A stretch of 64,000 bases of DNA from an uncultured Candidatus Peribacteria bacterium (lineage in GTDB: Bacteria; Patescibacteriota; Gracilibacteria; Peribacterales; Peribacteraceae): the NCBI GenBank assembly GCA_964423795.1, contig CAYRGC010000005.1, positions 316 to 64,315 of the forward strand. The letters run 5' to 3'. Below, piece by piece: positions 1 through 64,000 of the stretch. Positions within the stretch are counted from its first letter, which is position 1; each line of letters begins with the position of its first letter. The notes under the pieces are model-generated. The model was not told the origin of the DNA, did no database searches, and saw only the letters and a list, made by a program, of their open reading frames with translations. The position numbers and the translations under genes were made by a program.

Positions 1-2728
<2,728 letters not shown>

Positions 2729-2990
2729 AACGGGAGAGAGTGGGAGGAGTGCGGTCGACGGAAATTCGTCGCCGCAGGAAAACCGATCCACGACTCTCGC
2801 AACACAGTCGAAACCGCCGTGGGAATGCGTGAATTCTACGGAAAGGGCTTCACGATGCAAAAAAGAAATCCGAGAAAATGCCAAGATCTGTTGACAGAAT
2901 GTCAGTTTTGTTTGATCGGGATGAGGAAGACATGCTCGGAACGTATTTCCATCCGAAGGACACAATACTTTTGGCAACTGTGAAAGGAAG

Positions 2991-3989
2991 ATGGAGGATG
3001 GTGGAGTCGATTTTGTCGCGGGAAAGGAGAGTATTGATAGACTTCCTCCCATGTCCGCCGAATTTGGTGAACACGATGCCGTCGAATTACTGAAATTCAT
3101 ACTCGACGTCGCACATGCGGCAGCGGACAAGGCCATCGAGAAGGCGAGGGAAGGATTTCACGTCGGAATCAATTTCCTGCTGCGAAAACAGTTTCATCCT
3201 CCTCCGCCCGTCGTGCTGCAAACGGCGCTGGATGAAACGCCCATGCATGCGGAAGCTCGGGAGCTTTTGCGCCGGAACGTCATCGCCGAAGACATGGCGA
3301 TCTTCAGTAAGCGCATCTCGGACGTCGTGCTGCTGGCCATCATCGGCATGTTCGTGACGCATCCCAAGGCGAGCACCGTGGGAACCGCTGCTGCCGCGCG
3401 CTTCGTGACGGAGAAGATCGCGCGCCGCAAGCGAGAAATGGCCGATGAGTTTTTCGAGGAAGACAAGGCACTCCTCGTAAAGAGCGACGACCATGCCGAC
3501 GCCGCCGCGGAAGAGTTTCACCGGCTTAAGGACGATCCCGCGCCGCTCTCACGCGTCGAGAGGATCAGCGTCGTGAAGATCGGGTCACGGAACCACTTGG
3601 AGAGGAAGCTGCGATCGCATCCCGATTTGCAGCAAGCGTTTCTGCGGCACGACGGGAAACTCATCCAAGAAAAAATCGCGGCCGCAGAGGCGAAGAAGAA
3701 CCACGTCGGCATTGAAATCGCCGAGATCGACGACGAGGGAATCATCCCCGACGATCTGCGTCTTCTCGACGATGAACCGCGGATCGAGCGACACGCGACT
3801 CCCCTACCGCGTCAGCGCAACTTCAACTGGCTCAAGACGATGCGGGCGCGCTGGAGCTATGCGCCGACGACTACGCCGACCGCGCCCTTCCCCATTTCAC
3901 GACACGAACAACGCGAAGAACAGAGGATTGCCGCGAGAAAACCCCTGGAGAAGCACGTGCTTTATCACTCGCTGAAGTTCCATTCATGA
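2991..3989 (+). CDS. hypothetical protein
   Basis: 332-aa ORF with balanced, non-shadow composition (..LKFILDVAHAAADKAIEKAREGF..). I recognise no family. An alternative start is the ATG at 3051 (MSAEFGEHD). Confidence 0.5.
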   Translation: MEDGGVDFVAGKESIDRLPPMSAEFGEHDAVELLKFILDVAHAAADKAIEKAREGFHVGINFLLRKQFHPPPPVVLQTALDETPMHAEARELLRRNVIAEDMAIFSKRISDVVLLAIIGMFVTHPKASTVGTAAAARFVTEKIARRKREMADEFFEEDKALLVKSDDHADAAAEEFHRLKDDPAPLSRVERISVVKIGSRNHLERKLRSHPDLQQAFLRHDGKLIQEKIAAAEAKKNHVGIEIAEIDDEGIIPDDLRLLDDEPRIERHATPLPRQRNFNWLKTMRARWSYAPTTTPTAPFPISRHEQREEQRIAARKPLEKHVLYHSLKFHS

Positions 3990-3990
3990 C

Positions 3991-4086
3991 TCAGGCGGAT
4001 ATCTGTTGAGTCACGCATGCCCCTCGCCAGGCTCGGGGTGACAGGGCTTGTCCGAATAGTTACTTCGGTATCTGTTGAGTCACGCA
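3991..4086. repeat. reiterated aguA 3' end plus family-A hairpin
   Basis: An 18-nt direct repeat tatctgttgagtcacgca occurs at 4000-4017 and 4069-4086. The second copy is the real aguA end (..CVTQQIPK*). The first reads VTQQISA* on the minus strand with its own stop at 3991-3993. Between them lies cccctcgccaggctcggggtgac (4020-4042), a family-A motif. Confidence 0.75.
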
Positions 4087-5154
4087 ATGAAAGGATCCGA
4101 AGCCCCACGTAAGAACGCGGCTGTTGATAGGGACAATCCTGCGAGTCGGGAAGCACTTTTGCAGGGTTTCGATCGCCTTAGCATCGTGTGGATCGTCCCA
4201 CACAGGGAGGAGAACGCACTCGTTGCCGATATAAAAGTTGGCGTAGCTCGCGGGAATGCGGAAACCGTCTGCGTGATTGGAAACAGCCTTCGTCGGCTCG
4301 TGCTCGGAAACGAGGACGGGTTTGGGCTGCGTGATCGTGAGGATCTCCAGAGGCTGACTATCTTGGTCCGTCATCGTTTTCAGCCGCGTCAAATTTTCCT
4401 GGAGCGGCGCGTAGTCGGGATCCTTCGGATCGTCGGAGACGATCGTGACGACGGTCTTCGGTCCGACGAAGCGCGTGAGATCATCAACGTGTCCGCTCGT
4501 GTCGTCGCCTTGAATCCCCTCTCCGAGCCACAGTACTTTTTTGATACCGAGATATTTTTTCAAATTCTCTTCGATGTCTTCCTTCGTAAGACCCGGATTA
4601 CGGTCGGGATTGAGGAGGCAATCTTCCGTCGTGAGCAGAGTACCGAGGCCGTTGACGTCGATAGAACCGCCTTCGAGGACCATCGGAACCTTCAGGGACT
4701 TTTGCCCTACGGTTAGGGCTAAACGAGAGGGGACTTCGTCATCATTGGGGACTTCCCACTGCCCTCCCCATCCATTGAAGACCCAATCGAGGAAGAGGCG
4801 TTCTCCTTTGGAATTTTTAACGACGATCGGGCCGTGATCGCGCGCCCAAGAAAATTCGTTGGGGATGCGATGGAGATGCACGCGGGTACCGTTGACGCCC
4901 ATGGCGCTCATCGCGCTCTTCGCCAATTCCTCCGTCGCATCGTCGTGGATGGCGATGTGCACGTCCTCGCCCACTTCGAGCTCCTTCACCATGCGTGCCC
5001 AGATGAACGGGATGTGATCGAAGAGCCCGGGCCAGTGGGGATGCTCCTTCTTATTCTTCGGAATATGCGGCCACGTAAGCAGTGTCCCCTCATGAGGCTC
5101 CCATTCCGCCGGCATGCGGTACCCCGGGGCGCCGGGGAATGGAGACGTCGTCAT
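4060..5154 (-). CDS. aguA: agmatine deiminase
   Basis: 364 aa. N-terminal YRMPAEWEPHEGTLLTWPH, internal GGSIDVNGLGTLLTTEDCLLNPDRNPG, and C-terminal GSFHCVTQQ (catalytic Cys context) are typical of the agmatine deiminase / PAD_porph family. The start lies 2 nt after the aguB stop. Confidence 0.9.
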   Translation of the reverse strand: MTTSPFPGAPGYRMPAEWEPHEGTLLTWPHIPKNKKEHPHWPGLFDHIPFIWARMVKELEVGEDVHIAIHDDATEELAKSAMSAMGVNGTRVHLHRIPNEFSWARDHGPIVVKNSKGERLFLDWVFNGWGGQWEVPNDDEVPSRLALTVGQKSLKVPMVLEGGSIDVNGLGTLLTTEDCLLNPDRNPGLTKEDIEENLKKYLGIKKVLWLGEGIQGDDTSGHVDDLTRFVGPKTVVTIVSDDPKDPDYAPLQENLTRLKTMTDQDSQPLEILTITQPKPVLVSEHEPTKAVSNHADGFRIPASYANFYIGNECVLLPVWDDPHDAKAIETLQKCFPTRRIVPINSRVLTWGFGSFHCVTQQIPK

Positions 5155-5156
5155 GG

Positions 5157-6059
5157 TCAGGCGTGTTTGGGCGGACGGATCGTCGACGGATTTTTGAGCG
5201 GCTTCGTGAGCGCTCCGTACGTCTCGGGACGGCGGTTCTCAAAGAATCTCCACGCTTTTTGCAGCGGGACGACACGGTCAAAATCGCACTGCGCGAGCAG
5301 GATTTCTTCGCCCTTGCCTGCCAATGCCACAACTTTGCTGGAAGGATCGGCGACGAAGGATCCGCCCCAGAAGGAGATGGCTTCCTCTTTGCCGCCGCGG
5401 TTGATGGCCGCAACGAAGACGTTGTTACTCGCAGCGTGACCGAGCATGGCGTTGCGCCACATCTGTTCCCAATCCCCCGTGATGTTCTCCTCCACCGCTT
5501 CGTCCACGACACCGATGGCCGTGGGGTACACGATCAGTTCCGCGCCAAGCATGGCCGCCTGGCGCGCTGCCTCGGGATACCACTGGTCATAGCAGATGAG
5601 CGGGCAGATTTTTCCGAAGGGCGTGTCGAAGACGCGAATGCCCGTGTCGCCCGGAGCGAAGTAGTGCTGCTCGTGATAGAGGATGTCCTCCGGGATGTGC
5701 GTCTTGCGGTAGGTGCCGACGAGTTTTCCGTCGGAACCGAACACGACCGCCGTGTTGTAGTACTGGCCATCGGACGCTTTTTCGTAGAGCGATCCTCCCA
5801 CGAGCACGATGCCGTGCTGCTCCGCCGCGGCGGCAAGCGCCTCGCTCACGGAGCCGGGGATCGGCTCCGCGGTCTTGAAGGCGGAGTCGTCGTTCTTTTT
5901 TTGGCAAAAATACGGACTCAGAAAGAGCTCGGGCAAACACACGATCTGCGCACCCTTGCCCGCAGCTTCCTCGATCTTGAGGAGCGCGTGCTTCAGGTTC
6001 TTCTTCGCGTCCGCGGTGGGATGCGTCTGGATGAGGCCGACGGTGACGATGCGAGTCAT
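5157..6059 (-). CDS. aguB: N-carbamoylputrescine amidase (nitrilase superfamily)
   Basis: 300 aa. Nitrilase-superfamily E-K-C triad contexts are present: IVCLPELF, YRKTHIP, ICPLICYDQWYPE. It forms a tight operon with aguA. Confidence 0.87.
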   Translation of the reverse strand: MTRIVTVGLIQTHPTADAKKNLKHALLKIEEAAGKGAQIVCLPELFLSPYFCQKKNDDSAFKTAEPIPGSVSEALAAAAEQHGIVLVGGSLYEKASDGQYYNTAVVFGSDGKLVGTYRKTHIPEDILYHEQHYFAPGDTGIRVFDTPFGKICPLICYDQWYPEAARQAAMLGAELIVYPTAIGVVDEAVEENITGDWEQMWRNAMLGHAASNNVFVAAINRGGKEEAISFWGGSFVADPSSKVVALAGKGEEILLAQCDFDRVVPLQKAWRFFENRRPETYGALTKPLKNPSTIRPPKHA

Positions 6060-6064
6060 GGGGG

Positions 6065-6096
6065 AATTACGGATTGCGAATGATGAATGACGAATT
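6065..6096. repeat. tandem heptamer array (family-B type, single arm)
   Basis: aattacg gattgcg aatgatg aatgacg aatt, a 7-nt period directly upstream of the aguB start. I saw no clear partner arm. Confidence 0.5.
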
Positions 6097-6198
6097 GTTT
6101 ACTCTGAGTGAGTCGAAGAGCCCAAAGAGAATAGGAGAAATTCTCTGGAATGTGGAGGAAGATTCTATAGTCTTTGCGACGTTCCCCATCGATCTCCC

Positions 6199-7293
6199 AT
6201 GAAGAAGTTCAACAAGCTCTCCACCAACCTGCGCAAGCACATCGTTCCCGAAGGCGCGATCCCAAAAACCGGAACGGTAACGACGCACGTGAAGGGCAGT
6301 AAGACGCCCGTATCGACCTTCGCGGAGCGCGCGCTTCGGCACTGCAACGGCGGCTCCACGCTGCAATCCGCGCTGTGGCTGAAAGATCACTTGGATAACG
6401 GCGGCAAGCTTGTGGTGACGCTTGCGGGAGCATTGAGCTCCTTCCAGATCGGTGTGACGCTCGCGGAGCTGATCCGACAGGGCAAAGTGCACCTGGTCTC
6501 CGCGACGGGCGCCAACCACGAGGAGTCGTACTACCGCTACGTCGCGCACTCGCACTACGCCTACATCCCGCGCTACACGGAGCTGACGCCCGAGCAGGAG
6601 GCCGAGCTGCGCGACGCGGGCCTGCGCCGCATCACCGACACCTTCCTCCCGGAGGACGAGAGCGTGCGCATCATGGAGCCACACCTCCTCAAGATGTGGA
6701 AGGAGGCGGAGAAGGCGGGGAAGAGGTACTTCCCGCACGAGTACTTCCGGCGGCTGTTTGAGAAGAATCTCATCAAACCCGACCCCGCCGCGAACCCGAA
6801 CGACTGCTGGACGCGTGCCGCCTGGGAGAAAAACATCCCCATCGTCATCCCCGGGTTCGAGGACTCCACCATGGGAAACGTCTTCGCCAGCTACACCTAC
6901 ACGGGCAAGTACCGGAACAAGGACGGCGCGAACGTCAGTCCGACGGTCATGAAGACCGGTCTCGAGTACATGACCATGCTCTACGACTGGTACATGGAGG
7001 AATCGAAGGACGCGCCGATCGCCTTCCTCCAGCTCGGCGGCGGCATCGCGGCGGATTTCCCGATCTGCGTCGTCCCGTCCCTCAAGCACGACTTGCAGCA
7101 GAAGAAGGTGCGCGACTGGGCGGGCTTCGTCGAGATCGGCTCCTCCCCGATGAGCTACGGTTCGTACTCGGGCGCGGGCGGCAAGGAGAAGATCACCTGG
7201 GACAAGCTCAGCACGAAGAGCTACTTCCAGATCATCCAGAGCGACGTCACTGTCGCATTTCCCTGGATTGCCGCTGTGCTGCTCGGACTGTGA
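6199..7293 (+). CDS. deoxyhypusine synthase-like protein (possible homospermidine-forming enzyme)
   Basis: 364 aa. It shows DHS-family hallmarks: LAGALSSFQIG, SATGANHEES, IPIVIPGFEDSTMGN, LQLGGGIAADFPI. Confidence 0.85.
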   Translation: MKKFNKLSTNLRKHIVPEGAIPKTGTVTTHVKGSKTPVSTFAERALRHCNGGSTLQSALWLKDHLDNGGKLVVTLAGALSSFQIGVTLAELIRQGKVHLVSATGANHEESYYRYVAHSHYAYIPRYTELTPEQEAELRDAGLRRITDTFLPEDESVRIMEPHLLKMWKEAEKAGKRYFPHEYFRRLFEKNLIKPDPAANPNDCWTRAAWEKNIPIVIPGFEDSTMGNVFASYTYTGKYRNKDGANVSPTVMKTGLEYMTMLYDWYMEESKDAPIAFLQLGGGIAADFPICVVPSLKHDLQQKKVRDWAGFVEIGSSPMSYGSYSGAGGKEKITWDKLSTKSYFQIIQSDVTVAFPWIAAVLLGL

Positions 7294-7347
7294 TGCCGAG
7301 GATCGTTCCTTGGCATCGTCGGTATCCTCGGACTCCTCGGAATCCTT
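7294..7347. repeat. family-B periodic-arm hairpin (9-nt unit ..atcctcgg)
   Basis: gccgaggat..cgtcggtatcctcggactcctcggaatcc. CCGAGGAT (7296-7303) pairs with ATCCTCGG (7323-7330). The same 9-mer family occurs at 35086-35153. Confidence 0.6.
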
Positions 7348-7396
7348 TTCCAAAAAAATCCTCCCGATTTCGGTAACGCCATTTCCGAAAATTCTT

Positions 7397-7424
7397 TTGA
7401 CATAGCGGCCACGGGATCTAGTAT
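7397..7424 (+). promoter_or_regulatory. sigma-70-like promoter candidate for the decarboxylase gene
   Basis: TTGACA (7397-7402), 16-nt spacer, TAGTAT (7419-7424), about 30 nt upstream of the TTG start at 7455. Confidence 0.4.
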
Positions 7425-7454
7425 TCGCAAGTTTTCCTTTCCTCCTCACCCGCG

Positions 7455-9041
7455 TTGACGACGAAGAAGACCACGAAGAATCAGGAGCCTCCCCCCGACG
7501 GGGAACATCGGTTCACCCAGGTCTCCGGCCTGCCGGTCTCGCCGCGCTACATGCGCAGCCGCTGGGCGAATTTCCTGAGCCAGACGAAGAGCGGGATGCT
7601 CCTCATCGAGGGCGTTCCCGTGGACCAGCTGGTGCAGAAGTTCGGCACGCCCTTCTACGTGTACGTGGAAAGCGAAATCCGCCGCCGCTGCCGCCGCTTC
7701 AAGAAGACCTTCGGGAAGGACATCGATCTCCAGTACGCCGTGAAGTGCAACAGCAACCTCGAGGTGCTGAGGATCGTCCGCGAGGAGGGGCTCGGTCTCG
7801 ACTGCAGCTCCGTCGCGGAGCTCATCCTGGGGCTCCTCGCCGACTTCAAGCCGAAGCAGATGAGCCTCACGAGCTTGTACAAAAGCGAGCAAGACCTTCT
7901 CTTCGCAGCCAAAATGGGCATCGACGCCATCACGGCCGACTCCATCGAAGAGATCGAGCACATCGCCGCGACCGCGAAGAAGCTCAAGAAGCACATCGAT
8001 ACCGTCATCCGCGTGAACCCGATGCTCCAGGTGGGCACCTACTCCACCAAGGGCAACAAGTACGGCATCCCCGTGAACCACATCGACCGCGCCGTGGACC
8101 TCGCGCGTAAAAGCCCGTACGTGGACTTCAAGGGCTTCCACTTCATGGGCGGCTACGTCTACAACGCGAAGGTGTTCAAGGTGGCAGCGCGCAACATCGT
8201 GAAGATCATCAAGCGATGCGTCGATCGCGGCGTGCCGATCACGCGCCTCTCCCTCGGCGGCGGCTTCCCGGCCGCCATCGGCGAACAGGAGGCGTTCCCG
8301 ATCGAGGACATGCGCGACTTCCCGCGCTACTTCCAGAAGCTCCTCGAGCGCAGCGGCGTTCCGCCGCTCAAGCTGATCTTCGAGCCGGGAAAGAGCATCG
8401 TCCTCAACGCCGGCATGGGCCTCATGAAGGTCGTCGCCCGCAAGCGCCTCGGCATGAACAGCCGCATGGTCATCGCCGACGGCTCCACGTACAACTTCAT
8501 CCCGGACGCTCTCGTGCAGACGGACGTGCACTACGACATCCTCCCTGCCTCCAAGCTCAACTCCCCGCGCATCCACTCGGTGACGGTGGCCGGCAACACC
8601 TGCGACTGCTGGGACCTCATCGTGAAGAACATCGAGATGCCCAAGCTCCGCGCCGGCGACCTGCTCGTGGCGATGGACGTGGGCGCCTACGCCCAGGTGC
8701 TCGCAAACAACTTCAACACCATCCGCCGCGCGCCGATCGTGCTCCTCCGCGAGGACGGCCGCGCCAAGATCATCCGCCGCCGCGACCGCTTCTCCGAGAT
8801 GTTCGCGCCGGAACTGGACGTGCTCAAGCTCGCCGGCCCCAACGAGCTCGAGGCCTACAACAACCTCTACCGCGTGAACATCGACAAGATCTGGAAGGGC
8901 GGCGGCATCGGCAAGCTCGAGCGCGAGAAGTCTCGCGCGGTGCAGGCGTTCGAGGCCGCCGAGCGCGTGCTGCGCAGCGGCGGCAATAAGAAGCTGAATG
9001 GGAACGGCAACGGGAACGGGAAGAACGGAAAAAAGGCGTGA
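7455..9041 (+). CDS. PLP-dependent decarboxylase, fold type III (Orn/DAP/Arg decarboxylase family); probably arginine decarboxylase from context
   Basis: 528 aa with a TTG start. Motifs: FGTPFYVYVESEI, PLP-lysine context YAVKCNSN, LSLGGGFP, EPGKSIVLNAG, GNTCDCWD, VGAYA. It has an unusual C-terminal extension ending NGNGNGNGKNGKKA. The start is uncertain; the first in-frame Met (..SPRYMRSRW..) lies about 30 codons in. Confidence 0.8.
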   Translation: MTTKKTTKNQEPPPDGEHRFTQVSGLPVSPRYMRSRWANFLSQTKSGMLLIEGVPVDQLVQKFGTPFYVYVESEIRRRCRRFKKTFGKDIDLQYAVKCNSNLEVLRIVREEGLGLDCSSVAELILGLLADFKPKQMSLTSLYKSEQDLLFAAKMGIDAITADSIEEIEHIAATAKKLKKHIDTVIRVNPMLQVGTYSTKGNKYGIPVNHIDRAVDLARKSPYVDFKGFHFMGGYVYNAKVFKVAARNIVKIIKRCVDRGVPITRLSLGGGFPAAIGEQEAFPIEDMRDFPRYFQKLLERSGVPPLKLIFEPGKSIVLNAGMGLMKVVARKRLGMNSRMVIADGSTYNFIPDALVQTDVHYDILPASKLNSPRIHSVTVAGNTCDCWDLIVKNIEMPKLRAGDLLVAMDVGAYAQVLANNFNTIRRAPIVLLREDGRAKIIRRRDRFSEMFAPELDVLKLAGPNELEAYNNLYRVNIDKIWKGGGIGKLEREKSRAVQAFEAAERVLRSGGNKKLNGNGNGNGKNGKKA

Positions 9042-9074
9042 ACGGGGGCGCGTGCCGGGCTATGCTCGCCCCTT

Positions 9075-9941
9075 ATGTCTCCCTACCGTCCTCCGCGCCT
9101 CTCGGAACAGATCCGCGCGCTCGCGAACGCGCGCCGGTTCCCCGGACCCGAAGCGTACGGCGCGGACCGGGCGATCATGGACCTCGTGGAGACGTACCAG
9201 GCGCTCTACGCCGAATCGGTCGGCGCTAAACGCTCGCGGACACTGGATCACGTCCCCCATCTGGACCAGCATCGGTACGTCGCCGACGCGTGCCTGCACG
9301 ATTCCGCCGCCACCGCGGCGCTGATCAAGGAACTCCTCTTTTTGCCCGTCGCCCCGAACGCCGACGGATCCTTCGGCGCGGCCGATCTGGGAACGGGGAC
9401 GGGCGTGCTCGCGCTCGGCGCGACGATCGCTGGCCTGCGCGCCGGAGCGGAGCGCGTCACCGTGTACGCCTCGGACATCCATCCCCACCTGCTCATGCGG
9501 GCCTCGCAGGCTCTTTCGCACGTGGGAAACCGCGTGCGGTTCGAGATGCTGCGAGGGGATATCCGCGATCCCGCTTTCCTGTCGCTGATCCCGGCATCCG
9601 ACGTCCGCCTCTGGGTGAGCGAGACCATCAACGGGGCGACGCCCCGCCTCGACATCACGGAAGATGACGTTGTTGCCGCGGAGCAGGGATACGTCTTCGC
9701 GCCGGATCCCTATCCGCAGGTGTTGCGCGCCCTCGCGCGCGCGGTGCCCGGCTTCGTCCAAAGCATCCGCGAGAAACGCTCGCATCTCTTCCCGGACGCG
9801 ATCAACGGCGACTATCTGCCCGACGCGCGCGGCGGAAAACTGCGCCTCGCCACGTCGATCAGCCACGCGGAGCACGGACCGCTCGGGACCATCGGCCGGG
9901 ACTTTCGGAAACTGGCGAAGGCGGGGAGATCGCGGTGGTAG
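9075..9941 (+). CDS. putative class I SAM-dependent methyltransferase
   Basis: 288 aa. A glycine-rich motif I (ADLGTGTGVLALGA) is followed by an acidic residue (VYASDI). Confidence 0.55.
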   Translation: MSPYRPPRLSEQIRALANARRFPGPEAYGADRAIMDLVETYQALYAESVGAKRSRTLDHVPHLDQHRYVADACLHDSAATAALIKELLFLPVAPNADGSFGAADLGTGTGVLALGATIAGLRAGAERVTVYASDIHPHLLMRASQALSHVGNRVRFEMLRGDIRDPAFLSLIPASDVRLWVSETINGATPRLDITEDDVVAAEQGYVFAPDPYPQVLRALARAVPGFVQSIREKRSHLFPDAINGDYLPDARGGKLRLATSISHAEHGPLGTIGRDFRKLAKAGRSRW

Positions 9942-10043
9942 AACGGATCATGTGCCCGCCGGCTGCTTGAATCTCTTTCTCTCCCCCATCGATCGCCCTT
10001 CGTCTCGTCGCGCCCAGCGCGACTCTCCCGGGGCAGGCCCGGA

Positions 10044-10652
10044 TTATTTCGTTGCGGCCAAGAATCTCTTCTCCACTTCGGGCCACGAAACAATCTGCCA
10101 AAACGCCTTGATGTAATCGGGGCGCTTGTTTTGGTACTTGAGGTAGTACGCGTGCTCCCACACGTCGAGACCGAGGATCGGGGTCTGACCGGCACTGATG
10201 GGGGAATCCTGGTTCGGAAGGTTCACGACTTTCAGTTTCCCGGAATCGACGACGAGCCACGCCCAACCGGACCCGAACTGATTCGTAGCCGCGGCATTGA
10301 AGCTTTCGACGAACCTGTCCCAGCCGCCGAGATCGCTGTCGATCGCTTTCATCAGATCACCCGACGGTTTTCCTCCCGCCTTCGGCCCGATGATCGTCCA
10401 GAAGAGACCGTGGTTGAAGTGCCCACCGCCGTGGTTCCGGACCGCCCCCTTCTTGTCTTCGGGAACCTTGGAGAGGTTCTTCAGGAGCTCCTCGACCGGC
10501 TTCCCTTCCCACTCCGTGCCCGCGATCGCGGTATTGAGCTTATCGACGTACGTCTGATGGTGCTTCGTGTGGTGGATCTCCATCGTCTTGGCGTCGATGT
10601 GGGGCTCGAGCGCATCGTACGGGTAGGGCAGGGGCGGGAGGGTGTGGGCCAT
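10044..10652 (-). CDS. sodA: superoxide dismutase, Fe/Mn family (Mn-type signature)
   Basis: [49 protein letters not shown]-type motif. The GGGHFNH and NQDSP contexts favour the Mn type. The ATG at 10652 is preferred over the track start at 10790, whose extra 46 aa are repeat-derived. Confidence 0.92.
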
Positions 10653-11790
10653 GGCGAAAATGGGGAACTGGTTGCAGTGTACTCCCAAGACGAGCCTATC
10701 GCAGACTGATGACAGGTTTCGGGCATCGAGTGTCAGGATTCCGCTCTCGCAACCCGCAACCCGCAACCGTACACTGTCCCCCATAGCCATCCGCCTGCTG
10801 ACGTCGGCCGCCGACCTCGAGCGCTACGACGCGTGGGTCCAGTCGCACCCTGAGGGGACCCTCTGGCAGAGCCTCGAATGGAAGCGCTGCCAGGAAGCCC
10901 TGGGACGGACGGTACGCATCTACGTCGACGACGAGGCGGGAGACATCCGCGTCTCGGCGCTCGTCGTGATCGACCGGACGACGGGGGGACTTTCCACGTG
11001 GGAAGTGCCACGAGGGCCGCTCGCGGTTGCGGGTGACGAGTTGCGAGTTGCGGGATTGATTGCTGCGATCAAACGGGATGCAGTGAAAGACCGGTGTCTT
11101 TCTTTATATTTTTCACCTCTCGCACCTCTCGAGACCCGACACTCGCAACTCGCAACCTCGTCTCGACGCCACGTCCACCCCGAAGCCACGCGCATCATTG
11201 ATCTTCGCCCAACCGAGGAGGAGATCCTCGCCCAGATGAAGCAGAAAGGCCGGTACAACATTCGTCTGACAGAGAAGAACGGCGTCGCGGTGAAAAACTC
11301 GACCGATATCGATGTCTTCGCCCGTCTCATGGACGAGACGGCCGTCCGCGACGGCTTTCGGCCTTCCGGAGTCCGGAGTTACCGTGCTTTTTTGCAGAAC
11401 GCACCAGGTGCCTTTCTTTTGCTCGCCTACAGCCCCGAGCAAAACGGGAAGGACAATGACGCTCTCAAGCCCATCGCAGGCCTCCTGGGGGCAATCTGGA
11501 GCACGACGGGCATTTATTACTACGGTGCCTCGTCCTATGAGCAGCGTGAGCTCATGGCGCCCTACGCCCTGCAATGGGCCGCCATGCGGCACTGCAAAGC
11601 GGCGGGATGCCTCTCGTACGACCTCTTCGGCGTGGCGCCGGAGGGACAGATCGAGCATCCCTGGGCGGGCGTCAGCGAGTTCAAAGCCAAGTTCGGCGGC
11701 ACGTACGTGCAGTATCCACCGGAGCAGGAGATCGTCCTGCGGCCGGTGATGAAGGCCTTACTACAGATGAAGAGGCGAGTCTTGGGATAG
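10642..11790 (+). CDS. FemAB-family peptidoglycan interpeptide-bridge aminoacyltransferase
   Basis: [60 protein letters not shown]. The track start overlaps the sodA start. The true start is probably a non-ATG codon near 10770-10800, and no in-frame ATG exists there. Confidence 0.75.
10746..10768. repeat. heptamer array cgcaacc x3 (family-B arm)
   Basis: ctcgcaacccgcaacccgcaacc. Complementary arrays lie at 11038-11054, and a same-sense array at 11141-11160, inside the FemAB ORF. Confidence 0.6.
11038..11160. repeat. inverted heptamer arrays inside the FemAB coding sequence
   Basis: gagttgcgagttgcggg (11038-11054) and actcgcaactcgcaacctcg (11141-11160) share 13 nt of perfect complementarity. 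They encode DELRVAG and HSQLATS, flanking a native-looking segment. Confidence 0.6.
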
Positions 11791-11791
11791 G

Positions 11792-11831
11792 CCTCCATTC
11801 CCCTTGCCCCTTCCTCCGAGGGAGGAAGGGG
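11792..11831. repeat. family-C element (CCTCCAYCCC box plus CT/GA hairpin)
   Basis: cctccattcccc ttg ccccttcctcc gag ggaggaagggg, starting 1 nt after the FemAB stop (TAG 11788-11790). Confidence 0.75.
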
Positions 11832-11859
11832 AGGACGTCGCGCGCATATTCAACAGATT

Positions 11860-11895
11860 CCCCTCCTCCCGTGGAGGAGGGGTTAGGGGTGGAGG
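11860..11895. repeat. family-C element, opposite orientation
   Basis: cccctcctcc cgt ggaggagggg ttaggggtggagg. Its reverse complement matches 48738-48774 except for the 3-nt loop. Confidence 0.75.
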
Positions 11896-11903
11896 CCATA
11901 CGC

Positions 11904-11931
11904 AAAAGACCCCTCTCTTGCGAGAGGGGTC
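11904..11931 (-). terminator. rho-independent terminator of the SLH surface-protein gene
   Basis: On the minus strand: GACCCCTCTC gcaa GAGAGGGGTC followed by TTTT. 10-bp GC-rich stem. Confidence 0.7.
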
Positions 11932-11996
11932 CTTGCTGCCTTCATGGTGATCTGAATGGAACCATTGCGGCTGGACTACGAGTTCAAGTCTTGAGC

Positions 11997-14900
11997 TCAG
12001 CTCTGCTGGTAGCTCGTGGACTTGACCGTCGTGTCCGTGTACTCGACCCAGAGGAAGCGAGACTCGGTGGTCGTCCCAGACGTGCTGAGAGTGCCGGAGT
12101 CATCGTCGATCCAGTCGAGGTGGCTGACCGTGGAAGCGGTGCCCGGGCCGAAGGTGTTGGCTCCAATGTTGTTGAAGTTCTGGAGGCTCACCTGGAGCGT
12201 GAAGCTCGTCTGACCCGTGACCTTCGTCACGTTGGCCTGGAGGACGAACGTCTCGTCGCTGCCCTGGTCGATCGACGTGTTCACGCTGCTCGAACCGAGC
12301 ATGCCGCAAACGACGGCGAAGGAACCGGAAGCAGAAGCGAGAGCGCCGTTCGAAGAGTTCTTCGCCGTGCAGCTCGACGTGATCGAGGAGCCCGTCGTCT
12401 TGTTGTACAAGGCGAAGGAGCTGAGGATCACGTTGTTCGAGTCGATGTTAAACACAGCGCCCGAGAGGGTCACCTTGTTGGTGCCGTTCTTCGAGTTGTT
12501 GTGCGGAGCAGCGGAGAACTTGAACTGACCGATGGCGGAGACGCCCGTCGGGACGATCGAACCGTTGGCATCGGGGTTGGCGTTCGTGATGGAGGTGATC
12601 TTCGAGAGGACCGTAAGGTTCTTGGCGCCGATGATGTCGGAGCCGGAACCGAATCCACCCGTGGACCTGATCACCACCTGACCGCCGGCGACCTGGTGGC
12701 CGTCGTTGGCAACGAGGTTGTTGCTGGACTGGTCACCGCGGGCGCGGACCGCGCCGGAGCCGGAGGCGTTGTTCGAGACCGGCTGGCTGGTGATGAAGAA
12801 CGTGACGCCGGTGCCGGAAGTGGCGCCGTCGACATCGGACTTCATGCGGGGGCGGACGGAGATCTTCACGTCCGGACCACCCTTCGGAACGACGAGCTGG
12901 CGGCTCTGCATCTTGGCGCAGAAGGTCGTCACGCGCATCTCCTGGTTCTGCGTGAGAACATCGTCGGAGCCGCAACCACCAACCGTGGCGGAAGCGAACG
13001 GAGCCGTGGCGCCGTCCTTGTAGAGCTCGAGACGATCGACGCTGTTGGCGCGGGAACCGGAGGACGTCAGCTGGAGATCCGTGACGTCGACATCCTCGTA
13101 CTCAGCGTGGAGCTGGAGACGGAGGACGGGGTCGCCGAGCGTACCACCGAGGAGCTGGTGGCTGCGGAGCGTCGTCGTGTCCTTCGACACGATGAGGGAG
13201 CCCTGGCTCACGAGGCTGTAGAGCGTGGAGGTGGCCGTGGTGACGATGATGTCGCAAGACGTGCACGAAGCGCTGTCCGTCTTGATGCCCGAGAGGGCGG
13301 AACCGCGGTCGACCTGCTCCGCCTCGATGTAGGAGGTGTCACCCGTGCTGAACTTGAGCTGGAGCTGGCTGTCCGTGAGGGAAGCCGCGATGTCGGCGTG
13401 AACCTCGAAGACGACAGTCTTCTCCTTCGGGATGACGAAGCCGCCACCCGTGAGCTGGTTGAAGGTCACCTTGCTGTTCTGGGCGGACTGACCCTTCTCG
13501 AGGATCGTGTCCACCTTGCCGTCGGCATCGGTGTCGACCCAGAGAGTGTAGTTCTGACCGTTGTTCAGCGAGCCAGCGTTGCTGGCGAAGATGGCCTTGG
13601 TGAACAGGACGTCCTTCGCCTCACCGGCGCGAGCCTCGAAGCGGAGGAGGTTGATGTTCTTGCTGTTCTTCACAGCGGTGTCGGTCGCAGCACCGGACTT
13701 GACGGCAACCGTGAGGTTGGCGCCAGCGATGCGGTGCGCGTTACCCGTGATCGTGCCGCGCGGGCGGATGTCGTTGACCGTGTCGCCCGTGGACAGACCT
13801 TCGATCTCCATCTGGTAGGTGGAGCTCGTGTTGGCAGCGAGGAGGCCACCGAACACACAACCGACGGTGTTCGTGCCCGTGCTGACCTGCTTCGGCTCGC
13901 CACAGATGTGGACGCGGAACGTGTCACCGTTGAGCGGGTGAGCGGACGTGCCGTTGTCCTTGAAGTCGACGCGGAACTCGTACGTCTCCTTACCGTTCAC
14001 GGTGAAGTCGTCGAAGCGGTAGATCTGGTACGTGTAGTTCGTGGAGCTGATCGTAGCCGTACCCGCGGCGGAAGAGCCGAGGTTGACGGCGGAGACCGTG
14101 CGACCCGTCGTCTTGTTGCGGAGCGTCACGTTCTCGAGAACCTCCGTGATCGTGTCGGAAGCCGTGGAGCCGCCGAACGCGAACGTCTGGCCAGAGCTGG
14201 TCGTACCAGCGATGGCGATGAAGAGCTTCTTGACGTCGATGCGCTCGCCACCCGTCGTGAAGATGATGTTAGCGAGGATCGCGTCGTTCTGGTCGCGCGT
14301 GTAGGTTTGCTGCACGGGACCGTCGATCTCGATGGTGAACTCACCAGCGTCGATCGTGACCGTGGACGCGTTGTCCGAGGTCGGGAGGGTGACGCGGGAG
14401 CCGTAGAGCTGGCCGTTCACGCCGTACCCGTAGAGGGAACCGACGGCGAAGACGTCGGAGTCCTCCTCGAAGTGCATGATCACGCTCTCGCCGGAGCCGC
14501 CAACGACGTCACCGACAAGTTCGAAGGTCATGCGATCGCCCTCGAGGATGGTGAACGGAGGATCGAAGACGAAGGTGGCGAAGTCGCCAACGGTCGTCGC
14601 AACCGTGTTGCTGATCACCGTGCCATCGGAGCGGCGGATCTTGAGGTTCGTGACATCGCCGTCGCCGGCGGTGCCGTTCTGCTCGACAGTCACCGAGTAA
14701 AGGGTCTGGTCCTCAACGCTGTCCGAGGAAAGCTCGAACTTGCCGAGAACGACAGTCTTGTCACCGACTTCCACCTCATCGGGGGAGACGGTGCGGTAGC
14801 CGACGGAGAGCTTACCGCTGCGGACGGCGGCGACCTTGAAGGTGCTGCCGCGGAGCGGGAAGTTGCCGGTCACCTGCTTGGCGTTCGAGGTGAAATCGGA

Positions 14901-16244
14901 CGGGAGCTCAACAGCGAAGTTGTGCTCGGCGGCCGTGGTCGCCGTGGAGATGAAGTCCGCGACGAGGTCGAGGGTCACCGTCTTGCAAGCCGCGATCGTG
15001 AGGGGCTGCGAGAGGTGGATGTTGCCGGTCTGATCCTTGGAGTCGATCGAGCGCTTGCGGGAAAGGCGCGTGCCGTTCTGAGCGAGATAGACGCCGTCGA
15101 TGTCAGACTGAGCGCCGAAACCCTCGTGGAGGACGGTCACGTCCTCGATCGCGACGGCCTCGTCGCAGGAGGAAGTGAGGTCCATCGAGAGCATCGTGAC
15201 GCCGACCGCACCCTGCGGAACCGTGTCACCGACCGGGTTCTTGGAGGAAACGGAAACCTCGAGCGTGCCCTTGGAAGAGGGGAGGCTGGAGTAACCGTTG
15301 AAGGAGGCGGAGTCGGAGAACGTGTCGCCGTCAGCCGTCTCGATGTCGGAAGCGGTCACCGTGTACTCGGAACCGGCCGAGAGGCCGCTCGAGAGCGTGA
15401 GCTCGACCGTGTCATCGGCCGTCTGCTTGACAGACGTGACCGTGACGGCGGGCGAAGCGCCGGAGATCGCGTAGTTGCTGGCCATCTCAGCGGAGGCCTG
15501 GTCGACGTCCTGGTTGAACACGACTTCGACGACCATGCTGGAGAGAGCGCGAGCCGACTGAATGCCGGCCTCCGTGGTGCTGTTGCCACCGCAGTCCTGG
15601 CCGTACATGAGGCCCTGGTCGACGCGGTAGAGCATGACCACCATTTCAGCGCGGTTCATGTTGTCGTTCGGGCGAACGCGGCCCGTGGAGTCGTCACCCT
15701 GGAGGACGCAGTGATCAGCGGCAGACTGGATCGCATCCGTGTACCACTGGCCGGAGGGGTTGTCGACGAACTGAGCGGCATCGCCGGTCGCCTCGAGGTT
15801 GAAGGCGCGGACGATGAGAGCGGCAGCCTCAGCGCGGTTGATGTTCGCGCCGGGGCGGGAGTAACAGGGGTGGCTGCCGTAGCAGTTACCGTCACCCTTG
15901 ACCCAGCCCTCCTTGCCGGCCTCCTCCATGTACGCGTAGTACCAGGCCGACGACTTGACGTCATCGAAGCTGGCCACGGCCGGGGGAGTGGAAAGGAGTC
16001 CACCGTTCATCATGACGATGAGCTTGACGAACTCCGCGCGGTTGGCGAGATCGCCGCCGCGGAAGCGCGCCTGGGAGGCATCGAGGACGCCGTCATCCGT
16101 CAAAGCGGAGACAGCTTCCCCGTACCAGACACCCGAGGGAACGTCGGAGTACGCAGCGAACGCCGTCTTCACGCCGAATTGCGTGAGGGTGATCGCAGCA
16201 ACCGACATACCCGCGAGGACTTTCTTCAAACGAGAAAGATCCAT
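11997..16244 (-). CDS. large cell-surface protein with three N-terminal SLH domains (S-layer-type)
   Basis: The preferred start is MDLSRLKKVLAGMSVAAITLTQFGVKTAFA (signal peptide, ATG at 16244). Three SLH-like repeats follow: YSDVPSGVWYGEAV..NRAEFVKLIV, FDDVKSSAWYYAYM..NRAEAAALIV, FVDNPSGQWYTDAI..NRAEMVVMLY. Then come about 1150 aa of Thr/Ser/Gly/Val-rich beta-type sequence. The 1560-aa + ORF 11574..16256 is its shadow. Confidence 0.85.
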   Translation of the reverse strand: MDLSRLKKVLAGMSVAAITLTQFGVKTAFAAYSDVPSGVWYGEAVSALTDDGVLDASQARFRGGDLANRAEFVKLIVMMNGGLLSTPPAVASFDDVKSSAWYYAYMEEAGKEGWVKGDGNCYGSHPCYSRPGANINRAEAAALIVRAFNLEATGDAAQFVDNPSGQWYTDAIQSAADHCVLQGDDSTGRVRPNDNMNRAEMVVMLYRVDQGLMYGQDCGGNSTTEAGIQSARALSSMVVEVVFNQDVDQASAEMASNYAISGASPAVTVTSVKQTADDTVELTLSSGLSAGSEYTVTASDIETADGDTFSDSASFNGYSSLPSSKGTLEVSVSSKNPVGDTVPQGAVGVTMLSMDLTSSCDEAVAIEDVTVLHEGFGAQSDIDGVYLAQNGTRLSRKRSIDSKDQTGNIHLSQPLTIAACKTVTLDLVADFISTATTAAEHNFAVELPSDFTSNAKQVTGNFPLRGSTFKVAAVRSGKLSVGYRTVSPDEVEVGDKTVVLGKFELSSDSVEDQTLYSVTVEQNGTAGDGDVTNLKIRRSDGTVISNTVATTVGDFATFVFDPPFTILEGDRMTFELVGDVVGGSGESVIMHFEEDSDVFAVGSLYGYGVNGQLYGSRVTLPTSDNASTVTIDAGEFTIEIDGPVQQTYTRDQNDAILANIIFTTGGERIDVKKLFIAIAGTTSSGQTFAFGGSTASDTITEVLENVTLRNKTTGRTVSAVNLGSSAAGTATISSTNYTYQIYRFDDFTVNGKETYEFRVDFKDNGTSAHPLNGDTFRVHICGEPKQVSTGTNTVGCVFGGLLAANTSSTYQMEIEGLSTGDTVNDIRPRGTITGNAHRIAGANLTVAVKSGAATDTAVKNSKNINLLRFEARAGEAKDVLFTKAIFASNAGSLNNGQNYTLWVDTDADGKVDTILEKGQSAQNSKVTFNQLTGGGFVIPKEKTVVFEVHADIAASLTDSQLQLKFSTGDTSYIEAEQVDRGSALSGIKTDSASCTSCDIIVTTATSTLYSLVSQGSLIVSKDTTTLRSHQLLGGTLGDPVLRLQLHAEYEDVDVTDLQLTSSGSRANSVDRLELYKDGATAPFASATVGGCGSDDVLTQNQEMRVTTFCAKMQSRQLVVPKGGPDVKISVRPRMKSDVDGATSGTGVTFFITSQPVSNNASGSGAVRARGDQSSNNLVANDGHQVAGGQVVIRSTGGFGSGSDIIGAKNLTVLSKITSITNANPDANGSIVPTGVSAIGQFKFSAAPHNNSKNGTNKVTLSGAVFNIDSNNVILSSFALYNKTTGSSITSSCTAKNSSNGALASASGSFAVVCGMLGSSSVNTSIDQGSDETFVLQANVTKVTGQTSFTLQVSLQNFNNIGANTFGPGTASTVSHLDWIDDDSGTLSTSGTTTESRFLWVEYTDTTVKSTSYQQS

Positions 16245-17330
16245 AGAGGTAAGTAGGAGAGGAAAATAAAACGAAGTTGGTTGCAGGGGCTCCCCCTGCG
16301 GAGCAGGAATCCTTTCCTGCGAAGAAGATGAATGCGTACGGGTGGTGAAAGGCATCAGATCAAACCGCCGGGGTGATCGACGCGTTTGTGTCGCGGATGA
16401 GCACGAAGATTGAGTGACGTGCTTTCCTCCTTAAATATAAAGAGTCCACACAAAGGGCAGATACCGTTGCAATGGCAGGCTGACGTGAACCAGAGACACG
16501 ATTCAAGCCCACTCTAAAAAGAGTTGGGCGGGGAATGTGAGAAATTGTCCTCGAAGTCGAGGGCAATGGCCGAGATGTCAAAGACCATGAACGTTAGACC
16601 GCTCGCCTTCTCTTGAGCGGATTAGCGGAATCCTACCGAACCCGTTTCGGGAGAATCAAGCTAGCGCTACGAAGGAGCAGGCACCCAGAGAAACGCCAAA
16701 AGGCGGTGCGCGTTACGCGTGAACTCGGGGACATTTTGCGATTCTCCCGGAAAGAAAAGCGAGAATTCGGCTTTCTCTAATGAATTCTTCACAGAAAACT
16801 AGGGAGGAAGCGTGTGAAACGTCAGGAAAAAAGTCCTTGCCAGGGTCGAGGTTTGCTTAGTAAATATCGCATTTTCGTCAAGCGAAGTTTCCGTTTTGTC
16901 GCGTCCGCTCGACGTTATCTCGCTGAACAATGCTAAAACAAGCATTTTACGCAAGAATTCAGAGCTGTACGTACGGTTTTGTCGTGATCGAGTCCCCTTT
17001 TTACTGAGAATCCGTCTTCTGCATCCGGGCGGGAAGGGCGCAACGAGAAGGAAACTAGGCAGTTTCTCCTTCCGATAACCCAAAAATGACAAGAGGAACG
17101 GACAAGTATGTATGGTTTACTGTCCAAAACCTCCAATTTTCGCGCCTATTGCGTCGATTTTTCCTCCGCTTATGAATCCCCTCTCGCGATTTCGAACGTC
17201 GCTCCGAGGCCCCTTGGAGCACGTCGCGGTTCATGGGAGATGTCGGTTTTTTCTGACATCGATGTCAGGACGGTTCACCAAGAGTGCGGTCGAACGATGC
17301 GTAAGTAATGGTGAGTTCGGTTGGCACCGT

Positions 17331-17461
17331 GTCTCCCTCGTACGTTCGCGCGAGCTACTCAGGAGGACACTGCGTTGGTTCGTCCCTCGGGCTACACTCG
17401 AGATGACAAGCTCACTATGATAAAGCCTTCATTGTCATCCTTCGACTCCGCTCAGGATGAC
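17331..17461. repeat. three tandem family-A-like hairpins downstream of cysS
   Basis: gtcatccttcgactccgctcaggatgac (17434-17461, 8-bp stem, abutting the cysS stop), gtccctcgggctacactcgagatgac (17382-17407), and gtctccctcgtacgttcgcgcgagctactcaggaggac (17331-17368). Confidence 0.65.
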
Positions 17462-17463
17462 AC

Positions 17464-18951
17464 CTATTTCCTCCGCACCTGTTGTCCCTGCGCGGTGTCT
17501 TTCACGTCATACCCGAGCGCGGCGATCGCGTCGCGCAGGCGGTCGGACGCTGCGAAGTCCTTCGCCGCGCGCGCGGCCGCACGTTCGTCGACGAGCGCTT
17601 GCACGTTCGCGGGAACGGCCTCGTTTTCCGGCTCAAAGCAGCCAAAAACGTGACGTATCTTCTCGGTGAATGCCTGGAGCGCGGCCTTCGCTTCGGCATC
17701 GGGAGACGCCGCGCCGTTCGCCTTGTGCATGCATTCGAACACCGCGGCGAGCGCGCCGGGCGTGTTGAGGTCGCCGTCCATCGCGGCATCGAACTCGGCG
17801 GAGAACGCGGCGACGTCCGCGGCGGTGACCGTGCCCTTGTTCTTCTGCGTCGACTCCCCCGCCCCACCGCGCGCGATCCACTCGGTGATCGAGCGGCGGG
17901 ACTGCCTGGCATCGTCCATCCCCTTCCACGTGAACTTCAAGTTGGTGCGGTAGTGCACCGAGAGGAAGTAGTACCGCAGATCGAGCGGGGAATAGCCACG
18001 ATCTTTGACGTCGGGAATTGTTAACACGTTGCCAAGGCTCTTACTCATCTTCTCCCCCGCGAGGTCGATGCGCCTTTTGTGTAACCAAAGCCGAGAAAAC
18101 GGCTTTTTTTTACCCTGAGCGGCGTCGAAGGGCATCGCCGATTCGCTCTGGGCGATCTCGCACTCGTGGTGCGGGAAGATGTTGTCCTCGCCGCCGGTGT
18201 GCAGATCGAGCGTGTCGCCGAGGATCTTGCGCGCCATCGCGGAGCATTCGATGTGCCAGCCCGGGAAACCGGGGCCCCACGGAGACTCCCATCGGAGCAC
18301 ATGATGCGCGTTCTCGCCCACGGCCTTCTTCCAGAGGGCGAAGTCGGCGGGATGCTTCTTCCGCTCGTTCACGTGCACGCGCGCGCCGGCGTTGAGCTTC
18401 TCGAGCGTGTTGCCTGAGAGGCGGCCGTAGTCGGGGAACGACTCGACCGCGAAGTACACGCCGTCCTCCGTCTCGTACGCGTTCCCCTTCTTCACGAGCG
18501 TCTCGATGATCGCGATCATCTCGGGGATCGTTTCCGTGGCTTTGGGACGCGCGAAAGGCTCCAGGATATTCAGCGCCTTCTCGTCCTCCAAAAACTGCGA
18601 CGTATACATCTCCGCGACGCCGAGAACGTCCTGCATCGTGACCTCCGCGCCATCGCCGCGCTTCTGCTTCGCGATGATCTTGGCCTGCTTCTCCACCTTG
18701 TCCTCGCCCGAGTCGGCGTCGGCGACGAGATGCCCGACGTCGGTGATGTTCTTGACGTGCCGGACACGCCACCCGTGGCCCGCCTCCATCCAGCGACGGA
18801 GGAGATCGGCCATGAGGAACGACGAGTAGTTGCCGATGTGCGGACGCCCGTAGACGGTGGGGCCGCAGGTATACATCTTCACGTCCTTCGGATCCTGCGG
18901 AACGAATTCCTCCTCGGACTTGCTGAAGGTGTTGTAGAGGTGGAAGGGCAC
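17464..18951 (-). CDS. cysS: cysteine--tRNA ligase
   Basis: 495 aa. Class I motifs HIGN ([11 protein letters not shown]) and KMSKS ([10 protein letters not shown]), plus the zinc-site context YTCGPTVY. Confidence 0.95.
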
Positions 18952-19062
18952 GGGAAGAGAATACGTGGAAGACGATCAGGACGCCACGACGCCGGGGCGG
19001 TGAGAGGGAAGGAAGGGCTCAAAACTGAGCCGGCTTCCCGAAGGGGAGGCCGGCTCGGTGCG

Positions 19063-19305
19063 CTACCTCAGAGAGGAGCGCGAACTATTCGGCGCGTTCG
19101 GCTTCTGGACGACTTCCGTCGCCGGTGCCGATTCGGCGCCTGACTTGCCATGGATGGCCTCGTACACTTCCTGTCTGTGTACGGGGACCTCCCGGGGAGC
19201 GACGATCCCGAGACGGACTTTGCCGTCCCGGATCTCGACCACCGTCACCACGATGTCGCCGTTGATGACGATGCTTTCATTCTTTTTCCGAGAAAGAACG
19301 AGCAT
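19063..19305 (-). CDS. csrA: carbon storage regulator CsrA
   Basis: MLVLSRKKNESIVINGDIVVTVVEIRDGKVRLGIVAPREVPVHRQEVYE is the canonical CsrA sequence, with a 25-aa C-terminal tail. Confidence 0.9.
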   Translation of the reverse strand: MLVLSRKKNESIVINGDIVVTVVEIRDGKVRLGIVAPREVPVHRQEVYEAIHGKSGAESAPATEVVQKPNAPNSSRSSLR

Positions 19306-19417
19306 GGGCTACCTCCTTTTCGTTGTGCCCATTATGCCTCGAGCCACGACCGTCGCGGCCACAAGACGTGGCGAGTCTACTGCGCGCGGCGCTTCGCGCA
19401 ACGATTCCACGGAAGAA

Positions 19418-19447
19418 AGAGCCGACGTCGCAGGGACGTCGGCTCTG
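19418..19447 (-). terminator. hairpin after the small RHH-like ORF (terminator or attenuator candidate upstream of csrA)
   Basis: AGAGCCGACGTC gcaggg GACGTCGGCTCT is a 12-bp perfect stem, followed on the minus strand by TTCTTCC (only partly U-rich). Confidence 0.45.
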
Positions 19448-19458
19448 GAGGCGGCGTC

Positions 19459-19638
19459 TCAGTTTGCACTGGGACGCCTCCGTCTGGCCTTTTCCTCGAC
19501 CAGACCATTGAGGACTGCGGTCCGCACGAACTCTGAAAGCTGTTCGTCAGACCATCCACGTTTTTTCACCAGCTCAAACGCTTGTCCGAGCCGGCGAAAG
19601 GCGCGCGTGGTGCGCCTTGGTGAAGAATCATTCTTCAC
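19459..19638 (-). CDS. small basic protein, possibly ribbon-helix-helix-like DNA binder (59 aa; below the track cutoff)
   Basis: Manual translation gives (GTG)KNDSSPRRTTRAFRRLGQAFELVKKRGWSDEQLSEFVRTAVLNGLVEEKARRRRPSAN*. AAGGAG lies 6 nt upstream of the GTG. The ORF is followed by the 12-bp hairpin, and its composition is protein-like. The family assignment is tentative. Confidence 0.45.
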   Translation of the reverse strand: MKNDSSPRRTTRAFRRLGQAFELVKKRGWSDEQLSEFVRTAVLNGLVEEKARRRRPSAN

Positions 19639-19771
19639 GGCTTTCTCCTTGGAAGGAGACGCTTCCGCTCTCAGGAACCATCCATCGGTTCACATCCATG
19701 ATGCGGAAGTACGCGGAGTGTAGCGGAAAACCTTATTTATTATCAATACATATTTTTCTATTGTGTCAAAT

Positions 19772-20473
19772 ATGCCGCTTCGATACGATATGACCATGCA
19801 AATCGGACGATTCGAACTGGAGACCGATGAAAGCAGCGGCACGCTCTGGTCTCCCGATCGGGAGCACTATCTCCGCGTATCGTCTCGGCCGCTCTTGCGC
19901 CCGTTGGACGTTCACTTCAAGACCTTGCCGACCACGAGCGTCACAACCGGACGATCGCTCGATCAGTACAAAAAGGAGCTGCCTGATCTCGAGATCGACG
20001 ACGCAAAACAGTACGTCGAGGTCGGCGCCGGTTTTTCGGGGCTGCTGCACCACCTGGCGATGCGCCTATTGGGCAACGAACGCCGGCCGATCGCCATCGA
20101 TCCCGTCGACTACGCCCTCGCGGAAGAGATGCTCATCGAAGCCCTGAAACTGTCCGAAAAAGGCGAGCCCTTCTTCTCCCCGGAAATGGCGCGGATTTGC
20201 GAGGTATTGGCGCAATGCCAGACTATCCGTGACCGCAGCAAAGTCCTCCTCATCAACACGAACCTCAGCACCGCGCTCAACGAGCACCCGGAGATCGCGG
20301 GAACCGCGGATTATGTCGTTGACCTGCACGGCCCCTCCGAATACTCGCATACCGAACACGGGAACGTCCTGGCCACGAGCAGGGAAGAATTCAACCGGCA
20401 GACGATGAACATCATCACGATGGAACAGGCTCTGTTGAAACCCGGCGGAACAATCCTGACGGACAGGCGATAA
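19772..20473 (+). CDS. hypothetical protein, methyltransferase-like
   Basis: VEVGAGFSGLL (motif-I-like) and LLKPGGTIL. TATTGT lies 7 nt upstream of the ATG at 19772. Confidence 0.5.
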   Translation: MPLRYDMTMQIGRFELETDESSGTLWSPDREHYLRVSSRPLLRPLDVHFKTLPTTSVTTGRSLDQYKKELPDLEIDDAKQYVEVGAGFSGLLHHLAMRLLGNERRPIAIDPVDYALAEEMLIEALKLSEKGEPFFSPEMARICEVLAQCQTIRDRSKVLLINTNLSTALNEHPEIAGTADYVVDLHGPSEYSHTEHGNVLATSREEFNRQTMNIITMEQALLKPGGTILTDRR

Positions 20474-20559
20474 TCCTTACGCGAGGGTGACCCGGCTTCG
20501 TCCGACTTCGCCGAGGTCATTCGGAGAGAATTGAAGGACGACTGTTTCCTCGTTACGCC

Positions 20560-21627
<1,068 letters not shown>

Positions 21628-21925
21628 GGAGGCGGAGGAGGAAAGTGGTCGCTACGGTACCACGATTCGGCATAGACCGCAGGTCGGCTCCCGAACCTCT
21701 TTGCAGCTATTTCTTTCTTTTGTCTATTCCTAGCCACTCCCGAACAGGAGCACCATTTTCTGTGTCGCAAAAGCCCGGAATCTGCCACGCTGGCCGCCCC
21801 CGTTCTTTGGTAACACGGTCTGCCTTCCACGCACCCCACCTCGTCTATGGTGGGTCCGATCGCGCTTTGACGCGAACCGGGCAGCACCTGAGGTTGGGTG
21901 CTGTGGAGGACAAAAGGAGAACCTC

Positions 21926-22240
21926 ATGAATTCCTTGTTTCTTTGCGCCGCCTATCTGGTGGCGCAACCTAATCCGCTCGATACCTTTCCAAAGGTTACC
22001 GGGCCCCCTGAAGTCTCCTGTGAGTTCCGGTACAAGTCGGATAGCACCGATTTCTTGTTCAATCTTCGCATCATCGAGAAAAAAGAAATCTTTCTCGTGA
22101 TCGACAGCATCAACAAGAAGACCGGCGAGATCCGATTTTCGTACCTCTACCACGGGAAAAAAGAAGGAACGCGATGGCTATGGGAGGAGCGACCGCCTAT
22201 CAACGGCATCCGCTTCCCCAGTGCAATCGCGAGACCATGA
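21926..22240 (+). CDS. hypothetical small secreted protein
   Basis: 104 aa in a locally AT-richer region. AAGGAG lies 7 nt before the ATG. The N-terminus is hydrophobic (MNSLFLCAAYLVAQP). Confidence 0.5.
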   Translation: MNSLFLCAAYLVAQPNPLDTFPKVTGPPEVSCEFRYKSDSTDFLFNLRIIEKKEIFLVIDSINKKTGEIRFSYLYHGKKEGTRWLWEERPPINGIRFPSAIARP

Positions 22241-22310
22241 GTTCTCATGCGTCTTCCATCTTTCCCTCGGCCGGCTCATGTCGGCCGAGGGTTTTCAACG
22301 TGACGTTTGC

Positions 22311-23705
22311 CTATGAGCGAACGCTGAGGTGTTCGCGGTTCACTAAAATTTGCTGTCCGATGCCGAAGAGCGTCGAGACGCCCCAGTAGAGCGCGACCGC
22401 GGCGGGAGACTGGAAGGCGAAGAAGCCAATCATAAGCGGAAGGACGTAGAGCATCATCTTCTGTTGCATGTCCTGGGCTGAGGGTTCGTCCTTGGCCTTG
22501 GCGCCGACGTCGATGATCGCGTCCTTCTTCTTGGTCTTCCGTTTCTGAATTGCGAACGTGAGCTTCATCTGGAGGAACTGGAGGACGACGAGCGTGATCG
22601 GGAAGATGAACACCTCCGGCTTCACGAGATCGAGACCGAGGAAATGCGTGTCGAAGTGCCACGAAAGATTCTGGTACGGACCGTAGAAGAGATGCTGCGA
22701 GAGCGTGAGCGCGGAGCCGTCGCGGATCGTGGTGTAGAGACCGATCAGAATCGGGAACTGGAGGAGCATCGGGAGGCAGCTGCTGAACGGATTGATCTTG
22801 TGCTCCTTCCAGAGCTTCATCGTCTCCTCCTGGACGCGCTTCTGATCGTTCGGATACTTCTTCTGGAGCTCCTGGAGCTTGGGCTGGAGCATCTGCATCT
22901 TCTTCTGCCCCTCGAGCGCGTGCTGTGTCGGGAGGAAGAGCAGAAGCTTGATCGCGATCGTGAGGAGGATGATCGCGAGACCGAGGTTATGACCGGGCGT
23001 GAAGGACGCGATGAGGACGAGCAGGTTCAAGAGGGGAGCCGCGATGAACGTGCGATAGAGCTTGGTGAAGGCGCCGGGTTCGCTGATGGTGAAGCGCGCC
23101 ACGGACGCGGACGAGACAGAAGCACCCGAGCCGGTCGCGGCTACCGCGCCGCTCCCGGCGCCGGGCAGGCGTGCCTCAAACGCACCGACGCGCTCGAAAA
23201 GGGAGTACTTCCAAGGAGCCAGGCTCACCTGCACGCTGTCGCCAGGTTGCAGCGCGGGAATGGACTCGCACGGAACGATCGTCTCGGACGATGTGACACG
23301 TACGAACTTTTCCCAAGACTCCGGCATGTTTGCAAGGAAAAGATCGACAGGGGGTTCAGGACAACGCGAGGGAAGCGAGAGCGTCTTCCCCGTCTCCGTC
23401 ACCGCGAGCGCACGGCATTCTTGTTCCGACTTGTCCGATCCGAACTTGCGACCGATGGCGCAGAGCTTGGACAGGACATAGCCCCACGCGCCCTTGGATT
23501 CGCTCATCTCGGGAATGTTCTGCAGGACAAGTATCGGGTGGTGCCCGATCGTGATGCTCTGCGAAGCGGCCCGCAGATGCAAGCCCGGCACCGGCTTCTC
23601 GGCGTTCTGCTGGTTCCCGAAGAAAAGCTGCGTCCCGAAGTAGACGGCCAGGAAGATCAGGAAGAACTGGAGGAGGTTACTCTGCTTTTTCTCGGCGGGT
23701 GCCAT
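22311..23705 (-). CDS. yidC: membrane protein insertase YidC
   Basis: 464 aa. GLAIILLTIAIKLLLFPL-type helix, QKKMQMLQPKLQELQKKY, INPFSSCLPMLLQFPILIGLY. Confidence 0.92.
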   Translation of the reverse strand: MAPAEKKQSNLLQFFLIFLAVYFGTQLFFGNQQNAEKPVPGLHLRAASQSITIGHHPILVLQNIPEMSESKGAWGYVLSKLCAIGRKFGSDKSEQECRALAVTETGKTLSLPSRCPEPPVDLFLANMPESWEKFVRVTSSETIVPCESIPALQPGDSVQVSLAPWKYSLFERVGAFEARLPGAGSGAVAATGSGASVSSASVARFTISEPGAFTKLYRTFIAAPLLNLLVLIASFTPGHNLGLAIILLTIAIKLLLFLPTQHALEGQKKMQMLQPKLQELQKKYPNDQKRVQEETMKLWKEHKINPFSSCLPMLLQFPILIGLYTTIRDGSALTLSQHLFYGPYQNLSWHFDTHFLGLDLVKPEVFIFPITLVVLQFLQMKLTFAIQKRKTKKKDAIIDVGAKAKDEPSAQDMQQKMMLYVLPLMIGFFAFQSPAAVALYWGVSTLFGIGQQILVNREHLSVRS

Positions 23706-24069
23706 GGGTCGGGGACGGAAGTCGGAAGAACGACCGGAGGTCGTCTTGCAGCTCGGGGAACGGAGCCCAAAGACTAGAAGACCTGGGGGCGAGTAACAAC
23801 TGGATGGCGGGGATTCGGGCGTCGGTCTCCCGGAGCAGGAGGCGGAGGGCCTCGCGGCAACGGCGGCGCATGCGGTTGCGCTTGACGGCAGATTTGTCGA
23901 GCTTGGCCGACGCCACGGTACCCACGTAGACGGCGTCCGAGCGATCCGCCCCCGCGCGGCGCGGATGGCCGGGAAGGGAACGGATGGTCATGTGCTTGCC
24001 CTTCCACACCCTCCCCTTGCGCTGGAGATGATCGCAGATTTTCCGGCCCTGCAAACGAAGTAGCAGCAT
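23677..24069 (-). CDS. rnpA: ribonuclease P protein component
   Basis: 130 aa, basic. It carries the RNR-motif context KSAVKRNRMRRRCREALR and overlaps the yidC start by 29 nt. No rpmH lies upstream. Confidence 0.8.
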   Translation of the reverse strand: MLLLRLQGRKICDHLQRKGRVWKGKHMTIRSLPGHPRRAGADRSDAVYVGTVASAKLDKSAVKRNRMRRRCREALRLLLRETDARIPAIQLLLAPRSSSLWAPFPELQDDLRSFFRLPSPTHGTRREKAE

Positions 24070-24098
24070 TGGGAGGATGATAGAGGTGTTGCGAGAAG

Positions 24099-24620
24099 GT
24101 TACGAGCGACGAGCGACGGGAGGTTCCGCCAAAGACAAGAACTGAATTTTTGGCATGCGATTAAGTAAAACTCTAATGTCACGGATGCATATTCACTGGA
24201 GCCGTTTTCCGAATCTGCATGTACTACTACGGTAATCACATGACCACTACTCACCAATTCGAAGATCTCGATGTCTGGAAAGAGGCGCGCATCCTCGTAC
24301 GGGCAATTCGCGCGATATGTAAACAGCCAAAAGTTGCGAAAGATTATGCTTTCGTTGATCAAATCACTCGTGCGGCGCGCTCGATTTCTTCCAATATCGC
24401 AGAAGGATCCGAATCATCGAGCAATGAACAATTCAGTCTCTTCCTCAATTATTCGAAACGATCCTGCGGAGAGGTGCGCTCGCATTTGTATGACGCCTTA
24501 GATGAGCAGTATCTGTCCCAGGAACAGTTTGAAAACATGAAAAACCAAACTATCGTGATTGGACGCAGGCTCGGCTCTTTCATCAAATATCTACACTCGC
24601 ATTCCCGTCGCCCGTCGCTC
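24099..24620. mobile_element. IVS-like insertion: family-B inverted heptamer arms enclosing a four-helix-bundle gene
   Basis: The left arm is gttacgagcgacgagcgacggga (24099-24122). The right arm is tcccgtcgcccgtcgctc (24603-24620), whose reverse complement gagcgacgggcgacggga matches the left arm at 17 of 18 positions. The interior is markedly AT-richer than its surroundings. Confidence 0.5.
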
Positions 24621-24644
24621 AAAACCCATCACCATCTTTCCTAA
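24240..24644 (+). CDS. four-helix-bundle protein (23S rRNA intervening-sequence protein / Avd-like family)
   Basis: MTTTHQFEDLDVWKEARILVRAIRAI..QITRAARSISSNIAEGS..FLNYSKRSCGEVRSHLY is the characteristic pattern of this family. The track start at 24219 adds 7 aa. The last ~14 codons are encoded by the right repeat arm. Confidence 0.8.
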   Translation: MTTTHQFEDLDVWKEARILVRAIRAICKQPKVAKDYAFVDQITRAARSISSNIAEGSESSSNEQFSLFLNYSKRSCGEVRSHLYDALDEQYLSQEQFENMKNQTIVIGRRLGSFIKYLHSHSRRPSLKTHHHLS

Positions 24645-24688
24645 TTTTATCGACTTTACGACCCTCTGCGATAGACTACGGTCCTTCC

Positions 24689-24985
24689 ATGGCTTCTCTC
24701 TCCCCAGACCTTGTCCGGCACATCGCGAAGCTCGCGCGACTCGATCTCTCCGAGGCCGAGGTGGAGAAGTTCAGCAAGGAACTCACCCAGATCCTCGGGT
24801 ACGTGGACATGCTCGGCGAAGTGGACACGAAGAACGTGGCCCCGACGGCGCAGGTGACCGGCCAGACGAACGTGCTGCGCCCCGACGAGGTGCGGCAGGG
24901 CGGCGCGAATCCCGACGACCTGCTCGCCCAAAGCCCGCTGCCGGTGGCGGACCACCAGATCGTCACGCCGTCCGCGCACGGTTGA
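24689..24985 (+). CDS. gatC: Asp/Glu-tRNA amidotransferase subunit C
   Basis: VRHIAKLARLDLSEAEVEKFSKELTQILGYVDML..VDT..V is a typical GatC. Confidence 0.9.
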   Translation: MASLSPDLVRHIAKLARLDLSEAEVEKFSKELTQILGYVDMLGEVDTKNVAPTAQVTGQTNVLRPDEVRQGGANPDDLLAQSPLPVADHQIVTPSAHG

Positions 24986-25008
24986 GCCCAGTTCGAAGCC
25001 GAAATCCC

Positions 25009-26469
25009 ATGACCTCACCCTCTTCCCTCACCATCGCCCAGGCGCACGACCTGCTCAGGAGCAAGAAGCTCTCCTCGGAAGAGCTGACGCGCTCCTGCGT
25101 CGAACGCATCGAAGCGGTGGACGGAACCCTGAAAGCCGTCGTGCACCGGAATTTCGAGCGAGCCCTGGAGGAAGCCAAAAAGGCGGACGCGAAAGGGGCT
25201 TTTGATTCCCCGCTTTCGGGTATCCCGTACCTGGCCAAGGACGTGTACTGCGAACAGGGCGTCCAGACGACGGCGTGCTCCAACGTGCTCCGGGAGAAGA
25301 ACTACGTCCCGCCGTTCGATTCCACCACCACGGCGCGCCTGAAGGCCGCCGGCGCGATCTCCATCGGCAAGACGAACACCGACGAGTTCACGATGGGCGC
25401 CTCCACCGAGACTTCCTGCTACGGCGTCACCAGGAACCCCTGGAACACCGATTGCGTGGCCGGAGGCTCCTCCGGAGGCTCCGCCGCCGCCGTGGCCGCG
25501 GACGAGGCGCTCTTCGCGCTGGGCACCGACACGGGCGGCTCCATCCGCCAGCCCGCGGGATACTGCAACATCACGGGCATCCGTCCCACGTACGGCCGCA
25601 CGAGCCGCTACGGCGTGATGAGCATGGCGAGCTCCCTTGATACGATCGGGCCGATGTGCAAAAGCATCGAGGATCTCGCGATCGTGCTCGGCGCCATTGC
25701 GGGCAAGGATCCGCGCGACGCCACGACGGGGGACGCGCCCGTCCCCGACTACCGCGCGCTCCTCAAGAAGGACGTGAAGGGCCTCAGGATCGGGCTCCCG
25801 AAGGAATACTTCCTCAAGGGGATGAACCAGGAAGTGGAAGGAGCCGTGCGCGGCGCCGCGGAGGTGCTGAAGAGCCTCGGCGCCACGCTCCACGAGATCT
25901 CGCTCCCGCACACCAAGTACGCGACTGCGACCTACTACGTGCTCTGCCCGTGCGAGGTGAGCTCGAACATGGCCCGCTACGACGGCATCCGCTACGGGCA
26001 TACGGCCAAGGACCCGGAGAATCTCATCCAGTATTACAAGGACGTCCGCAGCTCCGGCTTCGGCGCCGAGGTGAAGCGCCGCATCATGATCGGCACCTAC
26101 GCGCTTTCCGCCGGTTACTTCGACGCGTACTACCGCCAGGCCCAGAAGGTGCGCACGCTGATCCTCCGCGACTTCGAGGAGGCATACAAGACCGTGGATG
26201 TGATCCTCTCGCCCGTGTCGCCCACGCCCGCCTTCAAGGTGGGCGCGCACGAGAACGACCCGGTGGCGATGTACCTCGAGGACGTGTTTTTGGACGGCCA
26301 GGTGATGGCGGGCATCCCGTGCCTCTCGGTGCCGTGCGGGTTCAGCAAGGACGGGCTCCCGATCGGCCTGCAAATGATGGGACCCCAGTGGGAGGAAGGC
26401 CGCATTCTTTCGGCGGCCCACGCCTACGAGCAAGCGACGGATTGGCACGCGCGAAAGCCGAAGATCTGA
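25009..26469 (+). CDS. gatA: Asp/Glu-tRNA amidotransferase subunit A
   Basis: Amidase signature GGSSGGSAAAVA..GTDTGGSIRQPA. The ATG at 25009 (MTSPSSLTIAQAHDLL) is preferred; the track ORF 24559.. has an Arg-rich false N-terminus. Confidence 0.95.
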   Translation: MTSPSSLTIAQAHDLLRSKKLSSEELTRSCVERIEAVDGTLKAVVHRNFERALEEAKKADAKGAFDSPLSGIPYLAKDVYCEQGVQTTACSNVLREKNYVPPFDSTTTARLKAAGAISIGKTNTDEFTMGASTETSCYGVTRNPWNTDCVAGGSSGGSAAAVAADEALFALGTDTGGSIRQPAGYCNITGIRPTYGRTSRYGVMSMASSLDTIGPMCKSIEDLAIVLGAIAGKDPRDATTGDAPVPDYRALLKKDVKGLRIGLPKEYFLKGMNQEVEGAVRGAAEVLKSLGATLHEISLPHTKYATATYYVLCPCEVSSNMARYDGIRYGHTAKDPENLIQYYKDVRSSGFGAEVKRRIMIGTYALSAGYFDAYYRQAQKVRTLILRDFEEAYKTVDVILSPVSPTPAFKVGAHENDPVAMYLEDVFLDGQVMAGIPCLSVPCGFSKDGLPIGLQMMGPQWEEGRILSAAHAYEQATDWHARKPKI

Positions 26470-26523
26470 GAAGAATCTGCGGAGAAATTGACTACGGGAT
26501 TTTTTGCCGCATGCTCGGAAACC

Positions 26524-27351
26524 ATGGAACTCCACCCGCTGGTTCCCCACGGCATCGATCGCCCTCTTCATGACGATTGGCGATCGTACCTCGTGGAAGA
26601 AGTGCTCGTGGATCGTCAGAAGGAAGACCAGGCCCGGCGGCGCGAAGAAGGAGCGGATCTTTCGTACGAAGAACTCCGGGACGTCGCGAAACGCCGTGAA
26701 CAATTGTCGATCCTGGCATCGCGCATCCGTTCGACCATCGCGAAGATGCTGGAAAAAAAGATCGACGTGGAACCCGCTTCGCCGACATGGCAGGCGCCGA
26801 GCCTCGTGGAAGAGGCATTCGAAGACCAGAGGCACGATATGCTGTCCTTCCTGGGCGACCAACTGATGCTCGAAGAGGCGATCCAGCACGCCGTACCGGA
26901 CGGAATCGGCAGCGGTCTTCACCGACTCTGCATCCTTCCCGCCGGGACCGTGGACGAGATCGCCGCGCTCCTGCCGAACCACCCGCGCTTCCGCGTCTAC
27001 GTGGAGCGATACGTGCTGGAGTCCTACAGAAAACAGCTCCTGTCACGGATCTTCGGCGGCACGAACGGCGATGAATGGAAGCGCGCGACGGTCGTGTGGG
27101 CGAGCGTGGAGTACCGCATCCGGTACTGCGCCTCTTCGCGCGCGGAAGAGACGGGCCGAACTCCCGACGACCCGGACGTTCTCAAGGACATCGCGTACGA
27201 ACAGACGCGCATGGACGAATGGCTGTCGCAAGAACCGACGCTGAAGGCGGCATTCTGGGGGCTCGCCGCGAGGATCGCGCAACCGCTGGGCACGATCTTC
27301 ACGCCCATTCCTCCGCAATTGCTCGCAGCCGGAATACCCAGGCCCCGATGA
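26524..27351 (+). CDS. hypothetical protein (paralog of 27393..28292)
   Basis: Starts MELHPLVP. It shares the blocks SLVEEAFEDQRHDMLSFLGDQLMLEEA and FRVYVERYVLESYRKQ with the next gene. Confidence 0.55.
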   Translation: MELHPLVPHGIDRPLHDDWRSYLVEEVLVDRQKEDQARRREEGADLSYEELRDVAKRREQLSILASRIRSTIAKMLEKKIDVEPASPTWQAPSLVEEAFEDQRHDMLSFLGDQLMLEEAIQHAVPDGIGSGLHRLCILPAGTVDEIAALLPNHPRFRVYVERYVLESYRKQLLSRIFGGTNGDEWKRATVVWASVEYRIRYCASSRAEETGRTPDDPDVLKDIAYEQTRMDEWLSQEPTLKAAFWGLAARIAQPLGTIFTPIPPQLLAAGIPRPR

Positions 27352-27359
27352 TCGGTTGA

Positions 27360-27377
27360 CCCTCTCCTAGGAGAGGG
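27360..27377. repeat. short CT/GA hairpin (family-C-like)
   Basis: ccctctcc ta ggagaggg, followed by aatccatccc. Confidence 0.45.
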
Positions 27378-27392
27378 CAGAATCCATCCCTG

Positions 27393-28292
27393 ATGGAAAA
27401 ACACCCTTTCGAGCCCGGCGTCGACCAGGTATCGGCGACCAACAGGCAGCGCTGGCGGCGCGAACGCGAACTGCGGTGGGAGCTCGACGCTATTCGCCAC
27501 GATCCCGACCTGGAACAGCGCGAGCGCATCGAAGCCGCTCACGATTTCCGCAGTCGCATCCTGGCCCTCCAGAACGAAATCCTCATGGTGATCCGCCAGG
27601 AATTCGCCGCCGTGCAAAGCCTGGCGCCGAAGAACGCGACGGGCGCCTCTCCGCTGCCACTCGTGACCGTGCCCGATGAGGAATTGGTGCAAGACACGTT
27701 TTCACACCAGATGAAGCTCATGTACCGCTTCTGCGAGGACGAGGAACTGATGCTCGAGGCCGATCTCGCGCTCGCGCCGAGCTGGAGGCAGCGCCTGGCG
27801 GCCAGGCTGGGGGCGGGCCCGGCGTTGGGATTGGAAGACGCCGTGGCGCTCGCGGCGAAGGCCGCGCCGTTCGGCCACACGCGCGTCCGCCTGCTCGTGG
27901 AACTGGAATGGCTCGATCGGTACAAGCAAGCGATCACCGTGCCGGACGAGGAACTCCCCGCGAATCCCCGGCTCCACCTGGAATCCCTCCGCGAGAACCA
28001 CGTGCAGATGCAGTACATCGAGATCGGACAACGGGCCCGCATGAACTACTGCATCCGCGATCGCATGGATGAATGCGGATACCATCCGTTCAACCGCAAT
28101 GCCGTCGCAAGCGCCCTGAAAGACTTCCAGCAAGAACGGAAGGAAACCGCCCGCTGGCTCGCGACGCTGCGACAATCGCAGGCATCCCTCTTCTCGGCGG
28201 TCCGTTCCTGGTTCACGAAAACGAAAGAGGGAACGCCGGAACCGCTCGCGCTCATGCCCGTCCTTCAGCGCTGGTCTCCGCCGAGGGCGTGA
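27393..28292 (+). CDS. hypothetical protein (paralog of 26524..27351)
   Basis: Starts MEKHPFEP. Blocks ELVQDTFSHQMKLMYRFCEDEELMLEAD and VRLLVELEWLDRYKQA align with the upstream gene. Confidence 0.55.
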   Translation: MEKHPFEPGVDQVSATNRQRWRRERELRWELDAIRHDPDLEQRERIEAAHDFRSRILALQNEILMVIRQEFAAVQSLAPKNATGASPLPLVTVPDEELVQDTFSHQMKLMYRFCEDEELMLEADLALAPSWRQRLAARLGAGPALGLEDAVALAAKAAPFGHTRVRLLVELEWLDRYKQAITVPDEELPANPRLHLESLRENHVQMQYIEIGQRARMNYCIRDRMDECGYHPFNRNAVASALKDFQQERKETARWLATLRQSQASLFSAVRSWFTKTKEGTPEPLALMPVLQRWSPPRA

Positions 28293-28689
28293 TGGTCTCG
28301 CGCGCGTACTGCTGCCACAGGTGGGCGAGCAGGCCGCCCTGCGCGACGAGCTCCGCGAAGGCCCCTTCCTCCACGATCTTGCCGCCGTCGAGCACCACGA
28401 CGCGGTCGAAGAGGGGAAGCAGGTGCAGGCGGTGGATGGAGGAAACGACGGTCTGTCCCGTGTGATGGTCGCGGTACCAGCGCATGAGAAGCTCCGTGAC
28501 CATGCGGTACATGGCTTCCCGGAAGTTCTTCGTGATCTGGAACGACAGGATGCGCTCCAGGTTGTGGGCGGGCCCGTGCATCGCCCAGAAGACCACGCTG
28601 AGCGACGAATAGAGCGCCAGCCAGAGCGTGGCGCGGCGGAACATGCCGTCCCCGCCCTCCTGGAGGATATTGACCACCTTGCCGAGCAC
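28252..28689 (-). pseudogene. relic of an ABC exporter (MsbA-like) with the nucleotide-binding core deleted
   Basis: The ORF joins a transmembrane-domain-like part (..LWLALYSSLSVVFWA..FREAMYRMVTELLMRWYRDHHTGQ) directly to the extreme C-terminus of an ABC ATPase (TVVSSIHRLHLLPLFDRVVVLDGGKIVEEGAFAELVAQGGLLAHLWQQY). Walker A, the signature motif and Walker B are missing. The frame stays open upstream to 28848 without an ATG. Confidence 0.5.
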
Positions 28690-28826
28690 GTACAGCCCGT
28701 GACGCCTTTCCGCGTGGGTCCACGCCGTCTTGAGCAGGAGGCCTAGGAGTTCCTCTTCGGTGAAGCGGAAACGGTGGTCATCGGGGGCAGAGAGAAGACG
28801 GGCTTCGCGGTGAGTTCTTTCCGCCT

Positions 28827-29234
28827 TCAGCGATCGGCGTTCCGGGCCTCATGCGCGAAGAGCGAGTCCCCGTGTTCGTAGGGGAGTTCCACGGGAAGCC
28901 GCGGCTGGGACCCGTGCCCCATGCCGTCGTTCACAGTATTGATGACGTACGCGAGGATCGTGGGCGCGGGTACGCCGAGCGTGAGGTTCGGATGGGCCAA
29001 GTCGGCCGCTTGCTTGAGCCTGCTCGAGAGCGCGGCAAGGACGGCTGGATCCTCTTCCCCCATGGCCAGCAACCGCAGGGGACGGTCGCGGCATTCCGCG
29101 CCCGCATGCTCGAGGAACAGCTGCCTGAGACGCTCCTGTGTGAGGTCCGGACCGCGATGGGCGAACGCACGCTCGAAGAACCGGTCCATCGCGTCGACCG
29201 TGCCGCCGATCATATTTTCCGCTTCGGGATGCAC
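28827..29234 (-). CDS. hypothetical protein
   Basis: 135-aa ORF with a GTG start and protein-like composition. I recognise no family. Confidence 0.4.
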   Translation of the reverse strand: MHPEAENMIGGTVDAMDRFFERAFAHRGPDLTQERLRQLFLEHAGAECRDRPLRLLAMGEEDPAVLAALSSRLKQAADLAHPNLTLGVPAPTILAYVINTVNDGMGHGSQPRLPVELPYEHGDSLFAHEARNADR

Positions 29235-29391
29235 CGGCGGAGTATGCGAACGCGCGTCGCTCCGCCAATCGGATTCCGGGCGAATCCGGTGAAATTGCGC
29301 ATTGTCAGGGGCAAAACGACCTGATACCGTTTGCGGGCCCCGGAACGGGTGGTTTCGGGCGTCCGTTCACAGCACCGTCATCCACGCGCGT

Positions 29392-29468
29392 GGATCCGTA
29401 GCTCAGCTGGTTAGAGCGCCACACTGTCACTGTGGAGGTCGCGGGTTCGAGTCCCGTCGGGTCCGCCA
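29392..29468 (+). tRNA. tRNA-Asp (anticodon GTC), CCA encoded
   Basis: Manual cloverleaf: GGATCCG ta GCTC agctggtta GAGC g CCACA ctGTCac TGTGG aggtc GCGGG ttcgagt CCCGT CGGGTCC g cca. Confidence 0.95.
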
Positions 29469-29840
29469 TTTTCGTGTTGTAGGAATAATGCTTTCGCGAA
29501 GAAGCAAAGAGAAGCCGATGACGAGAAGCCCGTGGTGAGCAAGTCCGCCGAAGCGGACGAGCCGAACCAAGTCCCGTCGGGTCCGCCATCCTTCGTCTCC
29601 GCTCAGGATGACATCCTGGAGACAAGAGCAAAGAGACGAGAATCCTGTGGTGAGCGAGTGAGCGAAGCGAACGAGACGAAGGGAGTCCCGCTTGCCCGGC
29701 GAAGTCAGCCGACGCCGACGAAGCGGGGTCGGGTCCGCCAGCATAAATACGCGACATCAACCCTCTCCACAGTCTTCAACTTCCCCCGAGACTCCTCGTA
29801 GCGCCGCAGCGCGTAGTGGGGTCGGGTCCGCGATTTTTTC
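29469..29840. repeat. array of partial copies of the tRNA-Asp 3' end with family-A motifs
   Basis: agtcccgtcgggtccgcca (29450-29468, real) recurs exactly at 29570-29588. The shorter gtcgggtccgcca occurs at 29728-29740 and gtcgggtccgcg at 29821-29832. The family-A motif CCATCCTTCGTCTCCGCTCAGGATGAC lies at 29586-29612. The loop-expanded relative gtggtgagcgagtgagcgaagcgaacgagacgaaggg lies at 29647-29683. Confidence 0.8.
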
Positions 29841-29851
29841 TTCTGCCGGAC

Positions 29852-30811
29852 TCACTTCTTGTCCGTCAACGCCTGCAGGCAGGCGGCGCGCGTCGCGAGG
29901 ACATTCCTGCCGCAACCGGCATTCGCCATCGTTCCGTCGTCCTGCGTGTCGGCAAGAAACAGCTTCGTACGTAGTCCGTTCTGCCGGAGAAAATCCTCGC
30001 AGAAACGCATCCGTTCGACGGACGCGGGGCGCAGCGATTCTCCGCCGACCGAATGACCGGCGTTGAACGACGACAGCTTCACGCGGAACGCGGCCGCGCG
30101 ATCGCGCAGATGCCGCACGATGGACCGCATGTTCCCGTCCGAATCCGTCTGACCGTCGATCATCGGAACGTTCAACGTCACGGGGAAGCCCATGACACCG
30201 ATGCGCTCGAGAGCGGGGAACACCTCGTCGATCGGCGGGGCGGGACGGGGAATGAACGCGTCGTGAACGAGAGGGCCGTAATAGCTGTAATGGAGACGCA
30301 ACCGTCCCGGGGCGTAGCGCGCGGCCAGCTCCTCGAATGCCGGAAGGAAACGCTTGTGATTGACGCCGATCGTGGAGAGACCGAGGTGATCCATCGGGGG
30401 TTCTTCCCGATCGAGCAAGACGCGCGCCGCGGCCAGCGCCTGAAGGTTGCTTCCGGCGTCCCCGTCGGCAAAGCCGCCCGCGTCGATGACGCGGATGTTC
30501 GGCGCCGATCTGCGCAGTCGCACGTGTTCGTCGATCTGACGCACGATTTCCTCGGACGTGAATAGCGGTTTTTGCAGCGTGTCGGGAAGACCGCTGGGGC
30601 AGACCCGCTCGCAGCGACCGACGCAACCGTTGGACACCGAAAAACTGATCGATAACCGCTCGCCGTTGAGGAAACTGGCCGAGTCGGCGTGGCGACTCCC
30701 GCCGTCGGGCGCGTCCGAGAGGCGCACGAGGCATTTCATGATGCGTCGATCGGGCGCCCCTTCCACGATCAGGGTGTCGTCCGTCGCCGAGAGGATATCG
30801 AGCGACTTCAT
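29852..30811 (-). CDS. divergent RlmN/Cfr-like radical-SAM-fold protein
   Basis: Collinear with RlmN. SISFSVSNGCVGRCERVCPSG replaces CvSSQvGCxxxCxFCxTG (the spacing here is Cx3Cx3C). LGLSTIG matches itvSTsG. LRLHYSY matches LAiSLHa. KLSSFNAG matches NLIpfNp. ANAGCGRN matches AACGQL. The ATG at 30811 (MKSLDIL) is preferred over the TTG at 30829. Confidence 0.6.
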   Translation of the reverse strand: MKSLDILSATDDTLIVEGAPDRRIMKCLVRLSDAPDGGSRHADSASFLNGERLSISFSVSNGCVGRCERVCPSGLPDTLQKPLFTSEEIVRQIDEHVRLRRSAPNIRVIDAGGFADGDAGSNLQALAAARVLLDREEPPMDHLGLSTIGVNHKRFLPAFEELAARYAPGRLRLHYSYYGPLVHDAFIPRPAPPIDEVFPALERIGVMGFPVTLNVPMIDGQTDSDGNMRSIVRHLRDRAAAFRVKLSSFNAGHSVGGESLRPASVERMRFCEDFLRQNGLRTKLFLADTQDDGTMANAGCGRNVLATRAACLQALTDKK

Positions 30812-30876
30812 TGCGCAATCATACGACAAAGCGAAACGGCAGTGGCTATTTTGCGAGTACCTTTTATCATTGATCC

Positions 30877-31701
30877 ATGCGCCTTCCCCGCCGTCCGCTC
30901 TTCTGGATCCTCGCGATCGCCTGCCTGCCGGTGATCGCCTATGCGCTCCTCCTGCTCACGACCCGTCCCCGCGGCGACCGTCTCTGGGCGGATGACCAGG
31001 CGAGGGCCGCGACCGTGGAGACGAAAGGCAACCTCGTCATCGTGCACGATCTCCGGGACTTCCAATACGTCGGGACGACGAAGGTGGTGCAGCAGTTCCG
31101 CGATCAGACGTACGACGCGGACAAGATCATGGACGTGTCGTTTCTCACCTCCCCGTTCAAGACGCTGCCGTCCGCCGCGCACACGTTCTTCAGCTTCCGC
31201 TTCGATAGCGGGCAGACGCTCGCCGTCTCGGTGGAAGCGCGCCGCGAGAAGGACGAGGCGTACAGCACCTGGAAAGGAGCCCTGCGACAGTACGAGCTTT
31301 TGTACGTGTGGGGGACCGAGCGAGACCTGGTGCGCCTGCGCGCCGTGGCGCGCGAGGACAAGATCGAGATGTTCAAGACGGCGCTGACGCCCGCGCAGGG
31401 CAAGGCGCTTCTCCTGGCGCTCGCGCGGCAGAGCGAACAGGCACGGACATCGCCCCGCTTCTACAACACACTCGTCTCCAACTGCACCACAGAGGCTTTC
31501 CGCGCCCTCAACGCGGCGCTCGGGACCTCGCTGCCGACGTGGGGAACACGCATGATCCTCTCCGCCAAGACCCCCGAGACGCTGGCGGAAGCGGGTCTCA
31601 TCAAGGACACGATCGACCACGCGAAGGCGGACAAGACCGCGACGATCCGTTCGATCTCGAACGACGCTAAATTCTCCGAACGCCTCCGGCAGGCGAATTA
31701 A
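30877..31701 (+). CDS. DUF4105-family membrane-anchored protein
   Basis: An N-terminal TM segment, then HTFFSFRFDSGQTLAVSVEARREKDEAYS..YELLYVWGTERDLVRLR..YNTLVSNCTTE, the typical DUF4105 pattern. Confidence 0.72.
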   Translation: MRLPRRPLFWILAIACLPVIAYALLLLTTRPRGDRLWADDQARAATVETKGNLVIVHDLRDFQYVGTTKVVQQFRDQTYDADKIMDVSFLTSPFKTLPSAAHTFFSFRFDSGQTLAVSVEARREKDEAYSTWKGALRQYELLYVWGTERDLVRLRAVAREDKIEMFKTALTPAQGKALLLALARQSEQARTSPRFYNTLVSNCTTEAFRALNAALGTSLPTWGTRMILSAKTPETLAEAGLIKDTIDHAKADKTATIRSISNDAKFSERLRQAN

Positions 31702-31829
31702 AGGCGCGCGGTGAGCGTGCTCGACAGCGCGAGACACACCGTCGCGACGAAGACCCAGATGCCGAGCGCACGCCAGACAGCGGCGTCGGCAAGAAATTCT
31801 TTGAACGTGGGTTTGCGTTGGGTATTCAT
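31698..31829 (-). CDS. small membrane protein (43 aa; below the track cutoff)
   Basis: Manual translation gives MNTQRKPTFKEFLADAAVWRALGIWVFVATVCLALSSTLTARL*, with one clear TM helix. It is preceded by a near-consensus promoter. Confidence 0.4.
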   Translation of the reverse strand: MNTQRKPTFKEFLADAAVWRALGIWVFVATVCLALSSTLTARL

Positions 31830-31838
31830 GTTGTTATT

Positions 31839-31867
31839 ATTATACAATATTTTTAGATATATGTAAA
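31839..31867 (-). promoter_or_regulatory. near-consensus sigma-70 promoter
   Basis: On the minus strand: TTTACA (31867-31862), 17-nt spacer, TATAAT (31844-31839), then 9 nt to the ATG at 31829. It sits in the most AT-rich patch of the window. Confidence 0.55.
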
Positions 31868-31877
31868 TATCCTGCTA

Positions 31878-31913
31878 CCTCCATCCCTAGCCCTTCTTCC
31901 AAAGGAGGAAGGG
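31878..31913. repeat. family-C element
   Basis: cctccatccc tag cccttcttcc aaa ggaggaaggg. Confidence 0.7.
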
Positions 31914-31931
31914 AATTTCCGCTTCCGTGTA

Positions 31932-31971
31932 CCCCTCTCCTCCGGAGAGGGGCCCCGATGGGTGGAAGAGG
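31932..31971. repeat. family-C element abutting the M23 gene stop
   Basis: cccctctcc tcc ggagagggg ccccgatgggtggaagagg. On the minus strand it starts immediately after the TGA (31972-31974) as CCTCTTCCACCC... Confidence 0.7.
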
Positions 31972-33033
31972 TCACTCGAGGTACAGCAGCGGGTTCTTTT
32001 TGACGCCGTTCACGCGGACCTCGAAGTGGATGTGGATGCCGGTGGGCCCGTGGACGAGACCGGTATTGCCCATCCAGGCAACACGCTGACCACGGCTGAC
32101 CGTGTCACCAACCTTCACGTAGAGCTCCTTGTTGTGGCCGTAGAGCGTCACGAGTCCGTTGCCGTGATCGATCTCGATCACGTTGCCGTAACCGCCGTTC
32201 CACCCGAGATCCGCACGGATCACGGTGCCCGCCTCCGCGGCGAAGATCGGTCCGCCTCCGCGGGTCTGGATATCGAGCGCGTAGTGGCCGGGATGGAAGT
32301 TCTGGGTGATTTGGCAATTCTCGCAGGGCATCTGCAGCGTCGTCGCGGTGAGGACAGCGGCCGCGGCGGGGCCGGCGCCGGGATTCGCCGTCGCGGCCGC
32401 GGCGGCGGCAGGGGCGTTCGGGAGGTTCAGGCGCAGTTTGATCTCGCGCTGCGGCAAGCGGTCGACGAAGCGCAGTGCCTCGCTCGTCGCAAGCTCCGGA
32501 GAGATGGCGCCGATGGGCTTGCCGCCCGGGATGATGAGCTGTTGGCCCGCCACGATGTACCCGCCGCGCACGTGGTTCTGGCGGACGATCGCGTCCTGCG
32601 GGATGTCGTAGAGCTCGGCGATTTTCGAGAGCGTCTGTCCGCGACGCACAGTGTGCAGCACGCCGTTGACCGGGAGGATGATCAGATCCTGGCCCGGCTT
32701 GATGCCTTCGTCATCCTGAAGGCCGTTGGCCCAGCGGATCGTCTCCGTGGTGACGCCGTACTGGTTGGCGATCCGATCGAGCGATTCGCCTTCCTTCACG
32801 GTATGCACCATTCCCTCGCTATACGCGAGGCGCGACCCCTGCTCGCCCACCGAGGAAGTCTTCATCAGGAAACCGTCCTCCACGAAAAGGAACTGGCGGG
32901 AGGACGTGGTCATCTCCTCCGCGCCGAGCGCGGTGGTCGGCACGTAGGGGGGCAACAGGGCGGCGACGAGGAAAACCGCAGCCAGGAGGAGGCGCAGGCG
33001 CAACGCGATCCAGTGGAGGACGGGGGAGCGCAT
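31972..33033 (-). CDS. LysM-domain M23 family peptidoglycan endopeptidase
   Basis: Two LysM repeats (HTVKEGESLDRIANQYGV..; HTVRRGQTLSKIAELYDI..) and the M23 core HYALDI..GYGNVIEIDHGNGLVTLYGH..GNTGLVHGPTGIHIHFEV. Confidence 0.9.
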   Translation of the reverse strand: MRSPVLHWIALRLRLLLAAVFLVAALLPPYVPTTALGAEEMTTSSRQFLFVEDGFLMKTSSVGEQGSRLAYSEGMVHTVKEGESLDRIANQYGVTTETIRWANGLQDDEGIKPGQDLIILPVNGVLHTVRRGQTLSKIAELYDIPQDAIVRQNHVRGGYIVAGQQLIIPGGKPIGAISPELATSEALRFVDRLPQREIKLRLNLPNAPAAAAAATANPGAGPAAAAVLTATTLQMPCENCQITQNFHPGHYALDIQTRGGGPIFAAEAGTVIRADLGWNGGYGNVIEIDHGNGLVTLYGHNKELYVKVGDTVSRGQRVAWMGNTGLVHGPTGIHIHFEVRVNGVKKNPLLYLE

Positions 33034-33041
33034 GGGAAACG

Positions 33042-33971
33042 TCAGGCGCGAAGATCATCGAGCGCCCGGAGCACGACCTGCATGTCGACGTACCGGGCGG
33101 CGGAATTGAGCAGGACGACCAGGAATTCGCGTCCGTGCTCCTGCACGACGGACACGAGGCATTCGCCGGCACCCACCGTGGTACCCGTCTTGCCGGCGAC
33201 GACGGCGGTGTGCTTGTGAAGGAAGGCGTGCGTGTTCGAGAGCGCGACCGTGCGGCCTTCCTGGCTCACGATCTTGGCGTCGCTCATGGACATCCGCGCG
33301 CGGATCTCCGGAAAGCGCAGGGCGAAGGCGGCGAGCCACGCGATGTCGCGGGGCGTGGACCACTGGTTCTCGTTATCGAAGCCGATGGGATTCTCGAAGG
33401 ACGTATCCTGCAGCCCGAGCGCGCGGGCGCGCTGGTTCATCTTCTCGGCGAAGACGGGGATCGAGCCGCTGTCGAACGCCGCGAGGGTATAAGCGGCGTC
33501 GTTCGACGAGGAGATCAGCAACGCCGAGAGAAGATCGCCCACGGTGAAGGTGTCCCCCGCGGTGAGGTACCGCTCGCCGTCGAGCACGGTGGCCGCCTTG
33601 GGCACGGTGACGACCTCGTCCAGGGAATGATTCTCCACGACGAGCACGGCCGTCATGAGCTTGGCGAGGCTCGCGACCGAGCGCCTCTTGTCGACGTTGC
33701 GTCCGTAGAGCGGCTGGGCGCTCTGCAGATCCACCACCAGCACGCCGGAAGCGGTCATCCCCCGGCCGATATCAGCGAGGAGGGACCCGCCTTGGGACGG
33801 CGCGGGAAGCGCGACCGAGAGGTGATCGGCCGGGACTGCCGGGACATCGGGCAACTCCCACGCCGGAATCATCCCCATCATGAGGACAGAGAGGACAGCG
33901 GTGACCATCTGCCGGAATTGTAGCGCCGGAGAGGGATGCCGGGAAGCGTTCTCTTGATTTTTCTGCGTCAA
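33042..33971 (-). CDS. D-alanyl-D-alanine carboxypeptidase (S11, PBP5/6-like)
   Basis: SxxK (SLAKLMT), SxN (SSSNDAA), KTG (AGKTGTT). The track start is a TTG at 33971; an ATG at 33908 (MVTAVLSVLMMG) is an alternative. Confidence 0.87.
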   Translation of the reverse strand: MTQKNQENASRHPSPALQFRQMVTAVLSVLMMGMIPAWELPDVPAVPADHLSVALPAPSQGGSLLADIGRGMTASGVLVVDLQSAQPLYGRNVDKRRSVASLAKLMTAVLVVENHSLDEVVTVPKAATVLDGERYLTAGDTFTVGDLLSALLISSSNDAAYTLAAFDSGSIPVFAEKMNQRARALGLQDTSFENPIGFDNENQWSTPRDIAWLAAFALRFPEIRARMSMSDAKIVSQEGRTVALSNTHAFLHKHTAVVAGKTGTTVGAGECLVSVVQEHGREFLVVLLNSAARYVDMQVVLRALDDLRA

Positions 33972-34055
33972 AAACAGGTTCTGTCAAAATCATGGCGAGC
34001 CCTTCCGTCCGCCGAAAAGAGACGGCGGATGCCGCACGAACACCCTCATATCGGT

Positions 34056-35027
34056 TCACCGGAAGACCACGCGTCCGTTGAGGCGGAGATCGACGTACCG
34101 TTTAACCTCCTTCGTGCCGACGGCCTTGAGGAATGTGCGGTATCGCGCCAGCTGCTCGGCAAGCGGCGTCTTCACGTCGAACCAGAGGCTGAAACCGCCC
34201 ATGTCCAAGTGGTATTCCTGGCCGCGGACGTACACCGTCCTTCCCTTGCTCTGCTGTCCGAACTGCTCCGCGAGCGCGGTCTCCGTGTCGCGGATGCGCT
34301 GCAGGAACGCCGGGGAGAGGAGCGGGGTGTTCGGCACCGGGCGCACCGCCCAATCGACGATGGTGAGCGTGAGCAGGTTGCTGCCCGACTGCGCGCTCGG
34401 CGTGCTCACGTAGATCCCGTTCTCCGTGAGGTAGTCGTACTTCTGCACGGCGGCCTGCTGGAGCGCGGGATTGAAGAAACCGGCCCCCGAGCCCGCGGCG
34501 GGGGGCGGCGGAAGACCGGGGGCGACGGACGATTTTGCCCCCTCGATGAGCAGGCGGGCGACGACAGGCTTGAGCGTGACGCGCACGATGAGCTTGTGGG
34601 GGTAGGACTTGCGGATGCTGACCGTGTCCAAATCCGGGATCACTTCGCGCAGCGGTTCCGTGACGTCATGCGTGCCCACGAAGACCAGATGCTTGCCATA
34701 GACCGGCGTGAGCGCGGAGACGACCTGGCGCACGTCGACGCGCGTCTGGGTGCGCTGGATGGAGATCTCCCGCACCTCGAACATGGGCGAGAAGAGCGCG
34801 AACGCCACGGCGCCGACGACCGCGATGGCGATCCCGAAGGGGAACCACCTGCGCGTGAATTCCCAGGAGGACCGCGCGAACGCCGCGCCGCGTCTCGCGG
34901 TGCGCTTCCAGCGCTCGACGTTGCGCTTGCGCGCCTTCGCGTGCCGGCGCCGCACGAACGTGCGCGTCTGCGTACTCACCCGACGTCGGAATTGTCGCGG
35001 CAAAGGACGCCGCGGTCGTTCGAGCAT
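34056..35027 (-). CDS. ftsQ: cell division protein FtsQ (POTRA domain) with an Arg-rich N-terminal tail
   Basis: A basic cytoplasmic tail and a single TM segment (FPFGIAIAVVGAVAFALF). These are followed by a POTRA-like FEVREISIQRTQTRVDVRQV... and the C-terminal YVDLRLNGRVVFR typical of FtsQ/DivIB. Confidence 0.78.
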   Translation of the reverse strand: MLERPRRPLPRQFRRRVSTQTRTFVRRRHAKARKRNVERWKRTARRGAAFARSSWEFTRRWFPFGIAIAVVGAVAFALFSPMFEVREISIQRTQTRVDVRQVVSALTPVYGKHLVFVGTHDVTEPLREVIPDLDTVSIRKSYPHKLIVRVTLKPVVARLLIEGAKSSVAPGLPPPPAAGSGAGFFNPALQQAAVQKYDYLTENGIYVSTPSAQSGSNLLTLTIVDWAVRPVPNTPLLSPAFLQRIRDTETALAEQFGQQSKGRTVYVRGQEYHLDMGGFSLWFDVKTPLAEQLARYRTFLKAVGTKEVKRYVDLRLNGRVVFR

Positions 35028-35085
35028 CGGGGATTATCGTAGCAGACGGAACGACGAGGATCGGAAATGATAGCCGGATATCGAC

Positions 35086-35153
35086 GATGCCAAGGAATCC
35101 GAGGATATCGAGGATCCTCGGAATCTTCGGTTTCTTCGGAATCCTCGGTATCC
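35086..35153. repeat. family-B periodic-arm hairpin (9-nt unit)
   Basis: gatgccaagg aatccgagg atatcgagg atcctcgg aatcttcgg tttcttcgg aatcctcgg tatcc. The centre cgaggatcctcg is a perfect palindrome. Confidence 0.65.
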
Positions 35154-35162
35154 TTACTTCCG

Positions 35163-36263
35163 ATGAAACTCGCCCTCGTCGCGGACTGGCTGACGACCTT
35201 CGGCGGCGCCGAACACGTCCTGGAGGAGCTCCATGCCCTCTGGCCGGACGCGCCGATCCATACGAGCGTGGCGCGCCCCGAGGCGCTCGGCCCCCTCAAG
35301 GACGCCGACATCCGGGTCACCCGCCTGCAGCGGCTGTACCGTCTCACGGGAAAGCACCAGCTGCTCCTGCCGTTCCTGCCGCGGGCGATGGAAAGCATCG
35401 ACCTGCGGGGGTACGACGTGGTGCTGAGCTCGTCCCATGCCGTCGGCAAGGGAGTGATCCCGCCTCCCGCGGCGACGCACGTGTGCTACTGCCACACGCC
35501 CATGCGGTACGCCTGGGAGATGGAAGCGCAGTACCTCGACGACTTCGGCGTTCCCGGGTTCCTCCGCTCGCGCGCCCGCGCGCTCCTCTCGCGCCTGCGG
35601 CGCTGGGACCTCTCGACGGCGAAACGCGTCGACGCGTTCATCGCCAACTCTCGCGAGACCCAGGAGCGCATCGCGCGCATCTACGGACGGGCGTCGGTGG
35701 TGGCCAACCCGCCGGTGAACGATCGCTTCCTCGCGGCGCCCCTCTCCCCGCGGGGGCGACGCAAGGGATATCTCGCGATCGGGCGGCTCGTGCCCTACAA
35801 GCGCTTCGACCTGCTCGTGGAGTGGGCAAACGCGACGAAGAGCGACCTCACCATCGCCGGGCGCGGACAGGAGGAGAAGCGGCTTCGCGCCATGGCGGGA
35901 CCCACCGTGCGCTTCGCGGGCTTCGTAGCCGACCGCGATCTGCCCTCGCTCTACGGCGGCGCCGAGGCGCTGCTCTTCCCCGCGCACGAGGACGCCGGCA
36001 TCGTCCCCCTGGAGGCCCAGGCGAGCGGTACGCCGGTGATCGCGTACGGCCGGGGCGGGGCGCGCGACTCCGTGGAGGACGGGAAGACGGGTGTCTTCTT
36101 CGCCGAGCAGACCGTCGCGTCCGTCACGGACGCGGTACGGCGTTTCGAGGGTACGACCTTCGATCCCGCGACGGTGCGGCGCTGGGCCGAGCGGTTCTCG
36201 AGCGCCCGGTTCCGCGAGACGGTACGGGACGTGATGGAACGCGCTCGCGACCTCAAGCGCTGA
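35163..36263 (+). CDS. glycosyltransferase family 4 (GT-B fold)
   Basis: [19 protein letters not shown]..; C-terminal [35 protein letters not shown] (EX7E-type motif). Confidence 0.87.
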
Positions 36264-36287
36264 CGCGGCGTTTCCCGGAGGGGTAGG

Positions 36288-37070
36288 ATGGAACCGATGC
36301 GTCGTCGACCGGATTCCCACAAGGGCGAGAACGGCAAGGTCGCCGTGATCGGCGGTTCCGCGCCGCAGCACGGCGCACCCCTCTTTTCCGCGCTCGCGGC
36401 GGAAGCCGGGGGAGCGGACCTGCTCTTCGTGCGCGTGCCGGCCTGCCACGCGCTCGTGGCGCGGACGGCGTCGCTCAACTTCCAGGTGACCCCGTTCGCC
36501 GGCGACGAATTCGCGCGGGCGGACCTGCGCTCCACGTTGGAGCTGCTCGCGACCGTCGACTGCGCGGTCGTCGGCCCCGGCATCGCCCGGGACGCGGCGA
36601 CGCTCGACGCGCTGCGAGAGCTCGTCCGCTCCGCCCCCTGCCCCCTCGTGCTGGACGCCTCCGCCCTGCAGCCCTGGACGCTTCAGGCGGCGAAGGGACG
36701 CGGCTGCGTCGTGACGCCCCACCTGGGCGAACTGGAACGCATGGGCATCGACCCCTCCGCGATCGCGGGAGCGGCCGCCGAGTACGGCGTCACCGTGCTC
36801 GCGAAAGGACCCGTCGACCGCGTGACCGTGGGAGACGGCACCGTAATCGACATTGAGGGCGGGGACCCGGGCCTCACGGTGGGAGGGACGGGCGACGCGC
36901 TGGCCGGCCTTGCGGCCTCGCTGCTCGCCCAGGGCATGACCGCTCCAGACGCGTGCGTCCTCGCCTCGCGCACGATCAAGCGCGCGGGCGTGATCCTGCG
37001 CGAGACGCGCGAGACATACGCGACCCGCGACGTGATCTCGCTCATCCCGGTCGTGCTGCGGCACGACTGA
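36288..37070 (+). CDS. nnrD: ADP-dependent NAD(P)H-hydrate dehydratase (YjeF C-terminal domain type)
   Basis: HKGENGKVAVIGGS.., VLDASAL, VTPHLGE, GGTGDALAG. Confidence 0.85.
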   Translation: MEPMRRRPDSHKGENGKVAVIGGSAPQHGAPLFSALAAEAGGADLLFVRVPACHALVARTASLNFQVTPFAGDEFARADLRSTLELLATVDCAVVGPGIARDAATLDALRELVRSAPCPLVLDASALQPWTLQAAKGRGCVVTPHLGELERMGIDPSAIAGAAAEYGVTVLAKGPVDRVTVGDGTVIDIEGGDPGLTVGGTGDALAGLAASLLAQGMTAPDACVLASRTIKRAGVILRETRETYATRDVISLIPVVLRHD

Positions 37071-37127
37071 ATCACCGCGGAAGGAATCGGGTTTGTGCGG
37101 CTCGTCTTTGCTCGTACACTGCCGCCG

Positions 37128-37781
37128 ATGCCGACCCGTTCCCGCGCCGTCTGGTTCCTCCCCGGTCTTGTGGCCGGCGTGCTGCTCGGTGCCTCGCTGC
37201 CCAAGAAGACGCCCTCCGTCGAGCCCCAACCGAGCGCGCTCGGATCGCTTATCGAGAAGCGTGTGCAAGAGCAGCAGGTGGAACCCGTCCGTTGCGGAGC
37301 GGAAGTCGATACGGAGGGATGGAAGACCTTCCGCGATGAGGGGCTCGCCGTGGAATTCCGGTACCCCCCGAGTTACGAACTCGCCGTCGACGGCGACACG
37401 ATGACGCTCTCTCCCTCCGACGGGAGTCCCGACGGAAAGATCGTCCTGGAAAAATTCCGCGGAGTGCCCCAGCGGGAAGTGACGAGGGACTGGCAGATGG
37501 CCTCCTGGAAAGTGGCCGATCGCAAGACCTTCGCCATGACGAGCGGCTACTTCAACGACGACGCGGGAAAACTGTGGTCGACCTACCTCTTCATCCGCGA
37601 TTTCCCCCTGGGCAACGGCGGCAGCTCATTCCCCATGGTCCGCGCGACCATCGCCTCGCCGATCACCGCCCAGGAATACGCCGCCGCCAGGCGGGCGGGA
37701 AACGTCGACTACGAGAGCCTGCTCACCCTCCCGGAACAGATCCTCTCCACGTTCCGGTTCCTCCAAAACGAGGAGCTGTGA
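37128..37781 (+). CDS. hypothetical membrane-anchored or secreted protein
   Basis: MPTRSRAVWFLPGLVAGVLLGASLP signal-anchor. I recognise no family. The track start is a GTG at 37095. Confidence 0.5.
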   Translation: MPTRSRAVWFLPGLVAGVLLGASLPKKTPSVEPQPSALGSLIEKRVQEQQVEPVRCGAEVDTEGWKTFRDEGLAVEFRYPPSYELAVDGDTMTLSPSDGSPDGKIVLEKFRGVPQREVTRDWQMASWKVADRKTFAMTSGYFNDDAGKLWSTYLFIRDFPLGNGGSSFPMVRATIASPITAQEYAAARRAGNVDYESLLTLPEQILSTFRFLQNEEL

Positions 37782-38148
37782 CGCCGGGGGAGCGAGGGTG
37801 TCGCCAAGAAGCGACAAACCAACCGGACTTGAGAAGGAGAAACAACCCCTTTTAGCGATTCTGAAGCATTTTCGGGGTGTGATCGAGTCCGGAAGATGGA
37901 ATGCGTTCTTGACGCCGTGTCAGGATCGATTGACTAGTTTTCACGACGTTTTCCCGGGAAAGAAGATGTGTCTCCGGGGGGATCGGAGTACCATCGCCCG
38001 AGTCTCAACGGCGCGTCAGGACTGGTACGTTTCTTCCTATCGCTTGCTCAGGGAGGCCTACTCTCCCCGGACCGAGGTCCGTGGATGCGGCCACCCACCT
38101 GGTTTCCAGGGACAAGCGTCCCCGTCCAACGGCCGTTTGGACGTGAGG

Positions 38149-38228
38149 AAGTTACGGGTCACGAGTTACGGGTTTCGGGAACTTGTGGATTCTCGTAACT
38201 CGTAACCCGCAACTCGTAACTCACGGGT
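38149..38228. repeat. family-B periodic-arm hairpin (heptamer agttacg / cgtaact)
   Basis: The left arm is gaagttacgggtcacgagttacgggtttcggg. The loop is aacttgtggattc. The right arm is tcgtaactcgtaacccgcaactcgtaactcacggg. Confidence 0.7.
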
Positions 38229-38245
38229 ATACTCTCCTGTCCATC

Positions 38246-39328
38246 ATGACAAATCTGAGAGACCGACTGGAGGCAATGCAGGCGCTGCTCGCCCCGTACG
38301 CGATCCCGCACGGCGGCAGGCTGGGGCGCGAAACGCCGGAGCCGGAGGACCCCACACGCACGCCGTTCCAGCGGGACCGCGACCGCGTGATCCACGCCGA
38401 CGCCTTCCGTCGCCTGCAAGGCAAGACGCAGGTCTTCCTAGCGGGGGAGGGCGACCACTTCCGCACGCGCCTCACGCACACCATGGAGGTCGCCCAGATC
38501 GCGCGGGACATCGCGAGGACGCTCCGGCTCAACGAGGACGTCGCAGAGACGATCGCGCTGGCGCACGACCTCGGCCACCCGCCCTTTGGCCACCGGGGGG
38601 AGCAGGCGCTCGACGCGTGGCTGCGCGCGCACGGGAGCTCCTTCGAGCACAACGCCCAGTCCCTCAGGATCGTGACGCTCCTGGAGGAGCACGCGGCCGG
38701 CGTTCCCGGCCTCAACCTGAACCGCGAGATCCTGGAGGGGCTCCAGAAACACGTGGAGACGGACCGCCCCGGGGGTCGCTCGCTGAGCATCGAGGCGCAG
38801 GCGGTGAACGTCGCCGACGAGATCGCCTACTGCGCCCACGACTGCGACGACGGACTGCGCGCCCGCCTCTTCACCCGCGAGGACCTGCTGCGGGCGGGGA
38901 TCGCACGCCGTGCGGCCGAGCACGCGGAAGCGAGAGGCACCTCGCTGCGCGGCGCGCTCATCCATCTCCTCCTGGAGGACCTCTACGTAGAGACGGCGAA
39001 GCGCCTGCGGAACGTCGCGAGCGTCGAGGACGCGGAGAGCAACCGAGCGCCGCTCGTCGGTTTTTCCGAAGGCACCACGCGCGACCTCTCCGTCCTTAAG
39101 ACGTTCCTCTGGGACCGCATGTACTCTCACGAGCGCGTGACCGCCGCGAGCGAGGCGGGACAAGGCGTGATCGAGGAGCTCTGCGACCGATATCTCACGT
39201 CGCCGCCCGCGAAGGTGCTCGAGCTGCAACGGCGCACCGGAAGCTCGCTCCCCGACGCGGTGAAAGACTACGTCGCGGGGATGACCGACGGCTTCGCCGT
39301 GGAGTCTCTGGGAGCGATGGGCGGTTAG
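38246..39328 (+). CDS. dgt: dGTPase-family HD-domain triphosphohydrolase
   Basis: TPFQRDRDRVIHADAFRRLQGKTQVF..DHFRTRLTHTMEVAQIAR..ALAHDLGHPPFGH. The ATG at 38246 is preceded by TATACT (38228-38233). Confidence 0.88.
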   Translation: MTNLRDRLEAMQALLAPYAIPHGGRLGRETPEPEDPTRTPFQRDRDRVIHADAFRRLQGKTQVFLAGEGDHFRTRLTHTMEVAQIARDIARTLRLNEDVAETIALAHDLGHPPFGHRGEQALDAWLRAHGSSFEHNAQSLRIVTLLEEHAAGVPGLNLNREILEGLQKHVETDRPGGRSLSIEAQAVNVADEIAYCAHDCDDGLRARLFTREDLLRAGIARRAAEHAEARGTSLRGALIHLLLEDLYVETAKRLRNVASVEDAESNRAPLVGFSEGTTRDLSVLKTFLWDRMYSHERVTAASEAGQGVIEELCDRYLTSPPAKVLELQRRTGSSLPDAVKDYVAGMTDGFAVESLGAMGG

Positions 39329-39408
39329 CGATCGGCGATTGGAAAAAGGACGACAGAGGATCTGCCTGTACCTCTTTCCTCTCATCACCAATCACTCGTC
39401 GCTCCTCA
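39324..39408. repeat. family-B-like imperfect hairpin between convergent dgt and M23 genes
   Basis: gttagcgatcggcgattgg ... ctcatcaccaatcactcgtcgctcctcac. The right arm has a 7-nt period, and both stop codons are embedded in the arms. Confidence 0.5.
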
Positions 39409-40416
39409 CTGCAAGGAGGGCAGATACGGCACCGCATCGATCGCCTTGCCGCCGACGTAGAGGCCGAAGTGCACGTGGGGACCCGTGGAGAATCCCGCTC
39501 CGGGCGTGCCGGGCATGCCGCCGGAAAAGCCGATGGCGTCGCCCGCGGCGACGAACTGCCCTGGCTTCACCGAGAACTTGGACAAGTGGCCGTAGAGCGT
39601 GGCGAATCCGCCCGGGTGCTCGATCGTGACGTAGTTGAAGCCGAGACCGTGATCGACCACGTCTTTCACCGTGCCGCTTGCGGCGGCGCGGACGATGGTG
39701 CCCTGATCCGTCGGGATATCGATGCCGAAGTGCTTGAACTTGAAGCGCTGCTCATACCCCGAATCGAGGAAGGTCGCGGAAAGTCCGTGCAACGGATCGA
39801 CCGGCCAGGCAAGCACGATCTGCGCGCCCTGCGCGAGCTGGCTCTTGCCAAGCTCGACGCCGCGCCCGTCGGCTTCCCAGATCTGGTGCAGCGTCCCCAG
39901 CAGGAACTGCTCGGCCCTCTTCTCGTCCTGGAGGAGCGTAAGCAAGAGACGCGTGCTCTGGCGGAACTGCTCCTCGAGGCTCTCGTCGACGACGTCGCCG
40001 AGCTTCGCGCGCTGCTCCTTGAGCACCTCGAGCTCGTAGCGGATCACGTCCTCGCGTTCGCGCAGGAGCTGCTGCGCGGCGCGCGCCTCCATGGCGCGGC
40101 TCTGCGCGGTGGCGAGCTGCATCGCGAGCGAGGCGTCGATCGAACGGGAGGAGCTGCTGGCGGCGACGGGCGCGACGGGATGCTCGTCAATCTGCGTCGG
40201 GACGACGGACGGGAATCCATCCTCGTCCGAAACGGGCGAGGGAATCGCGGGGACGGCGACGGGAGACGAAGAAGACGATGAAGCCGCGATGAGCTGCGCC
40301 GCGGGGGCGACCATCGAGGCCGTGTTCTCGCTGAAGAGCACCGTCGCCCAACCGCTCGCCGCGGCGAGGAACAGGAACAACGTGCCGGGCCGAGGAATAT
40401 GGATGTCGATGTGCAT
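39406..40416 (-). CDS. M23 family peptidase with coiled-coil region (EnvC-like)
   Basis: An N-terminal anchor and a coiled coil (..REDVIRYELEVLKEQRAKL..). The M23 core is FKHFGIDIP..GFNYVTIEHPGGFATLYGH..GPHVHFGLY. Confidence 0.88.
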   Translation of the reverse strand: MHIDIHIPRPGTLFLFLAAASGWATVLFSENTASMVAPAAQLIAASSSSSSPVAVPAIPSPVSDEDGFPSVVPTQIDEHPVAPVAASSSSRSIDASLAMQLATAQSRAMEARAAQQLLREREDVIRYELEVLKEQRAKLGDVVDESLEEQFRQSTRLLLTLLQDEKRAEQFLLGTLHQIWEADGRGVELGKSQLAQGAQIVLAWPVDPLHGLSATFLDSGYEQRFKFKHFGIDIPTDQGTIVRAAASGTVKDVVDHGLGFNYVTIEHPGGFATLYGHLSKFSVKPGQFVAAGDAIGFSGGMPGTPGAGFSTGPHVHFGLYVGGKAIDAVPYLPSLQ

Positions 40417-40483
40417 GTATCGCGACAGTATACCAAAAAACCAGCTCCGGCTCCATGCCTGGGGACCGTGAAACGCGGTAATG

Positions 40484-41059
40484 TCAAGGACGGGATTTTC
40501 GCCTTCCGCCCGGTGTTTTCTTCCCGTTCGCGCTCGACTTCCTCATTCGCGAAACGGATGTCGCCAGCAACCGCGCGACGAGGATCAAGAGGGCGAGGAT
40601 GCCGAGCTTCGCCGGCAGGAAGACCTTGTCCCCGGAAACGTAGGGCTCGATCATAAACTGCGCGTCGCCGAAGCGATTCTCGACGAGAACGTCGATGACG
40701 TTGTCGCCGGAGCGCAGCGCGCGACCCAGGGGCAAAACCCCCTCCTTCGCGCACGACTCGAACGGCTCGAGATTGACCGTCTTGCCGTTGAGGCGGAAGT
40801 CGACCAGGCAATCGTCCACGGCGATGCGATAAAGAACGGGATGGATCGCCGGAAGCGTCATCACGAGGTGCACCTTCACCTGCGAGGACGCGTTCACGAG
40901 ATACAGAGGCAGTCTTCCCTTGGTATCGATGCGCCCCTGATTGTACGTCAGACTGACCGCTGGACGCGCGAGCAACCAGAGCCCCTGCGAGAGGATCGCG
41001 ACCGCAGCAACGAAAATCGGCAGTGCGCGGAGGCGCTCAGCCGGCTTGACGGACGCCAT
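40484..41059 (-). CDS. hypothetical bitopic membrane protein
   Basis: The preferred start is MASVKPAERLRALPIFVAAVAILSQGLWLL (ATG 41059). A C-terminal TM segment is followed by a basic tail. It overlaps the upstream gene by 23 nt. Confidence 0.5.
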   Translation of the reverse strand: MASVKPAERLRALPIFVAAVAILSQGLWLLARPAVSLTYNQGRIDTKGRLPLYLVNASSQVKVHLVMTLPAIHPVLYRIAVDDCLVDFRLNGKTVNLEPFESCAKEGVLPLGRALRSGDNVIDVLVENRFGDAQFMIEPYVSGDKVFLPAKLGILALLILVARLLATSVSRMRKSSANGKKTPGGRRKSRP

Positions 41060-41534
41060 AGAGGTTCCTGAGGAAGGAGTACGCGGACGCGACGACGCGC
41101 GCCTTGGGGCGGCAACGGTATTTTCCGTCCCGCTCTTCGAGCCAACGCTTGCGAACGAGAAGTTCGAGGCGGGAAGAGAACATCCATTCGAGGGGGTACC
41201 GGTCATCCAGCTCCGCATCGCTCAGCACGCCGCCCGCCTCCCAGAGCTCGCCGAGGATGCGCACGGAGAGGGAACGGTAGAGCCCGACGTACAGGTGAAG
41301 GTACGCGAGGACGAGGAAAGCGAAGAGCGGTATCCCGAAGCCGATCGCATCCGGCAGCGAGACCGCGGACGACGCGAGAACGAGAGCCGCGGCGGCAAAG
41401 AAGCAGGCGGCGGCGATCGCGACGAAGGCGAAGAGCCCCCTCATCGGGGTCGCGCGCCAGAGCAGCAGCTGCAAGAGGACGGTCGCGACGAAGGCGCAGC
41501 AGGGGATGCCGGCGAGGACGATGATCTCCTTCAT
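41037..41534 (-). CDS. hypothetical 3-TM protein with a C-terminal winged-helix-like domain (paralog 2)
   Basis: MKEIIVLAGIPCCAFVATVLLQLLLW.. The ATG overlaps the upstream stop in an ATGA arrangement (41534-41531). It is homologous to 41531..42034: YRSLSVRILGEL versus YRGFSHTLLTDV, and LELLVRKRWLEERDGKYR versus LRTMEQAGLIRREEDRWT. Confidence 0.55.
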   Translation of the reverse strand: MKEIIVLAGIPCCAFVATVLLQLLLWRATPMRGLFAFVAIAAACFFAAAALVLASSAVSLPDAIGFGIPLFAFLVLAYLHLYVGLYRSLSVRILGELWEAGGVLSDAELDDRYPLEWMFSSRLELLVRKRWLEERDGKYRCRPKARVVASAYSFLRNLYGVRQAG

Positions 41535-42034
41535 CCTCCTTTTCCCAAACGGAACGTATTCTTGAAAAGAACGCCGAACTTGGCGCCGCGCTCGGCGGAC
41601 GGAAGGAGAGTCCACCGATCCTCTTCCCGGCGGATGAGCCCCGCCTGTTCCATGGTGCGCAGGCGTCGCGCGAGCATTTCTTCCTTGCCGGTCCCCTCCG
41701 CGAATTCGCGCAGGATGTCTTCGACCGTCACCTCGCCCAAGCGATGCACGTCGGTGAGCAGCGTGTGCGAGAAGCCCCGATACGTCTTGAACATCAGCTC
41801 CATGTACCCGAGCGTCAGGAAGCCGAAGAGGAACGCGCCCGCGAGCGCGGCCTTCACCGGCGCTTCCGTCGCCACGCACGCCAGGACGTACCCTAGGAAC
41901 CCCGCGGCGAAGGCGAGAGCCAGCATCCGCATCATCCTCGACGGAACGGGGCGCGCGCGCATGACGAGCAGGTGCGCCAGGCCGGCGAAGGCGGCGGAAG
42001 CGAAGGCCATCAGATGGACGACGACGTATTCCAT
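41531..42034 (-). CDS. hypothetical 3-TM protein with a C-terminal winged-helix-like domain (paralog 1)
   Basis: 167-aa ORF. Its start lies 3 nt after the stop of the GT-C-like gene. Confidence 0.55.
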   Translation of the reverse strand: MEYVVVHLMAFASAAFAGLAHLLVMRARPVPSRMMRMLALAFAAGFLGYVLACVATEAPVKAALAGAFLFGFLTLGYMELMFKTYRGFSHTLLTDVHRLGEVTVEDILREFAEGTGKEEMLARRLRTMEQAGLIRREEDRWTLLPSAERGAKFGVLFKNTFRLGKGG

Positions 42035-42037
42035 GCG

Positions 42038-43663
42038 TCAGGGGGCCTGGAAAGCATAGACGTCGACGGCGTATCCGTCGGAGCGGTACGTCCTTTTCCA
42101 AAGCTGGGTGTACTGCGACTGCAGCGTCTCGAGCATCGGCTGGTTCCGGAAGAAGGGATAGGCGAGGAAATAGAGGGGTTCCCCCTTGGCGATCGGACCG
42201 AGTATCCAGGGCGACACCTCGTTGAGCGATTGGAAGTATCGCAGATGGCACGCGTTCTCCCGGCGCTTGGTCGGCTGATGCGTGTCGCAATCGACGGTCG
42301 GCAGCTCGAAGATCGCGTTTTTACCCACGACGAGCGGCGTATGAGGCGTCGGCTTGATATCGGCGAAAATCTTGCGGGTCAGGTCGTCGAGGCGGGTGAA
42401 TTCCAGGTTATACGTCATCTCGTCACGGCGTTGCGTGCCGAAGAACGAGATCATGTCGAGCAGGTCATGATCGCCGAACGGAAACGTCCCGAAGGCGCCT
42501 CGGGACACCGGATCGACCGTGCGAAAGCAGGAAACGACGAAGAGCAGGACCACCCCCCAAAGAACGCCGGCGCGGACGAGCCTCGAACGGAAGAGTCTCA
42601 CCGCCGAAAAGCAGGCGCAGAGGATGAGCGGCGGATAGGCGGCGAGCACGTACCGCGTGTTGTTCCAGGGTCGTACGCGCGTGGTGAGATAGACCGTGCC
42701 CAGGAGCAGGAAAATGGCGAACAGCACGTCCTTGTTTTTCAGTTTTTTCGCGTCCCCGACGGACGGCGCGAGCCATGCCTGCGACACGAGCCAATGGAGG
42801 GATCCCGCGATGAGCAGGAGCAGCAGGATCCAGTGGAAGTTGAGAACGAAGATGTCGATCAAAAACGCCTTCATGCTGTTCGTGGGCGCCACATCGAAGA
42901 GCAACGCGGCATAGGACGAGAGGTCCTTCGCTCCGCCGTCCTTCCAGTACAGGGATCCCCCGACGCTGAACTGCACCCAGAGCAGGAAAGCGATGAGCGC
43001 CTCGACGGGGATCAGGAACGCGGGGCTCGCGCGCAGATAGCTCCAGGCGTTGCGGCGGACGGATTTGCGCGGCTCCCATACCTCGAACGCGGCGTACAGG
43101 ACGGCGGTGAGGACGAGCACGCCGATGCCGGTCTCCTTCGAGAGGACCATGGCCGCGAAAGGCAGTGCCGCCGCGCCGAAGCGCTTCGCGAAGAGCAGGT
43201 CGAGACCGATGACCCAGAAGAAGACCATCGGCGTGTCCAGATTGATATGGAAGATGTGCGCGACCGCCACGGGAGTGAGGATGAGCATCGCCGCGGCGAG
43301 CGGGGGCATCCACGGATCATCCGTCCGCAGGAGCCGTCGGACGAGCCGCGCGAAGGAAATCCCCGCGGCGCAACCGAGGGCGATGTTGAACAGGTACACG
43401 AGCGCGACATTGCCGTAATCGAGCGCCTGCAGCGCGCCCACGAGAAGCAGGTACGCCGGCGCCCCGTGCGCCGCGCAGCGGAAGTTGGCGATGTCGAAGG
43501 ATTTCTCGATGGCTTCCGTGGCGCACTTCAAGTAGGCGCCGCCATCCCAAAACGGAATGAAGCCGATGTGCGGCAACGTGACCGCCGCATACGCGCCGAG
43601 GACGAGGAGGAGACGCCAATGCTGAGAAAGCAAGCGCGGGATAGCCGCCTTGTATCGGTCCAT
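42038..43663 (-). CDS. polytopic membrane protein, GT-C-fold glycosyltransferase-like (ArnT/PMT_2-like)
   Basis: 541 aa, with about 11 predicted hydrophobic helices and then a soluble C-terminal domain. The N-terminal loop IGFIPFWDGGAY resembles GT-C first-loop acidic motifs. The assignment is by architecture only. Confidence 0.6.
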   Translation of the reverse strand: MDRYKAAIPRLLSQHWRLLLVLGAYAAVTLPHIGFIPFWDGGAYLKCATEAIEKSFDIANFRCAAHGAPAYLLLVGALQALDYGNVALVYLFNIALGCAAGISFARLVRRLLRTDDPWMPPLAAAMLILTPVAVAHIFHINLDTPMVFFWVIGLDLLFAKRFGAAALPFAAMVLSKETGIGVLVLTAVLYAAFEVWEPRKSVRRNAWSYLRASPAFLIPVEALIAFLLWVQFSVGGSLYWKDGGAKDLSSYAALLFDVAPTNSMKAFLIDIFVLNFHWILLLLLIAGSLHWLVSQAWLAPSVGDAKKLKNKDVLFAIFLLLGTVYLTTRVRPWNNTRYVLAAYPPLILCACFSAVRLFRSRLVRAGVLWGVVLLFVVSCFRTVDPVSRGAFGTFPFGDHDLLDMISFFGTQRRDEMTYNLEFTRLDDLTRKIFADIKPTPHTPLVVGKNAIFELPTVDCDTHQPTKRRENACHLRYFQSLNEVSPWILGPIAKGEPLYFLAYPFFRNQPMLETLQSQYTQLWKRTYRSDGYAVDVYAFQAP

Positions 43664-43792
43664 CGGAACGATACTTTACAGCTTGGGGATACGACTTCGG
43701 GTTGACGCCGCCTCGAACGAGGGGTGGGAGGGACGAAGCCGCCGAAGGGGTGCCAAGGGCGCGGGCAACGGGTACAATGGGCAGCCCGGCCC

Positions 43793-45425
43793 ATGACAAG
43801 CAAACCGTCCGGTTTCGGCATGGAATTGCACGCCGCGTTCGCACAGGAACAGCAGCAGTTGCAACAGATGAGCCGGCATCAAGCGGTTCCCAAAAACAAA
43901 TTCGCCAAACACCGCTTCGAGCTCTTCGCGGAAGGACCGCTCGAACGGCGGCTGCGCGAGGGCGCGACGGACGACGTCGTGCAGAAAGCCATACGCGATT
44001 TCATCAAGCGCGTGCGCGACGTCGCCGATCCCGACGACTATTTCTTCGACGAGCCGACGCATCGCAAGTACCTGGAGCAGCGTCAGCGCGGCGAACGGGC
44101 GGGCGGCGCGTGCCTCAACCACGCGTCGCTCGCGCTCGAGCAGCCCGACGTCATGCGGGCGGCGAACAACGCCACCGAGATCGAGCGGTTCGCGCTCAGA
44201 AAGGAAGCGGAGATGGCGCACATGCTTACCGAGCAGGTGCACGTCAGCTCCGGGAACGCCTGTCCGTCCTATTCGGCATCCCTCCCCACTGGTTCGCGCT
44301 CACGCGCAACGCCGGCGAGGCGTCGCTGCTCGCCGCGACGCTCTCGGGAATGCACTCGCGCCGCGGCGACGTCTCCACGCCCGCGTTCGCGGACGGCACG
44401 CACATCAGCACCATACTCAACATGCTGCTCGTGGGCGACGCGGGCAACGTGGGAGGACGCGATCCCTGGAGCGCGTACGCCAGCCATTTCCAGCCCCGCG
44501 ACCACGCCGGGATCGGCCGATGGCTGGGCCAGAACGGCTTCCTCGTGTTCGGCGCGCGCGGCAAGAAGCCAGCGAGGATCCAGGAGGAAATCCAGCGACA
44601 AGTCCTCGGTACGCCGAGCCGCCACGTCGTCCTCACGCACGTGAACCGCGCGACCGGCGAAGAGTTGCCCGTCCGCTCCTTGGGTCAATACATCAAGAAG
44701 GAAGGCGGCCTGGACTACCGCGTCATCGTCGACGGAGCCATGGCCATGGGAAACATCGACGTCGATCTCGGCGGACTCATGGCCGGCGACGCCGGCACCA
44801 AGAGCGTGGACTACTACATCGGCGCCCTGCACAAGGCCATGGGATGCCCCACGGTGGGCGTGCTGGCATTCGACGCGCGAACGCTGGTGGATTCGCCGGG
44901 ATTCGATCAGCTGCGCAAGGCCCACGTGCACAGGAACCTGCCGGTGCTCCGCGGCATGTTCGATCCGTCGCTGAAGATCCAACCCACGACGGAAGACGCC
45001 ATCGGCCTGGGCGACCTGTGGGGAGCGCTCCAATCGATCGATAAGAAAAGGGATTGATTACTGATCACGAACGCCCCCGACAAGCCCACGATGACCGTGC
45101 GCCGCATGGCGGAGGAACGCCAACCCCTCAAAGACTTCTTCCTGCAGCAACTCCGGAGCGAACTTTTGGGATCCCCGCAGGTCATCATGCAAGCGTTCCC
45201 GCTGAAGATGCCCGCAACGCCGTTCATCCACGCGTTCCGCCTTCCGGAAATCGACATGCGCGCCTACGTCGAGGAACTGAGCAAGCGCAGGATCTTCTGT
45301 ACGTACATCGCGAGCCTGGACGCCGTGCGCGTTTCCTTCGATCAGGAACAAAAAAATCCGAACTCTCGCTCGCGGCGAAAGTCATGGCGGATGAAGCCCG
45401 GGAAGCCCTCAGGAGAGCCACTTGA
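43793..45425 (+). pseudogene. class V (cysteine desulfurase / isopenicillin-N-epimerase-like) aminotransferase, disrupted at three points
   Basis: Segment 1 (43793 to ~44235, track ORF 43724..44644) carries ..ACLNHASLALEQPDVMRAA... Segment 2 is in another frame (track ORF 43702..45057): ARQLRERLSVLFGIPPHWFALTRNAGEA.. ..DGAMAMGNIDVDL.., ending at the TGA at 45055-45057. The same frame continues with ..FIHAFRLPEIDMRAYVEELSKRRIFCTYIASLDAVRVSFDQEQ. After an A7 run (45350-45356) the plausible C-terminus SELSLAAKVMADEAREALRRAT* is in a third frame, with its stop at 45423-45425. Confidence 0.7.
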
Positions 45426-46446
45426 GCAGCCGGATCACTCCCATCTTCGCCGGCTGGCGATGCGCGGGCACATCGTCGCCCCGCTTCAGCGTGGCGCGAT
45501 GCTCGCGGTAGAACCCGTATGCTTTCCACAGCATGTCCTGGTTGGTCAGGGTGGGCTTCCACCCGAGGACGGATTTGATCTTGGACGTGTCGAAGACGAA
45601 GTCCTCGGCGATCATCTTGTATTGGTACGGGCCCAGCGGGGAAAGGCCGAGACGGTACGCGAGCCGCATGGCGGGGAGCACGAACGGCGCCGGCAGCGAT
45701 GCGACGCGCGCGCCCGTTCCCGCGCGCCGGCACACGGACTCGTACAGCGCCCGGAAGCTCGGGACGTCGTCGGAACCGATGTGGAACACTTCCGATCCTT
45801 TCCGCTCGTAGCAGCGCACGCAGGCCTCCGCGAGGTCCTCGGCGTAGATGAACTGGTAGACGTTCTTCCCGCCGCCCACGACCCAGACCTTCCGCCCCTC
45901 GTCGATGAACTCGAAGAGGATGGAAAGAAGCCCGAGACGACCGCTGTCGATGATCGTGCAGCAGCGGAGGATATCGACGTCGACGGCACTCTCGTACGAC
46001 CGGAGGACGTTCTCGCCTTCCAGCTTGGACCTGCCGTAGATCTCGACCGGACACGGTTCGTCGTCCTCGCGGACGGGACGGCCCATGGCGCGTCCCCAGA
46101 GGCAGTTGCTCGAGGTGAAGACGATCTTCCGCACGCCGTACTTCTTCGCGGCTTCCGCGATGTTCCGCGTGCCGTCGACGTTGCTCGTCCAGAGGAAGCC
46201 CTTGTCCCGCACCGCGTGGGCGAGCACCGCGGCGCAGTGGAACACGCCGTCGAACTTCCCCTCGGCGAACACGCGGTCGAGCAGCGCGGCATCGCGGATA
46301 TCGCCACGGACCGACCGGAGGTTTTGGTGACGGTCCTCGTCCTCGCACAGATCGACGCTGACGCAGGAAAAGCCGCGACGCAGAAGCTCGCGCTTGAGGA
46401 TTCCGCCGAAGAAACCGGATCCGCCGGTAACGAGAACGGATGGCAT
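45409..46446 (-). CDS. NAD-dependent epimerase/dehydratase (extended SDR)
   Basis: MPSVLVTGGSGFFGG (Rossmann GxxGxxG) and the YGRSK (YxxxK) active site. The ATG at 46446 is preferred. Confidence 0.87.
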   Translation of the reverse strand: MPSVLVTGGSGFFGGILKRELLRRGFSCVSVDLCEDEDRHQNLRSVRGDIRDAALLDRVFAEGKFDGVFHCAAVLAHAVRDKGFLWTSNVDGTRNIAEAAKKYGVRKIVFTSSNCLWGRAMGRPVREDDEPCPVEIYGRSKLEGENVLRSYESAVDVDILRCCTIIDSGRLGLLSILFEFIDEGRKVWVVGGGKNVYQFIYAEDLAEACVRCYERKGSEVFHIGSDDVPSFRALYESVCRRAGTGARVASLPAPFVLPAMRLAYRLGLSPLGPYQYKMIAEDFVFDTSKIKSVLGWKPTLTNQDMLWKAYGFYREHRATLKRGDDVPAHRQPAKMGVIRLLKWLS

Positions 46447-46496
46447 CCGGCTCTCCTTATACCACGGGGAATCCGGCATCCATACATCATGATGAT

Positions 46497-46618
46497 TGGC
46501 AGGCGCGGCAGGGATCCCTTCGTCTCGTTCGCCTATCGGCTCACTCGCTCAGGGTAAACTTCCCACTGTCAGCAAATCATTGTTCATTAACGATTGTCAT
46601 CCTGAGCCTGACGAAGGA
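46497..46618. repeat. duplicate of the tRNA-Trp 3' end plus two family-A motifs
   Basis: tggcaggcgcggcagggatc at 46497-46516 is identical to 46619-46638, the 3' 20 nt of the tRNA on the minus strand. Between them lie cccttcgtctcgttcgcctatcggctcactcgctcagggt (46516-46555) and gtcatcctgagcctgacgaaggatg (46596-46620). Confidence 0.8.
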
Positions 46619-46694
46619 TGGCAGGCGCGGCAGGGATCGAACCCGCGACCCTCGGTTTTGGAGACCGATGCTCTACCAGCTGAGCTACGCGCCT
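46619..46694 (-). tRNA. tRNA-Trp (anticodon CCA), CCA encoded
   Basis: Minus strand: AGGCGCG ta GCTC agctggta GAGC a TCGGT ctCCAaa ACCGA gggtc GCGGG ttcgatc CCTGC CGCGCCT g cca. Confidence 0.95.
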
Positions 46695-46809
46695 ACACGA
46701 GGAATGAATGACCGATGCGACTCCGCCCGCTAAAACCACGGGCAAGGCCGGGCGAAATGGTACGGCAGACGGGAATCCATGGAAAGCGGGTTTGTGCCAT
46801 ACTTGAGCG

Positions 46810-48750
46810 GTGAAGATCCTCGAACATCGCTGGTATTGGGCCCTGGCGGCTCTTCTCTCGATCCCCCTCGCCGCGTACCTGGCGTTCGGCCGCTCGCTCA
46901 TCCTCGGCTTCGCGCCGATCGACGACATCCTGCTTGTGACCCAGAACCTCGCGGCGCACGGCCTTTCCTGGGAGCACCTCAAGCTCGCCTTCACGACGTA
47001 CGATCCGGAGCTCTATATTCCGCTCACGCTCGCGAGCTTCCAGGTCGATTTCTCGCTCGGGGGACTGATGCCGCACCAGTTCCACCTGACGAACCTGCTC
47101 CTGCACGCGTGCAACGGCGTCCTCGCGGCGCTGCTCCTCCGCAAGCTCACGGGTTCCCGGTGGGGGAGCGTGCTCGGCGGACTGCTCTTCGCTGTCCATC
47201 CGCTGCAGACGGAAGCGGTCGTGTGGATCGCGGGACGCAAGGATCTGCTCTTCGCGCTCTTCGCGCTGCTGTCGCTCCTCTTCTGGACGGATCGCGAGCG
47301 CGGATGGTGGCGGACCGCACTCTCCATCGGATTCCTCGCGCTGGCGCTCCTTGCGAAGGTGACGGCCGTGATCGTGCTTCCGCTGTGGGTGCTGATCGAT
47401 TGGTTTGTCGGAAGGCAGAAAAGGGAGAAGACGGAGAAAAGGGGAAAAAGGTGGTGGCAGCAAAAAATCAGCGACCTTTCGTCCCTTTTTTCCCTTTCAA
47501 ACCTTTTCTCCCTCTCGTCTCTCGCACCCCTCAGCGGCCTCGTACTCTGTACCATCTTCGGCCTCGTCTCTCTCGGCGGCAAGGAGCGCGTGCTCGGGTC
47601 GCAGCCGGTCTTCGAGATGCTCCTCACGGGCTTCCGGAGCGTATGGTTTTACGTCACGCAATTCGTCGCGCCGGTCTCCCTCTCGATCTCGCACGAGTGG
47701 GCGGGCGGCTTCTCGCCGACGCATCCCGCGCTCTGGGCGGGAACGCTGCTAACCGCCGGAGCGACGTGGCAGGCGTGGAGATGCCGCCAGCGCGCGCCGT
47801 GGGTGACGTTCGGCTGGCTCTTCTTCCTCATCGCGCTCGCGCCGACGTTTCTGGGCTCGCGGAAGGGCGGCATGCTGCTCTTCGCGGTCGACCGGTACGC
47901 GTACGTGCCGCTCCTCGGCCTCGTCTTCCTCGCCGCGGAGACGGGAAGGCGCGCGGCGGAGCGATGGAGCGCCGGGAAGATCGCGGCAGGAGCCGGACTC
48001 GCCGTCGTCGGGATAGCGATCCTACTGTCCCGCGCGCAGACGCGCACGTGGGACTCGCCCGAGAAGATCTTCGAGCAGGCGCTGCGCGTGACGCCCTCCT
48101 CGGTGGGATCCCGCGTGAGCCTCGCGAGCGTCATCCTCCAGAAAGGCGATACTGAGAAGGCGTTCGTCGTGCTCAAGGAAGGGCTCAAGTACGGGAAGGA
48201 CAAGGAGCTGAACCTTCTCGCCGGGCAGATCTACGCCAAGGCGGGGGACACCGCCTCGGCGCGCGAGCAGTTCGCGACCGTTCTCAACGAGGATCCGAAG
48301 AATCCCGACGCGCTCTTCGCCCTGGGCTCGCTCGACGAGCAGGAGCAGGATCACGACGCGGCGCTGGAGGAGTACCGCAAGGCCGTCGACGCCGATCCGT
48401 CGTACGTCTCCGCGCGTAACGGCATCGCGCGCATCAGCCTGCAACGGAACGACGACGCGACGGCGGAAGCGGAACTCGCGGCGGCGCTCCACTGGAACCC
48501 GAGCACCGGCGAAAGCCACCGCCTGCTCGGGCTGCATCTCGAGAAGAAGAAGGACTACGCCGGCGCGGAGGATCATTTGCGCAAGGCGATCGATTCGCGC
48601 GGAAAGTCCGTGGACCTGCTCCTCGCCCTCGCGGGCGTGCTCCACGCGCAAGGGAAAGACGCCGAGGCGAAGACAACGCTCGAGGAGGTGCTGCGGGCGG
48701 ATCCGCGGAACGGGGAGGCGAAGGAAATGATGAATTCCCTCCACCCCTAA
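46810..48750 (+). CDS. TMTC-like membrane protein: polytopic GT-C-type N-terminal domain plus C-terminal TPR repeats
   Basis: 646 aa with a GTG start. The N-terminal FAPIDDILLV and HLTNLLLHACNGVL are typical of DUF1736/PMT_2-TPR proteins. At least four TPR-like repeats lie in the last ~230 aa. The last 4 codons and the stop lie inside a family-C repeat. Confidence 0.8.
   Translation: MKILEHRWYWALAALLSIPLAAYLAFGRSLILGFAPIDDILLVTQNLAAHGLSWEHLKLAFTTYDPELYIPLTLASFQVDFSLGGLMPHQFHLTNLLLHACNGVLAALLLRKLTGSRWGSVLGGLLFAVHPLQTEAVVWIAGRKDLLFALFALLSLLFWTDRERGWWRTALSIGFLALALLAKVTAVIVLPLWVLIDWFVGRQKREKTEKRGKRWWQQKISDLSSLFSLSNLFSLSSLAPLSGLVLCTIFGLVSLGGKERVLGSQPVFEMLLTGFRSVWFYVTQFVAPVSLSISHEWAGGFSPTHPALWAGTLLTAGATWQAWRCRQRAPWVTFGWLFFLIALAPTFLGSRKGGMLLFAVDRYAYVPLLGLVFLAAETGRRAAERWSAGKIAAGAGLAVVGIAILLSRAQTRTWDSPEKIFEQALRVTPSSVGSRVSLASVILQKGDTEKAFVVLKEGLKYGKDKELNLLAGQIYAKAGDTASAREQFATVLNEDPKNPDALFALGSLDEQEQDHDAALEEYRKAVDADPSYVSARNGIARISLQRNDDATAEAELAAALHWNPSTGESHRLLGLHLEKKKDYAGAEDHLRKAIDSRGKSVDLLLALAGVLHAQGKDAEAKTTLEEVLRADPRNGEAKEMMNSLHP
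47418..47527. repeat. family-B periodic-arm palindrome (9-nt unit) inside the TMTC-like coding sequence
   Basis: The left arm is gaaaagggagaagacggagaaaaggggaaaaagg. The right arm is cctttcgtc ccttttttc cctttcaaa ccttttctc cctctcgtc tctcgcac. Complementary blocks include ggagaaaagg/ccttttctcc. The element is translated in frame as ..KREKTEKRGKRWWQQKISDLSSLFSLSNLFSLSSLAP.. Confidence 0.65.
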
Positions 48751-48774
48751 CCCCTCCTCCGAGGGAGGAGGGGA
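48738..48774. repeat. family-C element supplying the stop codon of the TMTC-like gene
   Basis: cctccacccctaa cccctcctcc gag ggaggagggg. The TAA at 48748-48750 is the gene's stop. Confidence 0.75.
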
Positions 48775-48801
48775 ACAGAGGAAAATGCTCTTTGCTGTTC
48801 T

Positions 48802-48840
48802 CCCCTTCCTCCCCTGGAGGAAGGGGCCGGGGGATGGAGG
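48802..48840. repeat. family-C element abutting the topA stop
   Basis: ccccttcctcc cct ggaggaagggg ccgggggatggagg. On the minus strand it reads TGA-CCTCCATCCCCC... Confidence 0.75.
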
Positions 48841-51189
48841 TCACCCCCGCTTCTTCCACTTCGCCGGACCGCGGGCGCGCTTCTTCACGAGGATCTCCTC
48901 GGCCTGCGCCTGGGTGATCGTCGCGGGGTCGTAGTTCTTCCCGAGGCTCGCGTTCGTCTTGCCGTCGGTGACGTACGGGCCGAAGCGGCCGTCCTTGACG
49001 TAGATGATGCCGCCGGAGACGGGGTCCGCGCCGAAGGTCTTGAGCGGTTCCGCCGCCTTCTTGCGCTGCTCCTTCACCTCCGTGAGGAGTTTGACCGCGG
49101 TATCGAAATCGATCGTCGCCGGGTCGTTGAGGCCGTCGCGCAGGCTCACCGAGGTCTCGCCGTTCTTGATATACGGGCCGAAGCGGCCGATGGCCACCAC
49201 GAGCGGCGCGCCGTTGTGCATGCCGAGATCGCGGGGGAACGAGAGCTGGGCGAGGGCCACCTCGAGCGTGAGAGCGTCGATGGAGACGCCCTTCGGGATG
49301 CTCGCGCTCTTCGGCTTGTCCTCCTTCTTGATCTTCTTGCCCTTCTCGGCAGGCGGCATGTGGCCGAGCTGCACGAAGGGGCCGAAGCGGCCGAGCTTCG
49401 CGATCACTTCGAGGCCCGTCTTCGGATCGACGCCGACGATGCGCTCCTTCATCACGTCCTTCTTCTGGATCTCCTCCGTCTTGCTGTCGACGAGCTTCTT
49501 GAACGGCTTGTAGAAGGCTCCGAGGAACTCCGCGCCCGTCTCGCCGCCGTCGGCGATGTCGTCGAGCTGTTGCTCCATCTTGGCCGTGAAAGCGAGGTCC
49601 ACGATGTCCCGGAAGTGCTCCGATAGGAGATCCGTGACGGTGAACGCCACGTCCTCCGGGGCAAGCTGCTTTCCCTCCTTCTTGATGTACCCGCGCTGCT
49701 GGATCGTCGAGATCGTGGGCGCGTAGGTGCTCGGGCGGCCGATGCCTTCCTCTTCCAGCTTTTTGACGAGGCTCGCTTCCGTGTACCGCGGCGGCGGCTT
49801 CGTGAAGTGCTGCTCGGGCTTCAGCGGCTCGCTCAGCGACAAGGCTTCGCCCTTGTCGAGGGGCGGAAGGATCTTCTCGCCGTCCTGCTCCTCCTCGTGC
49901 ACGGCGTCGCCCTCGTCCTTGCCCTCCTGGTACACGCGGAGGAAGCCGTCGAACGCGATCGTCTGGCCCGTGGCGCGGAAGCCGTAGCCGTTGGCCTCGA
50001 TATCGACGCCGACCCTCTTGAGCTCGGCGGCGGCCATCTGGGTGGCCATCGTGCGGTTCCACACGAGCGTGTAGAGCTTGAGCTGCTGGTGATCGAGCAC
50101 GTTGGCGAGCGACTGCGGCGTGCGGCTGATCTCGGTGGGGCGGATGGCCTCGTGCGCCTCCTGCGCGCCCTTCGCCTTCGTCTTGTACTTGCGCGGCTCG
50201 GAGAGGACGTACTCGCGGCCGTAGAGCTTCTGGATCGTCTCGTTGGCGTCGGCGATGGCCTTGTCGCTCAGGTTCACGGAGTCGGTACGCATGTAGGTGA
50301 TGAGACCCACGTGCCCCTCGTCGCCGATATCGATGCCTTCGTAGAGTTGCTGCGCCACGACCATCGTCTGCTTCACGGAAAAGCCGAGCTTGCGCGCGCC
50401 CTCCTGCTGGAGCGTCGAGGTGGTGAACGGCGCCGGCGGCGTCTTCTTCACCTCCTTTTCCTCGATCGCGGAGACCGAGTAGTTCGCGTTCTCGAGGTCA
50501 TTAAGGATGCCGTCGACCTGCTCCTTCGAGGACATCTCGAGCTTCTGGCCCGCCTTCTTCTGGAGCGTCGCCGTGAATTCCTTGCCGTCCTCCTTCTTGA
50601 GGAGCGCCTCCATCGACCAGTACTCCACCGGGTTGAATGCTTTGATCTCGCGTTCGCGGTCCACGATGATCTTCACCGCGACGGACTGCACGCGTCCCGC
50701 GGAAAGCCCGCGGTACACCTTCTTCCAGAGGAAGGGGGAGAGCGTGTAACCGACGAGACGGTCGAGGACGCGGCGCGCCTGCTGCGCGTCGACGAGCTTG
50801 GTGTTGAGAACGCGCGGGTGCTCCACGGCGGCCTTGATGGCCGTCTCCGTGATCTCGTGGAACACGATGCGCTTCGTGGTCTTCGGGTCCTCCTTGAGCA
50901 CCTGCGTGAGGTGCCAGCCGATCGCCTCCCCCTCGCGGTCCTCATCAGTCGCGATCCAGAGGTCATCCGCCTTCTTGAGCGCCTCCCTGAGCTTCTTCAC
51001 CGTCGCCTGCTTCTCCTTCGGCACCTCGTACTCGGGTTCGAAATCATGCTCGACATCCACCGCGAGCGTGGAGCCCGGGAGATCGCGCACGTGACCCATG
51101 CTCGCCTCCACGAGAAAATCCTTCCCGAGGAAGCGCTTGATGGTCTTCGCCTTAGCGGGAGACTCGACGACGACGAGGTGCTTGGCCAT
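48841..51189 (-). CDS. topA: DNA topoisomerase I
   Basis: MAKHLVVVESPAKAKTIKRFLG (Toprim) with the active-site Tyr context ITYMRTDS. The C-terminal repeats are the Cys-less type (GRFGPFVQLG, GRFGPYIKNG, GRFGPYVTDG). The ATG at 51189 is preferred over the track start at 51375. Confidence 0.95.
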   Translation of the reverse strand: MAKHLVVVESPAKAKTIKRFLGKDFLVEASMGHVRDLPGSTLAVDVEHDFEPEYEVPKEKQATVKKLREALKKADDLWIATDEDREGEAIGWHLTQVLKEDPKTTKRIVFHEITETAIKAAVEHPRVLNTKLVDAQQARRVLDRLVGYTLSPFLWKKVYRGLSAGRVQSVAVKIIVDREREIKAFNPVEYWSMEALLKKEDGKEFTATLQKKAGQKLEMSSKEQVDGILNDLENANYSVSAIEEKEVKKTPPAPFTTSTLQQEGARKLGFSVKQTMVVAQQLYEGIDIGDEGHVGLITYMRTDSVNLSDKAIADANETIQKLYGREYVLSEPRKYKTKAKGAQEAHEAIRPTEISRTPQSLANVLDHQQLKLYTLVWNRTMATQMAAAELKRVGVDIEANGYGFRATGQTIAFDGFLRVYQEGKDEGDAVHEEEQDGEKILPPLDKGEALSLSEPLKPEQHFTKPPPRYTEASLVKKLEEEGIGRPSTYAPTISTIQQRGYIKKEGKQLAPEDVAFTVTDLLSEHFRDIVDLAFTAKMEQQLDDIADGGETGAEFLGAFYKPFKKLVDSKTEEIQKKDVMKERIVGVDPKTGLEVIAKLGRFGPFVQLGHMPPAEKGKKIKKEDKPKSASIPKGVSIDALTLEVALAQLSFPRDLGMHNGAPLVVAIGRFGPYIKNGETSVSLRDGLNDPATIDFDTAVKLLTEVKEQRKKAAEPLKTFGADPVSGGIIYVKDGRFGPYVTDGKTNASLGKNYDPATITQAQAEEILVKKRARGPAKWKKRG

Positions 51190-51527
51190 GTGAACGTAGT
51201 GGAGAAGAAAAACCGCGAAGCGACGTTCCGGCTCCGGGCAACGAGCGGGAGGGTAGAGAGGGGAGGGAAACGTGTCAAAAAACGGATGGAAAAAGAAGAT
51301 GTCGCGCACGTGCGCATGCCGCCGTTTCGCCGCCGAATCCCGGCTCACAGAACCGAATGGAAGAGTCTCCACCATTCGTTGACGATCCGGGATTCTGCCA
51401 TGGCGTAGACAAAAAACCCGGTTTTACGCCGTTTCTCGTACATTTTTCGTACTCATGGTTTTTGGCTTTCCTAAGCCATTGTAAAAGAAACATGCCTTAC
51501 GCAAGCCAAAAACTCCGATGCGATGGC

Positions 51528-51555
51528 TTGCACAAGCGGAAAGCGGGACTAGACT
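51528..51555 (+). promoter_or_regulatory. weak promoter candidate for hup
   Basis: TTGCAC, 16 nt, TAGACT, 30 nt upstream of the ATG at 51586. Confidence 0.3.
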
Positions 51556-51585
51556 TCCGGTGTCTACCCCTTCCCCCATCCCTTT

Positions 51586-51861
51586 ATGTCCAAGCAGGAC
51601 CTCATCGCCGCGATCGCGGATGCCGCCGGCATCACGAAGCGCGCCGCCGCGGACTCGCTCCAGGCGATCATCAACATCGTCATCAAGAACCTCAAGAAGG
51701 GTCAGCCGGTCACCATCACGGGCTTCGGCACCTTCAAGCTCTCGCACCGCGCCGCTCGCACGGGCGTCAACCCCCGCAACCCCTCCCAGAAGATCTCCAT
51801 CCCCGCGATGAAGGTCCCGTCCTTCAAGGCCGGCAAGACGCTCAAGGACGCCGTTCGCTAA
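51586..51861 (+). CDS. hup: HU family DNA-binding protein
   Basis: MSKQDLIAAIADAAGITKRAAADSL..GFGTFKLSHRAARTGVNPRNP..I.IPA..VPSFKAGK.LKDAV. Confidence 0.93.
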   Translation: MSKQDLIAAIADAAGITKRAAADSLQAIINIVIKNLKKGQPVTITGFGTFKLSHRAARTGVNPRNPSQKISIPAMKVPSFKAGKTLKDAVR

Positions 51862-51882
51862 ATCCGTTTCGCAATCGTGAAG

Positions 51883-51910
51883 AAGCCTCCGTGAGAACGG
51901 GGGCTTTTTT
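51883..51910 (+). terminator. rho-independent terminator of hup
   Basis: AAGCCTCCG tgagaa CGGGGGCTT followed by TTTT. The stem is 9 bp with one G-U pair. Confidence 0.75.
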
Positions 51911-52033
51911 GTGAATGACCAAATCCCAAGGATCAAAACCCTAACTCTTGGGATTTGAGATTTGGTCCTTGGTCCTTCCCTCGTTTGTCCTTCCACCGCC
52001 ACCTGCTATTCTCCTCTCGAACCCTCATCCCCT

Positions 52034-52573
52034 ATGGACGCCACTTCGCTGAAGGACATTCTCGGCAAGCTCCTCGAGCTCCTCTCCCTCCCCTTTACCG
52101 ACCTCGTGGTCTCGCAGGACGGAGACATCACGCGCGTCGACATCGTGTCGCCCGAGGCGAGCCGCCTCATCGGCTGGCACGGCGAGACGCTCAACTCCGT
52201 GCAGCACCTGCTCAAGTCGATCGTGCGCACCAAGGAGAACCTGGACCGCAGCCCCTTCATCGTCCTCGACATCGACGGCTACCGCCGCATGCAGGAGGAC
52301 AAGGTGCGACGCATCGCGGAGCAGAAGGCCGATTTCGTCCGCCGCACGGGCAACCGCATCGCGCTCGCCCCGATGAGCCCGTACTTCCGCCGCATCGTGC
52401 ACCTGCACGTCGCGAACACTCCCGCGCTCGCCGATCTCATGACCGAGAGCGTGGGCGAGGGCGAATACCGCCAGGTGGTGATGCGCCTCAAGGAAGAAGA
52501 GAAGGGGAAGACGAGCGAGGAACTCACGCCCGTGATCAGCAAGGACGACGGGTTGGAGAATTTGGATATCTGA
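52034..52573 (+). CDS. khpB: RNA-binding protein KhpB/Jag (KH plus R3H domains)
   Basis: RLIGWHGETLNSVQHLL (KH GxxG context) and the R3H context PMSPYFRRIVHLHV. The ATG at 52034 is preferred. Confidence 0.8.
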   Translation: MDATSLKDILGKLLELLSLPFTDLVVSQDGDITRVDIVSPEASRLIGWHGETLNSVQHLLKSIVRTKENLDRSPFIVLDIDGYRRMQEDKVRRIAEQKADFVRRTGNRIALAPMSPYFRRIVHLHVANTPALADLMTESVGEGEYRQVVMRLKEEEKGKTSEELTPVISKDDGLENLDI

Positions 52574-52576
52574 GAA

Positions 52577-52649
52577 GCAACCGGGATTCCAGGCAACCAA
52601 GCAACCAGGAGATCATCCTGGTTACGTGGTTTCTCGGTTGCCTGGTTGC
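52577..52649. repeat. family-B periodic-arm hairpin (7-nt unit) between convergent khpB and dnaJ
   Basis: The left arm is gcaaccgggattccaggcaaccaagcaaccagga. The loop is gatca. The right arm is tcctggttacgtggtttctcggttgcctggttgc. Confidence 0.75.
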
Positions 52650-52650
52650 T

Positions 52651-53733
52651 TTACGTTAGCTTCTTCCACTCTTCCACGAGCTTCCTCTCCTCCCGGCTGA
52701 GCTTCGAGGGGATCTCCACCGTGACCGTGACGAAGTGATCGCCGTGGCGCGAGGTTTGCAGCACGGGCATCCCTTTGCCTTTGATCCTGAGCATCTGGCC
52801 CGACTGCGTGCCGGCGGGCACCTTGAGCGTGACGGGGCCCTGGACCGTCTGCACCGTCATCTCGGCGCCGAGGATGGCGTCGGGCACGGAAACGACGAGC
52901 GTCGAATGGATATCGTCCCCCTCGCGGGCGAACCGTGGATCAGGTTCCACGCGCACGTGGACGTAGAGATCGCCCGCGGCGGCGGCGCGCTCGCCGGCGT
53001 TGCCTTCGCCGCGGACACGGAGCGTCTGTCCGTCGGCGATGCCGGCGGGAACGTCGACTGTCACCTTCGCGCGCTCGCGGCGGCGTCCCGTGCCGTCGCA
53101 ACGGGGACACGCCTTGTCCGGCACCTTGCCAGAGCCGCGGCACTTGGGGCACTGCATTCTCTGCTGCACCTGGCCGAAAAAGGACGACGCGACGCGCGTC
53201 ACCTGGCCCGTGCCGCCGCACTCCGAGCACGCGGAGACCTTGGAGCCCGGCGCGGCGCCGTCGCCCTTGCACTCGGAGCAGGCGCGCAGCGCCTCAAACT
53301 CGAGCGCGCGGGAGAGACCGCTCACCGAGTCGGCGAACTCGATCTCGATCGCCACCTCGACGTCCGCGCCCTTCGCGGGGCCGCGCTGCCGGCCGCCGCC
53401 CCCGCCGAAGAATCCCTCGAAGAGATCGCCGAAGTCGAAGGCCTGGCCGTTGCCGCCCGAGAAGTCGAAACCGCCGAAGCCCCCTCCTGCGCCGGGACGG
53501 AAACCGCCCGCGCCGTTGCCCGTCGTCCCGAACTGATCGTACATCTGTTTCTTCTGCGGGTTACTCAAGGTCTCGTACGCCTCATTCACTTCCTTGAATG
53601 TGTTCTCGGCGCCCTTGTCGCCCTTGTGCTTGTCGGGATGCAGTTCCTTGCTCAGGCGACGGTACGCCTTTTTGATATCGTCCGCGGAGGCGGAGCGGGA
53701 AAGGCCGAGAATCTCGTAGAAATCGCGTGGCAT
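52651..53733 (-). CDS. dnaJ: molecular chaperone DnaJ
   Basis: J domain DFYEILGLSRSASADDIKKAYRRLSKELHPDK, a G/F region, and four CxxCxG zinc-finger motifs (CSECKGDG, CSECGGTG, CPKCRGSG, CPRCDGTG). Confidence 0.95.
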   Translation of the reverse strand: MPRDFYEILGLSRSASADDIKKAYRRLSKELHPDKHKGDKGAENTFKEVNEAYETLSNPQKKQMYDQFGTTGNGAGGFRPGAGGGFGGFDFSGGNGQAFDFGDLFEGFFGGGGGRQRGPAKGADVEVAIEIEFADSVSGLSRALEFEALRACSECKGDGAAPGSKVSACSECGGTGQVTRVASSFFGQVQQRMQCPKCRGSGKVPDKACPRCDGTGRRRERAKVTVDVPAGIADGQTLRVRGEGNAGERAAAAGDLYVHVRVEPDPRFAREGDDIHSTLVVSVPDAILGAEMTVQTVQGPVTLKVPAGTQSGQMLRIKGKGMPVLQTSRHGDHFVTVTVEIPSKLSREERKLVEEWKKLT

Positions 53734-53767
53734 GGGGTGTTTTTCCTCTTCAAAGACTAGACGAAAA

Positions 53768-53777
53768 ATGGTACAAT
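53768..53777 (+). promoter_or_regulatory. extended -10 box (TGgTACAAT) 6 nt upstream of a start codon
   Basis: atgGTACAATgtcacgATG: TACAAT lies at 53772-53777 and the ATG at 53784. Confidence 0.35.
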
Positions 53778-53783
53778 GTCACG

Positions 53784-54839
53784 ATGCCGTCGCGAAAAAA
53801 CATCCTTTCCGTCTGCTTCTCCGCGCTCTCCCTGAGCTACGCGTGGCTGCTGGTGAGCGTCTACGCGCCGGACACGTTCGGCGTGCCCCGCGAATTGCGG
53901 CTCCAGGCGCTCCTCACGCAGCAGAACATCAGCATCGAGGACGTGCCATGGAAGACCTTCGACCCCACGGATCTCGACAAGGGCGTGACGCTCCCCGCCG
54001 GCACCAACGTGGTCTTCACGATTCCGCCCGACAGCGAGGAGATCACGCGCGAGGTGCTCTTCACCGACGCCGGCAAGACCGTCCGCTACTGGGGCTACTG
54101 CTTCGATCCGGACTACGATTACACGCAATCGAAGACCGTCGCCCAGTCCGGTTTCCCGGGGAAGATGTTCCTCTCGGAGGCCGAACGGGCGTGGCGCACG
54201 CTCCGCGAGAAGGCAAAGAAGCCTCTCTACACGATCTTTAATCCCCCCACCAAGGAGGAACTGGGCGCCATGCCGGTGAACGGACCGATCCGGCATCAGG
54301 TCGAGAAGTTCAAGCCGGGGACCACCTGTTACGTGATGTCGGAAAAAACGATCCCCTTCGGTTCGGATCGCGACGGAGACGGGCTCAACGCCGAGATGGA
54401 AAAGGCGCTCAAGACCGATCCTGAGAGCCCCGACAGCGACAGTGACGGCATCTTCGACGGCGTGGAGGCGCTCATGCTCGGTACCGATCCGCTGCGCCGC
54501 GACACCGACGGCGACGGCCTCATCGACGGCCTCGAGGACCGCGGGCACGACGGCAACGTGGACCTCGGCGACACGAACCCCCTCAAGAAGGACACCGATA
54601 GCGACGGCCTCTGCGACGGCTACTGCCGCCAATTCACGGAGAATCGCATCTGCGGCGACAACGTGGGCCGCGACTGCAAGGAGCTCCTCTACGGCCGCTG
54701 GATGGGCGAGGACAAGAACCTTAACGGCAAGTTGGACAGCGGCGAAACCGACCCCCGCCTGTGGTCCACGACCCAGGACGGCATCAGCGACATGCAGACC
54801 TATTACAAGTGCATCCTCGCCGGAGGGAAGAATTGCTGA
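53784..54839 (+). CDS. secreted protein with thrombospondin type-3-like calcium-binding repeats
   Basis: Signal-like MPSRKNILSVCFSALSLSYAWLLVS. The C-terminal half carries repeated DxDxDG motifs (SDRDGDGLN, DSDSDGIFDG, DTDGDGLIDG, DTDSDGLCDG). Confidence 0.7.
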   Translation: MPSRKNILSVCFSALSLSYAWLLVSVYAPDTFGVPRELRLQALLTQQNISIEDVPWKTFDPTDLDKGVTLPAGTNVVFTIPPDSEEITREVLFTDAGKTVRYWGYCFDPDYDYTQSKTVAQSGFPGKMFLSEAERAWRTLREKAKKPLYTIFNPPTKEELGAMPVNGPIRHQVEKFKPGTTCYVMSEKTIPFGSDRDGDGLNAEMEKALKTDPESPDSDSDGIFDGVEALMLGTDPLRRDTDGDGLIDGLEDRGHDGNVDLGDTNPLKKDTDSDGLCDGYCRQFTENRICGDNVGRDCKELLYGRWMGEDKNLNGKLDSGETDPRLWSTTQDGISDMQTYYKCILAGGKNC

Positions 54840-54861
54840 AACGGCCCATATCCGCTATACT

Positions 54862-55446
54862 ATGATGATGCGTCCATACCAATACTCACTCCTCGGCCTC
54901 GCCGCCCTGCTCCTCCCGGGACTCTCCGCGGCGCAGATCTACCTCGGTCCCGAGGACGTGCTCTACATGAACGCGAAGCAGACGCAGCGCTTGAACCCTC
55001 GCAGCGCCGAGAAGAGCGTGATGGAGCGTGAGGCGAAGATCCAAAGCCAGCAGAGCAGCGCCCGCCCGACCGTGAAGGAGTGGTGGGACGAGTCCGAGAC
55101 CGCCTCTCCGACGGTCCAGGACGTGGTGACCCCCCACCTGAGCGATCAGACCTCCTCCGTTTCCACGCACCAAGCGGCCGACTCCTCCTCGTCCGAGCCG
55201 TCGCTCCATCCCGGCGCGAACGTGAAGGGCTCGAGCACGGATCGTATCCAGCAGCGCCTCCTTGAGCGCATCCAAAACGGCCAGTACCGCGTGGTGCCGG
55301 TCGAACTCCCGGAAGTCGTCCGGTACTACAGGGACGGCTACCTCGTGCATTCCGGGCCGGAGAGCGCGCTCGTCGTGCTCGCGATGGTTCCCGCCGCGTA
55401 CTTCGTCATCCGCAAGGCGCGGAAGATGGAGAAGTTCGTGCGCTGA
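54862..55446 (+). CDS. hypothetical protein with signal peptide and C-terminal TM anchor
   Basis: MMMRPYQYSLLGLAALLLPGLSAAQ.. ..ALVVLAMVPAAYFVIRKARK. TATACT (54856-54861) directly precedes the three ATGs, so the third (54868) is the likely leaderless start. Confidence 0.55.
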   Translation: MMMRPYQYSLLGLAALLLPGLSAAQIYLGPEDVLYMNAKQTQRLNPRSAEKSVMEREAKIQSQQSSARPTVKEWWDESETASPTVQDVVTPHLSDQTSSVSTHQAADSSSSEPSLHPGANVKGSSTDRIQQRLLERIQNGQYRVVPVELPEVVRYYRDGYLVHSGPESALVVLAMVPAAYFVIRKARKMEKFVR

Positions 55447-55450
55447 GGTT

Positions 55451-55565
55451 TCAAAGGGGACAAAGGGTACAAGGGGCACAAAGGTAGTTTCGCTTTTCGC
55501 GTATGTATGGATTCCTTTGTCCCTATTTGTACCCTTTGACACCTTTGCAACCTTTGTACCTTTCC
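55451..55565. repeat. family-B periodic-arm hairpin (8-9-nt unit)
   Basis: The left arm is caaaggggacaaagggtacaaggggcacaaagg. The loop is about 29 nt. The right arm is cctttgtcc ctatttgta ccctttgac acctttgca acctttgta cctttccc. Confidence 0.75.
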
Positions 55566-55687
55566 CTTGCGTTCCGCCAGACCAGAGAACGCCGGGAAAG
55601 CCTCGGCAAAGCCGATAACCGAGCGTTGCCAGACAAAAACCCGACGACCTTCCCCGCGTGAACGCCGGGTCTGTTAAGGTGCGCTCG

Positions 55688-57349
55688 ATGTCCTCACCCG
55701 ACCTCTCCCTCACCGGCAAGCGTTGGCACGGGCGCCTCGGGACGACCCGGCATCCCGACATCGCGTCCCTCACGGCGGCGCTCAGGGCCCACCGCGGGGT
55801 CGATGCCGGTACCGGCGGGCCGTTTCCCATCGCGACCCTGCCGGACGCCGCGAAGGCGATCGACCGCGTGACGCGCGCGGTGAAGGACGGAGAGCGCATC
55901 GCCGTCTTCGGCGACTACGACTGCGACGGCATCACCTCGACGGCCCTTCTCGCCCGCATGCTGCGCCGCAGGGGCGCGAAACCGTTGCTCCGCCTGCCCC
56001 ATCGCCAGCGCGAGGGCTACGGCCTCAAGATGCCGATCGTGGAGGAGATGGCGCGCGAAGGGGTGACGCTGCTGCTTACCGCGGATACCGGCGGTTCCTG
56101 CGTGGCGGAGATCGCGGAGGCGGCGCGGCGGGGGATCGACGTGATCGTCCTCGATCACCACCACCTGCCGTCGACGGGCCTGCCGCCCGCGTACGCGCTC
56201 TTGCACCCCGCGCTCCTGCCCGTCCCGCTCGCTTCGCCGCCAGCGGCCGCCGGCGTGACGTGGGCGTTCGTGGACGCCGTCGAACGCGCGGAAGGCTCCG
56301 CCGACTGGGAGGACCGCGACACGGATCTCGCGCTCGCCGCCCTGGGCACGGTGGCGGACCTCGTGGAGCTCAAAGACGGAAACCGCTTGCTCACGCAGGA
56401 GGGGCTCCGCGCCCTCGGAAGGCTGGAACGGGGGGCGCTCGCCTTCCTGAAGATGCAGGCGGGCATCGAGGGAACGCCCAAGAGCAGCGACATCGCGTTC
56501 CGCCTGGCGCCGCGCATCAACGCCGCCGGGCGCATGGCGGACCCCGCCGTGGCCCTCGAGGCGCTGCTCGGCAGCACCGAGGCGGCGCTCCAACTCGAAG
56601 ACTGGAACCGCGAACGGCAGTCGCTCGTCTCCGTCCTCGCGGAGGACGCGACGCGCTCCGCGGGCGACGACGCCATGATCTGCCTGATGGACCCGCGCTA
56701 CTCGCCGGGCGTCTGCGGGCTCATCGCGGGAAAGGTAACCGACAAGTTCGGCCGCCCCTCGCTCGCCGCCTCCGCGGACCCGGACGGACGCTCCACCGCG
56801 TCGCTGCGCAGCGTGCCGGGATACAACGTGACGGAAGGACTCGAGCGCGTCTCGGACCTGCTGACCTCCTTCGGCGGGCACGCCATGGCCGCGGGCTGCA
56901 CGTTCGAGTCGCGGAACTTCCCGGAGCTTAGCCGGCGGCTCGCCGAGGACGTCCGCGCCCGCATGGACGCGTCGGCACTGGTGCCGAGCCTCGCGTACGA
57001 CGCGGAACTGCGCCTGCCGCACGTCACGCTCGACCTGTGCCGCGCGCTCTCCGATCTCGAACCCTTCGGGCAGGGCAATCCCGAGCCGCGCTTCGTCCTC
57101 CACGGCGTACGCCTCACCGACGCGCGGCGCGTGGGACGCGACGCGACGCATCTCCAGGCGCGCGCGGGCAGCTGCAAGCTCATCGGCTTCGGGCTCGGGC
57201 ACCTCGCGCAGGAGACGGCGATCCCTCTCGACCTGCTCGTGCAGGTGGGCATCGATACGTGGCAGGGCGCCATGCGGCCGCAGATGTATCTGCAGGACCT
57301 GCGGGTGCCGGTCGCTCAGGAAGTAGGAGGAAAGAGGAGAGAGCTTTAA
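55688..57349 (+). CDS. recJ: single-stranded-DNA-specific exonuclease RecJ
   Basis: DHH motifs IAVFGDYDCDGITSTAL, LLLTADTG, VIVLDHHH, and GGHAMAAG (DHHA1). Confidence 0.9.
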   Translation: MSSPDLSLTGKRWHGRLGTTRHPDIASLTAALRAHRGVDAGTGGPFPIATLPDAAKAIDRVTRAVKDGERIAVFGDYDCDGITSTALLARMLRRRGAKPLLRLPHRQREGYGLKMPIVEEMAREGVTLLLTADTGGSCVAEIAEAARRGIDVIVLDHHHLPSTGLPPAYALLHPALLPVPLASPPAAAGVTWAFVDAVERAEGSADWEDRDTDLALAALGTVADLVELKDGNRLLTQEGLRALGRLERGALAFLKMQAGIEGTPKSSDIAFRLAPRINAAGRMADPAVALEALLGSTEAALQLEDWNRERQSLVSVLAEDATRSAGDDAMICLMDPRYSPGVCGLIAGKVTDKFGRPSLAASADPDGRSTASLRSVPGYNVTEGLERVSDLLTSFGGHAMAAGCTFESRNFPELSRRLAEDVRARMDASALVPSLAYDAELRLPHVTLDLCRALSDLEPFGQGNPEPRFVLHGVRLTDARRVGRDATHLQARAGSCKLIGFGLGHLAQETAIPLDLLVQVGIDTWQGAMRPQMYLQDLRVPVAQEVGGKRREL

Positions 57350-57392
57350 GCCTGGACAAGCTAAAAAGCTTCCCAAGCTCTTTCCTCTTTCC
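57326..57392. repeat. imperfect hairpin spanning the recJ stop (between convergent recJ and XRE genes)
   Basis: ggaggaaagaggagagagctt (57326-57346) pairs with aagctctttcctctttcc (57375-57392). Confidence 0.6.
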
Positions 57393-57402
57393 TTCGCTCT
57401 TT

Positions 57403-57627
57403 CTAGACCGGCGCCAGCTTCCCCTCCATCGTGAACACCTCCGTCACGCTCACGTTGAGCGCGGAGGCGATCTTGAGAGCAAGGAGGATGGACGGGTTCG
57501 TGCGGCCGCGCTCGATCGACATGATCGTCTGGCGGCTCACTCCCACGCGCAGCGCCAACTCCTCCTGCGTCATGTTCCGCTCGAAACGGAGACGGCGGAT
57601 GGCATTGCGGAGGGAGGCGGTCGACAT
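57403..57627 (-). CDS. XRE-family helix-turn-helix transcriptional regulator
   Basis: 74 aa. LRFERNMTQEELALRVGVSRQTIMSIERGRTNPSILLALKIASALNVSV is a canonical Cro/C1 HTH. Confidence 0.87.
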   Translation of the reverse strand: MSTASLRNAIRRLRFERNMTQEELALRVGVSRQTIMSIERGRTNPSILLALKIASALNVSVTEVFTMEGKLAPV

Positions 57628-57858
57628 GGATTGGAGAGGTGGTGGATGAATTCTACTGATGAAGTCTGGTGGGGCAAGTCTCGTTCACGTCGACGCTCCG
57701 AAGTCGCGTCCGTCGCAGACGACACCTCGGAAAAATACACGCGACACGCGTCCGTGTCCGATGACCGAGATGACAGACCGCGAGACTATGCCCGGATACC
57801 ATTCGCACGCGGGAGTGACAGCACCTCATAACTCATCGGAGAGCGCCACTTGGACTTT

Positions 57859-57888
57859 TTGCCATCGGAAAGCGACGCTTGATAGAAT
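57859..57888 (+). promoter_or_regulatory. promoter candidate for hsp20, leaderless geometry
   Basis: TTGCCA (57859-57864), 18 nt, TAGAAT (57883-57888), then 9 nt to the ATG at 57898. Confidence 0.4.
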
Positions 57889-57897
57889 CCACGCCTG

Positions 57898-58380
57898 ATG
57901 GGATCGTCTCCATTCCACGGGATCTTCGCGGCACTCGCGCAAGGACAGGAAGCGCAAGACGCGGCGCCTGCGCGCTCGCAGGCGAGCCAGCCCGCGCGCG
58001 ACGATTCCGCGGCGGCGCGCTCGTCGTCGCCCTCTTCGTCGTCGACGCCGCAGGTCGGACGCGTGGCGGTCGACATCTTCGAGCAGGACGACTACTTCAT
58101 CATCAAGGCGCCGATCGCCGGCGTGCGCATGAGCGACATCGACCTCGAGGTGAACGACAACGTTCTCACGATCCGCGGCCAGCGGAAGCAGACCGATGCT
58201 GCCGCGGACGGACAGTACTTCCTCCGCGAGTGCTTCTGGGGCTCCTTCGCGCGCAGCATCACGCTCCCGATGAGCATCGACCCGCGCAAGATCAAAGCCA
58301 CGTTCAACAAGGACTGCGTGCTGAAGATCCTCGTGCCCAAGGAAGAGCGCGTGAAGATCGTGAAAATCAGCGAGGCGTGA
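57898..58380 (+). CDS. Hsp20/alpha-crystallin family small heat-shock protein
   Basis: The alpha-crystallin domain VDIFEQDDYFIIKAPIAGVRMSDIDLEVNDNVLTIRGQR..FARSITLP..KATFNKDCVLKILVPK follows a Ser/Ala-rich N-terminal region. Confidence 0.9.
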   Translation: MGSSPFHGIFAALAQGQEAQDAAPARSQASQPARDDSAAARSSSPSSSSTPQVGRVAVDIFEQDDYFIIKAPIAGVRMSDIDLEVNDNVLTIRGQRKQTDAAADGQYFLRECFWGSFARSITLPMSIDPRKIKATFNKDCVLKILVPKEERVKIVKISEA

Positions 58381-58383
58381 CGA

Positions 58384-58450
58384 GGTAACCAGGTAACCAA
58401 GAAACCAGGTAACCAGGAAAAATCCTGGTTACCTGGTTACGGGTTGCTGG
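58384..58450. repeat. family-B periodic-arm hairpin (8-nt unit ggtaacca)
   Basis: The left arm is ggtaacca ggtaacca agaaacca ggtaacca gga. The loop is aaaa. The right arm is tcctggttacctggttacgggttgctgg. Confidence 0.8.
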
Positions 58451-58458
58451 GATGCTTT

Positions 58459-58836
58459 TTAGCGGCGCGACTTCTTCTTTCCCTTCACCTTGCTCACGCG
58501 CGATTTAGAGACGGCCTTCGCCTTCGGCGCGGGCATCGCCTTCTTCGCCTTCGCGGCGACGGCCTTGAGGTGGCGCGTGGAGGACGGCGACTTGCGCAGG
58601 AGCGCGAGCGCGTCGGTCGGCAGGGCCTTCAGGGACTGCCACACGTCCTCGCCGCCCATGTAGCGGTGGTCGGCGCGCTGGAGGAGCGTCTGGAACTCCT
58701 TCAGGGACGCGTGCGTCTCCCGGCGGATCACCGGATCCGTGAGATCGCTCTCGAGGAGCTTGATGAGGCGCGTCTGCACGGCGTACAGATTCTGGACGCG
58801 CTCGAGCGCACGATCGATCGAGGAAACGGGGTTCAT
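58459..58836 (-). CDS. hypothetical protein with a Lys/Ala-rich C-terminal tail
   Basis: The preferred start is MNPVSSIDRALERVQNLY (ATG 58836). The C-terminus is ..KAVAAKAKKAMPAPKAKAVSKSRVSKVKGKKKSRR. Confidence 0.5.
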   Translation of the reverse strand: MNPVSSIDRALERVQNLYAVQTRLIKLLESDLTDPVIRRETHASLKEFQTLLQRADHRYMGGEDVWQSLKALPTDALALLRKSPSSTRHLKAVAAKAKKAMPAPKAKAVSKSRVSKVKGKKKSRR

Positions 58837-59016
58837 ATGGATATGTATGTGAAGTACGTGCCTTATTCTAGCGAAAAACACGATGGAAGGAAAGTCGGAG
58901 GCAAAAGTAGGGAGTATTTGGCAGATGATATTTTGCCTAAAGGAAGCGGAAAAAGTGGGAATGAAATTTCCCATGCCAGATACAATCTACGCACCGTATT
59001 CTGCTACCCTACCAAC

Positions 59017-59841
59017 ATGAAGCTTGCACAAGCCATTCTCCCCGTCGCGGGCCTCGGCACGCGCTTCCTTCCGTGGACCAAGGCGGTACCGAAGGAGCTG
59101 CTGCCCATCGGGAATCAGCCGATCATCGCGCTGCTTGTGGACGAGTGCTTGAGCGTCGGCATTACCGACGTCTGTTTCGTCATCAACCGCGGCAAGGAGG
59201 CGATCCCCCAATACTTCTACGAGAACCCCGCGCTGAGCGCGGAGCTGGAGCGGAAGGGCAAGACGCACCTGCTCGAGGATCTCACGCGCTACGACTCGGT
59301 GAACTTCCACGTGACCTACCAGGAGCAGATGCTCGGCGACGGCCACGCGCTCCTGCAGGCGCGTCACTGGGTGAAGACGCCGGAGGTGGCCGTGCTCTTC
59401 GGCGACGACCTGATCGTAGGGAAGCGCAACGGTCTCCAGCAGCTGACGGCGGCGATGGACGCCACCAAGGGCGACCGCGACGCCGTGATGCTCTGCCTGC
59501 AGAAGATCGACCCCAAGCACACGGAGAAGTACGGCATCGTGGCGGTGGATAACTCTGCCGCGAAGGGCAACGTGCGCCGCGTGACGGGCCTGGTGGAAAA
59601 GCCGAAGCCCAAGGATGCGCCAAGCGACCTCGGGATCGTGGGGAAGTACGTCGTCCCCAAGATGATCTTCGACAAGCTCCATTTGATCGAGGAGGGCTCG
59701 CACGGCGGCGAGATCCGCCTGATCGACGCGCTCATCGCGAACAGGGACGCCGTCGACATCTTCGGCTGCGTCTTCGATGGCAAACGGTACGACACGGGCA
59801 CCCCCGAAGGCTACAAAGAAGCCGTCCTCGACCTTGGATAA
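59017..59841 (+). CDS. galU: UTP--glucose-1-phosphate uridylyltransferase
   Basis: ILPVAGLGTRFLPWTKAVPKELLPI.., GDGHALL, VEKPKP. The ATG at 59017 is preferred over the track start at 58444. Confidence 0.93.
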   Translation: MKLAQAILPVAGLGTRFLPWTKAVPKELLPIGNQPIIALLVDECLSVGITDVCFVINRGKEAIPQYFYENPALSAELERKGKTHLLEDLTRYDSVNFHVTYQEQMLGDGHALLQARHWVKTPEVAVLFGDDLIVGKRNGLQQLTAAMDATKGDRDAVMLCLQKIDPKHTEKYGIVAVDNSAAKGNVRRVTGLVEKPKPKDAPSDLGIVGKYVVPKMIFDKLHLIEEGSHGGEIRLIDALIANRDAVDIFGCVFDGKRYDTGTPEGYKEAVLDLG

Positions 59842-60082
59842 TCACTGAGTGTCACCCTGAGCGGAGTCGAGGGACGACACGGGCACGCCCGAGGGATAGA
59901 AGGAGGCGGTACTCGACCTTGGCTAAGTGTCACCCTGAGCGGAGTCGAAGGGCGACACCGGCACCCCTGAGGGGTACAAGGAGGCGGTACTCGACCTTGG
60001 CTAAGTGTCACCCTGAGCGGAGTCGAAGGGCGACACCGGCACCCCTGAGGGGTACAAGGAGGCGGTCCTCGACTTGGGCTGA
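59842..60082. repeat. three tandem units (85, 78, 78 nt), each a family-A hairpin plus a copy of the last 16 galU codons and a stop
   Basis: The units span 59842-59926, 59927-60004 and 60005-60082. Each contains gtgtcaccctgagcggagtcga(a/g)gg.gac followed by gac ac. ggc ac. cc. gag gg. ta. aag gag gcg gt. ctc gac .t. ggc t.a. Confidence 0.9.
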
Positions 60083-60105
60083 CGATTCGCCTACGCTCCC
60101 CGGCC

Positions 60106-60462
60106 ATGGCCGCGGAAGACCACATCGGCATCGTCGAGTTCGACTTGTTCCAGCGAGGCACGCGGCCGCGGGAACTCACGTATCTCGAGGCCGAGGCGCT
60201 CGAGGAAGAGATCGAAAACAGAAGGAGGGAGATCTATTCGCTCTTGGGCCGACTGATCTTCTGCCTGAGCGGCGCCGTGACGACGCGCGTCTCGAGCGAG
60301 GTGAATCCGCGCTTCCCTTACGTCCTCAGCGAGCGGATCAGGATCGCGATGGTCGGGGAAGGAAAAAAGGTGGAAGACGCGCATGAGGCCGTCGGCTCCT
60401 TCGTACAGGGGATCGTGCTTGAGATGCCGGAATGGGGGAAACAAGGCTCGTCGAGATTCTGA
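60106..60462 (+). CDS. hypothetical protein
   Basis: 118-aa ORF with protein-like composition (..ELTYLEAEALEEEIENRRREIYSLLGRL..). I recognise no family. Confidence 0.45.
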   Translation: MAAEDHIGIVEFDLFQRGTRPRELTYLEAEALEEEIENRRREIYSLLGRLIFCLSGAVTTRVSSEVNPRFPYVLSERIRIAMVGEGKKVEDAHEAVGSFVQGIVLEMPEWGKQGSSRF

Positions 60463-60465
60463 CGA

Positions 60466-60622
60466 TCACTTCGTCGTCAGTTCCCGTCTGAAGAGCTCCT
60501 CCTCGTCTGCGCTCGGGATGACAACGGTTATTTCGTCGTCAGCTCCCTCCTGAGTAATTCAATCTCATGGCGAAGATCGGCAGCCTTTTCGCCCTTCGAC
60601 AGGCTCAGGGTGACAGAAGGAG
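60466..60622. repeat. two reiterated copies of the uvrB 3' end interleaved with family-A hairpins
   Basis: On the minus strand, copy 2 (60528-60590) reads [20 protein letters not shown]. Copy 3 (60466-60510) reads ADEEELFRRELTTK*. The family-A motifs are cccttcgacaggctcagggtgac (60592-60614) and cctcgtctgcgctcgggatgac (60501-60522). Confidence 0.85.
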
Positions 60623-62653
60623 CTATTTCGTCGTGAGCTCCCTCCTCAAGAGCTCAATTTCGTCTCGCAGGTCAGCAGCCTTCTCAAATTCCAGGTTCTG
60701 CGCGGCGATCTCCATCTGCTTCTCGAGCTCTTCCATGAGGCGCTTACGCTCGTCGAGCGGGATCTTCGTGTGATCGCGCTTCGGGCGGCGGAGTTCCATC
60801 TTACGGCTCTCCTCGGCGATGTCGCGCACGGCCTTGATGATCGTCTTCGGCGTGATGCCGTGCTTTTTGTTGTACGCCTCCTGGATGCCGCGGCGGCGCT
60901 CCGTCTCCCCGATGGCGGCCTTCATGGCGTCGGTGATGCGGGGCTTCTTCGTGTCCGGGTCCGGCGAGGCGTAGAGCGTGACGTGGCCGTTGACGTTACG
61001 GGCGGCGCGGCCGATCGTCTGGATGAGGGCGTCGCGCGAGCGGAGAAAACCCTGCTTGTCGGCGTCGAGGATCGCGATGAAACTCACCTCGGGGAGATCG
61101 AGACCTTCGCGCAGGAGGTTGATGCCGACGAGGATGTCGATCTCGCCGGTACGGAGCTGCCGGAGGATCTCGATGCGCTCGAGCGTCTCCACGTCGCTGT
61201 GGAGGTAACGGACCTTCTTGCCCTGCTCCGTGAGGTACTTCGTGAGGTCCTCGGCCATCTTCTTCGTGAGCGTCGTGATGAGCACGCGCTCGCCGCGCTT
61301 GATCGTGGCCTCCACCTCGCCCGAGATGTCGTCGATCTGGTTCTTCGAGGGCTTCACGGTCACGACCGGATCGATGAGACCCGTCGGGCGGATGATCTGC
61401 TCCGCGAAAAACGCCTTCTGCGTGTTCTTGAACTCGTACGGGCCAGGCGTGGCCGAGACGTAGACGCGCTGCGGGCAGCGGTCCTCGAACTCGTCGAAAC
61501 GGAGCGGGCGGTTGTCGTGCGCGGAGGGCAGGCGGAAGCCGTAGTCGACGAGGGTGTTCTTGCGGCTGCGGTTGCCCTCGTGCATGCCGCCGATCTGCGG
61601 GATGGAGATGTGCGACTCGTCCACGACGAGCAGGAAGTCGTTCGGGAAGTAGTCGAGGAGCGTCGACGGGGGGCAGCCGGGAGCCTGGTTATTGAGGTAC
61701 CGCACGTAGTTCTCGATGCCGGTGCAATAACCCGTCTCGCGGAGCATCTCGATGTCGTACTCCGTGCGCATGCGGATGCGCTCGGCCTTGGCGTGTTCGC
61801 CGTGCGCTAGGAAGAACTTCTCCTGCTCCACCATCTCGGCCTTGATGCCGTCCACAGCCTGGTCGATCTTCTCCTTGGTGGTGACGTTGTGGGCGGCCGG
61901 GAAGATCATCACCTCCTGGAGCTCGTTCAAAAGTTCTCCGGTGAAGCTGTCGACCTCCTGGATCACGTCGATCTCGTCGAAGGGGACCTCGATGCGGATC
62001 ACCGTGTCGCCGCTCGGCGGGAAGATCTCCACGGTGTCGCCGAGCACGTGGACCATGCCCTGCTTGAAGTCCATGCCGGAGCGGCGGTACTGGATGTCCG
62101 TGAGGCGGCGGAGCAGCTGATCGCGCTTGATGGGCATCCCGCGCTTGAGCGTGATCGCCAGCGCCTCGTAATCCTCGACGTTGCCGAGACCGTAGATGCA
62201 GGAGACGGACGCGACGATGAGCACGTCCCGGCGCGTGAGCAGGTTGAATGTGGCGGCGTGGCGGAACTTCTCGATCTCCTCGTTGATGCTCGCGTCCTTC
62301 TCGATGTAGGTATCGGTCGTGGGGAGGTACGCCTCCGGCTGGTAGTAATCGTAGTAGGAGACGAAGTACGAAATGGCGTTCTCCGGGAAGAACTGCTGGA
62401 ACTCGTTGCAGAGCTGCGCGGCGAGCGTCTTATTGTGCGCGAGCACGAGCGTGGGGCGCTGCACCTGCTGCACGATGTTGGCGATCGTGAACGTCTTGCC
62501 CGTGCCCGTGGCGCCGAGGAGCGTCTGATGCTTCTCGCCGGCGTTCACGCCCTTCACGAGTTGCTCGATGGCCGCGGGCTGGTCGCCCATGGGCTGGAAC
62601 GGCGACACCAGCTTGAAGGGCTGGTTCTGCACGAGTTTGAGGGAGCTCGACAT
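60623..62653 (-). CDS. uvrB: excinuclease ABC subunit B
   Basis: Walker [18 protein letters not shown], helicase motifs, and the C-terminal UVR domain ..[17 protein letters not shown]. The ATG at 62653 (MSSSLKLV) is preferred and is preceded by TATGCT 9 nt upstream. Confidence 0.95.
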
Positions 62654-62725
62654 AAGATGCTGAGCATACCACAAGAAAGATCCGGATGGCAGGGGCGAAC
62701 ACCGAAAAGCGGGAAATTCCGCACA

Positions 62726-62759
62726 TAAAAAGTCCGGCGTAGCACGAGTGCCACGCCGG
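62726..62759 (-). terminator. rho-independent terminator candidate after the 41-aa ORF
   Basis: On the minus strand: CCGGCGT ggcactcgtgct ACGCCGG followed by ACTTTTTAT. Confidence 0.5.
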
Positions 62760-62779
62760 AAAGGTGATAATGGGCCGCC

Positions 62780-62905
62780 CTACTGGGGCGGCGTCGGTCG
62801 AACCAGTGCAAGCACTGGTTCGACCAGAAACCCGAGGATGAGGATCGCAAACGTTGCGATCCCCACCGTGAAACAGAGAGCTGCTTCGACGAGTGGATTT
62901 CTCAT
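62780..62905 (-). CDS. possible 41-aa hydrophobic peptide (below the track cutoff), built largely from palindromes
   Basis: Manual translation gives MRNPLVEAALCFTVGIATFAILILGFLVEPVLALVRPTPPQ*. AAAGGAGGTG lies 6 nt upstream of the ATG. The coding region contains a perfect 14-bp-arm palindrome, ggtcgaaccagtgc aa gcactggttcgacc, and also gatcgcaa acg ttgcgatc. It may therefore be structural RNA or DNA rather than a gene. Confidence 0.35.
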   Translation of the reverse strand: MRNPLVEAALCFTVGIATFAILILGFLVEPVLALVRPTPPQ

Positions 62906-63041
62906 TTTTTCACCTCCTTTCTGGTTCGAAAGAACCGTATCCATTCTATCATATTTCGTATTTTTTCGCCAGGGATTGAGGAAACCCGTCCTCAGCAGCG
63001 GACATCATTGACTCCCGCGGAAGACGCGCTTGAATTGCGGC

Positions 63042-63596
63042 ATGCGCGGCAAACAACTCACCACGCTCGAGGCGAACTACGAGGACGCTCGGAGCATCAT
63101 GGTTGCGCAGATAGCCGAAGATCTCGCGGGTTGCCCGCAGGTGCCGGAGGAGAAGCGGCGGCTTTTCGCGGATCCGGACGTGCCGAAAAGCCTCACGCAT
63201 AAAACGGGGTTCGTCTTCAGCGAGGAACACTATGCCGCGGAATTCCGCGTGCAATTGGGAGCGCTGATCATCATCGAGAGCACCATTCTCCCCGATGACA
63301 GCCTGGACGGAGCCGTCGCCGAGACGGGAGAGAACATCGACGGATACCTGACGCAGGCGCGTTCCCAGCAAATCATCGAGAGCCTTCCGCCGCTCTTCCG
63401 ATCCGCCTTCATCGAGATCCTTCGCGCAAGGACCCGCGAAACGATCGACGGGACCTTGGCTTCCTGCGAGGAGCAGAATCAGAACGGACAGACGCCCCCC
63501 TATAACCTCGCACGCTTGGAAAAAGGGTTGGAAAAAGCCCTCGATGGCTACTGCGCCGACATGCTGAGAGAGGGGGAGGCGGATGCGGGTGCATGA
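63042..63596 (+). CDS. hypothetical protein
   Basis: 184-aa acidic protein (the track start is a TTG at 63030; the ATG is at 63042). I recognise no family. Confidence 0.5.
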   Translation: MRGKQLTTLEANYEDARSIMVAQIAEDLAGCPQVPEEKRRLFADPDVPKSLTHKTGFVFSEEHYAAEFRVQLGALIIIESTILPDDSLDGAVAETGENIDGYLTQARSQQIIESLPPLFRSAFIEILRARTRETIDGTLASCEEQNQNGQTPPYNLARLEKGLEKALDGYCADMLREGEADAGA

Positions 63597-63623
63597 CGCC
63601 TCGGGTTGCGGTATTCTCCGAAT

Positions 63624-64000
63624 ATGATCGATTTGAATGACCTCCGGGAGCGGCCCGACGCCTACAAGAAGGCCGCGACGAAGAAGCGCATCAAGGTGGA
63701 TATCGACGCGTTCCTGAAGCTCGACGCCGAACGCCTGACCGTCCTCAAGGGCGTGCAGGAGATGCGCGAGAAGAAGAACGCCGTGAGCAAGGAGGTGCCG
63801 AAGATGAAAGGCGACGACAAGGCGAAGGCGATCGCGGACATGAAGATGCTCTCGGACGACCTGAAGAAGAAGGAAGAGGCCATGGCCACGCTCGAGGCCG
63901 AGTGGATGAAGCTCCAGCTCCTCGTCCCGAGCATCCCGCTCGACAAGGTGCCGGAAGGCAAGGACGACACTGAGAACGTGGAGATCCGCAAGCACGGCGA
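63624..64000 (+). CDS. serS: serine--tRNA ligase, N-terminal coiled-coil arm; truncated by the window end
   Basis: Absent from the track because there is no stop. Manual translation gives MIDLNDLRERPDAYKKAATKKRIKVDIDAFLKLDAERLTVLKGVQEMREKKNAVSKEV...LQLLVPSIPLDKVPEGKDDTENVEIRKHG, the typical SerS N-terminus. TATTCT lies 6 nt upstream of the ATG. Confidence 0.9.
   Translation, partial: MIDLNDLRERPDAYKKAATKKRIKVDIDAFLKLDAERLTVLKGVQEMREKKNAVSKEVPKMKGDDKAKAIADMKMLSDDLKKKEEAMATLEAEWMKLQLLVPSIPLDKVPEGKDDTENVEIRKHG

Follow-up and report, generated by a model that had tools for sequence, protein, structure and literature searches.

Stacked copies of the galU 3′ end, joined to a widespread hairpin repeat, suggest repeated delivery of foreign gene ends in a Candidatus Peribacteria genome

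We analysed a 64,000-nucleotide stretch of a Candidatus Peribacteria contig (hereafter the window), in which the end of galU is repeated immediately downstream of the gene. The gene (59017–59841, forward strand, 274 codons) encodes UTP-glucose-1-phosphate uridylyltransferase: homologs at 100 to 60% identity carry PF00483 and are annotated as UTP--glucose-1-phosphate uridylyltransferase in Candidatus Peribacteria, and the C-terminus (DTGTPEGYKEAV..LG) is kept in 120 homologs. Directly 3′ of it lie three units of 78 nt, each made of a hairpin element of about 27 nt and a copy of the last 16 codons and stop. All on the forward strand, the current working end (E0, the last 16 codons and stop, 59791–59841) is followed by the 7-nt spacer tcactga (59842–59848), a first hairpin element (H1, GTGTCACCCTGAGCGGAGTCGAGGGAC, 59849–59875, fold −11.9 kcal/mol), the unit 1 copy (59876–59926), a second element (H2, GTGTCACCCTGAGCGGAGTCGAAGGGC, 59927–59953), the unit 2 copy (59954–60004), a third element of the same sequence as H2 (H3, 60005–60031) and the unit 3 copy (60032–60082), with ORF118 downstream at 60106. 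The sequence at the junction of hairpin and galU end is GARGGNNGACACNGGNACNCCNGARGG. The order is an end followed by a hairpin, repeated, and then a last end with no hairpin behind it. The threefold tandem reiteration described in a first-pass annotation of this DNA was recovered both by Tandem Repeats Finder (59848–60077; period 78, 3.0 copies, 94% matches, score 397) and by a repeat search of the window, which placed the galU end and all three units in one family. The Rfam 15 covariance models gave nothing credible around the units at E <= 10, and the gathering score was reached by two tRNAs alone.

The copies differ from the gene almost only at synonymous sites. When compared with galU, unit 2 has 9 nt differences in 9 codons, all of them synonymous, unit 3 has 11 nt differences in 10 codons, including the change of the stop from taa to tga, with the amino acids unchanged, and unit 1 (DTGTPEG*KEAVLDLG*) has 9 nt differences, 8 of them synonymous and one a nonsense change (tac to tag). 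Since 25% of single substitutions in this stretch of galU are synonymous, the probability that nine random changes would all be silent is about 4e-6, and the outcome was seen in none of 100,000 simulations. At uvrB, described below, the gene and its first copy differ at 15 nt over 20 codons, 11 of the 12 changed codons being silent and one non-synonymous, and at both genes the differences are almost confined to third codon positions. The galU units are not translated, since a stop codon both precedes and closes each of them. Counting the changed codons in this way (9 of 9 and 10 of 10 silent at galU for units 2 and 3, 11 of 12 at uvrB) supports the protein-level selection that had been read from the galU copies at first sight. 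By our own count from the galU, uvrB and aguA copy comparisons, the independent pseudo-copies (about 70 codons) hold 4–5 non-synonymous or nonsense changes, with more than half of the synonymous sites differing between copies, which implies that the alleles diverged for far longer than the time since their displacement.

The copy furthest from the gene is the native one. In a relative without units (L001), galU ends 'ctc gac ttg ggc tga' and is followed by ..cctacgct.cccggccatgg, as in unit 3, which ends 'ttg ggc tga' and continues into the downstream sequence of that relative's galU. Unit 3 is the original galU end of this genome, still joined to its ancestral downstream flank, and it has the codon bias of the genome, with 14 of 15 codons ending in G or C. 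E0, by comparison, has 5 AT-ending codons among 16, against a GC3 of 0.90 for galU as a whole. Such codons cluster in the galU and uvrB working ends from the repeat boundary onward, and the working ends have a low GC3 though the genes have values of 0.90–0.92. Additionally, the distal copies all stop at TGA (3/3), the main stop codon in the window (59%), while the introduced ends carry TAA or TAG in 5 of 5 cases. The displaced tail of aguA equals the ...IPA* tail of the nearest relative except for one P-to-S change, and the distal uvrB copy resembles the ends found in relatives. Unit 1, once the working end and later displaced, and the present working end are both allelic forms whose evolution as functional galU ends took place elsewhere, and the arrangement of the copies supports a polarity in which new ends were probably added next to the gene and old ones pushed outward. 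The insertion is polymorphic, as galU has a single end in 31 other Peribacteria metagenomic loci and in 3 close relatives, with no array in any of them. No potential donor allele, with the hairpin behind unit 1 or E0, was found, and sliding identity against three relatives was uninformative as to a recombination breakpoint along galU.

Unit 2 consists of the first 35 nt of unit 3 and the last 16 nt of unit 1, and its hairpin is shared with unit 3, H1 being different. It is most simply read as the product of an unequal crossover between units 3 and 1, in which case galU would need two replacement events, not three. The first-pass annotation had taken every unit for the end of a separate working allele and had discounted local slippage. 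The signature of selection in the copies agrees with the former except at the hybrid unit 2; the codon-position pattern likewise rejects slippage as the sole origin of the array, and a local event is accepted for unit 2 alone, as unequal crossover. Two other candidates were discarded: a diversity-generating retroelement, since by our reading just 1 of the 9 differences between unit 2 and the gene affects an A of the unit and the scanned ORFs showed no reverse transcriptase domain, and a CRISPR-like array or known RNA, since Rfam gave no match and each 'spacer' is a copy of the others.

The same layout recurs in the window, as had been suggested, at uvrB (two units), aguA (one), tRNA-Asp (two) and tRNA-Trp (one). 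Among 48 predicted genes, downstream end duplications were found only at galU, uvrB and aguA, with the hairpin element (H) at the junction in all three. The uvrB tail array (60466–60685, minus strand; reproduced in Logan contig L195) runs from a working end of 20 codons plus tag (60685–60623) through H (60615–60591), a copy u1 (60590–60528) and a variant H′ (60523–60502) to a native-like copy u2 ending in tga (60498–60466), the insertions lying at two distances from the end, 33 and 63 nt. In the aguA tail (3991–4086, minus strand; Logan contig L194) the working end ...CVTQQIPK* (4086–4060) is followed by a 16-nt spacer, an H variant (4043–4018) and the displaced copy CVTQQISA* (4017–3991); the two copies are identical over the first 18 of 27 nt, which requires either a local origin or crossing-over within the repeat. 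The tRNA-Asp array (29392–29740, forward strand) comprises the gene (29392–29468), a cargo E1 (29469–29569), a 19-nt copy of the 3′ end (29570–29588), a cargo E2 (29589–29683) and a second copy (29684–29690 plus 29729–29740) split by a 38-nt hairpin insertion (29691–29728). The tRNA-Trp array (46497–46694, minus strand; Logan contig L193) comprises the gene (46694–46619), a cargo E of about 100 nt (46618–46516), with a reversed H on its left and an H with a 22-nt loop insert on its right, and a 19-nt copy of the 3′ end (46515–46497). The view that the cargo is reduced to a hairpin is therefore right for the protein genes but not for the tRNAs, where the element is about 100 nt long with one hairpin at each end.

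At both tRNAs the copied end is the last 19 nt, in perfect direct repeats that start at the G/A of the TTCGA T-loop and stop at CCA. The cargos have terminal inverted repeats of 8–10 bp (CCTTCGTC...GACGAAGG) and form one E family common to tRNA-Asp and tRNA-Trp, each with its own target-specific repeat. Across all loci the direct repeats measure 19 nt (tRNAs), 27 nt (aguA), 33 and 63 nt (uvrB) and 51 nt (galU), all reach the stop or CCA, and the target position starts with GA in 5 of 6 cases. The intergenic spacers are tiny, with 23 nt between galU and the next gene and about 3 nt between uvrB and its neighbour. The assembly of a relative contains a tRNA-Trp array of its own, with identical 133-nt units.

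H (TGTCAYCCTGAGCGGAGTCGAAGGR) is about 26 nt long (25–30), multi-copy, and often lies just 3′ of stop codons. It is not limited to galU, with about 10 copies in the 64-kb window (6 matches to the motif at up to 3 mismatches vs 0.00 expected); an exact 18-mer of H is present in at least 120 species genomes from many phyla, and H2 is identical over 26–29 nt to copies in unrelated phyla. The 12-nt loop and 5′ arm are conserved and the 3′ flank is not, and H occurs as singlets and inverted doublets whose copies can nest inside other copies. We rejected a long perfect hairpin, as pairing exceeds the shuffle control (0.93 vs 0.69) at no flanking position but the innermost. The galU hairpins fold weakly (z-scores of −1.0 and −1.4). 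A complete hairpin (GTGTCATCCTGAGCGGAGTCGAAGGATGACA, 17433–17463, minus strand, z-score −2.7) lies directly behind the tag stop of cysS with no gene-end duplication. Inside cysS, itself on the minus strand, an H core (18110–18135, forward strand) is inserted in frame and gives the protein 8 residues (AMPFDAAQ) that solved CysRS structures lack. A further H without duplication lies within the tRNA pseudo-copy, so the mobility of H and the replacement of gene ends may be separate processes. Another Peribacteria lineage (L129) has 'Gene-TAA-H' with no duplication. H is a repeat of a hairpin family that spans many bacterial phyla, and it is able to insert alone. No end duplications were seen beside solitary H in 120 foreign loci, an apparent one (L106) being simply a longer repeat. 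A phage origin of H is unlikely, with matches in 4 IMG/VR contigs only. Literature searches by the motif sequence returned nothing relevant, and repeats of this kind go unmentioned in the Peribacteria genome paper.

Taken together, the arrays suggest that a miniature mobile element repeatedly delivered a foreign replacement gene end at galU and at four other genes. In the reading that we hold with moderate confidence, the galU tract is a stack of displaced 3′ ends left by repeated uptake of modules made of an allelic end and H. Two or more times, a module combining an allelic gene end, a TAA or TAG stop and H would have recombined in from a diverged relative with lower GC3, its left boundary being the GA that opens the conserved Asp-Thr-Gly codons. 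The incoming end would have become the working end and the resident end a downstream pseudo-end, after which one unequal crossover of unit 3 with unit 1 would have produced unit 2. As to the recombination mechanism that we infer, the gene end would most likely serve as an attachment or homology segment, like the attB/attP cores of elements that integrate at the 3′ end of a tRNA or housekeeping gene. The units (78–140 nt, without an ORF) encode nothing, so the enzyme would act in trans, and it might be a site-specific recombinase or a nuclease whose break is repaired from an already invaded allele. Over their 51 nt the end copies share only about 80% identity, which argues against RecA recombination with the short end as the only homology and favours a site-specific or break-repair route.

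Integrase-type insertion at the 3′ end of a housekeeping gene is familiar from phage 21 and e14 in icd, and a classical integrative element has one attP. Tyrosine-integrase elements insert into the 3′ end of a tRNA or housekeeping gene and supply a replacement end, with direct repeats of 8–60 bp, decayed forms (CIMEs) and tandem accretion (PMC5704250), and fungal mitochondrial mobile ORFs likewise bring a replacement end (PMC3630166); insertion of this kind, for which the first-pass annotation knew of no described element, is thus a described behaviour. The repeats of 19–63 nt that include the gene end, their extent from T-loop to CCA at tRNAs and the stacking of units match integrase-type integration and accretion (PMC5704250). 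As with such elements (ICE, IME, prophage or CIME), the direct repeats include the gene end, so that the gene stays intact, the new end is supplied by the element and the old one is left at the far junction, and successive events are stacked at one site. Unlike them, the cargo is gene-less, 26–104 nt long and drawn from a repeat of many phyla and not from a decayed island, one cargo serves at least five different targets, and no integrase was found in the neighbourhood (40 of 48 window ORFs scanned). Against an integrase route would also speak the presence of the same H at three protein genes and of the same E family at two tRNAs, a 26-nt cargo too small for arm-type sites, and the two different positions at which uvrB was struck.

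Alternatively, H and E might be miniature transposons that make long target-site duplications of variable length (19–63 nt), as IS1634 does. The element would land immediately past the stop codon or the CCA, and the copies would have diverged later, when ordinary homologous recombination replaced the working gene by a diverged allele while the downstream copy was frozen. We think this unlikely, though it accounts for the tRNA cargos, which have terminal inverted repeats inside perfect 19-nt direct repeats, for one cargo family at different targets with a repeat specific to each, for the variable repeat length, for the identical first 18 nt of the aguA copies and for 'Gene-TAA-H' in L129. It is also helped by the tiny spacers, which mean that any tolerated insertion must lie right at a gene end. 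However, a second, independent allele replacement would be needed for each of four or five protein-gene layers, and its right-hand crossover would have to fall within the 26-nt H or a few bases. The flanking copies are identical at the tRNAs and over 18 of 27 nt at aguA, and differ at 9–15 sites at galU and uvrB. In our reading, the sequence after the stop is not duplicated at aguA or at the galU and uvrB working ends; solitary H copies inside cysS and the tRNA pseudo-copy lack target duplications, and no DDE transposase was found in the window (40 of 48 ORFs scanned). Casposons insert at the 3′ ends of tRNA or EF-2 genes with target-site duplications. The arrays resemble these and IS1634-type insertions in having long target duplications around an element at the extreme 3′ end of a gene that survives, but those duplications are identical when made, whereas most copies here differ at synonymous sites, and the window ORFs scanned yielded neither a transposase nor a Cas1 gene.

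Neither the Pfam scan of 40 of the 48 window ORFs nor the units revealed a recombinase, transposase, HUH enzyme, reverse transcriptase or nuclease gene, and no RAYT transposase was seen. The site-specific process invoked in the first-pass annotation is consequently no more than a candidate: no enzyme gene for it was found in these 40 ORFs, and the hairpin also inserts without duplication. Among 120 foreign loci, the only protein family recurring beside H is a small (~100 aa) GIY-YIG nuclease, which adjoins H in 5 (PF01541, E = 1e-19 to 1e-20) and is bracketed by direct H copies in 3 of these 5. The units might then be scars of a free-standing homing-endonuclease cassette (H, small GIY-YIG ORF, H) that entered conserved genes at the 3′ end of the coding sequence, carried a recoded, cleavage-resistant end and later lost its ORF by deletion between the direct H copies, so that a solo H was left. 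The targets would suit such a cassette, being highly conserved (DTGTPEGY of GalU, the tRNA T-loop and the C-terminal helix of UvrB), and the order of foreign C-terminus, element and native C-terminus is that of the mitochondrial mobile ORFs (PMC3630166). We nevertheless rate this origin as quite improbable: tblastn with GIY-YIG proteins gave no match in the window or the Peribacteria loci searched, none of 8 units holds an ORF remnant, and host gene-end duplications were not found around the cassettes of Bacteroidota and Ignavibacteriota. Additionally, the GIY-YIG gene has no constant position with respect to H, so H may be no more than a landing site that the nuclease targets.

The mitochondrial precedent is close in other respects. 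Fungal mORFs (GIY-YIG or LAGLIDADG) carry a foreign C-terminal segment in Allomyces atp6 and in Glomus atp6, atp9, cox2 and nad3; there too the native C-terminus is displaced beyond the element and matches relatives, the copies differ largely synonymously, and a horizontal origin of the inserted copy was inferred (PMC3630166). Here, by contrast, the endonuclease ORF is absent, with only 26–45 nt between copies, the host is a bacterium of the candidate phyla radiation and not a mitochondrion, tRNA genes are targets as well, and several layers are stacked per site. A bolder joint reading, which strikes us as unlikely, is that H and its ~100-nt doublet are ultra-small selfish elements that enter the 3′ ends of conserved genes with a recoded end copy alone, the copy acting as homology or attachment segment while it also repairs the host gene and perhaps protects against re-cutting. 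The enzyme would come in trans, possibly as the small GIY-YIG nuclease adjacent to H in other phyla, giving a form of homing with no intron, intein or resident endonuclease gene in candidate phyla radiation bacteria.

It is very unlikely that the array is an artefact of assembly or strain mixture, in which the galU ends of co-existing strains were threaded together through a shared hairpin. In favour of an artefact, the contig comes from a metagenome-assembled genome, an exact repeat of 78 nt lies in units 2 and 3 together with their flanks, unit 2 combines parts of units 1 and 3, and the independent Logan contig stops inside unit 3, so that the copy number of three at galU comes from the source assembly alone. 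However, the independent Logan assembly of run SRR12487045 has the aguA, uvrB and tRNA-Trp structures base for base, the assembly of a relative has its own tRNA-Trp array, and the junctions from the gene through H1 to unit 1 and from H through unit 3 to the downstream flank are unique sequence. The least that must be real is one hairpin with two distinct ends. Slippage duplications kept for RNA structure or a regulatory role, such as a terminator or stabiliser array, are hardly credible, for though the hairpins fold modestly and local amplification does happen (unit 2, the identical 133-nt units of the relative), the differences fall nearly all at third codon positions of untranslated units, each behind a stop and ending in one, the fold z-scores at galU are weak, there is no Rfam match, and the final copy has no hairpin behind it, which indicates insertion and not a duplicated block.

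H itself resembles small palindromic repeats. Like REP-type elements it is short, multi-copy and mainly intergenic, 3′ of genes, in singlets and inverted doublets, and its in-frame copy inside cysS and its nesting in other copies fit the same pattern. Rickettsia palindromic elements insert in frame within genes, and small dispersed repeats were reportedly described in cyanobacteria by Elhai et al. in 2008. To our knowledge, REP-type elements have not been reported flanked by diverged copies of a host gene end. Compared with the small mobile hairpin repeats of the REP/REPIN type (PMC3733652), H has a conserved 12-nt loop and 5′ arm with no GTAG or CGTC tag, no RAYT was seen, and the identity over 24–29 nt reaches across distant phyla. 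What we consider unusual in the present case is that the cargo measures only 26–100 nt, that different targets share it and that no enzyme gene was found nearby.

If uptake of allelic end and H modules is the right explanation, insertion at gene 3′ ends with a replacement end would be feasible for elements of only 26–100 nt, and housekeeping genes in small candidate-phylum genomes would preserve their earlier, and foreign, 3′ ends in a fossil stack that can be read as a record of gene flow between lineages. H would be of interest in its own right, as a 26-nt hairpin repeat identical across many bacterial phyla that has no Rfam family or literature match by sequence. The arrays of ends and H would also have practical consequences, as they would break assemblies, create spurious ORFs (e.g. 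'CHPERSRR...' peptides) and could mislead both the annotation of 3′ ends and phylogenies of gene termini.

The host is a metagenome-assembled genome (63% G+C) of Candidatus Peribacteria, in the candidate phyla radiation, an affiliation that the names of GalU homologs share, and its galU gene (59017-59841, + strand), whose product ends in DTGTPEGYKEAVLDLG, is followed on the 3′ side by three units of 78 nt. Tandem Repeats Finder places the array at 59848-60077, with a period of 78, 3.0 copies, 94% matches and a score of 397. Each unit consists of a hairpin of about 27 nt, GTGTCACCCTGAGCGGAGTCGA(A/G)GG(G/A)C, and then a fresh copy of the last 16 codons and a stop, unit 1 lying nearest to the gene and unit 3 farthest away. 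The first-pass annotation described the differences from the gene as almost entirely silent, and counting by codon bears this out: all nine differences in unit 2 are synonymous, unit 3 differs at 11 nt, spread over 10 codons of which the stop is one (taa to tga), and encodes the same amino acids, and unit 1 has eight synonymous codons and one nonsense change. Synonymous changes make up only one in four of all single substitutions that this stretch could undergo, so that the chance of nine random changes all being silent is about 4e-6; none of 100,000 simulations produced this result. The further proposal that every copy had once been the working end of a galU allele survives with unit 2 taken out, which is a mosaic of the first 35 nt of unit 3 and the last 16 nt of unit 1. 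The hairpins of units 2 and 3 (H2 and H3) are the same in sequence, and that of unit 1 (H1) is different. A single unequal crossover between units 3 and 1 would yield exactly the observed order, so that galU would require two replacement events and not three.

We scanned all 48 predicted genes of the window for downstream copies of their own ends, and found these above shuffled controls only at galU, uvrB and aguA, with a hairpin at the junction in all three. For uvrB (60623-62674, - strand) there are two layers: a nearer copy of 63 nt that differs at 15 nt, with 11 codons changed silently and one changed from D to H, and beyond it an outer copy of 33 nt. A single 27-nt layer follows aguA, the first 18 nt being identical to the gene and the tail different. 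The tRNA genes had also been proposed to share this layout, as they do: the last 19 nt of the gene recur twice after tRNA-Asp and once after tRNA-Trp. The cargo there is an element of about 100 nt, and the three such cargos are homologous to one another, each with a reversed hairpin at the start, a hairpin with a 22-nt loop insert at the end, and terminal inverted repeats of 8-10 bp. In the closest sequenced relative, GCA_964601225.1 (L186 9535-9830), tRNA-Trp is likewise followed by an array, made up of two 133-nt units of identical sequence in which an unrelated cargo of 106 nt is joined to 27-29 nt copied from the 3′ end of the tRNA; the site is thus hit recurrently, and local amplification of units occurs. 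In that genome the tRNA-Trp is oriented opposite to the epimerase gene. Separately, on another candidate-phylum metagenome contig (L135 3578-3900), the 3′ end of a tRNA-Arg recurs as a 26-nt copy 221 nt downstream, and several unrelated GC-rich hairpins lie in between.

Several observations argue that the distal copy is the native one, and that the new ends were added beside the gene. The gene order recJ-HTH-HSP20-x-galU-ORF118-uvrB is kept in relatives. In one of these (L001, GalU 83% identical) galU lacks units and ends 'ctc gac ttg ggc tga', then ..cctacgct.cccggccatgg, and unit 3 runs on exactly alike. A search for galU loci with fewer units found none of the units in L001, in two further relatives (L002, L004) or in 31 additional Peribacteria galU loci from metagenomes. 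AguA homologs all end in QQ[ILVM]Px, with Q in place of the bracketed residue in P0154 and P0157; the nearest relative ends in IPA, the displaced copy in the window in ISA and the working end in IPK. The distal copies at galU, uvrB and aguA all stop with TGA, the main stop of the window (59%), and all five introduced ends stop with TAA or TAG. With the stop of cysS, which lies directly 5′ of a hairpin, TGA is absent from six of six hairpin-linked stops (chance about 0.005). Additionally, the working ends of galU and uvrB are enriched from the repeat boundary onward in codons ending in A or T, in genes with a GC3 of 0.90 and 0.92 respectively, and 14 of 15 codons in unit 3 end in G or C. By our count, the independent pseudo-copies, about 70 codons in all, have acquired no more than 4-5 changes that are non-synonymous or nonsense, and more than half of their synonymous sites differ; the divergence of the alleles is therefore far older than their displacement.

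The hairpin element, H, is widespread. An exact match to its core, CCTGAGCGGAGTCGAAGG, is present in the genomes of at least 120 GTDB species, the matches listed including Bacteroidota, Acidobacteriota, Chloroflexota, Cyanobacteria, Gammaproteobacteria, Nitrospirae, spirochaetes and candidate-phyla bacteria, and H2 is identical to copies in unrelated phyla over 26-29 nt. A comparison of 142 instances shows conservation of the 5′ flank, TGTCA[CT], and none of the 3′ flank; flank pairing beats a shuffle control only at the first flanking position, so the unit measures about 26 nt (TGTCAYCCTGAGCGGAGTCGAAGGR), with an inner stem of 4 bp and a loop of 12 nt. Neither Rfam nor a literature search with the sequence gave a match, and H is rare in viral contigs (4 matches). 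In other phyla, H is oriented without bias with respect to genes, and no duplications flank it. The sole recurrent neighbour is a GIY-YIG nuclease of about 100 aa (PF01541), at five of the 120 loci listed (L016 300-1065, L093 330-880, L040 1255-1900, L063 and L075, from Ignavibacteriota and Bacteroidota), lying between direct H copies in three. At L016 the 3′ end of the nuclease gene itself persists as tandem remnants together with H, and an upstream host ORF shares the nuclease's tail; L040 has a tandem 27-nt array holding five H copies.

H is also found without gene-end duplication. One solitary copy lies directly 3′ of the cysS stop, and another core (18110-18135) lies in frame inside cysS (17464-18951, - strand), where, judged against solved CysRS structures, it adds eight residues (AMPFDAAQ) just before the KMSKS region. 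The latter resembles the palindromic elements found inside Rickettsia genes. A 38-nt variant, CTTGCCCGGCGAAGTCAGCCGACGCCGACGAAGCGGGG (29691-29728), sits within the distal tRNA-Asp pseudo-copy between AGTCCCG and TCGGGTCCGCCA; no target duplication surrounds it, which suggests a nested insertion. In more distant Peribacteria (L129 1262-1345; also L131) a perfect variant, TGTCATGGTGAGCTCTGTCGAACCATGACA, follows the galU TAA by 2 nt, with a reversed H 15 nt further on and no copy of the galU end. Similarly, a relative (L185 3578-3640) has an H variant, TGTCATTCCGAGCGCAGACGAGACG, which resembles the window's older uvrB hairpin, 30 nt after the aguA stop with no gene-end copy, so the aguA 3′ flank has a hairpin in both genomes and the duplication only in the window.

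The arrays have the form of end plus H repeated, with a final end lacking H, which is the signature of an insertion flanked by duplicated target and not of a duplicated block. We consider recombination across the gene end about as probable as all else together. In one version a recombinase supplied in trans would treat the gene end as an att site; in the other, an allele that had already been invaded would be the template for break repair, with the gene end as right-hand homology. This route needs the fewest events of the three we considered, and is favoured because the galU and uvrB copies diverge over their whole length, the tRNA repeats extend from T-loop to CCA, repeat lengths are 19-63 nt, and a 51-nt segment of 80% identity is ill suited to RecA-only recombination. 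It is also favoured by the GA that begins five of six independent target segments (GACAC, GAGAAG, GAGCTC, G|ATCCC, G|AGTCCC; duplicated segments start at 59791, 60685, 60655, 46637 and 29449-29450). The hairpin end directly before them is always ...GAAGG(G)(C), and together these may point to a site favoured for cutting or crossover. Against it, different targets share the same cargo, uvrB has two insertion positions, the cargo is merely 26 nt, H can insert alone, and no enzyme genes were found in the units or in the window ORFs scanned, 40 out of 48. Transposition that duplicates a long stretch of target, after which the working copy is replaced by another allele, would fit the combined inverted and direct repeats of the tRNA cargos and the 18 identical nt at aguA, but it costs one extra allele replacement per layer, with the crossover confined to H, and we find it unlikely. 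Somewhat less probable again is homing of an H-bracketed nuclease cassette with later loss of the ORF from between the H copies, a route for which we saw no support within Peribacteria. An assembly artefact is very improbable: an independent assembly of SRR12487045, from Logan, contains identical aguA, uvrB and tRNA-Trp structures, though it ends inside galU unit 3, so that the galU copy number is that given by the source assembly. Pure slippage with a structural role for the repeats is the least credible explanation.

Cyanobacterial small dispersed repeats and the Rickettsia palindromic elements are known tiny mobile hairpins. REPs are another example (PMC3733652). The initial impression that no described element behaves in this way was mistaken with regard to gene ends: integration of tyrosine-integrase elements at the 3′ ends of tRNA and housekeeping genes is textbook knowledge; their direct repeats of 8-60 bp preserve the gene, and the elements accrete in tandem and decay to CIMEs that lack genes (PMC5704250). 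Mobile endonuclease ORFs of fungal mitochondria bring a foreign C-terminus, which displaces the native one and differs from it largely at synonymous sites (PMC3630166). The literature we searched contained no report of the combination present here, in which a gene-less cargo of 26-100 nt, from a hairpin family of many phyla, lies between a foreign and a native gene end, and does so five times in a 64-kb stretch of one candidate-phylum genome.

The window also contains long imperfect hairpins unrelated to H (58380-58445, 52585-52680, 55450-55565 and 47410-47520), which occur between gene ends, after HSP20, in the gap between an R3H-domain gene and dnaJ, and upstream of recJ. They are built of 8-9-nt periodic repeats and their complements, for instance four copies of AGGTAACC facing CCTGGTTA, and may be terminators or binding arrays.

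Follow-up and report, generated by a model that had tools for sequence, protein, structure and literature searches.

Small palindromic repeat families comparable to the hairpin described here include REP, REPIN, MITE and RPE-type repeats, among them the very small mobile repeats of cyanobacteria, and the Rickettsia palindromic elements also lie in frame within genes. To our knowledge, none of the REP, REPIN, MITE or RPE families has been reported with a re-coded end of the neighbouring gene or with displaced gene or tRNA ends. Displaced ends are known from integrative elements: in Escherichia coli, prophage e14 lies between icd and icdC, a displaced fragment that departs from icd by silent changes (PMC13626634), and CIMEs have lost their integration genes but kept attL and attR, and undergo tandem accretion (PMC5704250).

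Here we describe a 64,000-nucleotide (64-kb) stretch of Peribacteria DNA (the window) in which the end of uvrB, and the ends of other genes, are reiterated downstream together with a short hairpin. As with e14 and phage 21 in icd, insertion would have occurred in the last codons of a conserved gene, with the element's version now the live end and the native end displaced to the far side as a pseudo-fragment with mainly silent differences (PMC13626634). Unlike e14, which is ~15 kb long and carries its own integrase and cargo, the inserts here are 68-95 bp without coding capacity, are stacked in tandem, and involve one hairpin family at five or more targets; by analogy, the uvrB cassettes are best read as the e14-in-icd logic at ~90 bp. 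As in tRNA-targeting islands and CIMEs, the direct repeats at tRNAs correspond to the T-loop-to-CCA part, and successive integrations would give tandem arrays (PMC5704250); unlike CIMEs, which are decayed kilobase-scale islands with haphazard remains, the units here are uniform, each an end, a stop, 2-17 nt and a hairpin fused to the next copy. The reading we favour, and hold to be rather probable, is that the two downstream uvrB copies are former 3' ends of the gene, displaced by serial insertion of short cassettes.

Anatomy of the uvrB and galU arrays

The uvrB coding sequence (60623..62653, minus strand) is an open reading frame with an ATG start and 676 aa, has UvrB Pfam domains and is identical (100%) to database protein P0001; an exact-protein look-up with the UvrB of the window, with either start codon, returned no match. 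Its live terminal segment, c1 (60685..60623, minus strand), comprises 20 codons and TAG and is followed, after 8 nt, by hairpin H1 (GTCACCCTGAGCCTGTCGAAGGGC; 60614..60591, minus strand), whose 3' end is joined directly onto copy 2 (60590..60528, minus strand), again 20 codons, with TAA as the stop and a single replacement (D to H). A further 5 nt separate copy 2 from hairpin H2 (GTCATCCCGAGCGCAGACGAGG; 60522..60501, minus strand), which has lost part of its 3' arm and there runs into copy 3 (DEEELFRRELTTK and a stop; 60507..60466, minus strand), a degenerate copy of 13 codons that ends in TGA and overlaps the 3' half of H2. An earlier note on this DNA had described the uvrB end as reiterated twice downstream with hairpins, and each of these elements is indeed found on the minus strand where it had been placed, with two corrections: the copy-3 stop lies 3 nt, not 4 nt, from the stop of the convergent 118-aa ORF, and the leading 'A' that had been given to copy 3 is part of H2.

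The parallel with galU holds as well. There, the live end is followed by three units, each a hairpin plus a re-coded end (59791..60082, plus strand; c1 59876-59926, c2 59954-60004, c3 60032-60082), arranged head to tail at exactly 78 nt. Identity is 92% between c3 and c2, 90% between c2 and c1 and 82% between c1 and c0, neighbours being closer than distant pairs, and some unequal crossing-over or gene conversion within arrays is likely. In a peptide-level scan of all long ORF ends in the window, such reiteration was seen at uvrB and galU only.

Divergence between copies is of the coding type

The live uvrB end and copy 2 differ at 15 nt: 12 of these fall on the third codon position and the other three on the first, and the second is unchanged throughout. 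Two of the three position-1 changes are synonymous leucine changes, and the D-to-H replacement is the only amino-acid change (n = 1). Not one of 50,000 simulations with randomly placed substitutions had so few amino-acid changes between c1 and copy 2 (P < 1e-4), and the probability of at least 12 position-3 changes in the same simulations was 8e-5, so that the silent divergence described in the earlier note is borne out statistically. The galU copies show similarly near-silent divergence. Such a pattern would be expected of cassette ends drawn from other lineages or from a mobile-DNA pool, since these would differ from the ends they displaced almost only at silent sites.

Silent-only divergence is also what selection on coding capacity would produce, and copy 2 has an intact frame and its own stop codon. 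The copies might accordingly be functional, either extending UvrB through frameshifting or read-through or acting as coding-competent spares that repair hairpin breaks by annealing, but we consider this extremely unlikely. By manual count, the live stop and the next copy are offset by 32 nt in the window, by 37 nt in L170 and by ~40 nt in L084 (related loci are designated by L numbers), with no conserved frame relation, and one frame meets a TGA within the hairpin. Several copies have also lost coding quality: galU c1 contains a nonsense codon, uvrB copy 3 is degenerate and the displaced agmatine-deiminase end has lost a conserved proline, and across lineages displaced copies are seen decaying with age. 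Frequent recombination would moreover homogenise the copies, yet they differ by 18-25%.

Composition and ancestry of live and distal ends

GC3 was computed for 20-codon segments of uvrB and compared with the gene body. The live end, at 0.70, falls below every other 20-codon segment of the gene (body 0.94, minimum 0.75), and copy 2 is lower still (0.55); the distal copies have host-like values (uvrB copy 3, 0.85; galU c3, 0.94; the displaced copy of L084, 0.67). The same depression of end versus body GC3 recurs in related uvrB genes with a downstream insert (window, 0.70 versus 0.94; L081, 0.65 versus 0.92; L164, 0.65 versus 0.94; L170, 0.45 versus 0.85; L084 and L085, 0.47 and 0.41 versus 0.72), and in those without an insert (L082, L083, L165, L168, L169 and L001) the end is no outlier. 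End GC3 separates insert-bearing from insert-free loci perfectly. The analysis as a whole drew on only ~7 related loci, not all of them independent (L084 pairs with L085, and the window with L081).

Comparison with the sister genome L081 (96% identical) locates the change. The two uvrB genes are 91.4% identical overall, and all 63-nt bins fall at 83-100% except the last, at 75%, next to a bin at 95%. The first difference from L081 within the repeated segment lies six nt inside it, that is, at about the repeat boundary, and in two lineages the foreign sequence has a sharp left edge, within a few nucleotides of the repeat start. L081 itself carries a 1-kb ORF (316 aa) inserted at uvrB, with a re-coded end; neither this ORF nor the 118-aa ORF of the window was assigned to a family by Pfam or PADLOC. 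At the far side of the array, uvrB copy 3 aligns with a remnant in the same position in L081, and galU c3, in its 3' part and flank, has its orthologue in the native galU end of L081, where galU carries no units. At the agmatine-deiminase gene, relatives mostly end in IPA and a stop; the displaced copy corresponds to this IPA end with one C>T change that removes the conserved proline, and the live end reads IPK.

From composition, and at uvrB from the abrupt break with L081, the live ends look foreign, and the distal copies look native by composition, orthology and allele type, an arrangement that is also that of integrative elements, whose own copy becomes the live end and whose target's native end lies distally. 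The earlier proposal that the copies are alleles of different lineages is supported by these observations, and the displaced uvrB copy of another lineage is 90% identical to the real end of a third; for no copy did the sequences compared yield a donor allele above 90% identity. Local selection could in principle also lower GC3 beside a hairpin, as an alternative to foreign origin.

These comparisons bear on a conventional account of the arrays, in which slippage or unequal crossing-over duplicated gene end and hairpin at the locus itself, followed by drift of the copies. The exact 78-nt, head-to-tail galU units and the closer likeness of neighbouring galU copies (92%, 90% and 82%) are what such tandem duplication would give. 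Untranslated copies should, however, change at all codon positions, as in a plain tandem or VNTR array under neutral drift, and the differences found are almost purely silent; duplicating an end together with its hairpin should also leave a hairpin after the terminal copy, which has none; and the live end is both a GC3 outlier and abruptly divergent from L081. We regard in-place duplication as very unlikely, and on sequence comparison it is already contradicted.

Recurrence in relatives

L170 has a uvrB architecture like that of the window, as do L084 and L085, which are separate JGI contigs (Ga0066639 and Ga0209212); with L081, such a structure is seen in four separately assembled contigs representing three other lineages (L084/L085, L170 and L081). 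Empty sites occur in relatives at both genes (L081 at galU; L082, L083 and L168 at uvrB). Concerning whether the tail travels with the hairpin, L165 has the '...RRELTTK' tail without a hairpin, and L164 has hairpins, one directly after the uvrB stop, without a displaced copy. A scan of a genome collection with full-length UvrB yielded one Peribacteria genome only, too distant at 76% identity, and a metagenome scan with the C-terminal half of UvrB gave mostly generic helicase peptides, L084 and L085 being the only useful matches.

The window derives from an assembly of an uncultured organism, the hairpin is a dispersed repeat and the copies resemble alleles of different lineages, so that strain or species variants of the uvrB end might have been strung together through the common hairpin by a metagenome assembler, the refutation that the earlier note had itself named. 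This is highly improbable, given that the same architecture appears in L084 and L085, which are one lineage assembled separately with SNP-level differences, in L170 and, in modified form, in L081. The hairpins that flank each copy also differ from one another, c1 and copy 2 have few long exact stretches in common, and single-copy genomes lack the junction between hairpin and copy start, which must therefore be spanned by reads.

Further targets and the hairpin family

Two tRNA genes and an agmatine-deiminase gene in the window, cases beyond the uvrB and galU of the earlier note, have comparable arrays. At the agmatine-deiminase gene (3991..4086, minus strand), the live end CVTQQIPK and its stop are followed by a 17-nt spacer, a hairpin (4042..4019) and the displaced end CVTQQISA with its stop. 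The array at tRNA-Asp (29450..29740, plus strand) repeats the 19-nt 3' end of the gene at 29570-29588 and again, split by an insert, at 29684-29740, with a reverse-oriented hairpin at 29589-29612 and a long-form hairpin at 29644-29683. At tRNA-Trp (46497..46638, minus strand), the 20-nt end precedes a hairpin in reverse orientation (46618..46596); beyond a spacer lies a hairpin of the long form (46555..46517), after which the same 20 nt recur without change (46516..46497). As in integrative elements, the inserts at all five targets (uvrB, galU, the agmatine-deiminase gene, tRNA-Asp and tRNA-Trp) are flanked by direct repeats of the target 3' end. In every case the repeat closes, to the nucleotide, with the stop codon or the tRNA CCA, which is also the limit of conservation between lineages, and no hairpin follows the last copy of any array. 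On reading of the sites, the stretches of gene immediately upstream of the repeats have no motif in common, and a fixed target motif in this position was dropped as a candidate, as was simple microhomology at the joints, which is inconsistent among sites.

The hairpin is an imperfect palindrome of ~24-28 nt, dispersed and mostly situated just after stop codons in the orientation of the upstream gene; a 12-nt core has 10 matches in the window against 2.0 expected by chance. An alignment from which the variable loop was removed, with predicted folds, has compensatory U-A/C-G changes at two pairs of the stem, a score that was reached in 1 of 500 shuffles, and it is precisely at the fusion points that the outer 3' arm is interrupted. 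As a short, multi-copy and mostly extragenic palindrome with a compensated stem, the hairpin resembles REP and MITE elements. Among the ORFs of the window, no transposase, of the Y1 (RAYT) or any other type, was found. Among 2.9 million viral contigs, two contain the full hairpin and none a sequence like the uvrB end, and an identity as a phage attP is unsupported.

The hairpin also stands on its own, in frame, within cysS, and this bears on a two-step alternative, in which the hairpin transposes by itself into the 3'-terminal coding region, duplicating or truncating the end, and the live end is later overwritten by homologous recombination with DNA of a relative that carries an end, a stop and a hairpin, the hairpin serving as right-hand homology. 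Such a history would account equally for foreign, silent-only divergence; L164, with its hairpin right after the stop and no displaced copy, looks like a donor; the tRNA inserts, with hairpins in inverted orientation at both ends and exact flanking repeats of 19-20 nt, resemble a MITE with target duplication; and the agmatine-deiminase repeat is 18 nt of exact identity without re-coding, which counts against a cassette. We nevertheless think it unlikely, as it requires either a viable intermediate with a truncated UvrB, GalU or tRNA or staggered cuts 18-63 nt apart of which one always falls at the stop or CCA; under ordinary homologous exchange, too, the left boundary of foreign sequence should vary from case to case, and it is sharp near the repeat start in two lineages.

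A cassette model and possible insertion routes

According to the serial-insertion reading, a gene-free cassette of ~90 bp, made up of an alternative uvrB end, a stop, a spacer of 5-8 nt (2-17 nt at other genes) and a REP-like hairpin of ~24 nt, would have inserted at least twice at the start of the last ~20 uvrB codons. With the end that the cassette brings as the new live end, UvrB would stay intact, and c1 would derive from the latest cassette; the previous end would be shifted downstream, directly after the hairpin, to decay slowly, with copy 3 as the oldest. The cassette ends would come from other, lower-GC lineages or from a mobile-DNA pool, and the same process would act on galU, the agmatine-deiminase gene, tRNA-Asp and tRNA-Trp.

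The sequences show how the arrays are built, the coding-type divergence of the copies, the foreign composition of live ends, the native character of distal copies and their recurrence in separate assemblies; the insertion step itself we infer. Two routes seem most likely: a recombinase encoded elsewhere in the genome may act on the hairpin-bounded unit, or cells may take up DNA of relatives whose 3' end the stable hairpin protects, with the conserved coding sequence as anchor and illegitimate joining at the hairpin end. In the 64-kb window, neither a recombinase nor a transposase or reverse transcriptase was found (20 ORFs against Pfam, the others by eye as translations), no recombinase was found in the 316-aa ORF inserted in L081, and the cassette was not seen in a free or circular form. 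Two further points count against the serial-insertion reading: ordinary site-specific integrases, which pair one enzyme with one attachment site, do not place one hairpin family at five targets, here within 64 kb, and a duplex circle of 80-95 bp falls short of the size that classical integrase chemistry needs. The units, at 68-95 bp, contain no ORF, and no integrase was found nearby.

Beyond uvrB, we suggest only tentatively that Peribacteria (CPR) harbour previously undescribed miniature cassettes, mobile but without cargo, that move between lineages and leave ordered arrays of fossil ends. In this single joint proposal, which falls short of probable, each cassette would consist of a REP-like hairpin joined to a gene or tRNA end, either the last 6-20 codons of a conserved gene, silently re-coded, or 19-20 nt from the end of a tRNA, and would bring its own replacement end, so leaving the gene unharmed and making gene 3' ends hotspots of horizontal allele replacement; mobilisation would be by a candidate recombinase or by natural transformation with hairpin-protected ends.

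If this is correct, foreign alleles accompanied by a 24-nt hairpin repeatedly overwrite the 3' ends of essential genes and tRNAs in these tiny genomes, and the cassette would be about the smallest self-rescuing insertion that could be designed, on the principle of engineered drives with a re-coded rescue copy. The arrays would then be an ordered record of past alleles, usable to follow gene flow among uncultured CPR bacteria, and would point to an uncharacterised recombination activity on small hairpins. For annotation and diversity estimates, the arrays would mean spurious ORFs that run across repeats, and gene ends at which silent-site divergence peaks locally.

Other candidate systems

Literature searches with the hairpin sequence returned primer coincidences only, and those on repeats of Peribacteria or CPR bacteria nothing relevant, TIGR arrays being unrelated. 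As identities for the hairpin, hammerhead, K-turn, dif and attC were set aside as apparent misfits to their consensus sequences. A CRISPR-like array was rejected: all 'spacers' would be one gene end, no cas genes were found, and Rfam matched two tRNAs in the window and nothing else. A diversity-generating retroelement was likewise rejected, with substitutions of all types that are silent and not adenine-specific, and no reverse transcriptase found; the only DGR-related protein in the window is a lone member of the 23S_rRNA_IVP/bAvd family, 36 kb away.

Silent reiteration of the uvrB end

The uvrB gene (62653..60623, minus strand) closes with a segment of 20 codons and a TAG stop, here called the live end, which is followed on the same strand by an 8-nt spacer, hairpin H1 (GTCACCCTGAGCCTGTCGAAGGGC; 60614..60591), copy 2 with all 20 codons and its own TAA (60590..60528), a 5-nt spacer, hairpin H2 (60522..60501) and a shorter, degenerate copy 3 (60507..60466), whose TGA lies 3 nt from the stop of a convergent 118-aa open reading frame (ORF). 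Of the 63 nt compared, 15 do not match between the live end and copy 2: 12 fall on third codon positions, three on first and none on second. Two of the three first-position changes are Leu-synonymous and a single amino acid changes, an outcome as conservative as this arising in 0 of 50,000 simulations with 15 substitutions placed randomly in the uvrB end. A scan of all long ORF ends in the window found peptide-level reiteration at uvrB and galU only. Because the differences are silent-biased and the scan was window-wide, chance is excluded, and the downstream reiteration with silent divergence described in the earlier note is confirmed as real. Neutral drift after tandem duplication in place was also excluded, as untranslated copies should vary at every codon position. 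Translation of the copies is unlikely, since the live stop and the copy are 32 nt apart in the window but 37 nt apart in the related locus L170 and about 40 nt in another, L084, which leaves no conserved frame relation, and some displaced copies contain stops. Spurious repetitive ORFs arise from the hairpin and copy arrays at 59811-60179 (-), 59919-60386 (+), 60383-60553 (+) and 60567-60773 (+), with '...CHPERSRRATPAPLRGTRRR...' present twice in one example; gene callers could label such array-spanning ORFs hypothetical proteins.

Recurrence in related loci and at other genes

By its UvrB, the window belongs to Candidatus Peribacteria, and something follows uvrB in six loci (the window, L081, L164, L170, L084 and L085). 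In L084 and L085, which are separate JGI contigs (82% UvrB identity), these are 16 nt, a hairpin variant and a re-coded 15-residue end; in L170 (85%), 13 nt, a hairpin, a 21-residue copy and a terminator-like hairpin; in the sister genome L081 (96%), a 316-aa ORF that looks low in GC and then a degenerate uvrB-end remnant at the position of the window's copy 3; and in L164 (85%), hairpins with no recognisable copy. uvrB has just one plain end in L082, L083, L165, L168, L169 and L001. An assembly artefact is ruled out because the architecture recurs in independent assemblies. The displaced copy of L084/L085 is 90% identical to the real uvrB end of a third lineage, L165, but only 79-86% identical to the end of its own gene, in agreement with the possibility, raised for checking in the earlier note, that each copy matches the allele of a different lineage. 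The near-identical L084 and L085, which by eye match at about 97% further upstream, diverge at the uvrB terminus (about 3140-3165), where 5 of the final 24 nt are different; in L085 the live end looks like the copy behind it, pointing to gene conversion between live and displaced ends.

The parallel drawn with galU also held, with same-family hairpins and silently re-coded ends there as part of a general pattern. Behind the galU stop (59839-59841) stand three units of 78 nt, in each of which a hairpin of the family seen at uvrB is fused to a silently re-coded DTGTPEGYKEAVLDLG and stop. Past the live end ...CVTQQIPK of an agmatine-deiminase gene, 17 nt of spacer lead to a hairpin and on to CVTQQISA, both peptides ending at stops. 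In tRNA-Asp and tRNA-Trp, the last 19-20 nt (T-loop to CCA) recur 100-125 nt downstream, a reverse-oriented hairpin adjoining the tRNA and a long-loop form being fused to the displaced copy. At all sites, the 3' arm (...CGARGGR) of a forward-oriented hairpin runs without a gap into the start of the displaced copy, the stop codon or CCA is the exact limit of the repeated segment, and the last copy of the array has no hairpin behind it. Tandem duplication of end plus hairpin, which would leave a terminal hairpin, was rejected. The 3' end of tRNA-Asp has a further, third copy (29684-29740, +), which is split by 36 nt (CTTGCCCGGCGAAGTCAGCCGACGCCGACGAAGCGG) and thus records an insertion inside a displaced copy; with flanking CCG, this insert looks by eye, unfolded, like another hairpin.

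A shared hairpin family

The window holds 10 matches to the 12-nt hairpin core, against an expectation of 2.0. The hairpin folds into a 4-8-bp stem closed by GA/GA motifs. In a set of 14 hairpins drawn from the window and from relatives, the inner four pairs are seldom disrupted (11 hairpins form all of them), and two stem positions show compensatory U-A/C-G changes, with a covariation score reached by 1 of 500 shuffles. The outer 3' arm is disrupted precisely at the fusion to the copy. The family has no Rfam match, is nearly absent among the viral contigs searched and is also present in a Thermomicrobia locus.

The cysS gene (17464..18951, -) contains an in-frame family hairpin (18112-18133, +) that contributes about 'PFDAAQG(KK)' immediately upstream of the KMSKS motif, a position within coding sequence like that of the Rickettsia palindromic element. 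It may be compared with the first step of a serious two-step rival, in which a hairpin transposes into the terminal codons and homologous exchange with an end-stop-hairpin relative later restores the gene. Three tandem family motifs (one complete 28-nt palindrome, one that has diverged and one with a long loop; 17334-17461, -) start 2 nt past the cysS stop; no clear displaced cysS end is present behind them, since the following 'GACACGGTGCC...' resembles the cysS end only weakly.

The distal copies as probable native ends

Over uvrB, the window and L081 share 91.4% identity; 63-nt bins range from 83 to 100%, and the final bin alone falls to 75%. Six nt into the repeated segment, after ...GAATTTGAGAAGGC, comes the first difference, and beyond it nearly every codon carries a silent change. 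GC at codon position 3 (GC3) of the live uvrB end is below that of the rest of the gene in 6/6 insert-bearing loci (in four loci no other window is as low, and in the remaining two the end ranks within the bottom 2-3%) and unremarkable in 6/6 loci without an insert. The new ends always have lower GC3 than the host, as is usual in mobile DNA, and distal copies are host-like (uvrB copy 3, 0.85; third galU copy, 0.94; L084 copy, 0.67). The last 15 nt of the distal galU copy, together with the flank that follows, also occur at the real end of galU in L081, where hairpin units are lacking. Agmatine deiminases of the clade, including the sister genome's, mostly end in IPA; the displaced copy departs from this allele by a single C>T change, whereas IPK at the live end is a different allele. 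Identity drop, composition, orthology and allele type agree that the distal copies are probably the native ones.

A model of end replacement

The arrays are best described as miniature hairpin-bounded cassettes replacing gene 3' ends. Each insertion, at the start of the terminal segment, would bring a surrogate end, stop, short spacer and hairpin, leaving the gene intact and pushing out the previous end; downstream copies would then be fossil gene ends, and array order age order. Signs of decay are that uvrB copy 3 is the most degraded, the first galU copy has acquired a nonsense codon and the displaced agmatine-deiminase copy has lost a conserved proline. Some unequal crossing-over or gene conversion within arrays is likely, given the similarity ladder among galU copies, the hybrid third galU copy and the seemingly part-converted L085 live end. 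No recombinase was found among the ORFs of the 64-kb window (20 scanned against Pfam, the others inspected as translations) or in the inserted ORFs, and we saw no circular or free cassette, donor of the cassette ends or target motif common to the sites, between which joint microhomology is inconsistent.

Prophage e14 in icd leaves an icdC fragment (PMC13626634) by the same integration logic, with a surrogate target end, and tRNA-targeting islands and CIMEs show similar tandem build-up (PMC5704250). Unlike these, the present inserts are 68-95 bp, cargo-free and uniform in design, and one hairpin family serves at least five targets. Integration with a surrogate target end is the known principle here; the interest lies in small size, spread over genes and tRNAs, and occurrence in CPR bacteria.

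Neighbouring insertions

The spot between galU and uvrB looks like a hotspot for insertions. The 118-aa ORF (window 60106-60462, +; L081 9089-9445) lies between the genes in these two only and has no match in Pfam or PADLOC; galU and uvrB converge directly in L082, L083 and L168, on a bidirectional terminator in the first two. The 316-aa ORF of L081 (8044-8994), of no detectable family, stands immediately past the re-coded uvrB end, and the remnant of the old end lies beyond it, so a gene-sized insert can also be taken up at this position. Elsewhere in the window, a 23S_rRNA_IVP/bAvd-family gene (24219-24644; E=1e-29) has a low GC3 (only 0.52) and lies between the arms of a 24-nt inverted repeat (24098-24121 / 24603-24626, 88% complementary); the unit (24098-24644) is likely to be a small mobile cassette in its own right. 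Other members of this gene family occur at different positions in L081, L082 and L170, and an uncalled one follows uvrB in L169.
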